Origin: Heptranchias perlo
Taxonomy: Eukaryota
Reading direction: 5' to 3'
NCBI RefSeq assembly: GCF_035084215.1
Contig: NC_090348.1
Span: 41,106,001-41,170,000 of the forward strand
DNA length: 64,000 nucleotides
Shown in pieces: positions 1-64,000 of the stretch. The number at the start of each line of letters is the position of its first letter. The first letter of the stretch is position 1. The position numbers and the translations under genes were made by a program. The notes beneath the pieces were generated by a model, which was not told the origin of the DNA, did not search any database, and worked only from the letters and a program-made list of their open reading frames with translations.

Positions 1-2269
1 TTGAAGTATTAGCGTATGGTTCAGATCTACGTTCAATAATTGTATTGGAAGGAGAAGACAGGCTTTGAAAATAAAAAAACCACGGTGAAAGACCAAGACC
101 TTGAGTATTGGACACAGAGCCTGATGAACGGTACAAGACAACTGGATAAATTAATTAGTCGGGATTAGGTGATGTCAGGTGCTGTTTTTAAAAAGTTTGC
201 ACATTGCAGGAGATAAAAATTGATCAGGATACGGAGTTGGGAGGCCCTGGGAAGGAATGGCGCACAGGCAAATAGCTGGCCCGGAAGGAATTACAAAAGT
301 TCCACCAAACCCACAAGAGGAACTTGAACAGTGTACGAACACTGGCAGAACTAAAAGACTGAATCTCAACCTTTGCTCCGTCACCGCACATGTAAAATTA
401 CTATCTGTGGAACTCAAGAAAAATATGATCTTCAAGCCTTTCCATGTATTTAATATGCTCATCTGACCTCAGCAAATGTACAACTAACTAAATACAATAA
501 AGATCTTGTTCAGTTTCCAGATTTAATTAGAATTCCCCAAGCATGCCAGCTTCACCATACACAAGCCAGGCACTAATTACACGTGTCCATAGCAACCCTT
601 AGCAACAAACATGGAAAACCTTACATAAAATAGTCATTAAAATGTTGGCTCCACACACTGTACATAGCGTGCTGGATTATAAAAAGCAACAAGCTTTTAA
701 AAAAAAAATCCACCACACAAACAAGCAAAGTCGATATTCACAATCCTTGCACCAAATTAAAACTGCTTGCATTAAAACTTATTTTATGAGCTGGTTTTGG
801 AATGGTGAGGCAGGTCCTCACAGGTTTTTCTCCTCGCTCTTCCTGTCCCTTCCCCATCCCCTTCCCCTCAAAAAAAAAAGGCTCAGTTCCAAATCTCTGC
901 TTTTCCCAGCAGGAAAATGTATTACGTCAAGGACAGGAATTTTTCCACTCGGGAGAGGATTAACAAGCATATCATCTCTCTGCACCGCTTACCTCCCTCC
1001 TTCCCCGCCCTCACACTCTCAGCAGAATGTTTAAGAGGTTTGGCAGAGGTCTGGGAACTGGTCACCTGTCGGTGTGGAATTGGGTCCTCAACTGGGGAAC
1101 AGCACACGACAGAGGAGTCAGACACAGACAACTGTTCCATAAACCTAAACTATCATGTCCAATGCATTGCTGAAAAAATTAATTGATTTTAACTGATTAA
1201 ACTGGCTGAGCGCAAACCCATATTGACCATGAGGAGTTAAGAATTTAGATTAGAGATTCAAAGAGGGAACCCAGCAAAAGGCTCTACATCACCACTATCT
1301 GGAGGGTGATTTTTTTTTTTTTTTAAGGACAACTCCCCCATCCGACCTACACTTAGTTAAAAATCAGAGTGTTTGGTTTTTAATGCATAATTTTTTTTTT
1401 TTAAAAAGTGTGCTACAACAAACTGGGCCACTTTCTCCAGGCTTCTGAAGTTGCGTGCTAAAGCAGATGTTCCTTTAGTTTTGTCTCCCAGATCTGCTGC
1501 AGTTTCACTCGAAACGTAAGCAGGAAGGAATGTTGGCTGGTTGGAAGCACCATGCTTTAAGACCATAGCATCACTTGCTCAATAGCCAAGTTAACAGCCA
1601 GGCACCATACGACAAGGAAGAAATAAACCTCGTCACCTTTGGGTCTGTGATCCCCAATTCCCCCGATACACCGAAAATCACCGACAATGCAACTTTAGTT
1701 CATTCTAACTACACCGTTCATATTTACATCATTGCTTGGATTGGTCCTGTGAAATCCAAAGTTCTGAATTTTTTTTCTAAAAGTACAAAGAAGCTTTGTA
1801 GAACGTTTGTAGAGAAAGATGCTACCTAAAAATTACTTAATGGACAATTTTGCCTCGACCTAATCAAGCAAATAAAGGAATGCTGCACTGCTGGAAGCTT
1901 CCAGTAGATTGGAGATCTTAATATCTCAACAATAAAATGAACCATCGCTCTTAACAATTAACTTAAGATATGCATTATTGGATTTTACATTTATTAAACT
2001 TTCCATTTATAAAGATACAGCTTTAAATCAGATTTGATGTTAATTCCCCTTTTATTATGAAAACTGCTTAAATACATGGTCTTTCATTTAATAATTTTAT
2101 CCAATTAGGAACTGAATTGGAAGTTGAAGGATGCAGGGGAGCTTTCGTTCTCAGAGGCGGGTCTGATTTTGAAGTTGCTCCATTGGGGAAACAATTCACC
2201 CTAGATAAGGACTTAAGGAGCCTCGACACCCAGCGTGCTGTTCGTTGACAATCAGAAACAGGCTTTACC

Positions 2270-2950
2270 TGTAAATTTCGACAGCTCTCGCTCCAGGCCT
2301 GTATCCACATAGTGAACAGAAGTCACCCCAAAATTGAACTTGTGAGACACCAGTACTCACCTCCAACCACCCTGAAAAACTGCCCTTAACTCCTATTCTC
2401 TGTTTTCTCCATTCTGACCAATTTTTAATCCAGTTTTCCATCCTCTCCCTAACTCCATATGGTACCTTGTCAAAGGCTTTCCTAAAGCCCATGTACACTA
2501 CATTTTCCCTCCCCCCGTGTGCCGTATATGTTACCTCATCAAAAAAGTGGTTTGTCCAACACAATCATCCCTTTTGAAATCTGTGGCTACTTATTATTAT
2601 TTTATCTATCCAGATACTTGGTCATTTTATCCTAATTAAGACTTCACAATGTTCCCTAACTGGCTTGTAATTACCAAGACTACTTCTATCTTCCTTGTTA
2701 AAAATGGATAGTACATAGCCCACTCTCCAGTTTTCCGACACACATCCACACTCAATAGAGCCCAGAAATCATCTCCTGCAGGATTCTAGGATGCATCCTG
2801 TCAGATCCTGGTGCTTTGTCTTTCTCCAGCGTAACTTATCTAAAATGTTCCTTTAACTACCATAATACCACTCCACTTGCTCTCAACCACTTCAGGATTC
2901 AACTCCTCTTTGATATCTTTCCCTTCAGTAATGACTATCCTTCTCTTTAA
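2270..2950 (-). mobile_element. Degraded CR1 LINE RT fragment
   Basis: ORF 2265..2564 contains VVYMGFRKAFDKVPY, WIKNWSEWRKQRIGVKGSFSGW and GVSQ, decayed versions of the motifs in the intact RT at 23005. Boundaries approximate. Confidence 0.75.
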
Positions 2951-4086
2951 CATGTTCGATGGAGTGCTTCAGTGATTTTCCACCATCTCTGCGTGGGGAC
3001 GGATCACCTACAATTATTGGTGATCGCATTTTCCCCCAACTTCCAACATATTCTCAGCTACCTGAAGAAAAAACAGCGCCATCGTTTTACACAACTTCTT
3101 GCATTTAAATACAAATTAATACATCACACACGTCTGTGCAGAAACCACACACAAATCACATTACAGAAAGTCTGCTATTTTGTCCTAAACAGTAACTAAC
3201 TTATTTCCTACTTCTAAATTATGGTATTTATATAGAGTTGCACCCACCTCAATGACACCTGTGAAGCTTCTCTGGTCTGCATCCTGTGAACTTGCATTTA
3301 AACCTACAAGAAAAAGAAATGCATTTTAAAAAAAGGAAAAACAAAGGGGCACTGACTGCTCAAGAATGAGTAACTGCACTTGCTACAAGCTCCCCAGGAT
3401 CGAAGAGGAGATGCCCTGCGCCTGCCTTGGGGATGTAAAGTGTTCATATAAACTTGCAAATGTGAACTCGTGAAAATGCGCAACTTTCACAAGCTGCAAT
3501 TCATGTTGCAACTTAAAGTTTTTTTTTAAGAATTTCATTTTTCCACGCGACAGCTCAACATTTCTTCACAATTTAGGCACAGTGGAACTACAACAGGGTG
3601 AGCACCTAGAGCACAGGTTTGCAAAGTGGGGCTCCCCAAACCCTTGGGGATCTGCAAGTTCATGAGATTCCTGTATTTTGATGATTTACTAGGATGTTAT
3701 TTCCGTTGCTGTATACACCGATAAACGTTTCCTACAACAACGAGCACTGTTTTCCTTTCGATAGTTGACACCACCTTTCAGAAGTTAAGACATGTGTTAG
3801 AATTCAAATTTCAAATTGGATAACTGATCTTGGATCCAACACAAAAAAAAAGTCAGCTCCCATTGGCAAACCCTCAGCTCTTATAAACTGAAATGAGCCC
3901 TTGGGCCCAACATTATCTAGGATAGTGTAAAATGAGTGAACAGACCCATTTATTGTCTCTAGATTATATGTAGAATTTTCACTACATGCACACTTCAGAA
4001 GACGATTAATATCAATCAACCCTGACACATGTAACTGACTAAATGACATTTGTTCAGAGATGGTCATTCACAGAAGCAAGCAGTAA

Positions 4087-5678
4087 CCTTGTCCGTGAGA
4101 CCCACCTCCTGCTCCTTCGACCCTGTTTCCACAAAACTGCTGACCATCCAACTTCCCTTCCTGGTTCCTATGTTGGCTGATATTGTTAACGGTTCCCTCT
4201 CCTCGGGTATTGTCCCCCTCCCCTTCAAATCTGCAGTCATCATCGCCTTCCTCCAAAAACCCATCCTTGACCCCTCCGTCCTTGCAAACTACCGCCCCAT
4301 TTCCAACCTCCCTTTCCTCTCCGAAGTCCTTGAATGTGTTGTCGCCTCCCAAATCTGCGCCCATCTTTCCCAGCAACTCCACGTTTGAACCCTTCCAATC
4401 AGGTTTCCGTCCCTGCCACAGCAACAGCCCTTATCACAGTCAATCAATGACATCCTATGTGACTGACTGTGGTAAACCATCTCTCCTCATCCTACTCAAC
4501 CAGTCTGCAGACTTTGACACGTTTGACTACACCATCCTCCCCCAACGCCTCTCCTCCGTCGTCCAGCTGAGTGGGACTGCCCTCACCTGGTTCTATTCCT
4601 AATCTATCCAGTCAAAGCCAGAGAATCACCTGCAACGGTTTCTCTTCCCACTCCCGCACCGTTACCCCGCTCCTATTTTTCGCCTACATGCTGCCCCTCG
4701 GCGACATCTTCCAAAAACACAATGTCAGGTTTCACACGTACGCTGAAGACATCCAGCTCTACCTCACCATCATATCTCTCGATCCCTCTACGGCCTCTGA
4801 TTTGTCACGCTGTTTGTCAGACATCCAGTACTGGATGAATAGAAATGTCCTCCAAACAAATATTGGGAAGACCGAAGCCAGTGTCTTCGGGCCCCACCAC
4901 AAACTCCATTCCCTAGCCACTGACTCCATCCCTCTCCCTGGCTACTGTCTTAGGCCAAACCAGACCGTTGGCAGCCTTGGCATCCCATGTGACCCCGAGA
5001 TGAGCTTCCGACCCCATTTCCGCTCCATCACCAAGACCGCCTACTTCCATCTCCGTAACATCGCGCATCTCTGCCCCTGAAACCCTCATCCATGCCATTG
5101 TTATCTCCAGACTGGACTATTCCAATACTCTCCTCGCTGACCTCCCAACTTCCACCCTCCATAAACTTGAGCTCATCCAAAACTCTGCTGCCTGTATCCT
5201 AACTTGCACCAAGTCCCATTCTCCCATCACCCCTGCGCTCACTGACCTACATTGACTCCTGGTCCGGCAACACCTAGATTTTAAAATTCTCATCCTTCTT
5301 TTCAAATCCCTCCACTGCCTCGCCCCTCCCAATCTCTGTAACCTTCACCAGCCCTACAACCCTCCGAGATCTCTGCGCTCCTCCAATTCTGACCTCTTGC
5401 ACATCCCTGATTTTAATCGCTCCACCATTGGCGGCCGTGCCTTCAGCTGCCTAGCCCCAAGCTCCTGAATTCCCTCACTAAACCTAGCCGTCTCTCCACC
5501 TCTCGCTCCTTCTTTAAAGACGCTGCTTAAAACCTACCTCTTTGACCAAGCTTTTGGTCACCTATCCTAATATCTCCTTATGTGGCTCGGTGTCAAATTT
5601 GGTTCGATCACACTCCTGCGAAGCGCCTTGGGATGTTTAACTATGTTAAAGGTGCTATATAAATGCAGGCTGTTGTTT
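4087..5678 (+). mobile_element. L2 LINE, 5'-truncated, frameshifted ORF2 RT plus 3' UTR
   Basis: Consecutive frames give NYRPISNLPFLSEVLE, FQSGFRPCHS, LNQSADFDTFD, FHTYAEDIQLY and TKTAYFHLRNIA. It ends in the L2-type tail AAAGGTGCTATATAAATGCAGGCTGTTGTT. Confidence 0.9.
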
Positions 5679-8479
5679 AAGTTAGTTAAAATAACACAAC
5701 AGCTTCGAACCAGTGCGTGACTGATCTCTCAGTTTACATCCTATCAATATAACTGCATGTGGCTTTGAGCTCCCAAACTAACTGGTGCATGCAAAATGAC
5801 TAATTTTTATGCCCATAAAACCTTTAAAAACAAGCAAGTCTTGTCTTTGAGAAGTCAGTCTGCAAGACAAAGTACTTCACTCAAACAATGGACAGTAAAC
5901 TCTTCAATAGACAATATCATGCTGATGGCCACCTGTGGTGTGTGACAAATGCTATCTATGCTAGGGCTACTGGGATAGGATCATTTTATAGTCTGGTAGT
6001 ACACAATAATTGTTTCTAGCACTTGCGTGACTCATTTCCTCAGACGAATACGTCTATTAGTAATGAACTATTTACTTCATGAGGAACTAAAAGAATAAAT
6101 CCATTCTCCCATCTTGCAATTGGAGAAGCCATTTTGAGGGTAATATTTTTCTTAAACAATCCCATTTTTAAGTCAAGAAACAAAGCACAAAGAACCTATA
6201 ATAAACTATGGATAGAATTATGTAATTTCAGCAGTCACCCAAAGTTTGTCTAATTACAGAAAATCAGTTCAAAGACCAAAGCCACGGAAGAGCTGACGAA
6301 AAAGAACATGGCAGTGAAGGCGGCAAATGTTTCTAAATTTTCATGATATTCGGACTGAATTGGACATTGTGCATTCAAGAAAAGTGCCTGATGTCTGGTA
6401 GATACTTCTGCAGGACAGGGCTTGATAATCACTGTGTGGTGGAAGTAACCCTCTTTCTACCATTTGGTAATGAAGCATCCAGGAGCAACGACTCACCGTC
6501 CACCTTTCCTTCCTTGGCCAAACCTAATTTACAGAGAATTTAACCTCAGCCAAAAAACTAAGACTGACAGAGATAATGTCACAATTTACTTTGTCATTGT
6601 TTAGAATGGGGGGGGGGGGGGGGAGGAAGTGAGTTATTAACTGTAGAAAGGTGGAAATTTACATAAAATACCAAAAAAAAAACAGGCTGAACCCAAAAAA
6701 AAATCTTCTAAAAAATGCAAATCATTTCTTTAGAATGACGTCCAATCCCAAAGCAACGAAATGCAAATCATTTCTCCTCTTATAGAGCATTTTGATAACT
6801 GATATAACACAAAAGAGTGACACTGATTAATCTCTTGTGTATAGCATTGGATAAGCTCTCGTGCTCCATCTACTGCGCATTTTTGGGATACCTTTCCACC
6901 CAGGAATCAGTAAGGTGATACAATGTTGTGTGCAAGCGCAGCCCTGGGTTTATGAGGACCCCTACTGGATCAGAGAAACTGCATGGATTGGAGAACAGCC
7001 CAGTTTTATTACGTGCAATGTGCCACAGATCCATTTCATTCGTACATGGACAATTTGACGGAGGGCACCCTACAGTCTATATTACAACTAAAAATATAGT
7101 ACTAATGCAAAAGATGCTCAATTTGTGAAATAAAAACTTTTTGGAAGTTAGTAACCAGTGGCACAAAGTCTCCTTGGTTCAAATCCAATACAAACATACA
7201 ACAAAAAGTGACAATAGTAAAATACCAATTGTTTTAAAGCACTGGGACTCAATTCTAAATGAAAAGTTAAAATACTTGGAAGAGCAGTGCAATACCAATA
7301 GTACAGAACTGCATTCCTATTTAGAGGGTCTGGAATCAATCCCAGGTCTGACTGATGGTGCAAGTTCACTCCCCTCAATGTGAGCATTACATCCCCTGAA
7401 CTGCAGTGCTGGATGATGTACTTGGCAGGTACAGTGCACCATTAGCCTTGAAGCTACCACCTCCATTTAAATTCATATTTTTTACTTGTGCGTGCACTAG
7501 CTTGCACTTGACACCAGGAGTTTAATGGCAAGATAGGTGCTGCATTTAACAAAGGTAACTGCAGACCTCAAACTGGACATACAACACAGCACAGCGCAAA
7601 AATAATTCACAAAATAAGTATTAGGATGCTTCAGCCCATTCAATTTTACACTTTAATAATAACTCGAGTCAACAGGAGCTCACTCATGGACATCAATCCC
7701 AATTAGCAAATCCAATGGTTAAAATAGGCAGGATCGATTAACTATACATTGGACGAAGACTGAAATGAATTGCCTTGACCAAATCTGAACAAGTTTGCCC
7801 AACACCCACATAGTCACATTGCAATCAACTTATACAATGAGCTCATAAAATGTGTATAAAAGTAAACTTGATAAAAATAATACAATATAAATGAAGGCTG
7901 AACCAAAGTGCTCTTTATCTTTGCCACGTAATCCAAGAAATAGCAATGATCCGTTACTCCATGTTTACAGGAAGTACTGAGTTTTCACTAAGCCTATCAA
8001 ATGTGAGCCCACACCTGTCTCCAAGGTCACCCTGGCACACAGTTCAAGACAGCGACAGCCAAATAAAAAAAAATTCCCTTTATTCTTGAGCGAACATTCT
8101 TACATTTTCTTTGAAGTAGTATTTAGCGTAGAATGGTGGAACCTGGTTTGCTGTCCCATATGACTGAATTCTAGAACACAGCTGCCTCCCTTCTCGGGGG
8201 GGGGGTTGAGGACAGACCAGGCATTTTTCTGACAAGGAACCAACCAAGCAACAATCCCGATGTTTGCAGGTGCCACTCGGGAAGTAAGAATGGCACTGGC
8301 AAGTCTTCATAGTGGGGAAACTATCCTCTGCCTGCAGTTTATGAATAGCACAAAAGCTGCAGAATGGGTATAGAGGGAGTAATGGAAGGAATCTAAAAAT
8401 ACAAAATGCATCACTACAATTCAGCAACACTTAAGAGGTGGTCTCTACATTTTTTTCAGTGGGGAATTCTAATTGGTTG

Positions 8480-8710
8480 CAGTACCCTAAGGGGAAAAGG
8501 CGGAGAAAGGAGGCAGGCTGTGTGTTCCTAATTACTATCCAGTAACTTTGTTGGTTAAGTGCAGGTGTGCGACCTCAGGTGAGGATAAGAACAAAATTGG
8601 AGTGAAGAGTAATGCCCTCCATGGTTAATTAGCCCAATACAACGTCTCAGTTCGCACACAGAAAACTGAACCATATACCAGCATGAGTCAGCACTTTCAG
8701 GAGAGGAGAA
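8480..8710 (+). mobile_element. 3' part of a degraded tRNA-type SINE (family of 48700-49072)
   Basis: CCAGCATGAGTCAGCACTTTCAGGAGAGGAG resembles the reverse complement of the end of the 48700-49072 copy. Confidence 0.45.
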
Positions 8711-11527
8711 AAACTGCTGAGAAAAATTACATTTACAGAAGAACATTCAGGTCAAGTTCTGAAAACAACCGTTGTACGTGCAAGTATTCCTTGTGAAAGT
8801 GACCAATTACGGACAGCCCCTCACATAACCCTTTGAAAGATAGAATGCAGGATCCATATGGCCAGTCAGGCCAGGCTGATTCACTACTAGAACTAGATAG
8901 GATAGGCAATAGTTTGGGGATTTGTTAATAAAAATTAATTCCTTGTGCTGTTTGCTTTACCCACTGGCAAATTGAGGTTTCAAAAAAAAATTAACACCAT
9001 CCTTCCATAACATCACGAGAAAATTAAATGGAACACGTGTTATGCAGCAGTTAAAAGAATGAGGTAAGATCAACTTGATCAATAGAAAAACCATTAATGA
9101 AACCACTGATTCTGGAATTAACTTGCATTGAACTATCCTACCCTCTAACTGGCACAATCATTCCTATAGGTTTAAACAATAGCATTAAAAGTGTGCTTCA
9201 TTTTGGACGAACTTTGTAGAGTTTTTTTTTAAGAACATGATCAGCCCTGCACCATCAGGCTGCAGAGAGAAATTGAGCTTTATATGCCAGATGATGAAAT
9301 TTTAGTAAGTACATTTAACAGGTCTAACACACATTAAGACTTAGCCAAGTAATTAATAAGCATATCTCTGGTATACAAGCTTACTCATGCGTTGTAACTA
9401 CAAGAGTTCTTTTTGCTTTGGTTTTTCTCCTTGGACTTCCTCCCATAGTTCCTGACGCTCAGGACAGGTGATCAGTGCTGCTCTTAGCCCGTTACCAAAA
9501 ACATGTGGCCATTGCTGCCTTTAGCCAGTTGCCAGGAAGCATGCTACATGAGCCAGATGGACGCTCTCCTGCCCAACATCACTCGCCTACCCACCACACA
9601 GAGACAGCCGCCTAGCAGCTAAGACATGACAGAATGGAGGGATGCAGGCTCACAGTGCACTGAAGCCCTATGTCAACACATCAGGTTTTCAACAGAGCTG
9701 TCTGCATTTTAATGTATTGCTCAAAACAAACCAGAAAAGATGCAGGAGGCAATTCAGTGACACCGCTGACTGGAGTATTTATAAGCACTTGCGTTCTCTT
9801 CCCAAGGCACCACTGCCTTGATCAAAGTACAAATGGTCAGTCAACAACAAAAGTAGCTGGAACACCACCAGGAGAAACTGAAGTTGGTGAAAGGCGGTTG
9901 GGCTCAAAATGATGGAAAGTCTCTGCATTGGCTCCTGTAACGCCACGATGAGAAAAAACAAAGTTTACCCTCCGCCGGTGCAAGTATTGCATTACTCTGA
10001 AGTTATTTTTCTTGTATATGTAACGGCACCATGTTGCTATTCCTTCACCCAACAAGCATGTCAATCACACCATCCATCACTTGCTTGCACTTAATGAAGC
10101 TGAGCTGCTTTCATTGGTCCCAGGCTAAGCAATATACTTTAAATCATGCATTTTTTTTTAAAACAAGAGTTTACCACCACAAAATGTTGATCTAGTGATG
10201 CTGCTCACGATTAATACAAATCTATTTCTCTTTTTCAAGTGATCACCTTGATATATCTTTGATATTACACGTGTCAGCTTCTGGCAGCTGCGCTCTCCTG
10301 CTTTTCTAATGACGCAGGTACAAATTTATTTTAAAAATCATCTTGATTTAATGCCAGGCTCATGCTTCAGATCTGCTATTTTGCATTAGGTTTTCTGGCT
10401 GCTGGCATTTCCAACCCAGGCTATTTATCTTACTTACTACTTCAATACACTCCCACCTTTATCCTTGAGATTATGATGTAAATGAAAACCTGTTAGCAGC
10501 TGTTGGATTATCCTGTTCTCAGCTTTTTGACAGCCATTTTGCCATAGTCCCAACTGCAAAATTATACAACTGCTCCCTTGTATTTAAGCTTGTTGACATG
10601 TGCACCTGAAGACAGACTCCCTAAGCTGGCAACACAACATTTATGGTGTAATGGCCAAAAAGAAAGTTTTGAAGTAGGTCAGTCAGAAAAACATACGTGC
10701 TCTGCCTTTAAGCAGAATTTGAACGTCAACCCCTTGATATGCTCGGCCTTTGTTGAAACTTTGCCACTCCTACCAACACCATACATGCTAGGCATTTAAT
10801 GAAATGTTGCCATCCCAGTTTGTACGGAATAATTGGTGTTAAAAAAACTCAAATGACGTCATAGTAAAACATTAAAGAAAAAAAAATCCATACAATGCAG
10901 AACAACTCTCAACACCTGAAGTAAAAAAAAAGGTTTACATCCAGATGGCAAACCTGAATTAAAAATATTCTCACAAAAAGGGACATATGGCAATTTTCAA
11001 ACTTTTAGGGGGTGGGGGTGGGAGTAATGACCCTCTGCAAGTATTAGCACATTCCAGAGGACCCCCACCTTAACTTCTAGAAGACCGTCAATTTGGAAAC
11101 CAACAGGATACATGCAACGCATGGACCTGTCCTCTCAGGTGCTGACGAACCTGCTACATGTGCTCCTTTTGCTTCACATTTCAACATTTGCAGTTTTTTT
11201 TCTTATTATCTCGCGTTGATGCAAAATGCATTTTGATTAACGAAGTTTCGTTCATGCAACGAGCATCTTATTATTACTTCTCGACATTCATCCAAGTTAC
11301 AGATGGTGCTGTGGTGGGCAAGGGGCCAAAGCACCGTGAAACCAATAGAGCTTTGAGTCACCACAGAAAAACCAACCATCAACAGTTGGTCAATAGACAA
11401 TGGCTGCGCGATCCACGCGGCCACCAATATAGTTTGTGCATTGGTCTATGGAGGCACTCCCATCAACACTGCCGACTCAGACTCTGTCCTATGTTTGTGT
11501 CATGGATGAATATAGTTGTTGCATGAA

Positions 11528-11682
11528 TTAAATGCAAGGTACAGCCCACAGGGAGGGGGGGAATAAAAACACAAAACCAAAACATATGGATGGCGATCCA
11601 GCGCAAGAATGGATCGCCATCCATATGTTTTGGTTTTGTGTTTTTATTCCCCCCCTCCCTGTGGGCTGTACCTTGCATTTAA
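11528..11682. repeat. Perfect palindrome: 73-bp arms and 9-nt loop, starting and ending in TTAA
   Basis: 11528-11600 is the exact reverse complement of 11610-11682, checked base by base including the G7/C7 run. The loop is GCGCAAGAA. Complementarity stops outside the TTAA. Confidence 0.98.
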
Positions 11683-12304
11683 CAGACCTCCTAAATGGGA
11701 AGTTCATGTGTATCGTTGGTTTAGACTTGATAACAGCCTGCCTGGGTTCTTAGCTGAGGAAAGGGCCAGGCAGGTTTTCAGGGCTTCCAAGACTAAATTA
11801 GAGGAACAGAGTTTTCTGGAGCTTCAGGGTTTCTCAGCTGCGAGCACTCTCCACTATGGACAGGTCAGGTTGGCATTTGGAAACAGGGAAATTTGCTGGG
11901 AGCCAAACCTCAGTAACAAAACCACATTAGCACAGATCAGCCTCCAAAAACAAGATGAACAAATCACAAAACTAACTTTCCTGGCATTAGTTAAGAACTT
12001 AATAAAAAAACAATAATCACAGTCATTTTAAAAAAGCAGCTCATTCTTCAAACAAACTGACTACTCCTCTTAATTAGAAGTTACTTAATTCAAATTACGG
12101 GATAATCCGTTTGTGTTTTTAGCATAATAATAATTTTGAATTAACTTGAGTTGACTATACTGAGTTACAAAGGGTTTTGTCAGTCAGGTGAAAAGCAATT
12201 GCTTGAGTCAATTACACCACATAAATGCAGCCGCGTTGAACACTGCACTTATAAAAATTTATCTGTTCCAACGCTCCCACAGACAGTGAAGAGAAAATCC
12301 TCGA

Positions 12305-12495
12305 GTACTGAAAGTCTGAAATAAATAAAAGAAAATAAGCTGGAAATGAACAGTCGGTCTGCCGGCATCTCAAAAGGGTAAGAGACTGGTTAATGCTTCA
12401 ACAAAAAAGGTTTTCACCCAAAACATCAACCAGCCTTTTCTCCTTCAGGTGCTATTTAATCTGCTGTGCATTTTCCAGCATGTTCTGTTCTTATT
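12305..12495. mobile_element. Degenerate fold-back repeat, probably Penelope-like-element derived
   Basis: GCTGGAAATG...GCATCT on the left mirrors AGGTGC...TTTCCAGCA on the right. The same motifs occur at 22035, 43805, 51950 and 59695. Confidence 0.55.
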
Positions 12496-12654
12496 TGGAA
12501 GACATAAAATCCTTTAATATATGCAATTGAAACGCAGAGAATTTAAAATGATCATGTCGATGCTACAACACAACCCATGATTGCTAAGTCCTAATTTTAC
12601 CAGCTCCTATTCTTCAAAATACCCATCCACAATTCTTCTAACTTCTACACAACT

Positions 12655-12848
12655 TCATAGTATCATAGTATGGTACAGCACGGGGGGTGGCCATTCGGCC
12701 CATCGTGCCTGTGCCGGCTCTTTGAAAGAGCTATCCAATTAGTCCCATTCCCCTGTTCTTTCCCCATAGCCCTGTAAATCTTTCCCCTTCAAGTATTTAT
12801 CCAATTCCCTTTTGAAAGTTACTCCTGAATCTGCCTCCACTACCCTTA
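12655..12848 (-). mobile_element. CR1 3' end fragment
   Basis: Tail repeat TCATAGTATCATAGTA and stem-loop GGCCATTCGGCCC; sequence closely similar to 62558-62750. Confidence 0.85.
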
Positions 12849-14369
12849 CTTCACAGAAGTTAATACCTGAGGAATCTCCGGTCTTACCCACCCTTGTACT
12901 ACTACAGCCAACTGAAGCCAGGATGGTGGCTTCATCTTATCCTAGAATCCATTTTGACCAGATGGATTTCTGGAATACTGTAAGCACTGCAGAGCTCTGC
13001 ACGTTTCTTGGAGCATGTTTATTAGTGTTCCTGGTGCATGGAAGAACAGAGCACAAATTGAAAACACAACTGCAACTGGGCTTCCCATATCTGGGAGGAT
13101 TCAGAGTACGCCTCGCACAAAGCTCGTGTCTGATGGGTGACCCTTCTCTCATCTCTAGCCTCTGATCTCTTTTACCCACCACCCAAAACATCAACTATTT
13201 TATCTTCCTCTATTTTAAACACTATTATGGCCCTTGCACCTCTCAACTTTCATCTCCAAGCTCCAAACAGGCCATCTTGCGCACTATTCCTCTTCCCTGC
13301 ATAATAACTGTGTTGAAACCAAGAATCATTACAATTCTAGTTCACTCTATTGCTGGGCCCATGAACTGTGGATCTCCTTACCTTCCTCCCTTCTGCAGTC
13401 AGCAGGCGTCTAAAATCCAAGCTCGTCACTACCTATTAGCTACTAACCGATTCGCATTTAGTTGTCTCCTCCCCTACTCCTTCCAACTCCAGTGGTGTCC
13501 CTGTACTGTGGAATTTGGTCATTCCAAAGTACCTCAATTTGAATAAAAGGCAAGCAAACTAGAACTGCCTAAAGATTTGGTTTTAAAGGCTTGACAGAGT
13601 TTGCTCAGTACAGAATCAAGAAGAAGCCGAACACGCAAAGATAGAATTACACCATGACACTGCAGCACAGCCCAACGTAAACTGTACATCTCGAATCATT
13701 CACCACAATAGTATATTCAATAACGTTAAACAGTACACAAAAGAAAATGATAGGAAGGGGTGTTATGAAAATTACTCTGCAATACTAAATATAGTATACT
13801 ACTCAGGGCAAAGAGGTTATTTTTGTAGTGCAGTCTATGTGGAAAATAGGACAACATATTACGGTTAAGTTAACTGCTTCAGCTTATAAGAAGGTAAAAG
13901 GAGGAAGAGAAGGAGAGAGAAATTACACGGTCAGCATGAACATTTCCACATTAGGTACGGAAGATAACTTGTCTTTACGAAACTTACAGCGTCTATTCTT
14001 TATGCTAATATGGATAATGAAGTGTATGACAATCAGACCAAATTTGCATGCGCTTGTTAAGTGGTTTATAAAATAGACTGCCCCCTTGCTACTTAAGCTC
14101 CACAAATGGCTGTTATACAAGTACAAGAACATGGTATTTTATGTTTGACGATCGATTTTCTAAATCCCCTTTTTCTGCTCACTAAGGTGAAGGATGTCAG
14201 TAACAGGGATTGATCCCCTCTTCCCACATTGGGCACCAAATGTCAGCATTGTACACCTCCAGGTTAGGCATCACAAGGGTTAACTGCACCAAAATTCCCT
14301 TAGCTCTACCCCAACCTCACCGTGTCCCCACTTCAACTATACCAATGTAGCTTTTTTTTTTCCATTTCT

Positions 14370-14995
14370 GAAATTAGCAAGACCAAAGCCAACTTGTTCA
14401 TCTCCTGCCAGAAACTGGACTTCCTTGCTTCAGATTCCATCAATCTCCCCAAATGCTTGCTCAGGCTGAACCAGATGGTGGGCAACCTGTGTCCTGTTTG
14501 ACCCTGAGCTGAGCTTCAAACTCCATGTCTTATCCATTATCGAAACCATCTGCTTCCATCCCTACATCACCCCCAGTGAAACTAATTCACACCTCCATCA
14601 CCACCAATCTCCATTGATGTAATGCCCTCACCAGCCATAAGTGCTGCTCACCCATCAAGCCCTCTTCACTGATCTCCAACGGCTCCCTGTCATCCAACAC
14701 GATTCAGAATCCTCATCTGCATTTACAAATCCCTCCATGACCTTGCCTTGCTCCAATCTACCTCTGCAAACTAAGTCTCAACTTGTACGCTCTGCTCCTC
14801 CAATTTTGTACTTCTATTTCTTCCTCCTCCTCCTCCTCTCCCCGCACACCTCACTCTGCTTCACTGTTCGAGGCAGAACCGTCAAGACAGGCTCCGCTCT
14901 CTGGGATTCTCCTCCTAAACCTTACGACCTTGCTGCATCTCTCTCCACCTTCTAAAGTTTCTTCTATAGCCTTCTGCGACCACACCTTTCCATAA
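14370..14995 (+). mobile_element. Old L2 fragment
   Basis: CTGAACCAGATGG..., TTTGACCCTGAGCTGAGCTTC and TACAAATCCCTCCATG parallel 4870-5540. Confidence 0.7.
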
Positions 14996-15609
14996 CTATC
15001 TGTGCTCATTACTCCGACGCCTAGTAAATATACAATCTACAAAAGATTCAGCCTAAACTTCAAATGTTTGAAGCATCTCAAGGACATGTTTCACCAACGA
15101 TGTTAGAGAAACAAACAAAAAAAAAACAGCAATTTAGAACCATATCAATGCTAAGCTTCTCAAGCCATTAAATCCATGTTATTTTCCAAATGTAAAAATA
15201 CACCTATTCTCGCCTTAAGTACTCTGTCAGGACTTGTACATCTTATAAATAAAGCAAGACAGATAGCACAGTGTGGCACGATTTTGTAAAGATGCTTTCT
15301 TTATTATACATTGGAAGAACTGTACCGCAGCTTATAATCAGACTGGTTTGACTTCAGATTTCTTCGTATGTTCAAACGCCTTTCTCTGGCTTCACGTTAT
15401 GTTTCCCTTAAGCTTGTTATGAAAGATCTTTTTTTCAAAAAAAAATTACGCCAGAAAAAGGTCGAATAAGTGTATTTGGCACATTTCAGCATTCCTGTAC
15501 TTACATCACCTCGGTTATGCTCAGTATAAACATTCACCAAGTGCAGCAATGTCACAATACCAAAAAAAGAAATCAGGGCTTCTAGTCCCCAATTTTAATT
15601 TGATAAAAA

Positions 15610-16400
15610 AATTGTATTTATAAGTGCGCCTTCACATGTTGAAGTCTGAAGTGAATTATTCTGAAATGACGACTTATGCAGGCAAATTCAGGAACCATTT
15701 TTCAGGCAGTAAGAGCCCACAAAAAGAGCAATGGGATGAACGAGCAGTTAATGAGCATATAGTGCCACTCGTTGATCACTCCAGTTCTTGATGATTTCTA
15801 TTGGTGACCATCTCTCACCTCACTGGCTTCAAAATCATCGTGCCCATTTCTAAGCAACACCGCGGTTTCACTCCTCCCTAGATCTGCAAACTCCTCCGGC
15901 CTTACGTCCCTGCTCACACTATCCATATTTTCCAACTCTGTTCTACTGCACATTTCTCTCGCCGCTACTGGCACAGCCTTCAACCATTTCACCCCAACTC
16001 TGGAAATATCTCCTAAACCCTCACCACCTTGTTACATGTCTCCTCTCAAGTGCTTTCAGATATGTCCTAATTTCCCTCCTACTCTCATTCAAAGGTTATC
16101 CTAAGTTGTGAAGTATCTTGCTCCATTAAAAGGGGTTATATAAATCTATGCTGTTACTCTGTTCCTGATGTGTTTTGGCTAATGTTCATTCCAACACCAC
16201 CGAGAACTCCCTACTCTACAAATAGTTCTGTGGGATCTGGAACATCTTTCTGACCCAGTGAAAAAACAGGTAGGGCTTTGCTTTAACATCGCATCCCTGG
16301 GATTTCAGCAATCTCATAATACAGTACTGGAAAGGTACTCTATATTGTGTGCACAAATGCTGCAGTAAGCCTTGAACCTGCTACCTTTCGACTCAAGACA
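15610..16400 (-). mobile_element. Degraded DeuSINE-like SINE (tail ~15610-15760, head ~16190-16400) interrupted by an L2 piece
   Basis: TTGTATTTATAAGTGCGCCTTCAC is the reversed L2-type tail. CAGTACTG...CTTGAACCTGCTACCTTTCGACTCA is the reversed head and Deu domain, similar to 58760-59140. Confidence 0.5.
15790..16155 (+). mobile_element. Old L2 3' end
   Basis: GCCTTCAACC..., CTCCTAAACCC and TTAAAAGGGGTTATATAAAT parallel 5270-5670. Confidence 0.6.
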
Positions 16401-16925
16401 CAGAAATAGGGAGGTATGAAGCCATGTGAACATAGCAACAGGAGTTGGCCATTCAGCCTCTCGAGCCTGCTCTGCCATTCAATCAGATCTTTGCTGATCT
16501 GTACCTCAACTCATTTACCCGCCTTAGCTCCAATTGTCTCAACATCCACAGCCTTCAGGAGGCTGCGGGGGGGCGGGGGGGGGGGGGGGGGGAAGAATTC
16601 CAGATTTCCACTACTCACTTGTGGAAAATGTGCTTTATGATTTGCCTCCTAAAGGGCCTAGCTCTAATTTTAAGATTATGTCCCCTTGTTCTTGATTCCC
16701 CCCCACCAGAGGAGATAATTTCTACGTATCTACCCTATCAAATCCTTTTAACCTTTTGAACACCTCGATCAGATTAACCCTCAACCTTCTACAATCAAGG
16801 GAATACAAGCCAAGTTTGTGCAACCTGTCCTCATAATTTAACCCTCTAATCCCTGGTATCATTCTGGTGAATCTGCATTGCACCTTCTCCAAGGCCAATA
16901 TATCTTTCCTGAGGTGTGGTGCCTA
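16398..16925 (-). mobile_element. CR1 3' fragment with internal poly-G expansion
   Basis: GGCCATTCAGCC stem-loop; GCTCTAATTTTAAGATTATGTCCCCTTGT nearly identical to 61981-62009. Confidence 0.85.
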
Positions 16926-16929
16926 GAAA

Positions 16930-17405
16930 CAAACAAAGTACTTCAGATGGAGGGGTTTGGCTATGCATGGATCTAAACACAAGAAATAGAAATTTTAAAG
17001 TGGAGGAATTGGGAGACCGGTCAACATAGGTCAGCGAGGACAGGTGTGATGCCCAAGCAAGGTTTGGTGCAGGAAAGGATATGGGCAGAGTAGCAGTTGA
17101 GGTGACAAATGAGGATTTCAATGGTGGATGGGCTGAAGTTGGGGTGGAGGCAGACAATGTCATAGAAGTGGAAGTAGGTGGTCTTTGTGAAAGGAGGTTG
17201 GCAGTTCAGGGTCAATCAGGACACGGGGGTTATGAACAGTATGGTTCAGCCGAAGGCAGTGGCTAGGGAGAGGGATGGAGTCGGTGGTGAGGGTACGGAG
17301 TTTGTAGCCGGGGCTAAAGGCAATGACTTCAGTGTTCCCACTGTTGAGCTCAAGGAAGTTACAGCTCATCCAAGTCAGGATATCAGACAAGCAATCTGAC
17401 AGCAC
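16930..17405 (-). mobile_element. L2 ORF2 fragment
   Basis: ORF 17160..17516 contains LSDCLSDILTWMSCNFLELNSGNTE...DSIPLPSHCLRLNHTV, homologous to ORF 4571..5080. Confidence 0.8.
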
Positions 17406-17739
17406 AGTGGTAGTGCAATTTGTGCAAAAGCAACCGTCAAAACATCTCATGACCAGGCTGTACAGTAAAATAACCACAAGGAAGTGGAATAAAAAGTGCA
17501 GTGGAGACAGCCTCAACAGCTGGCAATATTACCCAGACTGTGGCCAATGTACAAATTGCATAAGGGAGGGGCTGACAAAGTACATAACAAGCATTAAAAT
17601 ATCTTGAACATATAAATGCAAAGCTTGGCACAGTTTGCAGACAGGGCATTGCTGACAATACTTTTAAATTTGAGCATTTTACAAGGGTTATTATTCGGAG
17701 AGTGCTATGAATCAGGAACGGTTCTGTACCTACTAACAT

Positions 17740-18075
17740 CTCCTCCTCCTCCTCCCATGGTGTCACGTCTTACTGGGATACAGTTCACCGGTACCAGGAG
17801 CCCTTTGGTACCTCATCCAACGTCTATTCTTCACATGTGGGCGCAAATGTTGACCAGCTATTCAATCATTGCAGACACTAAAATTAACCCAGTTGCCCAC
17901 ATACATGCACTTACAGCAAGAATGATGAGTTACTAATCAGGAGCGGGCGATTTCCCAGGCCAGGTGTAGCACAGCCACTGCTACCCCAGCCGAGGTCCAT
18001 TAACTCGACACAAAGATCAGACCCGAGATCTGCTGGTCCATTTGGTGCACTGTTGCCACACACATTTACCCTCTC
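17740..18075 (-). mobile_element. Degraded tRNA-type SINE
   Basis: GGTACCTCA, ATTCTTCACAT, ATCAGGAGCGG and CCCCAGCCGAGG match motifs of the 34840 and 48700 copies. Confidence 0.55.
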
Positions 18076-19059
18076 AACTAGAGATTTTTTTTAAAATATT
18101 TCATTTAGTGTAACATGTTACAAGGCAAAAAAAGGCCAGTTTTGAGAAACAAAACACTTCAACAGCATAAAAATTGTGGTAATAAATTTCAGTCACTGAA
18201 CAAAAAGAATCTTCAGCAATTCCGCACAGCATGATTTCTCATTTTAAAAACAGGTCATTTACTACGCTCAGATAATGTCCAGCCTCTGTGCCCTTGGTGG
18301 TTTTTTTAAATACATGGGTGGGGGGGGGGGGGGTGGAAGAGATAGAAGATTCCCTGAGGAAGAAAATGAAAAGTCACTTGTTTGGATCTCTGACATCGCC
18401 TGGTTTTTGGTTTCCTGGTGACAGTCAGAGGAATGGCAATGGTGCCCCCTATCACAGGATGAATAGTGGCACACAGCACTGGCTATGAAGAAGTAAAAAC
18501 CAATGTATTGTGCAGCCACAAGGTCTCAACACAGAGGATAAGAGTCGGCATTTCACTGGGGTACTTGTACCCAATAAGTCGTCCCTGCACATATGCTGTC
18601 CACAGCTGTTCTATCCTTCAATTACTGCAACTCAGCACTGTACTAATGGGTTCCCTCTGCTGTGGATAGTCCCACATTGTTGACCACTTACATCTGGCCT
18701 GTATGCATGTCTCCTCCTCTACAGGGTAACCACTTGCTACAGACATAACAAGGGTAAAACAAAAATGTCAAAATGTCACCCTGCAGAGTTGGAAATTCCA
18801 TCCATTGAATCTTACTGCAGGTACACCTTGTACCATTCGCCCACAGGTTTCATCACTGATTAACTGAGCAAATACTTTTGTTCTTCAATCGGTCATTTTC
18901 AAACCTCATGGATCACACGAGGGCATTCCCAAAAAAGCTAACATTTTCACAAGATTGTAGGGACGTTCACTTCAATAGACTGACGACACCTATTTTTGTT
19001 TTTGTAAAACAATATTGATACAGACCTTCCATACTGATCCCAATCCCATTGAGCAGGAA

Positions 19060-19400
19060 TTGCACAAGGGTCTAATTCAGTCCTTTCATCTCTGAGACGT
19101 GGGTTTAAAATCCAACCCAAACTGGTGGAATCAAAGCCTCTACTCACCATTGGCTGTAAAGATTCGCAGTTTGGACAACCTAAACACTAAACTACCTCAA
19201 TTTAGCACTAATTTGCACTGAATTGGTTGTGTCACCCAGATAAAAGACATAAGGGTCACTTGTGTGCAAAATTGAAGTGTTAGACTGAGGCTGAAGGTGA
19301 GGTACACGGTTGGGTTAGAGTAGGAGTGTTACCGTGCTGCCAACCCATCATGAAACCTGTCCTGGGAGTGCTGGATGTGAACACTGGGTACCTGAAGTGC
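19060..19400 (+). mobile_element. LF-SINE-like element, degraded
   Basis: CCTTTCATCTCTGAGACGTGGGTTTAAAATCCAACCC (tRNA-like head), CAATTTAGCACTAATTTGCAC and GGTGAGGTACAC resemble recalled LF-SINE blocks in the expected order. Confidence 0.5.
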
Positions 19401-21317
19401 AAAAGTATTATTTTCCCCAGCTTCACGAGGAACACAAAAACTACCCTCCTCCCCCACCCCCAAAACAAGCCTTTCAAATCCATCTTTTATAGACAGCTCC
19501 TACCAACAGCCGAAAGTACAAATAAAATAGGCAAAATTTAAGTCAGAAAAAGGGTCGCAAAACGAGGAGGAAACCCAAAAATAAAATCAGGAAATTCCCT
19601 AACAGTCAGGTTATGGAACATGTAATTACAATTTTTTTTTAATGAAATTTAAAACTGAGAATTCTAGTCAAACTGTTGTTCCATTCAAAAAATCTACAGT
19701 TGACCAAATTGGAATTATGTATTTAGTCATCTGTATTTAATTACTTAATTTAACAGGAAATGTTCTGAAATTCAAAAGGATTCTACTTTCTTGACAAATG
19801 TATTTCCAGATTTAAAAATTAATTAAACTACAATGTTAATAACCAAAACCACGAACAAATTTCTATCATGGATTTTTTTCCCCCCCATTCTTGATTTATT
19901 ACTTGCAACAGGCTCCAAACATCAGGATCTATCCTTGGTGAACACCATGGTAAAGCAGTCTTACGGTTACAATATAGAAATGGAGACACAAAACTGAACT
20001 TTTCTACCTCATGTAAAATGACCATCACCAAGAGTTAATCTCCACCCCAATATCTTTTTCACACTTCTTCAATTCTCCAAAGTTAATCCCAAGAGGTTTC
20101 TCTTTGTAATAACTGCGGTTGGGGATAAACGGAAATAGGAAAGAGCAAACTCACCGAAACTTCACCAAGGCATGAAATATGGTTGATTTACTTCAAAAAA
20201 AAGGGATTCCCCCTTACTCTTTTCAACCCACACCTGTGAAATTTAAAATAGAGAGGGAAGTGAGCACCAACTGGGAAGTCACTGGGGGATTTTTGTGTAG
20301 GTGGGGGATATCATTAATTTAACATACAAAATATAATTTTTTTTTAAAAAAGAGACAAAATTCTTAAAGAAAAAGTAGCAACGTGTTGCAGGAATATTGG
20401 CGATTAAGATATGAAGATTCTGGAATATTTAGAATCTGTTGGGGGGGGGGGGCGGGGAACGAGGGGGGGGAAAGACATTCTAACATGTCTCCCCTTTTCC
20501 CCACCCCACCCCTGCTTACTTGTACTGAGTCCTTGCTGCCCCAGGGGCATTAGTTTAAAAACAAAAAGGGGAAATCAGGAGAGTGGAGTATCAAGCTTAT
20601 CGAGAAATGTCAGATAGCCTTTCTTCAGCCAACGCAGAAGCAGAATACCAAATACTGTGTAGACAGTAGGCTGGATAAGTTGGCATTGCTTCTTGTGTCT
20701 CCAAGAATGCTGAAGCAGCCACACCAGCTGTCATCCCAAGTCAAGATTTTCCTTCATCCATTGCATGCCAAACATCTGCCTTCAGTGTGGTGGAAGGACC
20801 CAAACAAGGGGGCTCCTGTGCCAGCCACTTGGATGTTATAGACATCCAAGGCAGGTTCTCTGTTCCAGGTCTTCATGATGAGTTTAGCAAAGAGACATGC
20901 CTGCTAGGAGGTTGATTCCCCTACTAGGGTGGTTTATGACAGTTGGTGTGGACCAGAACCCTCCCACCCTGCAACAGTTTCTCCCCTTTTGCCACAAATC
21001 CACTTGAGTTTGGTTCTGCATGTCAGACGTGGGCTTGAGGAAGCCCTTTCGTTGCTTGCCTAGCAGTTAATAGCCATTAAGGAGAACCGTTGGGAGATGT
21101 CTTCTACATCACGAACTCAACAGGCATTGGGGCTTCGCTGCCGTTGAAGCTGGAACTCTTCACCTCCAACCGGTGGAACTAGCATTGGATGGGGCATGGT
21201 ACGTGTTCAGGACTGTGGTCAGGAGGATGGCAACAATTCACGGTTCTTCTCATCATGGCATCCCCCCCCCTCAAGTCTAGATTGAAGCTTTCTGTGCTGT
21301 CTTTAAGAGTTCCACGT

Positions 21318-21450
21318 TCAGCACTGAGGGAGTGCTATGTGGTTGGAGGTGCCATCTTTTTGATAAAACATTAAATCAACTGCCTGCTCAGCTACATGTA
21401 AAAGATGTCATGACCTGTTGAGAGGAGCAGAAAGTTCTGATGGCTGACCC
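21318..21450 (+). mobile_element. DeuSINE Deu-domain fragment
   Basis: CAGCACTGAGGGAGTGCT...GGAGGTGCCATCTTT...AAACATTAAA matches the recalled Deu domain. Confidence 0.55.
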
Positions 21451-22034
21451 CTCCCCACCCATCGTGCATTTCTCATTCATCATTTGCGCGATATTACTCA
21501 TTACCTGGGAGCGAGGGCCAGAGGAAAATCAGAGCCTCCTTTTTTAAAAAAAAAATCATTGAAGGAGACAAATGTAGCTGTGAAATTAAAATTCAGTCTC
21601 CAAGTTCAAAAAAAAATGGTTCCCAAGATTGAGAACTTATATGAACTGCAAAGGGAGAGGCTGCAGCAGAACAGAGGAGTATCAGAGGTGTTGCTACTGA
21701 AACCCAAGCTGTGAGACGAGGAGCTGCCACAGCAACACCTCCTGGATGGAGGCATGAATGGTGACAAAAATTGGGAGGGAATTCCCATTATAAAATGCTG
21801 GCTTGCAATGTGTGACAACAGGAAGTACATGCATACGGAAGGTTTTTAATTTCCAGTTACAACCTTGAACTAAGATGAGATGCACCATTTTAACTAGGGG
21901 TTGCCTTCAAAACAGTTTGTACGATGAGAAGTCAGTGAAAATTGTCCATGAAAACCAAAACAAATTTCAGAACAATGCCTTTTTTATTTTATAATTGTAC
22001 TTGTTAAAAAAGAAAAAAAGCTTATTTGAATATT

Positions 22035-22145
22035 GAAATAAAGACAGAAAACGCTTTGGAACTTTCATTTCAAGTTTGTGGTTATTTTCCAGCATTTTCT
22101 GTTTTTATTTCAGATTTCCAGCATCTGCAGTATTTTGCTTTTGAT
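22035..22145. mobile_element. Internally deleted fold-back (Penelope-like) repeat
   Basis: TTTCCAGCATTTTCTGTTTTTATTTCAGATTTCCAGCATCTGCAG, preceded by the mirror remnant GAAATAAAGACAGAAAACGCT. Confidence 0.65.
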
Positions 22146-23004
22146 GTAAATATTGAATGCTGGTGGACATCTGCAGAAATCGGCATGAACAGGCTTCTGA
22201 ATTGAAGCATGTCAAGAGCAAACTATTTTCTGCGACAGTTTAAATGACACGGTCAATGAAGCATCACTGCTTCATGGCCATCTCTGCTAATACCCATTCA
22301 GCTCCCTCACATGTTCAAACTCTAATTCTTCTGAACCAGTTTTAGGTCATCAGCACTCACAAACCAGCAGTTCAGAAACACAAACAGGAATTTAAAGCCG
22401 TTGGCTCTTCCTGGGAGCCCTTCTGAAAATACAGAGCATTACAGTACTCACCACTTATACCACCATCGTTTCTACCAGCCATTTGCCATTCCCATAGATG
22501 TCAGTTACAAAAGGCACCACTTAAACCAATTTAAACGCTTATTTCGGGCAAAGTCATGTTTTCAAGCAGCTGTTCAATCAGCTCTTTAATCAGCTCTTTG
22601 CACTTCATTAAGGTGCGATTATCTTGGCTACTTACGTTTGAGTCTGTTAATCAGCCCCCAGAGCAAGAGTGCCTTTGACGACAACTGAGGTTGTCAGTGC
22701 AGCGTAAAAATACTTAATGCAGAGTAAACTACAGTATAAAGCAACCTATTATGGTTTTATTGTCCACCTCATACAGCAAGAAAACTACGTTCGCACCAAC
22801 AGGCTCGATGCAACAGGTAGGAAAAGTACCAAGAAATAAACATCTTTTTTATTGTCAAAATTGTCCGTTTTCTTTTGTTCTGACACTAAGTGGTCCAAAA
22901 ACAGCAATGCTGGCGGCTTGGTAGGGTTGATGAGCTGGACAGCATTATAGTAGAACTAATAGACAGCTAATGCTACAACGGCCTTGGGTTTTTCCTGACT
23001 TTCC

Positions 23005-24390
23005 ATGAAACTTGTTGATTGGAGGGTAGCAAATGTTGTGCCTTTGTTTAAGAAGGGCGGCAGGGAAAAGCCTGGGAACTACAGACCAGTGAGCCTGACA
23101 TCTGTAGTGGGTAAGTTGTTAGAGGGTATTCTGAGGGACAGGATCTACAGGCATTTGGAGAGGCAGGGACTAATTAGGAACAGTCAGCATGGTTTTGTGA
23201 GAGGAAAATCATGTCTCACGAATTTGATTGAGTTTTTTGAAGGGGTAACCAAGAAGATAGATGAGGGCTGTGCAGTAGACGTGGTCTACATGGACTTCAG
23301 CAAAGCATTTGACAAGGTACCGCATGGTAGGTTGTTACATAAGGTTAAATCTCATGGGATCCAAGGTGAGGTAGCCAATTGGATACAAAATTGGCTTGAC
23401 GACAGAAGACAGAGGGTGGTTGTCGAGGGTTGTTTTTCAAACTGGATGCCTGTGTCCAGCGGTGTGCCTCAGGGATCGGTGCTGGGTCCGCTGTTATTTG
23501 TTATTTATATTAATGATTTGGATGAGAATTTAGGAGGCATGGTTAGTAAGTTTGCAGATGACACCAAGATTGGTGGCATTGTGGACAGTGAAGAAGGTTA
23601 TCTAGGATTGCAACGGGATCTTGATAAATTGGGCCAGTGGGCCGATGAATGGCAGATGGAGTTTAATTTAGATAAATGTGAGGTGATGCATTTTGGTAGA
23701 TCGAATCGGGCCAGGACCTACTCCGTTAATGGTAGGGCGTTGGGGAGAGTTATAGAACAAAGAGATCTAGGAGTACAGATTCATAGCTCCTTGAAAGTGG
23801 AGTCACAGGTGGATAGGGTGGTGAAGAAGGCATTCAGCATGCTTGGTTTCATTGGTCAGAACATTGAATGCAGGAGTTGGGATGTCTTGTTGAAGTTGTA
23901 CAGGGCATTGGTGAGGCCACACTTGGAGTACTGTGTACAGTTCTGGTCACCCTATTATAGAAAGGATATTATTAAACTAGAAAGAGTGCAGAAAAGATTT
24001 ACTAGGATGCTACCGGGACTTGATGGTTTGACTTACAGGGAGAGGTTAGACAGACTGGGACTTTATTCCCTGGAGAGTAGGAGGTTAAGGGGTGATCTTA
24101 TAGAAGTCTATAAAATAATGAGGGGCATAGATAAGGTCGATAGTCAAAATCTTTTCCCAAAGGTAGGGGAGTCTATAACGAGGGGGCACAGATTTAAGGT
24201 GAGAGGGGAGAGATACAAAAGGATCCAGAGGGGCAATTTTTTCACTCAAAGGGTGGTGAGTGTCTGGAACGAGCTGCCAGAGGCAGTAGTAGAGGCGGGT
24301 ACAATTTTGTCTTTTAAAAAGCATTTGGACAGTTACATGGGGAAGATGGGTATCGAGGGATATGGGCCAAGTGCAGGCAATTGGGACTAG
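23005..24390 (+). CDS. CR1 ORF2 reverse transcriptase region (461 aa, no endonuclease domain; ATG comes from flanking DNA)
   Basis: Motifs NYRPVSLTS, QHGF, DFSKAFDKV, GVPQGSVLGP, FADD, DLGV and RPHLEY, with no stops or frameshifts. Expression is not shown. Confidence 0.85.
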   Translation: MKLVDWRVANVVPLFKKGGREKPGNYRPVSLTSVVGKLLEGILRDRIYRHLERQGLIRNSQHGFVRGKSCLTNLIEFFEGVTKKIDEGCAVDVVYMDFSKAFDKVPHGRLLHKVKSHGIQGEVANWIQNWLDDRRQRVVVEGCFSNWMPVSSGVPQGSVLGPLLFVIYINDLDENLGGMVSKFADDTKIGGIVDSEEGYLGLQRDLDKLGQWADEWQMEFNLDKCEVMHFGRSNRARTYSVNGRALGRVIEQRDLGVQIHSSLKVESQVDRVVKKAFSMLGFIGQNIECRSWDVLLKLYRALVRPHLEYCVQFWSPYYRKDIIKLERVQKRFTRMLPGLDGLTYRERLDRLGLYSLESRRLRGDLIEVYKIMRGIDKVDSQNLFPKVGESITRGHRFKVRGERYKRIQRGNFFTQRVVSVWNELPEAVVEAGTILSFKKHLDSYMGKMGIEGYGPSAGNWD

Positions 24391-24486
24391 CTTAGTGGTA
24401 TAAACTGGGCGACATGGACATGTTGGGCCGAAGGGCCTGTTTCCATGTTGTAACTTCTATGATTCTATGATTCTATGATTCTATGA
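23017..24486 (+). mobile_element. Young 5'-truncated CR1 LINE with intact RT domain, 3' stem-loop and (TTCTATGA)4 tail
   Basis: Uninterrupted RT frame; 3' UTR hairpin ACATGG...GGCCGAAGGGCC...CCATGT; four 8-nt tail repeats at 24455-24486. Confidence 0.97.
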
Positions 24487-26639
24487 AGTGAGGCTAATGG
24501 TATAATGTTGCCTCAATTGCCTTTGTGCCACTGGTGTGACCCAGCCACTATTGGGTGCACTAGTTTTCTCCGAATTGTACACCACTGTAACTGTGCAAGT
24601 TCCATACCGTCTTCATGTGTCGTGTATATATCTATACATCGTCCTGTGACCTCCAGAGAACCCACACAGACACACACCCCCACACCATCCCTAACCAATC
24701 CAAAGGGTCAGACGCACGTCAGTAAGTACAAGACAAGCCCAATGCAGCTCAAAACATTGTACTGGCCGCCAGCTATTTTTGATGGAGCTGCCCTGCTTTA
24801 TTTCACTAACTGACCCCCACCCTGGGCACATCTCAATATAGAGGAGTCAGACGGACTCTCGGCAATTCTACATTCAGATTTCTGGATCACTGCAACGCCA
24901 CTATAACCACAAACTTGAAATGAAAGCTCCAAGCGTAAACTGTGGCATCAGACTGTACATTGGCTGATGCAAACCCCACTCCCCCTACAGTTGGGCTCAG
25001 CAATTCCTTTAAGCCAAACTCCCGAGAGAGATCACTAGCACTCATCTTCTAAAGCAAATGAATTTTGAAATGTAACATAAGTACATGGGGCGGGGCCAGA
25101 AACAATGAGGACATTAATGTTCTTATACATCTTCAGATTGAGATTTGCAAAGGGTCTCAACAACGAGGCTACGTTTAAATTATAGCTCCTTACAGGAAAT
25201 GTTTGTATTTTAGAATTAGCTAAGCTCTTCGGGAAATTGCACTCCAATCAGTCCTTTAGGCATTAACCAGGCCCCACTGAGTAAGAGTAAGTGCACAAGT
25301 CAAAATCTGTTTGTTACATCGGATTCAGAGACTTCTTTTTTAAAAAAAAAACTGGACTTTGAATTCCACAATCGCATCCATATTCTGGGCCTTGATGATG
25401 ACTCCAGTGATCTGGTTTGTACTGCATATCTTTCCATTCTCCATCTCTACTGATTTTAAAAAAAAAGGGAGAAAGTTCCATAATGTTGCTATTTTGGGCT
25501 GCAGTGTTACTGGGCTATCTGTATAATTGATTTACTTCCACATTCACAGCCACGTCAAACCACTCAAAACTTCCTATTCTTCACATTATCAGTGCTTTTG
25601 TTTCTTGTTTTCGCTATGAAATTTTGGTTAAGACTGGTCAATTATGCACCATTTCCAACGGCAACTTGTGAGTACCAAAACATTTCAAAGTAATGAATCC
25701 GACAGGAGTAGCACATTAGGCTTCAACACCCCGGCTTGGGTGAGGGTAGAAGGATTGCACAGAATCCATTACCACAAGGCAGCGTCTGAAACATAGTCAA
25801 TCGTGGCATTTCGAGGCACTCGAGGGGAAAAATATTTACGATACAGGAAAAAGAGCAGGGAATTGGGATTGTTGACAATATCTCAGGAGGCGGAGCTAGC
25901 AACGGCATATGGGCACCACCAGCCAAATGGGCCTCCTTCCATGCTGAAATTTTTTGCAAAGAGACATCAGCAGAGGTTGGGATTGGGCTCGGACGCGATG
26001 CCTCTCACAAACAGCCCGTCATACAGGTGCACACACATTTAGGACTGCCACTTCAGGAACTAGACAGGCCGCTGGTACTTGTACAATATCACCAGTCCAA
26101 CCTGTCTGGAGAGAAGGGGAGAAATTTGGAACAGTGGAGGAAGCGGAGAGGGAAAAAAAAAAATCGAAGTTTGGAGGAGAGAAAAAAAAAGGACAAGAAG
26201 CTACAGGCAGTTGGTTCACCACATCAAACAAACAATCTCATTGAAACTTAACAACTCTGCATTTGAAGAAATATATAATAGAAGTGTTGAGAAAAAAAAG
26301 TCACCATGCTCATCACAAAAGACCAAATCCACAGTGTTGAGCTGTCTTTATTAACCTGTATAAATCGGTTACTATTTGCACAAACAACATTTTGCCATTA
26401 AGCAATCACTCTTTAAAAACAATCAGTACCAGCACAATTTTTAAATTCAGGGGACGCCCTGAAAATACTTTTCTTTATAAAACAACCTCAGTGATTTAAC
26501 AAAAAGTGCACCCAAGGTTGACAATTTTTAATATATGCAAATTAACAGCCACTGGGTAAAATCCAGAATCCAACAATGATGCTTCTCTCAGTAGTACCTA
26601 GAGTAAAAAAAAAACTCACACCTGGGGATTATTTTTTTT

Positions 26640-26945
26640 TTAAAATTCATTCTCGGGATTTGGGCGTCATTAGCAAGGCCAGCATTTATTGCCCATCCCT
26701 AGTTGGCCTTGAGAAGGTGACGAGCTGCCTTCTTGAACCGCTGCAGTCTGGGAGATGAAGGTTCTCCCACAGAAGTGCTCAGTCGGGGGTTCCAGGATTT
26801 TGACCCAGCAACCGATACGTGTCCGAGTCAGGATGATGTGTCACTTGGAGGGGAACTCGAAGGTGACGGTGTTCCCATGCTGCCCTTGTCCTTCTAGATA
26901 GTAGAGGTTGTGGGTTGGGAGATGCCGTCAAAGAAAGCACCTGGT
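26640..26945 (-). mobile_element. 3' end of a second CR1-clade LINE lineage
   Basis: The minus strand reads AAGAAGGCAGCTCGTCACCTTCTCAAGG...GGGCAATAAATGCTGGCC...CCCGAGAATGAA, a recalled ORF2 end and 3' UTR. Confidence 0.7.
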
Positions 26946-27229
26946 GAGATGTACTAATTTAATGTGCTCTGAAACTTTTGTTCAGATTTTCTCTCCCCTC
27001 CCCTCCAGCTGGAGTGTGGTTCCACAGCACCAGCAGTCCAATGGTACCTCAGCCAAGTGGCTATTGTTCCAATATGAGCCAAAACAATGAGTGTCAGAAG
27101 ACTACTGGTTCACCTGGGGACTTGGGGGGACAGGAGTTGAAGGAAGAAAGGAAACCCAATGATGTTCTCGCCCATTGTCCAAACATTCGCAGTTTGTATC
27201 AGGATACAGTGGAAAAAAATCTGAAGCAG

Positions 27230-27375
27230 AAACCTGGTTGATTTTTCTCCCTTTCCCCAAGGCCACCAAAGCCCACTGTAGTGCCCCTGGCTCACGGTGA
27301 CCTGGGACTTTTGTCCTTTAGGGCTCAGAACCACAACACACAGTGTGCTTATCCACCAAGCTGTCAGGGGAGCAC
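27230..27375 (-). mobile_element. 5' part of tRNA-type SINE
   Basis: CCTGGTTGATTTTTCTCCC...ACCTGGGAC...GGCTCAGAACCAC...CACCAAGCTG parallels 48920-49065. Confidence 0.5.
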
Positions 27376-30300
27376 TGGTCCAGGATCTCGAAGCCAGTCA
27401 TATATTTGGATCATTAACGGAAATTTAAGTCAACGCTGAAAAAAGTTACATCAGATAGGCGTTACTGAAACCAGCTGTGTGGGGAAGATTTCTAGTGATC
27501 TCACTGCAAAGATATGGGGTCAATATTTGGACTTTTCTAAGTCCTGCTGTCCCTTCAGCCACGGTCACATTTATCTTGGCTGCAGGGCAAATAAAACCAG
27601 GGAGTTCATTTAAATCGCAGAACAGCGACAACATGCAAGGGGGAGGAAAAGAACCCCAGCAAAACCAGAGGAAAACTAAAAATTAAAGAAAAGCAACATG
27701 ACAGAATAGCAACCTATGCAACAATGATACGTTTTTTTAAAACAGACACCTGAGACAACATCAAGCAAATCAACAGCAACATCAAAAGATCACATAAACC
27801 AGACAAGAGGTACGACGGCAAGAGTCCTGAAATGGACTACGCCACTGTTGTTAACTAGCCACGGGTGTGGTTGTGGCGATGCCATTTTAGCCACATGCAC
27901 TAATTTCAGTAGAAAATGCCTTGCACACAATAAGGTAAATGTACTTCAAGTATATATTTACTTAAAAAACATCTACCACCATTCAATGCAAAACTTTTCA
28001 CCTTTCTCTCTTCCAGCATGAAATTTATCAGACAAAGCACATCTCTTAAGTACAGCTTTTAGGTTTTTGTGCAACAGTTGCAAGTGGTACTCGAACTTCA
28101 CCAGAGTGATTGCCTCTGCTCTCCATCCAGAACGCAGTTGGATGCTGCTTGTCCTGTTGGAGTTGCTGATTATTGGCTGGGTTTGTTTTCTTCTGCTGGC
28201 CTGGAGCCATTATTCCGATTGATGACAGCTCCCCTCTCCATACAATGTTTCTGGTGATTCCATGGTGTGAAGTCCAGCATTTTCACTGCATATTGTGCAC
28301 AATTTTAAAAAGATAACCAATAAGCAGTAAGAAAGGAAGAAAAGCACACGCAATGATCAAAAAACACACACTCTGCTTCCGTTCTCCGGCTCGAAGAGGA
28401 CTGAGCTAACGTGATTAGAACTCTTACCTATCCAACTGTAGCCAGAGAATCTCCAGCAATGACTTCTCTTCCCACCCCTGCACTGTCACCATGAATTCTT
28501 CATTCAATTCTCCTAGCTCGAAGCTCAAATAAACCTCTCTTATACGGCATGGTGCTTTCTTCTAAGCTGCCCTAAAATAGATCTTAAACAGTGTTCCAAC
28601 AAACAAAGAGTGAATGTTTGCTCCACTCCACTGTTGATTGGCATCAGACGTACTCAGGCTGCGACCAAAATGGCATCAATTTAACAGGAACGGAATGTGC
28701 CCTAACAATAGTGACAACACCCTTTAAAAAAGGTAACAGTAAGTGCAGACAGGCAAAACTGTTGAACAAACATGCAAATCTTTTTTTAAAATGATTTGAT
28801 CAAAAATCCCAACATACAGCAAGTGTAAGGATCACAGGTTAAGTTTTCATGCCAGAATTCAATTTTTTTTTAAAAACCAACATTAGATGACTTAAAAAAA
28901 AGGAAAATTCTAAAGCTATGGTAAACTTGAAAAGAGTTTGTTTTTGTTTTTCCAAATTGTCTGGATGGGTGCACTATGCAACAACAAAAAATCGAAACTT
29001 TAATGATGGACCTGAGCAGAAACATTTCACCCCTTCCTCCAATGGCTCTGGAGGAGGGGGTGGAGTTCAGACTCTTGCTTTGCATTGTTCACAGAAGGAT
29101 ATTTTACAGCTTTTTAAGTTGAGTGAAAGAATGTGTTACAATCAGCTTCAGAAGGTGCATTGAATTTTTTTTTCTTATTGAAGGCAAAGCTTCATTTTGT
29201 ACATTTTCTGCCAATTCAGCATTCTTTTAGAATCTAAGAAAACTCACTTTTGCCTCCTCCAGGTATTTTCCAATCATTCCCTTTTCTTATTGGGCTTGCT
29301 TACGTCATTATAAGTCAAACAATGTCGCTGCACAAGATTTTCTGTTCAATTATTACACCCATGTTGCATTTACTAACTGAAAGCAGCTTTTTGGGGAATT
29401 TAAGTACTTTGGTTGAAATTCCCGTCTGGGACTAAACATAACTACTATACAGGTATAAGCGTCCCCTGCAATCATAACCAGTCTACTGGAGCCTCACTCT
29501 ATGCCACTAAGAAACCCTGAAGGACCAAGGCCCATTTTGCACAACGCAAGGTTGAAAAGAATCTAGAGATAAAATTTTAAAAATCAAGCAGCGGCAATCA
29601 GGCAACAGCAAGCTTGGTATTTAAAAGGCTGTCCATTATCAGAGGAAGGGAGACTGAAGGAGGTAAGTTCCAGCCTTGGGAAAGAACAAGTTGAGTAGGA
29701 GACTTGATTTCAACACAGCAAGAGGACAAGGAGAAGGAGAATGTGTAGGACGCTGTGTTTAGAAGCTGCAGTGCATACTAGACAAGTTTAATTGCTTCCT
29801 TCTACCTGCTGTGTTTACTAACCAAGTCCGCTGTATACACTGCAGGAAGAGGGAAGGGACCAAGAGTCTGTCCAGGTGCATGGCCACAAGCTGAATTTCT
29901 TCTGAAGACAAGGTTCAAACCACTAAAACCTATAGGTTTCCCCTTTTTAAATGTGCAGATATTGCATATTGATTTAAAAACTGAAACCAAAGCAAGTTTA
30001 AAAAAAGCCTGCAGATCTTCCTATTAAAGTCTTAAGTTCCCAAACACTCAGACTGCAAGTTACCAGTTTGTAGGTGGTGCCTTCAACAGTTGCACATCAG
30101 GCAACGGCAAACATGTGTGTGTATTGGTTTAACATGAAGGTCAAAAACAATAAGAAAAAACACAAGATGGCCCATTTACAAAAGGGATTTTTTGGAAAAC
30201 ATATAAATATTTTTTTTAAAAACTTCTGAACTCCTCACAGTATCACAGAAACAGGATCATGATGCCAACAGGTAGAGGTACACCTGTGATGTGGCTGCTG

Positions 30301-31539
30301 TACCAATCCAAAGTGTTCCTGCTGTAGTATGGATGCCGACCCAGACTAAGTTCCATATTTCAACAAAACTGCTTTGGTAAAGCATTCCATCACAGCACGT
30401 ATGCTTATTGGGGTGGGGGGGGGGGGGAAATAACTACTCCCTCACCTACACCTTTTAGCTGACATTTACAAAAACAACGTTCGAGGTTCGTACTAGGTCA
30501 CCATTTCATTTCCGCTACTGTCTCGGCAGGAGCATAACATAGATAAGCTTCATCCTATGGACAGAGATTCTGTGCCTCTGTCCAACAATTTTTTGAAGTC
30601 TTATCTTGATCCATGATTGTCATTTCTTTCCCAATGAAACTTGGCTCCACCAGGTTGGGAGAGAGGGAGGCCAAAAACTAGCTTACACCCATTCAACAGT
30701 GCCCATCATAAAGTTTACTAAATGGCTTTGCACCAAAACGGTCTCAGTCCCAGCAGAGTAAGAACAGAAGTTACTCTTTTTTTTCGAATGATAAAGCATG
30801 TCGCATCGCATCATATTGTGGGAGCAGAGAGACTCTCATAAGATTCCCTGCTCTATTGAGCTCCAAACCTCACCTATATCACTGTGGGCTAGGCATTTTT
30901 CTACAGGAGTGGGGGCGGTGAAATAGGGATTGAAGAAAACGGCAGGAGACACACAGCTCCTGGCCACTAGCAGGTCACAGCACGAGGTATCAAAGTACAG
31001 ATACCTGCCTATAGTCCTGAAGGAGATGAAAGTGAATTTTGTGGGACATCAGGTGACAAGAGTTTGAAAGTGTCATTATGGGGACTTGGCCAGATTGTAT
31101 GCTGAGGTTACTTTAAATCAGCATCATTGACTGGAGGATAGTTGATCTAAGGAAGAGCTAAGCAAGTTCCAAAATAAAAAAAAATGCAAATTTCATTCAA
31201 ATCAAAATAGAAATTCTATCACAGAAGGAGGCCATTCAACAATGGTTCAACGTAAGGTGTTACCTTAGTGATCATTATGTCAATCTATTATTCCACCCAA
31301 CATCAGAAAGAATTTGTAATCTTAAGGGCTAAACTTCCATAATAGAACAGGTTTGCAACCTGGGAACTCTAGGGATTCTACCATTCCCTTAGGTAATCAG
31401 ATTTCTGAATTTTTCTGTACTTGTTCGCCTTCCTGGTATGTTGTTTCCGTTACTATACAGCCATAGAAAACATTTCCATTGCATGAGGTATTACATTTTG
31501 GTCGTAAGAATAAGGGGGCCACATACTGCTTGGATAATA

Positions 31540-32266
31540 GGAGTCTAATGGGGTACAGGAGCAGAAGCATCTGGGGGCTACAGATACACAAATCACAAAG
31601 TAGCGATGCAGGTTAATAAGGCCATTAAAAAAAAGCAAACCAAGCACTGGGGTTCATTTCTGGAGGGATAGAATTGAAAAGCAGAGAAGTTCTGTTAAAC
31701 TTGTATAGAAACTTGGTTAGACCACACTTGGAGTACTGTGAACAGTTCTGGTATCCATAATATAGAAAGGATATAGATGCACTGGAGAAGGTGCAAAAAA
31801 GATTTACTAGGATGATACCAGAACTGAGAGGTTATACTCATCAAGAAAGATTGAATAGGCTGGGGCTCTTTTCTCTAGAAAAGAGAAGACTAAGGGGGTG
31901 ACCTGATAGAAGTCTTTAAGATTATGAAAGGATAGATGTAGAGAAGATGCTTCCACTTGCAGGGGAGGCCATAAATAGAAGATAGTCATTAATAAATCCA
32001 ATAGGGAATTCAGGAGAAACGTTTATACCCAGAGAGTGGTTAGAATGTGGAACTTGCTACCACATGGAGTAGTTGAGGCAAATAGCATAGATGCATTTAA
32101 GGGGAAACTAGATAAACACATGAGGGAGAAAGGAATAGAAGGACATGCTGATAGGGTGAGATGAAGGAGGGTGGGAGGAGGCTTGTGTGGAGCATAAACA
32201 CCAGCATGGACCTTTTGGGATGAATAGCCTGTTTCTGTGCTGCGCATTCTATATAATTCTATGTAA
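31540..32266 (+). mobile_element. CR1 3' fragment (ORF2 C-terminus plus UTR)
   Basis: Encodes LVRPHLEYCEQFWYP* and ALEKVQKRFTRMIP; tail TTCTATATAATTCTATGTAA. Confidence 0.9.
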
Positions 32267-33349
32267 TTTCCTGCCACGTGAGCATGGGTTTTTTTGGGGT
32301 AGCTGAAACCATCTTCTAGAAGTGGGGGCAGGGGGGTTTTGGAGACAGTCAGTTGTTTGCAGGGAGGGCCTCTGCACAGTCAAGTCTGAAAACACAAAAA
32401 AAAATACATGCAAGGTCCATTACTTCAGTAGCAAAATCCAAAAATGATAAGAATGCTTTAATGAATCTTGTAAAAAAAAAAGGGTTCAAAAATGTTAAAC
32501 AAAAAAAGTGGCCTGGTCCAAGACTTTTAACAGATCTCGGGATTTTGCAGGTTCTAAATCAATAAAGCACAAAAATCAAACTTACATATAAGCAGGTGGC
32601 CCTTCCAGTAAAGTAAATAATTCAACTGAATTATTAAAAAAGGAGTCTGTCACACCAGCGTGAGTAAAACTTCATGAACGCAACAGAACAAAATTCTTCA
32701 CAACTGGTTAAATTACACAGGGAAAAATGAGTAAAAACTGGGAGTTCACCAAAACCATAATACAAACTTCCAAGTGCAAAATGAGCAGTGAATAGCAACA
32801 TTTACTCAGTTACCATGACTAGACTATAAAGAGAGTTCATTTTGTCTAGGGATTTCTTTATATCTAACCTTTAAAGTTACTTCCTCTGGTTTACTTTTGA
32901 TGTTTTCAATGAAGAAACAAAACAATACAGTCGAGCGTCACGTGGTGGCTTTTCATGGGCACCAGTAAAATGTCATCTTCCGCACTTCTTAAAATGACAC
33001 CAGAAGAGGCAGTAGAAAAATCAAGCACAGCTGCAACAATCTGAATATTTCATAGTCATTGCGGAGGAAATCTGCAACGTTTGATCACTTAAATCTGGCT
33101 GCAAAGCGTCAAAGAAAAATGGTGCAAAGCAAGAGAAAGAAGAGAACTCTATCCTACACCACAGTTTATCTTTTAAACGCTCCGCTGAGAACTCTACTCC
33201 TCACCACACCTCAATACAGGTGTTTGACTTCAATGCACTTCATGCAGACAGTACACACTAAACATTAACATTCAATACGCGAGTCGAGAACAAAACAGAT
33301 AGCCAGATATCTAACTCTAGGATCCTGAACAATAAACTAACGCATGTTC

Positions 33350-33490
33350 AAACAGCAAGGCTTCCTGTTCATGATTTGAGAGGGTATTTTGCATACACAG
33401 CAGTCACTATACTTCATTGTAATTCAGCACATGTGAAGTCCTTCTCAGACATTTGAGAGGTAGGATATAGCTCCATATAAATGCAAATGT
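33350..33490 (+). mobile_element. SINE/L2-type 3' tail remnant
   Basis: CAGCAGTCACTATACTTCA...TGTGAAG...ATATAAATGCAA parallels 59055-59140. Confidence 0.4.
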
Positions 33491-34839
33491 TTATGTTTTA
33501 AGATGTACAATAAATATACCATGGCAGAAGCTCTTTAGTCCTTTGCAGATCTTATACAAAATATTTACATTTTCCAACTTTTTCCTCAAAATGGTTAAGT
33601 GATGTTGAGCCTATCAACTACTCAATACAACAGAACCTTCAGCATTAATAAATACAATATATCTGTGATGGAGAGCTATTAAACAAACATCTCTGCATCC
33701 GATTACAAGACCCACTTTGAAACTAAACTTGCCCAACATTAGAAATGTATACTTATTTCTAAATGATGTGCCTAGTATGGTTTTTTGGGTACAATGCCCA
33801 AAGTTTCTTCCCTCTATGAGAAAGTGCCATCATTGGGGATTTAACAATCAGCCAGACAAGCACCAAAGTCTGGACAGTGTATTCCTACCCAGATGCATTC
33901 AAGGTTGTTCGGCGGTTGGCCAAGAGACATATTTCTCTACAGGATGGCCCCCACAAGCAATTTATCTTTATCCAAATGCTCAATCTAACTTCTCTGGCAA
34001 TATGACCAAAGTTGCAAATTGAAGACTAGGAGGGGGAAAAAAAGGCACAAACCCACATCTTATCACTGTGACCCAAAGCACCATCTACTGTATAATTTCT
34101 CGAATCCCTTTTGAGAGAATCTACGCACATGCGGAAAACCACCATCAAAAGAGTTTAGTCTCTTCCTCATTTTTATTTTTCCTCCAGGTTCCCTCCCAAA
34201 GGATACAGCATTCTTCAAATGAAAGGGTGGGCAACCGAGCTGCTCCAACGTCAGCCTGTAGTTGCCACCAGGACACAGATGAACATGCACACCATTAGAC
34301 TCATCCTTCAACCTCCTGCTCATACACGGACATTCCACACAAGGTTGTGAACTCTAGTGGGGAAAATCAGGGGCCCAAATTTGTATCATGACCTTCAAAT
34401 GCATTAAGGACTAGAACATTAGTTCATTGTGTTCAACAATAAGGCTTTGATTTTTTTAAAATAGTATTCAACTCATGTGATATTAAAAAAAATGTTCGAA
34501 CTGTTGGAAATTAGTGAGAACAATTGCAATTAAGAATTTTAAGTGGACTTGACCACAAAGATTGAAAACAACCATCCATGGGTCGGGGAGAAAAATGGAA
34601 ACAAAATCAATCATGAAAATCGGTCTTTAAAATATCTCATCTATAAGAATTCTCTCAAAATTTGCCTAAAATTAAAATGGGTAGCAACAAAAGCCAATTG
34701 TAATCAACAAAGAAATGGAGAAAAGAAAAAGGGGAGTATGTTTAACTTGTTGCTGTCCTTCACTAAAACAGGTACATGTTCTGATCTGTTTGTTTGTTTA
34801 GCAAGATTCAGTTATATGGGGTACAAAACAAATCAGAAG

Positions 34840-35155
34840 AATCTAAGTGATCATCAGAGAGAACCCAGATTTCATCCCTGGTCCATGCTGAATTAGCAGA
34901 TCTCAGCTAGGGTAACAACTAGGCAGGGGGGGTGGAAAGAAGACAAGTGGCATTCTCACTCTGGCTTGCTTTCTAATGCAGACCAAGTAAGTTCAGGATT
35001 GGACTCATATTTGTCATTCCCTCCCTCCTAGTTGAATAACCCGCCACATTTACTGCGAAGGCTTATATGTGAAGAATGGCGACCTGGTTAAGTAATGGAA
35101 GTCTGCTAGTACCTGGTTAATCACATCACAGCAAATCAAACTAAAAAGGGAGGAG
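34840..35155 (+). mobile_element. Degraded tRNA-type SINE
   Basis: CCCAGATTTCATCCCTGGTCCATGCTGAATTAGCAGATCTCAGC (B-box-like head) and GTGAAGAATGGCGAC; resembles the reverse complement of 48960-49010. Confidence 0.55.
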
Positions 35156-38100
35156 GATCAGTTGTGTGTACCTGAACACTGATTTATCATAGATCAAAGG
35201 TGCCAGTATTTCCATTCCCACTATATGGCGTCAACTACCATTATCCTAAGGGATACAAGTTAACTCTCATGACTCCTCTTAAGTCTCATGCATTGCAGTT
35301 GCTAGTTCAGATTCATGACCACTTCAACATTCAAGGTTTATACAAGGTTAGTTGATGTCCCCGCACTGGTAATAGCCTTCCCATCTCTTCATACCATGGC
35401 TTGTCCTTATGGTTTTGACCAGTAACCTATAGCAAACTCCTACATTTTATCCTTGTTCCCTTTTCCTTGCGTACTTCCAAGTCGACTAGCTCATTTGGGA
35501 ACCTTATCCTGCTCCAAAAGGCCTATTTCTTTTACTTTCCAAGTGTCCATGGCATATGGAGATTCAACATCAGTTCTGTCCTCCACGAACAGTAAATCAG
35601 TGTACAGTGTATTTCTCTCCAACGTTGAGGGTTAATCATGTTTAAAGGATGGGGTTAAAAAATACAATAGCCAATGTCGAAAGCATCCGACCAACCTCAG
35701 ATTGCAGCCAATGCCCATGTACTGTATGATGTCTACTGCTAAGTCATGTGAAAAACATATTGCCCAAAATCTCAAATTTCTTATAAGCACACACCCAGCT
35801 ACCCACACTCTTGTATGCCCACACAACAGTTCTTATACTCAAGTTAAATATAAAATTTTACATTAAAATTCTTGAAATCAGCAAGCTTCTTCATTTATGA
35901 TTTTTTTAAATGATGCTAAGAACCTCCAAAAAGACCATAGTGCATATTAACATTTATAAGAGTTCACCTATTTTTGAATCTGTGGATGACTGCACGTTAA
36001 GTATTGAAAACTAACTTCCTTCCCTACCCAGCCCCCATTCAAAGAGCTGATAAGGAGCCCAGAAGCTCAGTGCATGTGAAAAGAGCATAGAGAGAGAACC
36101 ATAATTAAAGTATAATGATGTCTCTTGTTCACAATATACTCAAGGGGTTCTTTGTTTCTGCTTCACAAAAAATCTCAACCTCAACACATCTTGACAACTG
36201 GCTCAATCTAGTTATGCACAGGATACAATAGTTACCTCAATCTCCAACACAAACAGTATAGTGAGGCCAGGTGCTTTACCACTTGAATCTGGTATTACAC
36301 ATATATTTTTACCAGGAGAAGTGGCTCTTGGAGTCTTCACCACTCATGGACCCAGTTACTAACTTATCTACAAATTGGGACAGGTCCACCTTAACCAAAA
36401 AGGAAAATAGTCTAAGTACAGAGAACTTAATTTATCTCTGGCAGAAAATAGTAGTAATAGAGGAACTTGATAACCAAAAGGAAGCACATATATATAATTA
36501 TTCACGGTTACAATGTGTTTTGCCTTTTATAGCTTTGCCAAGGCCAATTCTTGGTCATTCACACACTGAATTATTGAGCTCGGCAGGACTTCGAAAAACA
36601 TTTCTTCCAGGAACTGATCAATTTTTAAGTAACCTTGTTGAGATACTATGCTCATGGAGGTACCATTTTATTCAGCAGGGTAAGCTACGTTTCTTCTTCT
36701 CCTCCTCCTCCTCCACCCCGTTTTCAGACAGATTTTTTGCTCTTCCCCTTTTGTATGCAAGTGTTGATAAGTCATGTTACTGTGTTGATAGGCCATGTGA
36801 TCTACAGGAATTGGTTGCAGGTGGAAAGATATCTGAAGTTTACTGTTCGAGGTTTTCAAGTACCACAACAAATATTTAGTGACATCAATACTAACTGATA
36901 AGGATGACGCACAAGTCACAATTTCTCTGGTCATCATCTTCACGTGACAACTTGCTTTTGGTTATAATGTTCTCCTGGGGTTTATACAAACTGCCTCAGT
37001 ACTTAAGTTCAGTACCAATGAAAGCTTTTCATTTTTGGGTATAGCACATCAGGCACATATGTCCACACACAACATATCTATTATATACATACACTTATGT
37101 GGAATCTAATGTGTGGCTATATAATTGAAATAAGGAACTAGTATTTGTGCATTAACTTCAACTTAATCTCAGATTTGCAATTGAACAAAAAACATTTAAC
37201 AAATGTTTCAACCTCTGTATACAACAAGATGAGAGATGCTGGCACTGGGTAATGAAACATCTGCCAGTATCAGTATTGGGCATCCTTATGCAAATTATAG
37301 CATGGATCAAATATACTCCATCTATGCCTCCAAATGTGCTTCAATCCCATACTCAGAAAAATCATCTCATTCCCATACCCATCATAGTTACTTCCAAGAG
37401 ATGGCCAATTTCGTGCTGAAATGGGGCAGTTGCACACTTTGGGGTGACTTGCCCACAGCAACAGGGTGCAGAGTACTCAAAATCACTTCACCATCACAGC
37501 TGGAACAAGGAAGCTTTCATCTCAACTTGAATAGATTCAAACTGAAGTTAGATCTCAGGGGCAAGAACAATGTTGTGCACCCACTGCATCACCAAATGCC
37601 TCTTGCAGAAAGAAAGCTTGGAGGTCACTTTCTGCATCAACAGTCTACACCGCAGACTTTGACTCGATAGCCAGGATGCAGTACATTGAAAAATCTGATT
37701 TCTTCATATATAAAGATTTATCCCACTGAGACATCTATGAAAGTATCATTTATAAGTCTTTTTGTCTTCCGTACTGGAGTAATGGGTCCGTAATCCTGTA
37801 CTAGGGTTCTTGTGTGTTTGGTTTGCCAATGCCCACGCAAACCATGGCTATCGGAAATCAGGAGTCTGTCGAGTTTAAAATGACATTGGCAAATGGCCTC
37901 TAGTTCTTGATTTAATTCTAGGCTGCAGAGAAGGGAGCTGGAATTCTGGGACGCCTCTGCTGAGGATACCTCCTCCACGTCTAAAAATGGAGTCTTTACT
38001 GGTTTCCAGGTATTCCTAGAGATAGGGTCTAATTTAAGTTGCCATGCTGGTATTTTAATTACCAAGAAGAAAAAATAATAATTTTTCCCAGAAATTGCAA

Positions 38101-39369
38101 CAAATAGTAGGAAATTGATTCTGAAAAACAGATCATGTGAAGAAAGCTTATTTGCATTTCTGGTAAATAATGCAAAGGGTTAACTGGACTGCGACAGAGC
38201 CTCGAACAGAAGAGTAAATCCTGTGACAATCAATCATCACACGTTAAAAAAAAACCACAAAAAAAAAGCCCATTTTCAAGAGATAATTTTTTAATCAAAA
38301 CCAAATGGGAGCAAGGTTAAATAGATCCATGTATTCAGGTCCTTTTACAATGAATTGTTCATCATTTGAAAATAAGAACCATCCAAAGTCAAAAATCTCA
38401 GGGTTGTTTACATTAAACAAAGACCAAAGAACAGAGTCAAACTGCAATTGGCTCCCTTTGGTTTGACCACAGTGCACTGCGTCGACCAACAACCCAAGAC
38501 GACTTGAGGTGCCACCTCCTCTTATTCCATCGGCATCTAACCAATCATGAAAATACCACCACCAATTGAAGAGTGGAAGAGCTGGGCTGGTTAGTACCAC
38601 AGATAAGCACTGAAGCACACTTGGACCATCTCAGTTGGGCATCACATCCTTCATTCCTTTTGACTATAAAATTGGAGATTCACAACAAAGGATTTTTTTT
38701 CTAAATAAAATGAACACATACTAAGTTAGCAGAACAACAATGCCAATAGATCATGCGGAATTCCCAATTATACATGATCCAGGTGTCTTCACATCGCTTA
38801 GAGTGGATAATGTAGACATGCACAGATCATTTAATTTGGACTATGATGGAACTCCAAGACGAGATTAGGAAGAACAAGCACAAACAATGGCTCTCTCTCA
38901 AGTGTGCTTGCGTGCCACCATGTCACAGTGAGTTCTTCTGAACAATGGGAGCGGAGACTTTTTTTAAAAAATAAATGAAGAGGACAAGAATGTCATTACC
39001 CTTGCATTTCTGCACTGAGTCTTCAGAAACCACTAAGTATCAAAACAATACAGCTCAGTTAAACCTTTGAAAATTGATCACTTGCTGTCTGGTCAGTGGG
39101 CTTCAATCAATGCTGGTTGATGAACATGGAAATGACTACGCAGGAATCAACCTGAAATCTAATTGTTTCTGCACATAAATATACTGAGTAATAGCCGCGG
39201 CCCATAAAATACAGAAGGGGAAAAACAAAGGGAGATTAGACTCTTGGATAATTGCATTTTTGTAGTTAAGTGGAAAGTAATATTTAATATATTAACTTGA
39301 ACAAAATGGCTGGTGCACAGGTAGAACATACTAACCATGCAAAGAAAGCAAAGCCTTACCTCCCTTTAC

Positions 39370-39600
39370 TGGAGTATAGGTGAGTTCAAGGTTAAGAGAG
39401 GGAAGGTGGACAGATAGTTTGGATCTAACTACTTTTTGGGGAGGGAGGAGAGAGAGAATGTAGAATGGACTGTCCAAGGAGGTAAATGGTGTGAAATTTT
39501 TTTTTTTAATTGGGTAGATATTTGAGGGAGTGGAGGATTTGAACATTAGTTTTTGGGACCGGCCCGATGGACAACAGGACCTTGTGCAGTCCTGTACTTT
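39370..39600 (+). mobile_element. Very old CR1 3' end
   Basis: TTCAAGGTTAAGAGAGGGAAG...AATGTAGAATGGACTGTC...GATGGACAACAGGACC follows CR1 3' layout. Confidence 0.45.
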
Positions 39601-41689
39601 CCCAGGTTACTATTTTCTGACTAGGAATGAAGAAAACTGGCAACGCTTTACAATTACAGCACCGACGCTACTTTACTTGTACATCTCACAAATACACACA
39701 GAAACAAAATCAACTTTTACTACCAACAGCAGAAACCATTGCTAATATTTTACAGCACCACCACACACTTAGCCAGTTTCTACTCGCGTAAATTCCATTT
39801 CCTCGACTCAGAGAGCGTCAGAAATGCTCAACTGTACCTTGGCTGTTACCCAAACCATTTGAGTCGATCGTTCATCCTTCAAGAATTGTAGGAGGTGATC
39901 TGCATCAGAACTAAAATCAAAGATCACAATATATATTTTACTCCGAAGACTAATTTTTTTTTTAAAAAACAGCTCGGATGATCCAAGTTATAAGCAGCAA
40001 TTAACCGCTATTCGGAGCTGTCTTAGTCCCAGTGGGTTTATGTCAGTAAAAGCATGTTACATGGATTGATACACAAGCAAATACCGATGACGGCTACAGG
40101 TTAGATGATTAATGGGTACACAACTGATGCAGGAGAAGCAGTGACAAGGGCAAAAATCTAGTGGCGTTCATAAAACAGCCTGTAGGTCATTCGTGGTTCC
40201 AAACCCTCTCGACTGTAAACCTCAGCAGATTGGCTGCTCCATTCACCTCCACATGCAGCCTCCCTGGCTTTGGAATGTTGATCAAAATTAACAATTATAA
40301 TTGAAAGCAGAGGGACTTAGACAGTATGAAACTGCAAGTGAAATTCACACAAACACCTTTTCATCAGATACTTGCGTTATTCAATAATCTTGGTGCTGAG
40401 TTCCCCAACATGTTGCGTTCCCAGAACAACATCCCTCACACTTCAAAAAATGAACTCATGAACGTTATCAACCCAGTCAGTCCCATATAAATCCGTACCA
40501 CGCAACCTCTTGAGTTAGGTACAGGGACAATCTGGTCTGTCCATCATCCCCTGAACTTCCCATGAAACACAGCATGACGAGGTAGGCAAGAACAGAAAGC
40601 AACACCTGTTACAACCCTCACTTGACGATAAGAGGAACACTGCTTTTAACCCCTCCTTTCTAGATAAGTAACGATGGAACCTTCCACATGTCAACTTTAT
40701 GACTAGAATTGGATATTATTGCCAATTGTACCACTGAAAAAATTCTGTTGGAGGTACACAACTCCTGACAGACGGACTTGCACCTGCTGACTGTTTTGTA
40801 CTCCCAAAGTCCAGGATCAGGAGCTTGTTTTTGTGAAAGCTTTTTAACATCTGCATTCAAGCAAGCTGCCGCACATGAAAAAGATACATTATGTGTTTAT
40901 TATTTGATTAGATGGGATTTTTTTTCTTAAATTGTGACCCAGTGACTTCCATCAGCTGTTGGTCTCGCCACCCCAGCAGTTCTCAAAGCTTCAAGTTTAA
41001 TCATTGATACATAAGGTTGATGAAGACCTGGAAATAAACAAGACTTCTCCTCCTCTTGAATCCCCCCCCCCCCCAATCCCCATCTCATCCAAGTAAGACT
41101 CTGGTTTCAGAAATAAAGTACCTGGAAATTATGGTATAAAATTATTGACACTTTTTTTTGGTATGATCCTAGGGTAGGGAATTTTATTTAAAAATCAATA
41201 CTTTAAAGATTCTATAAAGCCAAGTGAGCAAAACAAAAAGATATGCTCTTGCTTCAACATCAGTGTGGAATGACAGCGCTAAGAAACTAAGCAATTTTCT
41301 GACTTTCAGAGTTGATACATTGATGGGCAAGCAGACAGGTTCGAACCAGAGCGTCAGAAGCTCTCGTGTGGACTTTGCCAGCCCAGACAGCAGTAGCAGC
41401 TTCGTGCCACTGGAGGTCTTCAGTGAGCTTTGCAACGAGGACCCCCTCTTGTGACAAAAAATAGACATGGCAGCTTTTTAGTTTACTCCACAGGTCCAGT
41501 CCCCGATTTCAATCCTTCTCTTCAGTAAAAAGAAATGCTACCCCTTGGAATTTTCCACCAATTAAATTGGCAATCTGGTGAAGTTTTCCCCACCAACTAA
41601 TCCAAAGCCACTGACACCATGTGTTATTTCTGAACACAAGTTAAAACAAGCTATTTAGCCCTGACAATGTAGTTCAATTTTAACACGAG

Positions 41690-42520
41690 GGAAGCATCAC
41701 TAAGAGTGGCTCTGTAGTACCACATGACCAAGCCCCTAAGGACATAGGTGCCAGACTAGGCTTGCGGCAGGTGGTGAGAGAAGCAACACGAGGGAATAAC
41801 CGACTTGTCCTTGTCCTCACCAACCTACCTGTCGCAGATGCCACTGTCCACGACAGTATGCGTAAGAGTGACCACCGCACAGTCCTCGTGGAGACCAACT
41901 CCCGTCTTCGCATTGAGGACTATCGCCGTGCTAAGTGGGATAGATCAATAACAGATCCAGAAGTTCAAAATTGGGCATCCATGAGGCGCTGTGGGCCATC
42001 AGCGGCAGCAGAATTCTGTTCCACCACAATCTGTAACCTCATGGCCCGGCACATCCCTCCATCGCCAACAAGCCAGATGTCCAACCTGGTTCAATGTGCA
42101 GAAGAGCATGCCAGGAGCAGCACCAGGCGTATCTGAAAATGAGGTGCCAACCTGGTGAAGCTACAACACAGGACTACATGCATGCTAAACAGTAGAAGCA
42201 GCATACTATAGACAGAACTAAGCGATCCCACAACCAACGGATCAGATCAAAGCTCCAGTCCTGCCACGAGTAGTGGTGAACAATTAAGCAATTAACAAGA
42301 GGAGGCGGCTCCGTGAACATCGTCATCTTCAAATGATGGCAGATGCCATTAAAGCAGCATTCAACTGAGTGTGTCACCAAGGAGCCCTAGAAAAAACTGA
42401 AGTCAATGGGGATCAGGGGGGAACTCTCCAATGACTGCAGACATACCCAACACAAGATGGCTGTGGTCATTGGAGGCCAATCAACTCAGTCCCAGGACAT
42501 CGCTGGAGTTCCTCAGTTTC
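41690..42520 (+). mobile_element. CR1-clade LINE ORF2 remnant (APE endonuclease end, linker, RT scraps) with large internal deletions
   Basis: ORF 41762..42136 RQVVREATRGNNRLVLVLTN...DSMRKSDHRTVLV matches the APE C-terminal (P)TRG..LDL..SDH motifs. GGAGTTCCTCAG (GVPQ) occurs near 42505. Confidence 0.8.
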
Positions 42521-42979
42521 AGCGGAGTTTTAATCTATTTATTCGCACATCCCTTTTACTTTGATGCACCCCTTTCTTGTCGTATAGTAATTTATTTTGT
42601 ACTCTATCCATCTCATATTTGAAGATTTCCCACTGCTGATCTGTCCAGCCATTTAATTTAGGCCAGACCCCCTTTCATCTTGCTGAACTCGGCCTTTTCT
42701 CCCCCCAGTCCAGCACCTTCATCTTTGACTCATTATCCTTTTTCATTCTTACTTTGAGCCAAATTAATGTGCTTGCTATTGCCCAGTTGTTCTCCCATTG
42801 CATTTCCGGGAACTAAATCAAGCATGATGCAAGCAATGCTGATCTAGGAAACAGTCCTGAATGCTTTCTGAAAAGGATTCCTCACTTAGACTGGAACAAA
42901 TAAATGTATCGGGATAATTAAAAATCACCCAATATTGTTGCTCCTGTTGTTCTTGCATCTCCCTCTTGACTATCTGCAC

Positions 42980-44431
42980 AACATCGAAACATGGAATTTG
43001 ACCTAAACCAGTCCATGTTGGTGATTACCCTCCACACAAACACGTCCATCTACATCTCCACCTCAAGGTCATCTTCTCATTGTCATTGTTGGGTGACCTG
43101 CAATGCATAGTGAGCAAGGCCCCATTTCCCTTCCTATTCCTTAACTCTATATGGATTCTGTCACAACATAGCCCCCCTTGGACGTCCTTGCATTCTATGG
43201 CTGTGATAGACTCCTTTAGTCATCCTGCCACCCACCCCTCTCTCCTGAAAATGCTATAACCAGGAAAATTAAGCTTCTGGTCCTGTCTAAGCTCAAATCA
43301 AATCACTGTTGTAGCTACTATATGTTATCCCTCCATAGTTATTAATGCTTCCAATGCTCCAATTTTGTTTTGACTGCTTTGGACATTCACATGCATACCA
43401 CTCAAAGCTGACTCCAATTTTTGGAACATGGACCCTTTGTCTTTTTCCTGGTTTTCTCATTTAATTTTTTTTTTTAAATATCCCTTGCCCCTTCCACAGT
43501 ATTTATATCTCACTATCTCGTAGCCTGTTTCTTTCCCTTTCTCCCTACAGTATTTGCTCATTTATTTCAGCTAAGCCTCTGTTTTTATTACACTAGAATT
43601 ATTAATCTCGCTCAAACCTAGCACAAGCAGCACTAGAGACTGCCACCCTTGAGATTTCGTTTTCCCATCTAGCGTCCAATTGCTTTAACTCCCTCTGCAA
43701 GATCTCAAACATTCTTGCATCAGTGGTTCCTACACAGACCGCAATATTCGACTGCTCTCCCACAGTGCCCTTCAGCCTGGCACCAGAGAGGCAACAGAGT
43801 ATTCAGGAATAAAAACAGCAAATGCTGGAAAATGCAGCCTGACCTGCTGATTGTTTCTAGCATTTTCTGTTTTGGGGTTCAGATTTACAGCATCTGCAGG
43901 ATTATGCTTCTTCAAAAATAAAAATATACAGCATTCAGAACTCCTGGTCACAAATGCAAAAAATAGCCCTTACTCTAGAATCTCTCAGTACAACCAATCT
44001 CTTCTTATAGTCCATCTGCCTCATCCCCCACTTGAGTAGTTCCTTGCTCCATGGTGCCGCAATGTTGCTCAGAAACATGTTTCTCCGAGGCACCAACTGT
44101 CCACCCCCCACCTCATACTTGTCGAGCACCATGAGCCTCTTGGATAGTTCCAGTAACTCAGCTTCCTGCACCCGTGAATTCTGAATCCCTCTGCTGTCCG
44201 TGCAGACGGTCACCTATTGCTCTCCTTCTACACTATCCCCATCTCCTGAACTGCCCAGCAATGGCTCTCGGTTGACTTACGTGCTGGAAAGTACGATTCT
44301 GATGCTGCAGGGTGTGCCCAACTGCTGTTTGAGCACAATGATCCTCTGCTCCTGGGGGATCAGTTTTCTGACTCAATGCTCCTGGATACACTGGGGATCA
44401 ACAATGGCCCACGTACTGCATTCCACCCACA
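42980..44431 (-). mobile_element. Old CR1 5' region: ORF1 (esterase-like) and start of ORF2 APE domain
   Basis: Minus-strand translations RLVVLRDSRVRA (GDS-like), HVNVQSSQNKIGALEALI (NARS.RNK..EL-like) and PGYSIFRR occur in the right order, with many stops. Confidence 0.6.
43805..43910. mobile_element. Fold-back (Penelope-like) repeat nested in old CR1
   Basis: AATAAAAACAGCAAATGCTGGAAA...GCCTGACCTGCTGA...TTTCTAGCATTTTCTGTTTT. Confidence 0.65.
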
Positions 44432-45168
44432 GGCGTTGGGGAGAGTTATAGAACAAAGAGATCTAGGAGTACAGGTTCATAGCTCCTTGAAAGTGGAGTC
44501 ACAGGTGGATAGGGTGGTGAAGAGGGCATTCGGCATGCTTGGTTTCATTGGTCAGAACACTGAATGCAGGAGTTGGGATGTCTTGTTGAAGTTGTACAGG
44601 GCATTAGTAAGGCCACACTTGGAATACTGTGTACAGTTCTGGTCACCCTATTATAGAAAGGATATTATTAAACTAGAAAGAGTGCAGAAAAGATTTACTA
44701 GGATGCTACCGGGACTTGATGGTTTGACTTATAGGGAGAGGTTAGACAGACTGGGACTTTTTTCCCTGGAGAGTAGAAGGTTAAGGGGTGATCTTATAGA
44801 AGTCTATAAAATAATGAGGGGCATAGATAAGGTCGATAGTCAAAATCTTTTCCCAAAGGTAGGGGAGTCTATAACGAGGGGGCATGGATTTAAGGTGAGA
44901 GGGGAGAGATACAAAAGGGTCCAGAGGGGCAATTTTTTCACTCAAAGGGTGGTGAGTGTCTGGAACGAGCTGCCAGAGGCAGTAGTAGAGGCGGGTACAA
45001 TTTTGTCTTTTAAAAAGCATTTGGACAGTTACATGGGTAAGATGGGTATAGAGGGATATGGGCCAAGTGCAGGCAATTGGGACTAGCTTAGTGGTATAAA
45101 CTGGGCGACATGGACATGTTGGGCTGAAGGGCCTGTTTCCATGTTGTAAACTTCTATGATTCTATGAT
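44432..45168 (+). mobile_element. Young 5'-truncated CR1, near-identical to 23736-24470
   Basis: About 17 differences in ~735 bp by manual comparison; open frame to the same stop (GPSAGNWD*); (TTCTATGA)2 tail. Confidence 0.97.
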
Positions 45169-45694
45169 CACAAGGGGCTCCCGGCACTCTGCGTCTAACT
45201 TAGAAAGCGTAGGCAGTGTTAGCCTGAACTCCCACAAGCACCAAACTCTTGCAATAATCAAACTCATCAATCACTTCACACAAGTGTCAATTTTAAAGGA
45301 AAAAGAAAAAAAAATGCTCCTGACCAACTGCACCTTAGGACAGAACCCCCTCTGACCGCCCCCCCCCCCCCATCCCCATCCCCGCTGAGGCTGAACATCG
45401 CACCCCTCTAATCTTTCACTCAACCCACCAATTTCTCTCAGCTCAAGGTTGAGCTCTCGCCATTCAGCTCAAATACATCCCATCTTAGACGATAGTCCAA
45501 CTAGCGCAGGAAGAAACCATGGGACACTTAGCCGCACCTCTTCAGCAACCATTTGATTACCCATTACCGTCTTAAAGCAGCTCAAAATTACAGCACCGAA
45601 CTTTAAACAGCTCCTCGTATTGAACAGATAAAATTTGAGGCAGTGGATAAGGCACTGTCTGGTGGAAGAAGAAGAAGAAGAAAAATAAATCAAC

Positions 45695-45830
45695 TCGACT
45701 TCCTGCTACCAGTCCAGCCACCCTGCTGGAAAGTCCACCTGTGCTGCTTTTATATGATGGCACCTTCAGGCGTGGCTGTGATGCTCCCAACCGTTTAAGA
45801 GCCTGCCGTTGTCCAGGATCACGTCAATAG
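45695..45830 (+). mobile_element. Internal fragment of tRNA-type SINE
   Basis: CCCTGCTGGAAAGT, GGCTGTGATGC and AGCCTGCCG blocks of the same SINE family. Confidence 0.4.
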
Positions 45831-47689
45831 TAAGAGGGCAGGTGGTGCCTGGGGAGGAAAAAAAAAACCCATGGCAAATCAGTCGCTTCAGGACAGGAGG
45901 AAGAGGAGAGAAAAAGTGGATGAGAGGGAGAGAAAAGAGGAGACCGCACAATCCTGCACGTCAACTTCCAATCTCTCCTTCACTATAGATCTGAGCGTTA
46001 GATGCAGTAAAACAAGGAACCTACATGAAATATCAAAAGAATTTTCCTAATATCTGGAGCTATTAACCAGGCAGAACACCAAAATAAAACTGTATTTTCA
46101 CACTATGACATTAGCATGTTATGTTATCAGATATCCGAACACCATTTCAAAATCATTCAAAAAAAGATTTTTTTCTCAAAAGCGCACGAACCTTGGACTC
46201 CCAAGGTTTTTCTACTCAGCAAAACCTGGCAGATCTAGAAATAGTTTCTGGAAGTCGATACTTATTATACTGTTTGAGGCCTTATCTCAGCAGGAGCTAA
46301 ATTTAGCTCCTCCAAAAAAATCTGCAGGAGCTGCTGCAGTTATTGCTTCCGAACCAAAGAGAAGCTTGCTCCCAGGTTTCTCTGAAACATTATGCCCTGC
46401 ATCATTAGTTCCTTCTCGTGTGACGTTGTTTTATTTCAATATATTGCAAAACATCCAGGTGAGAAACAAACCAAAATCAAACACCTTCCAACTTGCATGG
46501 TTCAAAAATCCAACAGAGAAAGAAAAATGAAGTGACGTTAAAACAGCCAGGGGCTGGTACTATTGGACATACCGGGTTCCAACACCCTTATCTGCTCTCC
46601 CCTCCAAGACGCAGGGGACCACTGGCTGGCAGGTCTCTACTGCTGCAGCTCTGAAACTGATTACTCGGAGCAAGATGCAACTCCTCCCTACGATTTCCAC
46701 CCCTCCACCACAGCAACCCCCTCCTCCTCACAGCCCCCCAACCCCCGCAAACATCCCAACCCTCCCCTCCCCTCCCCTCCTCTCCTCTATGAAGGAGCAC
46801 TGGACCTCTGCTCAGTAGAAGAGATCAGGAATCTGGTGCGGAAGTGAGCACGTATAGACCTCGGCTGAGGACAGGGCTGCACTTGGGATCCCCTTCCCCC
46901 GCCCCGGTAATCAAATGACCTGCCATGTGATCGCCACGAGGTGACTATGACAGTAACTCGCTCAAGATACCAAAGGGGAACCACATCCCTGAAAGCAGTC
47001 AACATCTTAAGACAGGACGGCAGAAATTGACGAGAGAGAAAAAAAAGAGAACTCAGTGTCTGGAGAATTGTGGGATCAAACCAGTTTCCCACCGCTCCAA
47101 ACAATGACAGTGATCCAAAATGCTGCACTGCAGACAACCAAGTTGCCATAAAACATGAAGCAGCATATTTTCTAATGGGAATTCCAGTCTCTTGTCTATC
47201 CCACCATCTCCTTTGCTCTGGAAAGGGTTAAAAAAATTCAATTCAAAAGCAGGATGCATCCGAATACAGATTTGACAAGTCGTCTTCAATAACTGAAGGT
47301 CAATTGCTAAACTGTAATTGTAAAATACATCATTGCAAAAAAAAAAGGAAACCCTTTCACTTTGCACATAGGAATGTAAATAGAGCAATCATCACATGTC
47401 CCACAAGCTCATAAGGAGGAAGTAGATAGAGTGATTTACAGATAGCAGACCTGTTTCTAAGAATATGCACAAGTACAGCAAACTGAAGCAAGGTTCATGA
47501 TGTGAAAATAATTAACTCCATTGGCCTCTTTTCTTCCTCTTTTTCCCCCCAGATCTCAAGGATGAGGATGTTGAAGCAGAACAAGATTCAAAAAGTTAAC
47601 TTCAATTCATATCCCCACCTACACAAAGAAAATTAACTCTTGCAGGCTGGACAACAGTAATGAAGTTGGGAAAAACTGGATGCTGCAGA

Positions 47690-47900
47690 CTGAGCTTTCA
47701 CTTCTCAGACGGGTTCAACTCCACACAGGCTAATGAGATGATAACCTCAACTGTTAGCTGCAAGGGTCAGAAATGGAAGTGAGCTTGAACTAGCCTGCAT
47801 TGAGTTCCTGGTGGACACGGGTATTGGTGCAGTAACGTATGCTCTTCTGGGATTGGGGCCAAGTGGAAGGAGCTCCATTTTGTGTCCAGCCCAGGCTGTA
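47690..47900 (+). mobile_element. LF-SINE-like fragment
   Basis: AGCTTTCACTTCTCAGACGGGTTCAACTCC (head) and GAGTTCCTGGTGGACAC. Confidence 0.45.
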
Positions 47901-48699
47901 CCTAGCCTTAATACTGAAACAGGACACCTAAAAATGAAAATGTTCTGTGCCTCAGCAGTAATGTCCCTCACTACAATAAGCACAAGATTCACCAAAAAAG
48001 AAAATTAACATTAAAATTGAGGTTGGAGCCAAATAAGTATTTTTTTTAACAATACTCTAACAGAGAGAAACAAAATATGATGAACTGCTCATAAAAAGGT
48101 AGATAAACTATAGGTCACTATTATTTTCCGTAACATGGCTTATCAAATACAACCTTACTCCGGATCGGGCATTTTCAGGCAAGTCTCCTTAATGGACGCA
48201 TATTCCTTGTTCACTCAAGGTTGAACAGATTTCAGAAGCAAAACTGGAATAGCTATAACAAATATTCAGCACTAAAGTGCTGATTTACAAGTACAAAAAT
48301 GCCAGTTAGGTTCACTGTCCACATGTATGTCAAATAAAAACACCAGCTGCCACAGATTTGTTTTCTTGCATTTTGATGTGAACAGTATTTTTGGCATCAG
48401 CTCTGTTCTACCTCATCTACTGGTAATCAGAAATCCAGTCTATAGAGTGCAATTCCAAATGACATGAGTGACGAGCTCACTGCTGTACACAAATCTGCTC
48501 TACAAGAATTCTATGCTCACAAGTTGTACGCAATTACAACAAACCCAAGCAAAAAACAAGTTGACTGGTGCAGCAGTGCGCTCCAAGGTTCATTCACTGC
48601 CACCAGGATGCCAAAACCACCTATGCTCTTCAACACTTGAGAGTCTACCAATACATAGCTGTTCTGGAATTGTTACCTTCCATCCTTCATTTTTCTCTT

Positions 48700-49072
48700 T
48701 CCCCCCCCCCCCTCTCCAAAAAGGTGTTGACTCAAGCTGGCTAACAGATCCACAAGTGTTGGATACTTCCAAGTACCTCAACAAGCCAAGCTAAGGGGCA
48801 GACTATTCACCCATGGGAAGGGACAGAAGAAAACAGACAAGCCTAGTCTTGTTCTGACTCAAAATCAACACACTCAAACTTTCCAATAGGAGTCATTGAG
48901 TAGTGATCTGCAGCAAGAACTGCTGCTGATATTTTAACACTCCCTAGGCCGATTCATAGCACCTTGGCTGAAATCAATTAATTTAGCATAGACCAGGGAT
49001 CAAACCTGGAATGTTCTTGGACTCAGCTGCATACGGTGCAAAACATTCACCAGCTGAGCCACTAAGTGAGCC
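48700..49072 (-). mobile_element. Near full-length tRNA-derived SINE
   Basis: The minus strand starts with A-box-like AGTGGCTCAGCTGGTG and B-box-like CCAGGTTTGATCCC, and ends GAGTCAACACC...GGAGAGGGGG. Confidence 0.65.
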
Positions 49073-49112
49073 GCACTGCCAAAATTAAAAGTAATTAAGG
49101 AATTAAAGACCT

Positions 49113-50285
49113 ACAGACAGTATGATAACCCAATGCACCTTCCAGTTTCCTAGGAATTACTCACCAAAAGTGTGCAAGAAAGCAAAGCATAAGAAAGAGG
49201 AACACAGATTAGATAGATGCTGGGAAGGGATATGTACAACATAAAGAGTAATTATACACAAGTAAAATTTACCAAAATTTGATGCACAGTCTGAATGTAA
49301 AGAAATTAACCCAAGATAAAAGGTCAGATGGGCGGGATTTTCCCCTCAAAGTGCCACACGGTATTATAGATCTATCACCCAGGTCCCCTCGATCCCCTAA
49401 CTGATGATACATACTGATTTCATAGAAAGCAAATGTTACTCGCTGCTGCTCATAAACTAATTATCCTACACTACAAAAAAAAACTCTTCCCAACCATTGT
49501 CTCATTCTCTTCCTCCTTCAGGCAAAGCAGCTCCAATTTATACCCAGCCACAACTATTGTGGTCACAGTGTAGGTAATGCAGTTTGGGAAGAGCAGGACT
49601 GGTGGCAACTCATGACTAGACGCCAAGAGGAAGGAAGCATTGGAAAGCCGAGAGCAAAAACTGTGTCAACTAACCTCAGTATGTTGGTTTCTAAAGGGTA
49701 AGGAAACAAAAACGATCAACCAGAATTCAAAGTTCAGGGAAAGCAGACTTAGGGCGTTGGATTTTCTTTTTAAGCTGAGGTGGGCTGCACTGTCGGAGGG
49801 AAGAGGGGGGAAAGGGGGAAGAAAGAAGACAGCCTGGCTGAATTGTTTTGCTTATGAGGACAAGCAACGCTGAGGCTAGAGAATGGAATAATTTTCCAAT
49901 TTGGAACCCACCATCAACACCGAGAAAACCCTGATGATATAGAGCACAAGCTATTGCAGAGTAATGCTCCCCGACTCTGCCCAGCAATGTACCTCAACCT
50001 GGTCTCAGAAAAGGAGCCCTGTTGCATTTCACATACCACCATTTTATTGGCCTCTGAATAAAAGCTACCAAACTGTGGGCATTTCTCTATTGTGTGTCTA
50101 CAAAGGGGGGGGGGGGGGGTCTCACTCAGAACTGTGCTAAGCCTTCCCTCAGTCATTCATACTTAAAACCTTATAACAAAGATATTGCTTTCACCCCATC
50201 AATTTGAATTGCATTGGAGTTCAGGTCCCAAATGCAAACAGACAGTATGATAACCCAATGTACCTTCCAGTTTCGTAGGAATTAC
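49113..50285 (+). repeat. 48-bp direct repeat pair (49113-49160 and 50238-50285), 46/48 identical
   Basis: ACAGACAGTATGATAACCCAATG(C/T)ACCTTCCAGTTTC(C/G)TAGGAATTAC occurs twice, 1125 bp apart. Confidence 0.92.
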
Positions 50286-50619
50286 CCTGATTTTAATCAG
50301 CAGAGACTGCATTATCTGTCATCAACCCACAAGCATAACCATGCAAAGGATTGTATTCTGATCAAACAGTTGCTTTAAAATTGACAATCCTAAACTGAAA
50401 TGTTTAGATAAATAGCTAACTAGAGCTGCTGGAGCATGCATTAAGCTATGGGAAAATTGGACTTCCTTGCAGGTAGTCCACATTTTTTTCTGTCCTCCCA
50501 CAACTACCAGGATTAAAATCAGAAAATATTTATCTTTTTAAAATTTGGCTGCACCCTATTATGCCACCTGATATAATTAATGGTTCCCTCTCCTCAGACT
50601 CTGTTCTCTCCGCACGAAG

Positions 50620-51900
50620 ACTGTCGTCAACAGCCCTCCATTATATATATATATAATATATATATCTCGGTGTGTGTCCCATCCAACTACCATCCCAAGT
50701 CCAGAGTCCCTTTCATCAAGGCCTACAACATGTCGTCACCACCCAGCTCTATGTCTACCTCTCTCATCATTCCCTCCAATCTGGTTTTTGTCCTACTGAC
50801 AGCATCAAGACTGACCTGGTCAAAATCAGTGAAATCCTTTTTGACTGGGACTACAGCACATTGTCCTTCCTCCTCCTTGACCCCCCGCAGCTTTCGATAG
50901 TCAATCACTCCACCCTCATCCAACCTCCCCTCTATGGTCACTGGTGCTGTATTTTGCTTCCATTCCAAACCCAGCACATCCCTGTTAATGGTTTCTTCTT
51001 CTACCCCATAAAGTCAACTCAAGTGTGTCTCAAAGCCCCAGCCTATGCTGCCTCCTCTACATGGTGCCCCTCAGTGACATCACTGGTAGCCATGGGGTCA
51101 GCTTTCACACATGTGCCGATGGAACTCGGTTCCAGCTCACCATCACCACCCCAGAGTCCTCAATCACCAACGTGCTGTCTGACTGTTTATCCAACATCCA
51201 AGTCCTAGATGAACAAAACTTCCTTCAACTGAACACTGGCAGGATCAAACCTCTTCTGTTCAGCTCCCATCAAAGCCACTGCACCTTAGCCTCAGATTCC
51301 AGCTCCTCAGGATAAGTCAGACAACGTGCAACTTTGTTGTTCTGCTTAACCCTGGGCAGAGCTTCAAACCCAACATCCTCGCCACCACCTATTACCACTT
51401 CTGCAGGATGACCCACCTCCATCCCTACCCTTAATTGCAGCACAGCACATTATTTCCAAACTCAATTGTTCTAATATTTTACCTGCTGGCCTCCTGAGGT
51501 TTCCTCTTCACAAATTGCAACTCTAGCATTATCCTACACTAAGTCCCACTCCCCCATCATCTCTGTCCTCACCTTCAGTGGTTCTCTATATATCAATTTC
51601 TATCATCTACAGGTCCATCTATGGGCTCACCCCTCCCTATCTCTGGAATCATCTTCAGCGCACATTCGCACACACCCTCCACTCTCGTGACTCTGTCCTG
51701 GTTATGAACTCCATCTCCTCACACCACCTTCAGTCCCACACACTAGGACACTTTCTGCACAGCCCTCCACTTTGCTACTTCTGTCCCCTACTTCAAAAAG
51801 CCTCAAAACCTCTGTTTCATCTCGTCTCCGGTCATCACTCCGAACTCTTCTTCCACCTCTGCTTTCATTTTCAGACCTTTTATTACATTCAAAGCACTAT
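50620..51900 (+). mobile_element. Old L2 ORF2/3' remnant
   Basis: LQSGFCPTDSIKTDLVKI, HGVSFHTCADGTRF and LSDCLSNIQ are homologous to the 4087 L2. Confidence 0.75.
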
Positions 51901-51949
51901 TAGCTCACAAAGATACCTAGCGTTCTTGATGTTGCAATCACGTACAGCA

Positions 51950-52155
51950 AAAAATTAAAAAGACAAGGTTAGAAATATCCGGCAGCTCAAGCAACATCTG
52001 AAAGAAAGGAAGAGGACGGGTTAGCATTTTGGGTGTGACCTTTCATTAGAATCAAGTTGTGACGCAGGATGCCAACAGGAAGGTTATCCTTTCTTTCAGG
52101 TGCTGACAGATCTGATACTCCCAGCATGTCCTGTTCAATTTCAGATTTCCAGTCC
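51950..52155. mobile_element. Degenerate fold-back (Penelope-like) repeat
   Basis: CATCTGAAAGAAAGGA mirrors TCCTTTCTTTCAGGTG; ends TTTCAGATTTCCAG. Confidence 0.55.
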
Positions 52156-52819
52156 CATAGTTTTTTTTCCCCCCATTTCGACGTTCAACAAAAATGTTGG
52201 TCAACGATGTGACGCAGCACAAGACAAAGCACAATGTTGGAAGCAGCACCAAGTCAACTGGGACAGAAACCAGTGATCAACAAGATAAAGAAATGATCCA
52301 ATTATGGACAGTCGTCCTTTTCTAGTTTTAATACGTTGCAAGATAACATTTTCAGTCCTTGCTTCTTGCCAAAAAAACTGCATATGAAGAAATTATATCC
52401 TTTACAAATAATTTCCATTTTTTTCTAAAAATATAAATGTGATTCACAATTTTTTTTAAAAAAAACTTACATCAATTCTGCTGTTGCTATTAGGGCTGTC
52501 TGTATAGGCAGCTTTACAGTACTGGAATTTAGATTGCTGGCAGGGTAATAAGGCATCCAGAGAGACTCAGCTAGTTAATGAACCATAAAAATTAAAACAC
52601 TGAACAGTTATAATTTGTTGTCTTTTTATAATATACACACACACATCAAAATCATGCCATCATTCACACTCTGTCTCTTGGCCTCCCCTCCCAACACCTA
52701 GCTACGCAGTTGAGAATTTGGATGTTTTCTGCGGAACACAGATCCCTGTGTAGCACAGCTCCAAGCCTGTTAAGTCTCGTTTGCTGTGCACTCGGCTCTA
52801 TATTAGATCATTCGTGATA

Positions 52820-52948
52820 TATAATGTATATATACACACACACATAGACACAATATATCACACACATCTATATCTGTGAATATATATCCATACACATACA
52901 TATACATTATATACATACACACTATATGTATACACACACACACACACG
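52820..52948. repeat. Compound (TA)n/(CA)n microsatellite
   Basis: Alternating TA/CA dinucleotide runs are directly visible. Confidence 0.9.
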
Positions 52949-53199
52949 TTTTAAAGGCAGTTTTAAAAATTGTTAGGAAGATATAAGACCCATAAAATCC
53001 TCAATTTCATTTGCCCTTTTCCGACAGGTTATGAAGCGCCACCAGACTCAAGACCAATGTAAATAAATGCAGGAATTGACGCTTTATAAAGAATGAATTA
53101 AAAAGGAAAAAAGACACTACAGTCAAAAGTCCCATCCAGCCCACAACAATAGTTAACCTCACTGAAAAATTACTCATTTTTGTCGGGGGGGGGGGGGGG

Positions 53200-56100
53200 G
53201 AAATAAATCCCCCCCCTCGTTCCCTCAACTATTCTACTGTTATCGACATGAAATGTGACGGTGTATTTGCGACAGTAGCGAGTATTAATCCCTCGCTGCG
53301 AGGAGGATTATTAACTTAACCCCCACCCCCGGGCTCTTTCCTGTGCTAGATAAATATATATAATCTTTTTTAAAACCGGGAAAGTTGACTTCACTGGAAA
53401 TTCCCAGGTGCCGCCCAGTCACTTGTGTCATTCCCTGTAATGTGATGCAGTCACAGAAAGTGACGAGAATACATCAGGATCATTACGGGAAAGAGTGAGG
53501 ATGAGTCAAAAAAAAAATTGCCCCGACCCACCTCTCCCATCACCAAATTCCCCAGAAAGGGGCAACTAACGGGAACGCGCTTTCCCCCCCCGGGGGGCTA
53601 CCAAGCAATAAACTCTTATTTTTTTTGCGCGTTAACGCCGTCTCATAAATGCAAGTGCACTGCCTGCAGTAACTTGTTGCAATAAGATAGATACTGAGCC
53701 TCGACACTTGTCCTGAAGTGTTTTTTTTTAAATCATCTTTTTCTTAAAAAGTAGCGTGCACGCGCTTCCGCCGCGCGTGTCCGCCTCCCCTTCCTCGGGA
53801 ACGGGGCTGGTTGTAAACAAATCCCATGAGCAATTTTTTTTTTGAGCAACGGGAATTTTTAAAGAAAAATCACAAAAACTAATTGAGGATAGGGAGGGGA
53901 ATCGAACATTTTTTAAAGAAAACAACCAGAAGCAATCAAATTGGACTTAACCAACAAAAAACTTGCATTTACATATTTAAAGTCGACAACAGCTTTAAAA
54001 TTTAAATATAATACTTATTCTAAAAAAGGCAAATTCAGAATGATCTGGGGTTTAACAGCTGCTACATTTTAGTTACAACGCAAAAAGTTAGATAGGATTA
54101 ATGCAACATTGTACACCAATGTTACCCTATAAATAACTTATTAATTAGCCTGTTTTATTTTTTTAAAGTTACCTGCTCTGAGTGTTTTACCTGTATTCCC
54201 TCGGGGTTGCCTTTTACTGTAATGCACTTCCAAGAAAACGCCATAGGATGTTATGAAGAAATAAGTAATACGTTGCTGCGTCACAGGGAGATGGAAACAC
54301 AAGTCACATCCGACAGGAGCAGAGAGAGGAAAAAGCGCTCTCCAGAAGTTGGTTACTTTACAGAGACATTACCTTCAATGCAATATTATAAAGAGGTGAC
54401 AAGCAAAATGCTACATTGATAGGTTTTAAAAAGGCATTTTTCTTGCAGCTCTTGAAGGGGAAAAAGAAATCCTCCTTAAAATCTCTCGCAAACGCAGCAG
54501 CATCATCCTCCTATCTGAGCGCGTGCACGAGAGAGAGAGGCGGGGGCGCGCGTCTGCAGTTGCGCATCATTCGAGAGCGCGCTCCCGCCACTGTTTATTC
54601 CCCCTCCTCCTCCTCCTTCCCGCTGCTTCTACTGTTGCATATTAAAACAAAAATTCATCTTGCATTTAGGGTTGTAATTGCAAAAAAAAATAAAATTGGT
54701 TGTGCAGGATTGAACGTGCACGAAAAAAAAACTAAACATCGTCACAAGCGCGTGCCCGTGCGCGCTCCCGCAAGCCTCCAACGCGCGTCAGGTGCTGCTC
54801 AATGTACCTTGTCTGACCATCGTGACGTCTTTATTATTTCTGTTTACATCCTGTTCTATGGATGTCAGGAAGGGTGGGGAAGGTAAATATACATTTAATG
54901 CAAGTTAGTTAATACAAAAAAAGAGAGAGAGAGAGAGACACTAAAGAGAAGTTACTAACTTAATGAATATCAGAAGGAATTAATAACAAACAAAACAAAA
55001 AAATTTGGAAGGGGGGGGGGGGAAAGAGGCAGGGGAGGGGAATTGGGCTAATTCTTGTATTTGGTATCTGGACCATGTCAACACAGCGTCAGCAGCATGT
55101 TTACCTCAACTCTGAATTTTATCTGCGCAACATTAGCTGGAATGCGGACATGAAGTTAAACACACACACTAACAGCAGCCATGTGGCAATGAACCAGCTT
55201 TTAGGAACAAAACATGACACAATATAGATTTAAATATATATTTTCTCTATCATTCCAAGAAGAAAAACAGAAGAGAGAGAGAGTTGTAATTAATTAACAT
55301 CACTCTGTCCTTCATTTGTTTCTATCTATCCAGAAGAGGATGACCCGGCGTTTTTAAAATTACAACACTGACCTAGACTCAGAACCGATAAGGATACATT
55401 TTATTTTCTATTAAAAGTAAGGCTGAATTTTAAAACCGGTTGTTTCATTGCTATTAAAAACAAAATCACTTACGTTTCGAGGTGTTCAGTTCTGCGACCT
55501 TTCGACCTTTTTTTTCCCTTCCCCTCAAATGCAGATTTAAATTTTAAAAAAATTCTCCCTGACAAGCCACGTCCTTCATTATGTGCAGATTGGGTAATTT
55601 TTTTTTGGAAAAAAAAATTAATATTGACATCGGGTTAAGCATTGCTGCGGAGGAGCATGGTGAACCATCCAGCCCACACAGACTTTGTAGATGTGAAAAT
55701 AAACAAAACAGGAGGAGGACTTTTAGTGCACACTGTGAAAGTAACTGAGCCTCCAAGCTCTTGGTGTGGGCAGTTTGCAGTGAATTGCGTCGCTTCAACG
55801 TGTTTCTACCCCACGGGGAGGAGGGGGGGGGGTGTTTTTTTTTTGTTGCTTGTGTTGTTTCGTAACTCGATTATATCATGTCCATCATCATGTGACATAC
55901 TGAGGCCTCGATGGAAACTTAGGGGGGAAGGAGCCACGTGATAGAGCTGCAATCCCATCATCACAACACTCTGCTCGGCTATAAAAGCAAGATTGTTTCT
56001 TCGCTGGATCATAGCGTTTTATTTTTTTTTGTGTGTGTGTGATCAGCGCCAAAGCAATTAACCTATTCTCGTCCGACAGAATAACAGTTGCACTGGAAGC

Positions 56101-56400
56101 CGAGCATGTCTGCCCCGTGCACCGCGGAGGAAGTTTATGTGTTTTATTTGTTTTTCAATGTAAAGTGTCTCGCTAGCGTTTTTAAGTGGTGCTGTTTTTT
56201 TTAAGCGAGGGAGCATTTACCTTAAAGGGGGACTGACACGCACTGTATTATACACACACGCGTGCATATATATTCAGCGCCTGTTGAGAAGTTGCCCTCC
56301 AAGTGTCCTGCGGTGATCGCTTGTTAACTTAGTCCTGAGTGCCAAGTTATTTAAAACAAAATGAAATCGGACCTCACGCAGCGTTAAAAAAAAATCAAAT
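53200..56400. promoter_or_regulatory. CpG-enriched promoter-like region with no recognisable transposons
   Basis: Dense CG/GCGC runs (53575-53805, 54485-54830) in a CpG-depleted background; GC-box-like GGCGGGGGCG, TGACGT (54823) and several TGTTTAC sites; no recognisable repeats ~52160-57500 apart from simple repeats. Confidence 0.65.
54173..54520 (-). other. Putative first (non-coding) exon of an unidentified minus-strand gene
   Basis: Two minus-strand donors, CAG|GTAAAA (exon end 54191) and CAG|GTAACT (54173), lie just downstream of the CpG core. The start site is a guess. Confidence 0.4.
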
Positions 56401-57509
56401 AACAATTATCCCATCGCAACAGCATCAACAAACAACAGGTTTGTTTACTGCCAGTGATACATAAATTGGAAAACAATATAATTTTCTTAAAAGTCTCTCC
56501 AGAGATAAGACAAATATAGCACCGGATGTTATTTAAATAACACATGGTGTTAGATGTAACAATACCAAACAGATCAAAACAACAGACGTTAAATACCACT
56601 GAGTCATAAAAGAAAAATACGCCAATAAAGCGTCAACTGACTTGTTGCCCAGAGGAAGAATATCACGTGTGATTCAATGTGCCTGTCAGTTAAACACTGT
56701 TCTGATAAAGCTGAATAACAACAACAAAAGTCAGGACCTTCCAGTAATTTCCGAGACATGCTGTATAACACCTCAAGTGAAAGAGAAAGGTTGTGCAGGG
56801 CACGGGGTTCGTTTAAATAGGAGACGGGGAGGTAAAGGAGATGAGACCTTTCAGAGATATATTTGTCCATCTATAATACTGGTTAAATTGCCATGTTGTT
56901 GCACAAAGGGTGAAGTGGGGGATAATTGGTCTGGAGCATACAGTGCTTATTTTTATATAATGCTTTGATTTTATATTATCATTATCCATAATTAAATAGC
57001 AGCACTTACAGCAAATTTGGGAAGCAGAGTGGAATTGGCTGGAGCAGAAGCGTTTCTCTGCAGCTCAGGCTATGGAACTGGGAGATGCAAAAACCGAGGT
57101 GCTACAGGGCCACCACTGGCAGGAGGGTGTAATTACAGCATGACAAATTACATAGGCAATTCCCATCATAAATGTGGACACTGGAACTTATAATGCAGAA
57201 ATTGACACAGAAGTGTGACAAAGATGTATCAATAGGAAGCAAGGTTTTGTAGACAGAAAGTACATGCAGACATAAGATCTTAAATATGTTATAGATTTTA
57301 CAAGCTTTTTGTACAGCATGCACTTTCTATGTGTCACACTTGTAACACTTTCCCTGTTACACTTGCCCGCCTCACACTTTGATTGCATTCTTATTATAAA
57401 ACATTGCGTCTTCGGACTCACCATGAGCAACACCAGAGGAGATCTGCTAGTAAGATAATAAATAGTATGAAAAATATAAATCTAGAAAATTACATCAAAT
57501 TAACCCAAG

Positions 57510-57735
57510 ACTGTAGAACATAGGGGGTAAGACCACTAAAGGGCAAATTTAGAACTGATATCGGGGAGTTCTTCATGCAAAGTGTGCTCAACACATGGCC
57601 TTTCGGATAAAGATAGTGGAAGCAAAAATCCTGGAATCATTTAAGAAACAGAGGCTATGATGGGAGAACTATGCAGTCTTTCCAGATAGGTGAACTGAGA
57701 TGGACCCAATGGCTTTCCTCATCTGAGCCTATCTT
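57510..57735 (+). mobile_element. Old CR1 3' fragment
   Basis: GGGCAAATTTAGAACTGATATCGGGGAGTTCTTC...GATGGACCCAATGGCTTTCCTC. Confidence 0.6.
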
Positions 57736-57834
57736 GTGAACAGTAAAGATAAAGTTACAGTAGCAGTGTGCTGAGAGACTGTTTTCCCAGTGCTGTAAAC
57801 TAAGCCATTATTTAAAATGTTAATCACACGTTTA

Positions 57835-58090
<256 letters not shown>

Positions 58091-58759
58091 AAAGCTACTG
58101 CTGTGTGATTCAAAATTTCAAAAATATTTTTTGAAGATTAGTAAAGCAAAATACAGCATCAATTGAAACAACGATTTATATAGGATGAGTTTTCTCCACC
58201 ATTGTGTTTTATTTTGACTGTTTATATAAAAAATAAAGTGTCTGTAAAATAAACTTTTTCTTGTTTTCTTTTGAACAAGCATTCCAGAGATGTCTATTCA
58301 TGTAGTTGAAAAGCTACTGTTGTTATGAGTGACAGCTGCACACATTGTTACTGTAGTTTGTTACTCTTTGAGTTTACAACTAAAGTCTATATATTCATTT
58401 TTAGCCCAGCATTACTCAAAAATATCCTCCACAAAATAACAAATATTCAAATATATTAATCAGTATATATTAAGCTAATACATTCATTAAATATCACATT
58501 AAATATCAGAAGCCTTTAAAATCAATTCTAGTAGCCTTTTATAATTAAAATAACTAATTAATATGTAATCAGTTAAAATATATAAGATCTGTCTTTTGGA
58601 CCCTTTTTCTGAGGTTTTCACCCGTAGCTCTCAACATATTAAGTGTGGGCATGGGGGAGAATATACAGATGAATGTAGTTTGGAGGTGCAGCTGGGTTCC
58701 ATTGTCTTAAAAAAAATTCTGCCATTTTAACTCGTCTTCAATTTTCTTTGTCACGTTCA

Positions 58760-59140
58760 AGTCAGAAGGTTTGTGGGTTCAAACTTCAGGGTTTGAGCAT
58801 ATAACCTAGGCAGACATTCTGGTGCAGTACTGAGGGATTGTTAGAGAAGCCACCTTTTGGATGAGATGTAAACCAAGGCCCCATTAGTCTGTTTAGATGG
58901 GCAAAGAAGCTTCCATGGTACTATAGGGAGTTCTTGTGGTGCACTGGCCAACATTCTATTCTCAATCAATACCAACAAAAACAGATTAAATGGTTATTTC
59001 TTTGCTGTTTGTGGGACCTAGCAGTGCACAGGTTGGCTATCGTGTTTGGTTGCATTACAAGTGACAGCACTTCCAAAGTAAATTACTTGGCTATGAAAGA
59101 TGTGGGAAGTCCTGAGGACATAAAAGGTGCTTTATAAACG
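58760..59140 (+). mobile_element. DeuSINE-like SINE (SacSINE1/AmnSINE1 type), near complete
   Basis: B-box GTGGGTTCAAAC, Deu domain GCAGTACTGAGGGA...GGATGAGATGTAAACCAAGG, and L2-type tail AAAGGTGCTTTATAAA. Confidence 0.75.
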
Positions 59141-59544
59141 TATGGGTTTTTTTGTCTTTCTTCTTTAAAACTCCATGGAACTGGAACTATTTTTACTTCA
59201 TCAACATTAGAATGTGTAGTGTAGAATATGACTTTGAAAAACATACAATTTTATTTCCTAAAATCAAATCAAACCCAATACTAGTACATCCATTCAATAA
59301 CTGTCAGCAAAAACAGACACTGTGAAATGTTGACAAATTCCTTTAAAAGAGGAGCTGATAAACGTTTGGGGTTGAAGGTAACAAGGAAGAAGGCAGAGAT
59401 AGATAATCAAATATGCGATGGTTCCAGTTCTACTGGGAATATGGACATGTCAGTTGTGGTATGAGCTACAAACATAGAAGAGCACATCCATCGCACCAGT
59501 ATGACATTTTCCATTTCACACACAAGCTATCCTGTGGCTTCTTG

Positions 59545-59970
59545 GAGTGAGATTGACAATTTAATGCCAATTAGAGCAGTTTGGTGTTTTTTCCCCCACA
59601 GCCACCGCGAAATGGATTCAGACTGCCCAAAGTCATTTCATATTGTGTCATCGGATAAAGGAGATTTTCATCCCGCCAGGGATGAGAAAATTGGTACAAA
59701 TCTAAAATAAGCACAGTAAATACAGGAAATACAGAGCATCTGAATAGGGAAAAGATAGGTTAATGCATTGGGCGCACATTTTTCATCAGAGCTTCATCCA
59801 ATTCTTATGAATGACCTCCATCTGAAATATTATTTTTTCTTTTTTGATGTTGCCAGATCTGCTATGTTTTGCTAGCATTTTCTGTTACTTTATTTTATTA
59901 ATTAAGGCTGGAGTTCAACCCAAGTCTTGAAGTTGAAAGACCAGTGGCTAACTCAATGCACCACTTGTTC
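59545..59970 (-). mobile_element. LF-SINE-like element split by a fold-back insertion
   Basis: Minus-strand head GGTCTTTCAACTTCAAGACTTGGGTTGAACTCCAGCC (59906-59942) and body ATGAAATGACTTTGGGCAGTCTGAATCC...CTAATTGGCA (59550-59645). Confidence 0.5.
59695..59895. mobile_element. Degenerate fold-back (Penelope-like) repeat
   Basis: ACAGTAAATACAGGAAAT..GCATCTG on the left mirrors GATGTTGCC..CTAGCATTTTCTGT on the right; central TTCATCAG. Confidence 0.5.
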
Positions 59971-60023
59971 CTCCAACCATAATTATAAATATTGTGCACC
60001 TGGTTATACATAACAATTAATGA

Positions 60024-60992
60024 ATTAGGAGCTCACTACAGATTTGGCCCCTAAAGAGATGCCATCACGGAATACCCAGAATTCACTCTGAAGTTTAAAA
60101 TTCTTCATCACACCCTCTGCTCCAATCTTTGCTTCTTCTCACTTCCGTCTTTCTATTTCCCCAATTTCAATTCCAGACAAGTCTTTTACAGCACGCTTGG
60201 CTATAAAATCGGATATAGCTAACAAGCTGCCTAGATTTGGATCATTTTTCAATGGGTTGTTTGGGAGTGTTAGAAACTCATAAATTGCAGCCAAAAGTCT
60301 GTCTTTTAAACTGAAGTCTTGTTTTTCCCACTTCAATTCTGCATCTTAATGAACTGGAGCTATGGTTTTTCATTTAGTTATAGTTCGTAATGATTTTCTT
60401 TCATCATCAACAAAGCAAACAGAACTCAAGCTTTGATTCCAATCCCTGTTCTGCTCCCTGTCCAGTTCTGGAATTGGCCAAAGAATAACACGTGGTGACT
60501 CCTTTGGATGTGATGACAGTATCAGGAGAAACTTCTTTACCCAAAGAGTGGTAAGAATGTAGAACTCGCTACCACAAGGAATAGTTGAGGCAAATAGCAT
60601 AGATGCATCTAAGGGGAAACTAGATAAACACATGAGGGAGAAAGGAAAAGAAGGATATGCTGATAGGGTTCGATGAAAAGCGGTGGGAGGAGGCTCGTGT
60701 GGAGCATAGACCAGTTGGGCTGAATGGCCTCTTTCTGTGCTGTCGACTTGATGTAACTATGTAACTCTATGTATCATCATGTCAAAGATCATTTGAGTGG
60801 TACAAATCATATGTTTAATAAAATGAAGATCGTAATGTAAAAATACTGAAAAGATTTTATCATTGAGGAGTGGTTTCGCTCAGTGTCGACTTTCCCCAGT
60901 GGCCAACATGCCACCGTTCCAGTGGAGATTTTCAAGGCTTCGTTGCTATTTCAGGAACTTCCTAGGGGCCAAATCTGTAGTGAGCTCCTAAT
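60024..60992. repeat. Perfect 30-bp inverted repeats (60024-60053 and 60963-60992)
   Basis: ATTAGGAGCTCACTACAGATTTGGCCCCTA and its exact reverse complement TAGGGGCCAAATCTGTAGTGAGCTCCTAAT. Confidence 0.9.
60522..60773 (+). mobile_element. CR1 3' end (same subfamily as 31540-32266)
   Basis: GTTGAGGCAAATAGCATAGATGCAT..AAGGGGAAACTAGATAAACACATGAGGGAG is shared with 32071-32128. Confidence 0.87.
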
Positions 60993-61365
60993 GAACAGCA
61001 ACAGAGCTTTCAGGTTATCATCATGCTCCTTCCCTGCCTCCAACACTAGCAGTTCCTTTTGCATATCTACTTGACAACCTGCCCCCCTCTTCAACCTGCA
61101 ATGTGATTTCCCAAACTCCTGTCCTTAAGTTCAAACTTTAGTAACAATCTACCTTACGCTGTCAGTTCAGAAATAGGCCACAATGAGTCCAGCTCCAATA
61201 GATTCCCACGAGTCCCATTTGCTGCCATCCAAGAGATGATAAAAGTAAATGGAAGTCAGGCACTGCGACTTAAATTCCCCACTGGAACTGCACACATTGT
61301 ACATGACTACTTTACAAAACCCCACAGTAGTATCAATCAACCGCATGCAAGGCAATGCTTGCAGT

Positions 61366-61680
61366 CCAGAACAAGGGGTCATAATCTTAAAATTAGAGCT
61401 AGGCCATTCAGGGGTGAAGTTAGAAAGCATTTCTTCACACAAAGGGGAGTGGAAATCTGGAACTCTCACTCCCAAAAAGCTGTTGAGGCTGGGGGTCAAT
61501 TGAAAATGTCAAAACTGAGACTAATAGGTTTTTATTAGACAAGGGTATTAAGGGATACGGAACCAAGGCGGATAGATGGAGTTAAGATACAGATCAGCCA
61601 TAATCTAATTGAATGGCGAAACAGGCTCGAGCGGCTGAATGGCCTACTCCTGTTCCTATGTTCCTTGGTTCCTATGTTCT
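61366..61680 (+). mobile_element. CR1 3' end
   Basis: SRTRGHNLKIRARPFRGEVRKHFFTQR; (TTCCTATG)-type tail. Confidence 0.88.
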
Positions 61681-61712
61681 TATATTTATACAAGGCATTG
61701 CCCCTTTAAAAT

Positions 61713-62557
61713 ACATAGGAACATAGGAACGTAGGTACAGGAGCAGGCCACTCGAGCCTGTTCTGCCCTTCATTGAGATCATGGTTGATCTGTATCCTAA
61801 CTCCATCCACCCGCCTTGGCTCCATACCCCTTAATACACTTGGCTAGCAAAAATCTAGCGATCTTATATTTGAAATTATTAATTGAACCAGCATCTATTG
61901 CTTTTTGTGGGTGAGAGTTCCATGCTTCTACCACCCTTTGCGTGAAGAAATGTTGACTAACTTCCCTCCCAAATGGTCTGGCTCTGATTTTAAGATTATG
62001 TCCCCTTGTCCTAGACTCCCCCACCAGCGGAAAAAGTTTCTCTCTATCCACAATATCTATTCCTTTCAAAATCCTAAAAACCTCAATCAAATCACCCCTT
62101 AACCGTCCATGGGAATACAAACCTAGTTTATGTAACCACTGCTCATAAATTAACCCTTGGAGCCCTGGTACATTCTGGTGATTCTGTGCTGCACTCCTTC
62201 CAAGGCCAATATATCCTTTCTAAGGTGCAGTGCCTAGAACTGTACACAGTACTCCAGATGTGGTTTAACCATACATATAAAACCATGTATAGTTGTAGCA
62301 AAACTTTTTCCCTTTTATATTCTAGCCCTCTACTTATAAAGGCTAACAATCCATTAGCCTTTCTGATTATTTTTTGTACCTGACTACGACATTTTAGTGA
62401 TCTGTGTACATGAACCCCTAAATCTCTTTGGACCTCCACAGTTCCTAGCTTTTCACCATTTAAAAAACACTTGAATCTATCCTTTTTTGGTCCAAAATAG
62501 ATGACCTCACACTTACTTGCGTTGAAATCCATCTGCCACAGTTTTGCACTTTCACTT
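61713..62557 (-). mobile_element. CR1 3' fragment, frameshifted
   Basis: ORFs 62143..62565 (WQMDFNASKCEV, QRDLGVHV) and 61797..62120 (RLRGDLIEVF); tail ACATAGGAACATAGGAAC. Confidence 0.9.
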
Positions 62558-64000
62558 AGAATCATAGAAAGGTTACAGCACGGAAGGAGGCCATTCGGCC
62601 CATCGAGTTCGTGCCAACTCCGTGCGAGAGCAATCCAGCTAGTCCTACTCCCCCGCCCTATCCCCGTAGCCCTGCAAATTTTTTCCTTTCAAGTACTTAT
62701 CCAGTTCCCTTTTGAAAGCCATGATTGCATCTGCCTCCATCACCCCTCTGGCAGTGCATTCCAGATCCTAACCACTCACTGTGTAAAAAAAGTTTTTCCT
62801 CATCTCACCTTTGGTTCTTTTGCCAATCACCTTAAATCTATGTCCTCTGGTTTTTGACCCTTCCGCCAATGAGAACAGTTTCTCTCTATCTATTCTGTCT
62901 AGACCCTTCATGATTTTAAATACCTCTATCAAATCTCCTCTCAACCTTCTCTGTTCCAAGGAGAACAACTCCAGCCTCTCCAGTCTATCCACGTAACTAA
63001 AGTCCCTCATCCCTGGAATCATTCTAGTAAATCTCCTCTGGACCATCTCTAAGGCCTTCAAATCTTTCCTAAAGTGCAGTGCCCAGAACTGGACACAATA
63101 CTCCAGTTGTGGTCGAACCAGTGTTTTATAAAGGTTCATCATGACTTCCTTGCTTTTGTACTCTATGCCTCTATTTATAAAGCCCAGGATCCCGTATGCT
63201 TTTTTAACCACTTTCTCAACCTGCCCCGCCACTTTCAAAGATTTGTACATATATACCCCCAGATCTCTTTGTTCCTGTACCCCTTTTGAAATTGTGCCCT
63301 CTAGTTTATATTGCCTCTCCTCGTTCTTCCTACCGAAATGTATCACCTCACAATTTTCTGCGTTAAATTTCATCTGCCACGTGTCTGCCCATGCCACCAG
63401 CCTGTTTATGTCTTCTTGAAGTCTTTCACTATTCTCCTCGCTGTTCACTACACTTCCAAGTTTTGTGCCATCTGCAAATTTGGAAATTGTGCCCTGTACA
63501 CCCAAGTCTAAGTCATTAATATATATCAAGAAAAGCAGTGGTCCTAGTACCGACCCCTGGTGAACTGTACACCTCCCTCCAATCTGAAAAACAACCATTC
63601 ACCACTACTCTCTGCTTCCTGTTACTTAGCCAATTTTGTATCCATGCTGCTACTGCACCCTTTATTCCACGGGCTTCAATCTTGATGACAAGCCTATTAT
63701 GTGGCACTTTATCAAACGCCTTTTGAAAGTCCATATACACCACATCAACCGCATTACTCTCATCAACCCCTCTGTTATCTCATCAAAAAGCTCTATCTAG
63801 TTAAACATGATTTGCCTTTAACAAATCCGTGCTGGCTTTCCCTAATCAATCCACACTTGTCCAAATGACTGCTAATTCTGTCCCGGATTATCGTTTCTAA
63901 AAGTTTACCCACCACTGAGATTAAACTGACTGGCCTGTAGTTGCTGGGTTTATCCTTACACCCTTTTTTGAACAAGGGTGTAACATTTGCAATTCTCCAG
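62558..64000 (-). mobile_element. CR1 LINE RT region, frameshifted pseudogene, continues beyond window
   Basis: ORFs 63793..63975, 63516..63743 and 62768..63598 give successive RT motifs in different frames. Catalytic FADD is changed to FADG. Tail TAGAATCATAGA. Confidence 0.95.

Follow-up and report, generated by a model that had tools for sequence, protein, structure and literature searches.

Origin of a perfect 155-bp palindrome bounded by TTAA in the genome of Heptranchias perlo: fold-back duplication or miniature transposon?

In the stretch of 64,000 nucleotides of Heptranchias perlo DNA analyzed here (the window), a palindrome of 155 bp (positions 11528-11682) raises the question of how a long inverted repeat without any mismatch, ending on TTAA at both sides, could have arisen. 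The original prediction headlined it as a very young mini-transposon made up entirely of terminal inverted repeats (TIRs), and rightly named a template-switch fold-back and an assembly artefact as further candidate origins, with appropriate caveats. Its description of the structure was matched exactly: the two 73-nt arms, at 11528-11600 and 11610-11682, are reverse complements with 100% identity, separated by a 9-nt loop at 11601-11609 and carrying TTAA at each outer end. Pairing ends at the TTAA, the first three bases beyond the palindrome being non-complementary. The features of the locus are as follows.

11528-11600, + strand: left arm, 73 bp, starting with TTAA, A-rich, with a run of seven G
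11601-11609, no strand: loop (spacer), 9 nt unpaired, with one CpG
11610-11682, - strand: right arm, perfectly reverse-complementary to the left one, with TTAA at its end
11528-11531, no strand: left TTAA, candidate target-site duplication (TSD) or mere end of the arm
11679-11682, no strand: right TTAA, candidate TSD or putative rejoining microhomology of a fold-back

The palindrome is confirmed to be a real feature of the sequence and far beyond chance. Perfect inverted repeats with arms of at least 11 bp and loops of up to 50 nt number five in the window, with a second-longest arm of 12 bp, and order-2 Markov simulation of the window, run 30 times, gave a longest arm of 10-14 bp each time. 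Folding of the palindrome as DNA gave a z value of -23, with none of 200 shuffles folding equally well, and a transcript of it would form a long double-stranded RNA stem. Rfam gave no match at the gathering threshold anywhere in the window. The 25 matches obtained by E-value, all sub-gathering and mostly to miRNA-precursor models, are often equal on both strands and hence represent generic hairpin matches rather than a known microRNA or structured RNA family.

Symmetry aside, the arm scores as ordinary, host-like DNA by local Markov models, its likelihood lying at the 58th-79th percentile of host 73-mers (orders 2-5). The + strand of the window shows a steady skew of A over T and of C over G, and the left arm, with an AT skew of +0.55, follows this trend; among background 73-mers outside masked LINEs (overlapping windows), values of at least +0.55 were found in 21 of 1744 and values of -0.55 or below in 2 of 1744. 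If the palindrome originated by fold-back, the left arm is probably the native template and the right arm newly synthesized, as judged from this strand skew, which can tell the native arm but does not separate fold-back from transposon. The palindrome is present in one copy in the 64-kb window, the best other blastn match comprising 32 bp of low-complexity host DNA (E = 0.011).

The window has a GC content of about 41% and is rich in LINE remnants. The + strand skew and a CpG-rich, promoter-like segment at 53000-56500, where minus-strand splice donors may lie near 54174 and 54373, suggest that the palindrome may be located in a long intron of a minus-strand gene; a crude splice scan for this host gene gave seven unvalidated candidates, none within 3 kb of the palindrome. 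CpG-rich, too, is the left flank (11077-11527), where 11001-11500 with 15 CpG ranks among the top 20 500-bp windows. This flank contains short internal repeats, and a 24-nt inverted pair of 75% identity (11246-11269 and 11509-11532) adjoins the palindrome. A decayed tandem duplication that would begin in the left flank and extend into the left arm, with periods of about 83 and 185 bp, was considered and rejected, as a nominal p of 0.028 compares with 0.116 for a shuffled arm and rises to 0.63 after correction over offsets, and TRF finds no such array.

Among the LINEs are two young CR1 copies at 22999-24487, with an 8-bp tandem tail at 24455-24486, and at 44432-45168. The ORF at 22999-24387 encodes an uninterrupted CR1 reverse transcriptase of 463 aa. 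Between 23736-24471 and 44432-45168, 17 of 737 columns differ (97.7% identical), with four exact runs of at least 73 bp. Considering the 120 listed of 7547 matches to the reverse transcriptase, identity among animals given by name is highest for elasmobranchs (Hypanus 69%, Chiloscyllium 64%), birds and turtles mostly show 44-56%, and some bacterially labelled or unlabelled proteins from short contigs reach 69-79%. A shark or ray is accordingly the probable host. The bacterially labelled matches, such as those assigned to Proteus mirabilis (79%) and Klebsiella pneumoniae (69%) on contigs of 1.6-1.7 kb, probably reflect vertebrate DNA contaminating bacterial records. A pair of old CR1 3' fragments at 61363-61635 and 61747-62017 is inverted relative to each other and forms an imperfect hairpin of about 270 bp at about 80%. 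Besides, a second perfect inverted pair of 30 bp is found at 60024-60053 and 60963-60992, 909 bp apart. Between its arms lie a CR1 3' fragment and, on the minus strand at 60028-60345, a 68+37-aa stretch whose composition is protein-like, ranking in the top 2-3% of window ORFs; the 68-aa stretch has no match in Pfam, Atlas or a homologue search, the last being weak evidence. The contention that most other repeats of the window are decayed has thus to be qualified, as neither the CR1 pair nor the 30-bp perfect inverted pair is.

As to age, zero differences in 73 bp bound the divergence of the arms at up to 4.0% (95%). With a dS of 0.061-0.111 separating the whale shark from the zebra shark over about 50 My, as given in the available text of PMC13100897, this bound translates into an upper age of 18-33 My; a mutation rate of 7 × 10^-10 per base per generation is given for the epaulette shark (PMC10587355). 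Perfect arms are not proof of youth, since the CR1 pair with its 17 differences still has 118 of 665 73-column stretches free of mismatches. Moreover, arm-to-arm correction in hairpins is a known process (PMC5453318) which would loosen the age bound further. Hence, the palindrome is not necessarily young, and the predicted extreme youth is not supported.

The best reading of the locus, held with about even confidence, is a single-locus inverted duplication formed by fold-back synthesis in non-coding, probably intronic, elasmobranch DNA. In such an event, a break or a stalled fork would provide a 3' end just beyond the loop, which would pair with a handful of complementary bases lying about 9 nt back on its own strand or, alternatively, switch to the opposite strand. 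A polymerase would then copy the left arm in reverse over about 70 nt, and the new end, with TTAA or part of it, would re-anneal to the original template at this short match, upon which normal synthesis would resume. The TTAA would accordingly be a rejoining microhomology and no transposase footprint, and the product would have neither mobility nor a required function.

This reading is favored by the combination of perfect arms, short spacer and unique flanks, which is the product described for snap-back synthesis-dependent microhomology-mediated end joining (SD-MMEJ) (PMC5728401), and the same anatomy is generated by four-point template switches (PMC5453318). Foldback priming at short inverted repeats has been described in yeast (PMC10622511). 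The locus shows the perfect inverted repeat, the short spacer and the local template of such products, arranged as 73 + 9 + 73. In apes, the length copied by template switching has a median of 12 nt and a maximum of 128 nt, according to the part of PMC7954356 available, so that 73 bp is long yet in range. Fold-back is also in line with the single copy in the window, the host-like arm, the A over T skew of the left arm on the + strand and the deviation from the end rules of piggyBac and Kolobok elements. The scarcity of DNA transposons in sharks argues in the same direction: in the grey reef shark, their genomic share is 1.58% (PMC12498223, with a supplement lacking superfamily detail), and the accessible text on the whale shark genome gives piggyBac, Sola and Crypton as not detected (PMC8455134; for piggyBac also PMC5381603).

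Local evidence comes from another site, which belongs to a family of decayed inverted repeats. The members of this family in the window are listed here.

12312-12512, 43800-43913, 51958-52149, 59696-59895 and 22034-22138: inverted-repeat family, decayed imperfect copies of about 100-200 bp
near 11127-11202: inverted-repeat family, weak partial copy
22034-22110, + strand: inverted-repeat family copy with replaced interior, a comparator and not part of the palindrome

In the comparator, positions 22062-22085 are a 24-bp exact inverted copy of 24903-24926, from 2.8 kb away, the similarity extending to 35 bp at 94% (source 24903-24936), and one junction shows an imperfect microhomology of about 10 nt. 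This is an apparent templated repair insertion into a collapsed repeat copy, with a mechanism suggested by these sequence traces. Being separate from the palindrome, inverted, locally templated and bordered by microhomology at one side, this insertion favors the fold-back reading of the palindrome, as does the presence of a further unexplained duplication in the window, a direct pair of 48 bp (49113-49160 and 50238-50285) which is 96% identical, 1.1 kb apart and found nowhere else in the window.

Several points stand against fold-back. The TTAA end must then be due to chance or microhomology, and by chance it is expected in only about 0.7% of cases (5.3% for any self-complementary 4-mer). The length of 73 bp is far in the tail of template-switch lengths (PMC7954356, available text) and exceeds the reach of about 30 bp given for SD-MMEJ (PMC5728401). 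The test for continuity between left flank and arm failed after search correction (p = 0.63). A single copy in 64 kb says little on a low-copy family, and host-like composition is also compatible with a miniature inverted-repeat transposable element (MITE). Finally, the 8-mer ATGAATTA occurs three times in the window, and two of these straddle the left end of the palindrome and that of the pair at 60024-60992, which are the longest perfect inverted pairs. This coincidence is unaccounted for by fold-back but, with a post hoc p of about 0.0035 from two cases with unrelated arms, it is to be taken as a lead only.

The main alternative, which we consider possible though on the doubtful side, is a non-autonomous all-TIR DNA transposon, cut and pasted by a DDE transposase that would act in trans from another locus. 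Such a MITE would be 147 bp long with TIRs of 69 bp, with TTAA or TA as its insertion site or else placed between TT and AA with no duplication. It would explain why symmetry stops exactly on TTAA at both sides, where a random duplication would rarely end as this motif represents 475 of about 64,000 4-mers in the window (0.74%), and TTAA is the target of piggyBac (PMC5381638) and Kolobok (PMC9587614). In its size and its make-up of TIRs throughout, the palindrome is similar to tiny elements such as MADE1, which is named among the Mariner/Tc1 elements (PMC5753468), and tiny TIR elements are often the sole trace of a transposon (PMC9025800). Being short and non-coding, with terminal inverted repeats and a frame across it that has no homologue, the palindrome has the anatomy of a generic MITE. 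The 8-mer shared by the left ends of the palindrome and the 60024-60992 pair could mean a common target preference.

On the other hand, the TTAA parse results in AT..AT ends, with neither the 5'-C of piggyBac nor the 5'-RR of Kolobok, so that the predicted misfit to both superfamilies is borne out by the available descriptions (PMC5381638 and PMC9587614). Nor does the TTAA testify to transposition by itself: as had been cautioned, it is self-complementary and may belong to the arms, and the possible parses (TSD TTAA with ATGC..GCAT, TSD TA with AATG..CATT and TSD AT with GCAA..TTGC) all stem from the symmetry itself, none being independent proof of a target-site duplication. The arms are low-complexity and host-like, and the palindrome has one copy in 64 kb, compared with five or more for another inverted-repeat family in the window. 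With this single copy, and with transposase domains in none of 191 window ORFs of at least 70 aa, the headline of an all-TIR mini-transposon is unproven. The TIRs of the 60024-60992 pair have no sequence in common with the palindrome arms.

An interrupted coding element was considered as well, as a 126-aa left ORF and a 111-aa right ORF come into the same frame if 151 bp are removed, but a stop lies between them and the ORFs are not recognizably coding. Three comparable pairs are native in the window, the composition of the 126-aa ORF is non-coding, and neither flanking ORF has a match in Pfam, the right one having none in PDB or Atlas either. The ORF pair was therefore rejected as evidence.

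Weighing these points by rough judgement and not by computation, the TTAA end favors a transposon some tens-fold, the non-canonical ends undo most of this, and a small net advantage remains. More specifically, an undescribed elasmobranch DNA-transposon family with ATGC ends, inserting at TTAA within an extended target (ATGAATT context, as at 60024-60992), appears unlikely. Such an element in sharks was not described in the literature searched, which covered few subscription journals and no repeat databases. If true, the family would require a TTAA-targeting transposase, so far uncatalogued, to be active in a LINE-dominated lineage; if multi-copy, the palindrome would represent a TTAA transposon with non-canonical ends where DNA transposons are scarce, with a transposase worth finding.

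Quite improbable is a retroelement by-product, in which a short cDNA would have been self-primed into a hairpin before insertion, a mechanism resembling that behind the inverted pseudo-LTR ends seen in Penelope-like elements. Several decayed inverted-repeat elements of about 100-200 bp in the window (12312-12512, 43800-43913, 51958-52149 and 59696-59895) are in line with this, and their family may represent Penelope-like ends, presumably common in sharks. The arm matches the end of this family over A-rich stretches (14 of 15 bases and 16 of 17), albeit not significantly (E values of 0.44-1.1). The repeats listed for the whale shark genome include Penelope (PMC8455134). However, a profile built from three copies of the inverted-repeat family gave no match on the palindrome at E up to 10, and the latter shows neither a hammerhead-core motif nor a poly(A) tail, while Rfam gave no match at gathering in the window.

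Less probable again is a sequencing or assembly artefact, that is, a fold-back chimeric read or an amplification chimera entering the consensus. The zero mismatches between the arms would suit this explanation, and no independent sequence carries the palindrome in the collections searched, none of which contains eukaryotic genomic DNA. In contrast, the window is without N, the 463-aa CR1 ORF is uninterrupted and the two 97.7%-identical CR1 copies were kept apart, all of which indicates a good assembly. Furthermore, read-level fold-backs usually extend to the read end rather than regain unique sequence after 73 bp.

A foreign or vector origin has no support, as left arm plus loop gave only partial matches to plasmids and phages (covering no more than 41% of the query, with a best E of 0.7), and a 20-nt terminal stretch has no exact match in GTDB genomes. 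Nor did predicted proteins reveal further copies: the 73-aa frame across the palindrome (one of three frames) has no match among 1.84 billion protein representatives and no candidate in a second protein collection, with exact ORF look-ups finding 0 of 6.

Overall, we place fold-back slightly ahead of the MITE, with an order between these two which is not secure, and give the artefact a low rank. If fold-back is correct, the palindrome would be another case of a known mutational process, notable for its length and its persistence in a slowly evolving genome, and shark genomes might serve as an archive of templated repair events.

Compared with known systems, the anatomy resembles an all-TIR mariner MITE of the MADE1 type, nearly all palindromic with a tiny spacer and with a formally possible TA-duplication parse, although the ends obtained by that parse, AATG..CATT, presumably differ from mariner/Tc1 ends. 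Non-autonomous piggyBac elements likewise have TTAA at both sides, but the first base inside TTAA is here A instead of the conserved C, and piggyBac TIRs average 14 bp (PMC5381638). Non-autonomous Kolobok elements also share the TTAA on both sides and differ by 5'-RR..YY-3' ends (PMC9587614), where the palindrome has AT..AT. Crypton was rejected, as it has no TIRs but terminal direct repeats of 4-6 bp (PMC3212892), whereas the palindrome is all inverted repeat and only its 4-bp TTAA would fit. Snap-back SD-MMEJ and polymerase-theta insertions, as far as described in the available text of PMC5728401, share the perfect inverted repeat, the short loop and the microhomology joint to the flank; in the fly assay, repeats lie within about 30 bp of the break, while the arm here is 73 bp. 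In comparison with four-point template switches, the palindrome would be a tail event, and the published events are defined against an orthologue (PMC7954356); what it shares with them is the formation of perfect local inverted repeats and hairpins in the vertebrate germline, with a lengthening of the locus in 65% (PMC5453318, PMC7954356).
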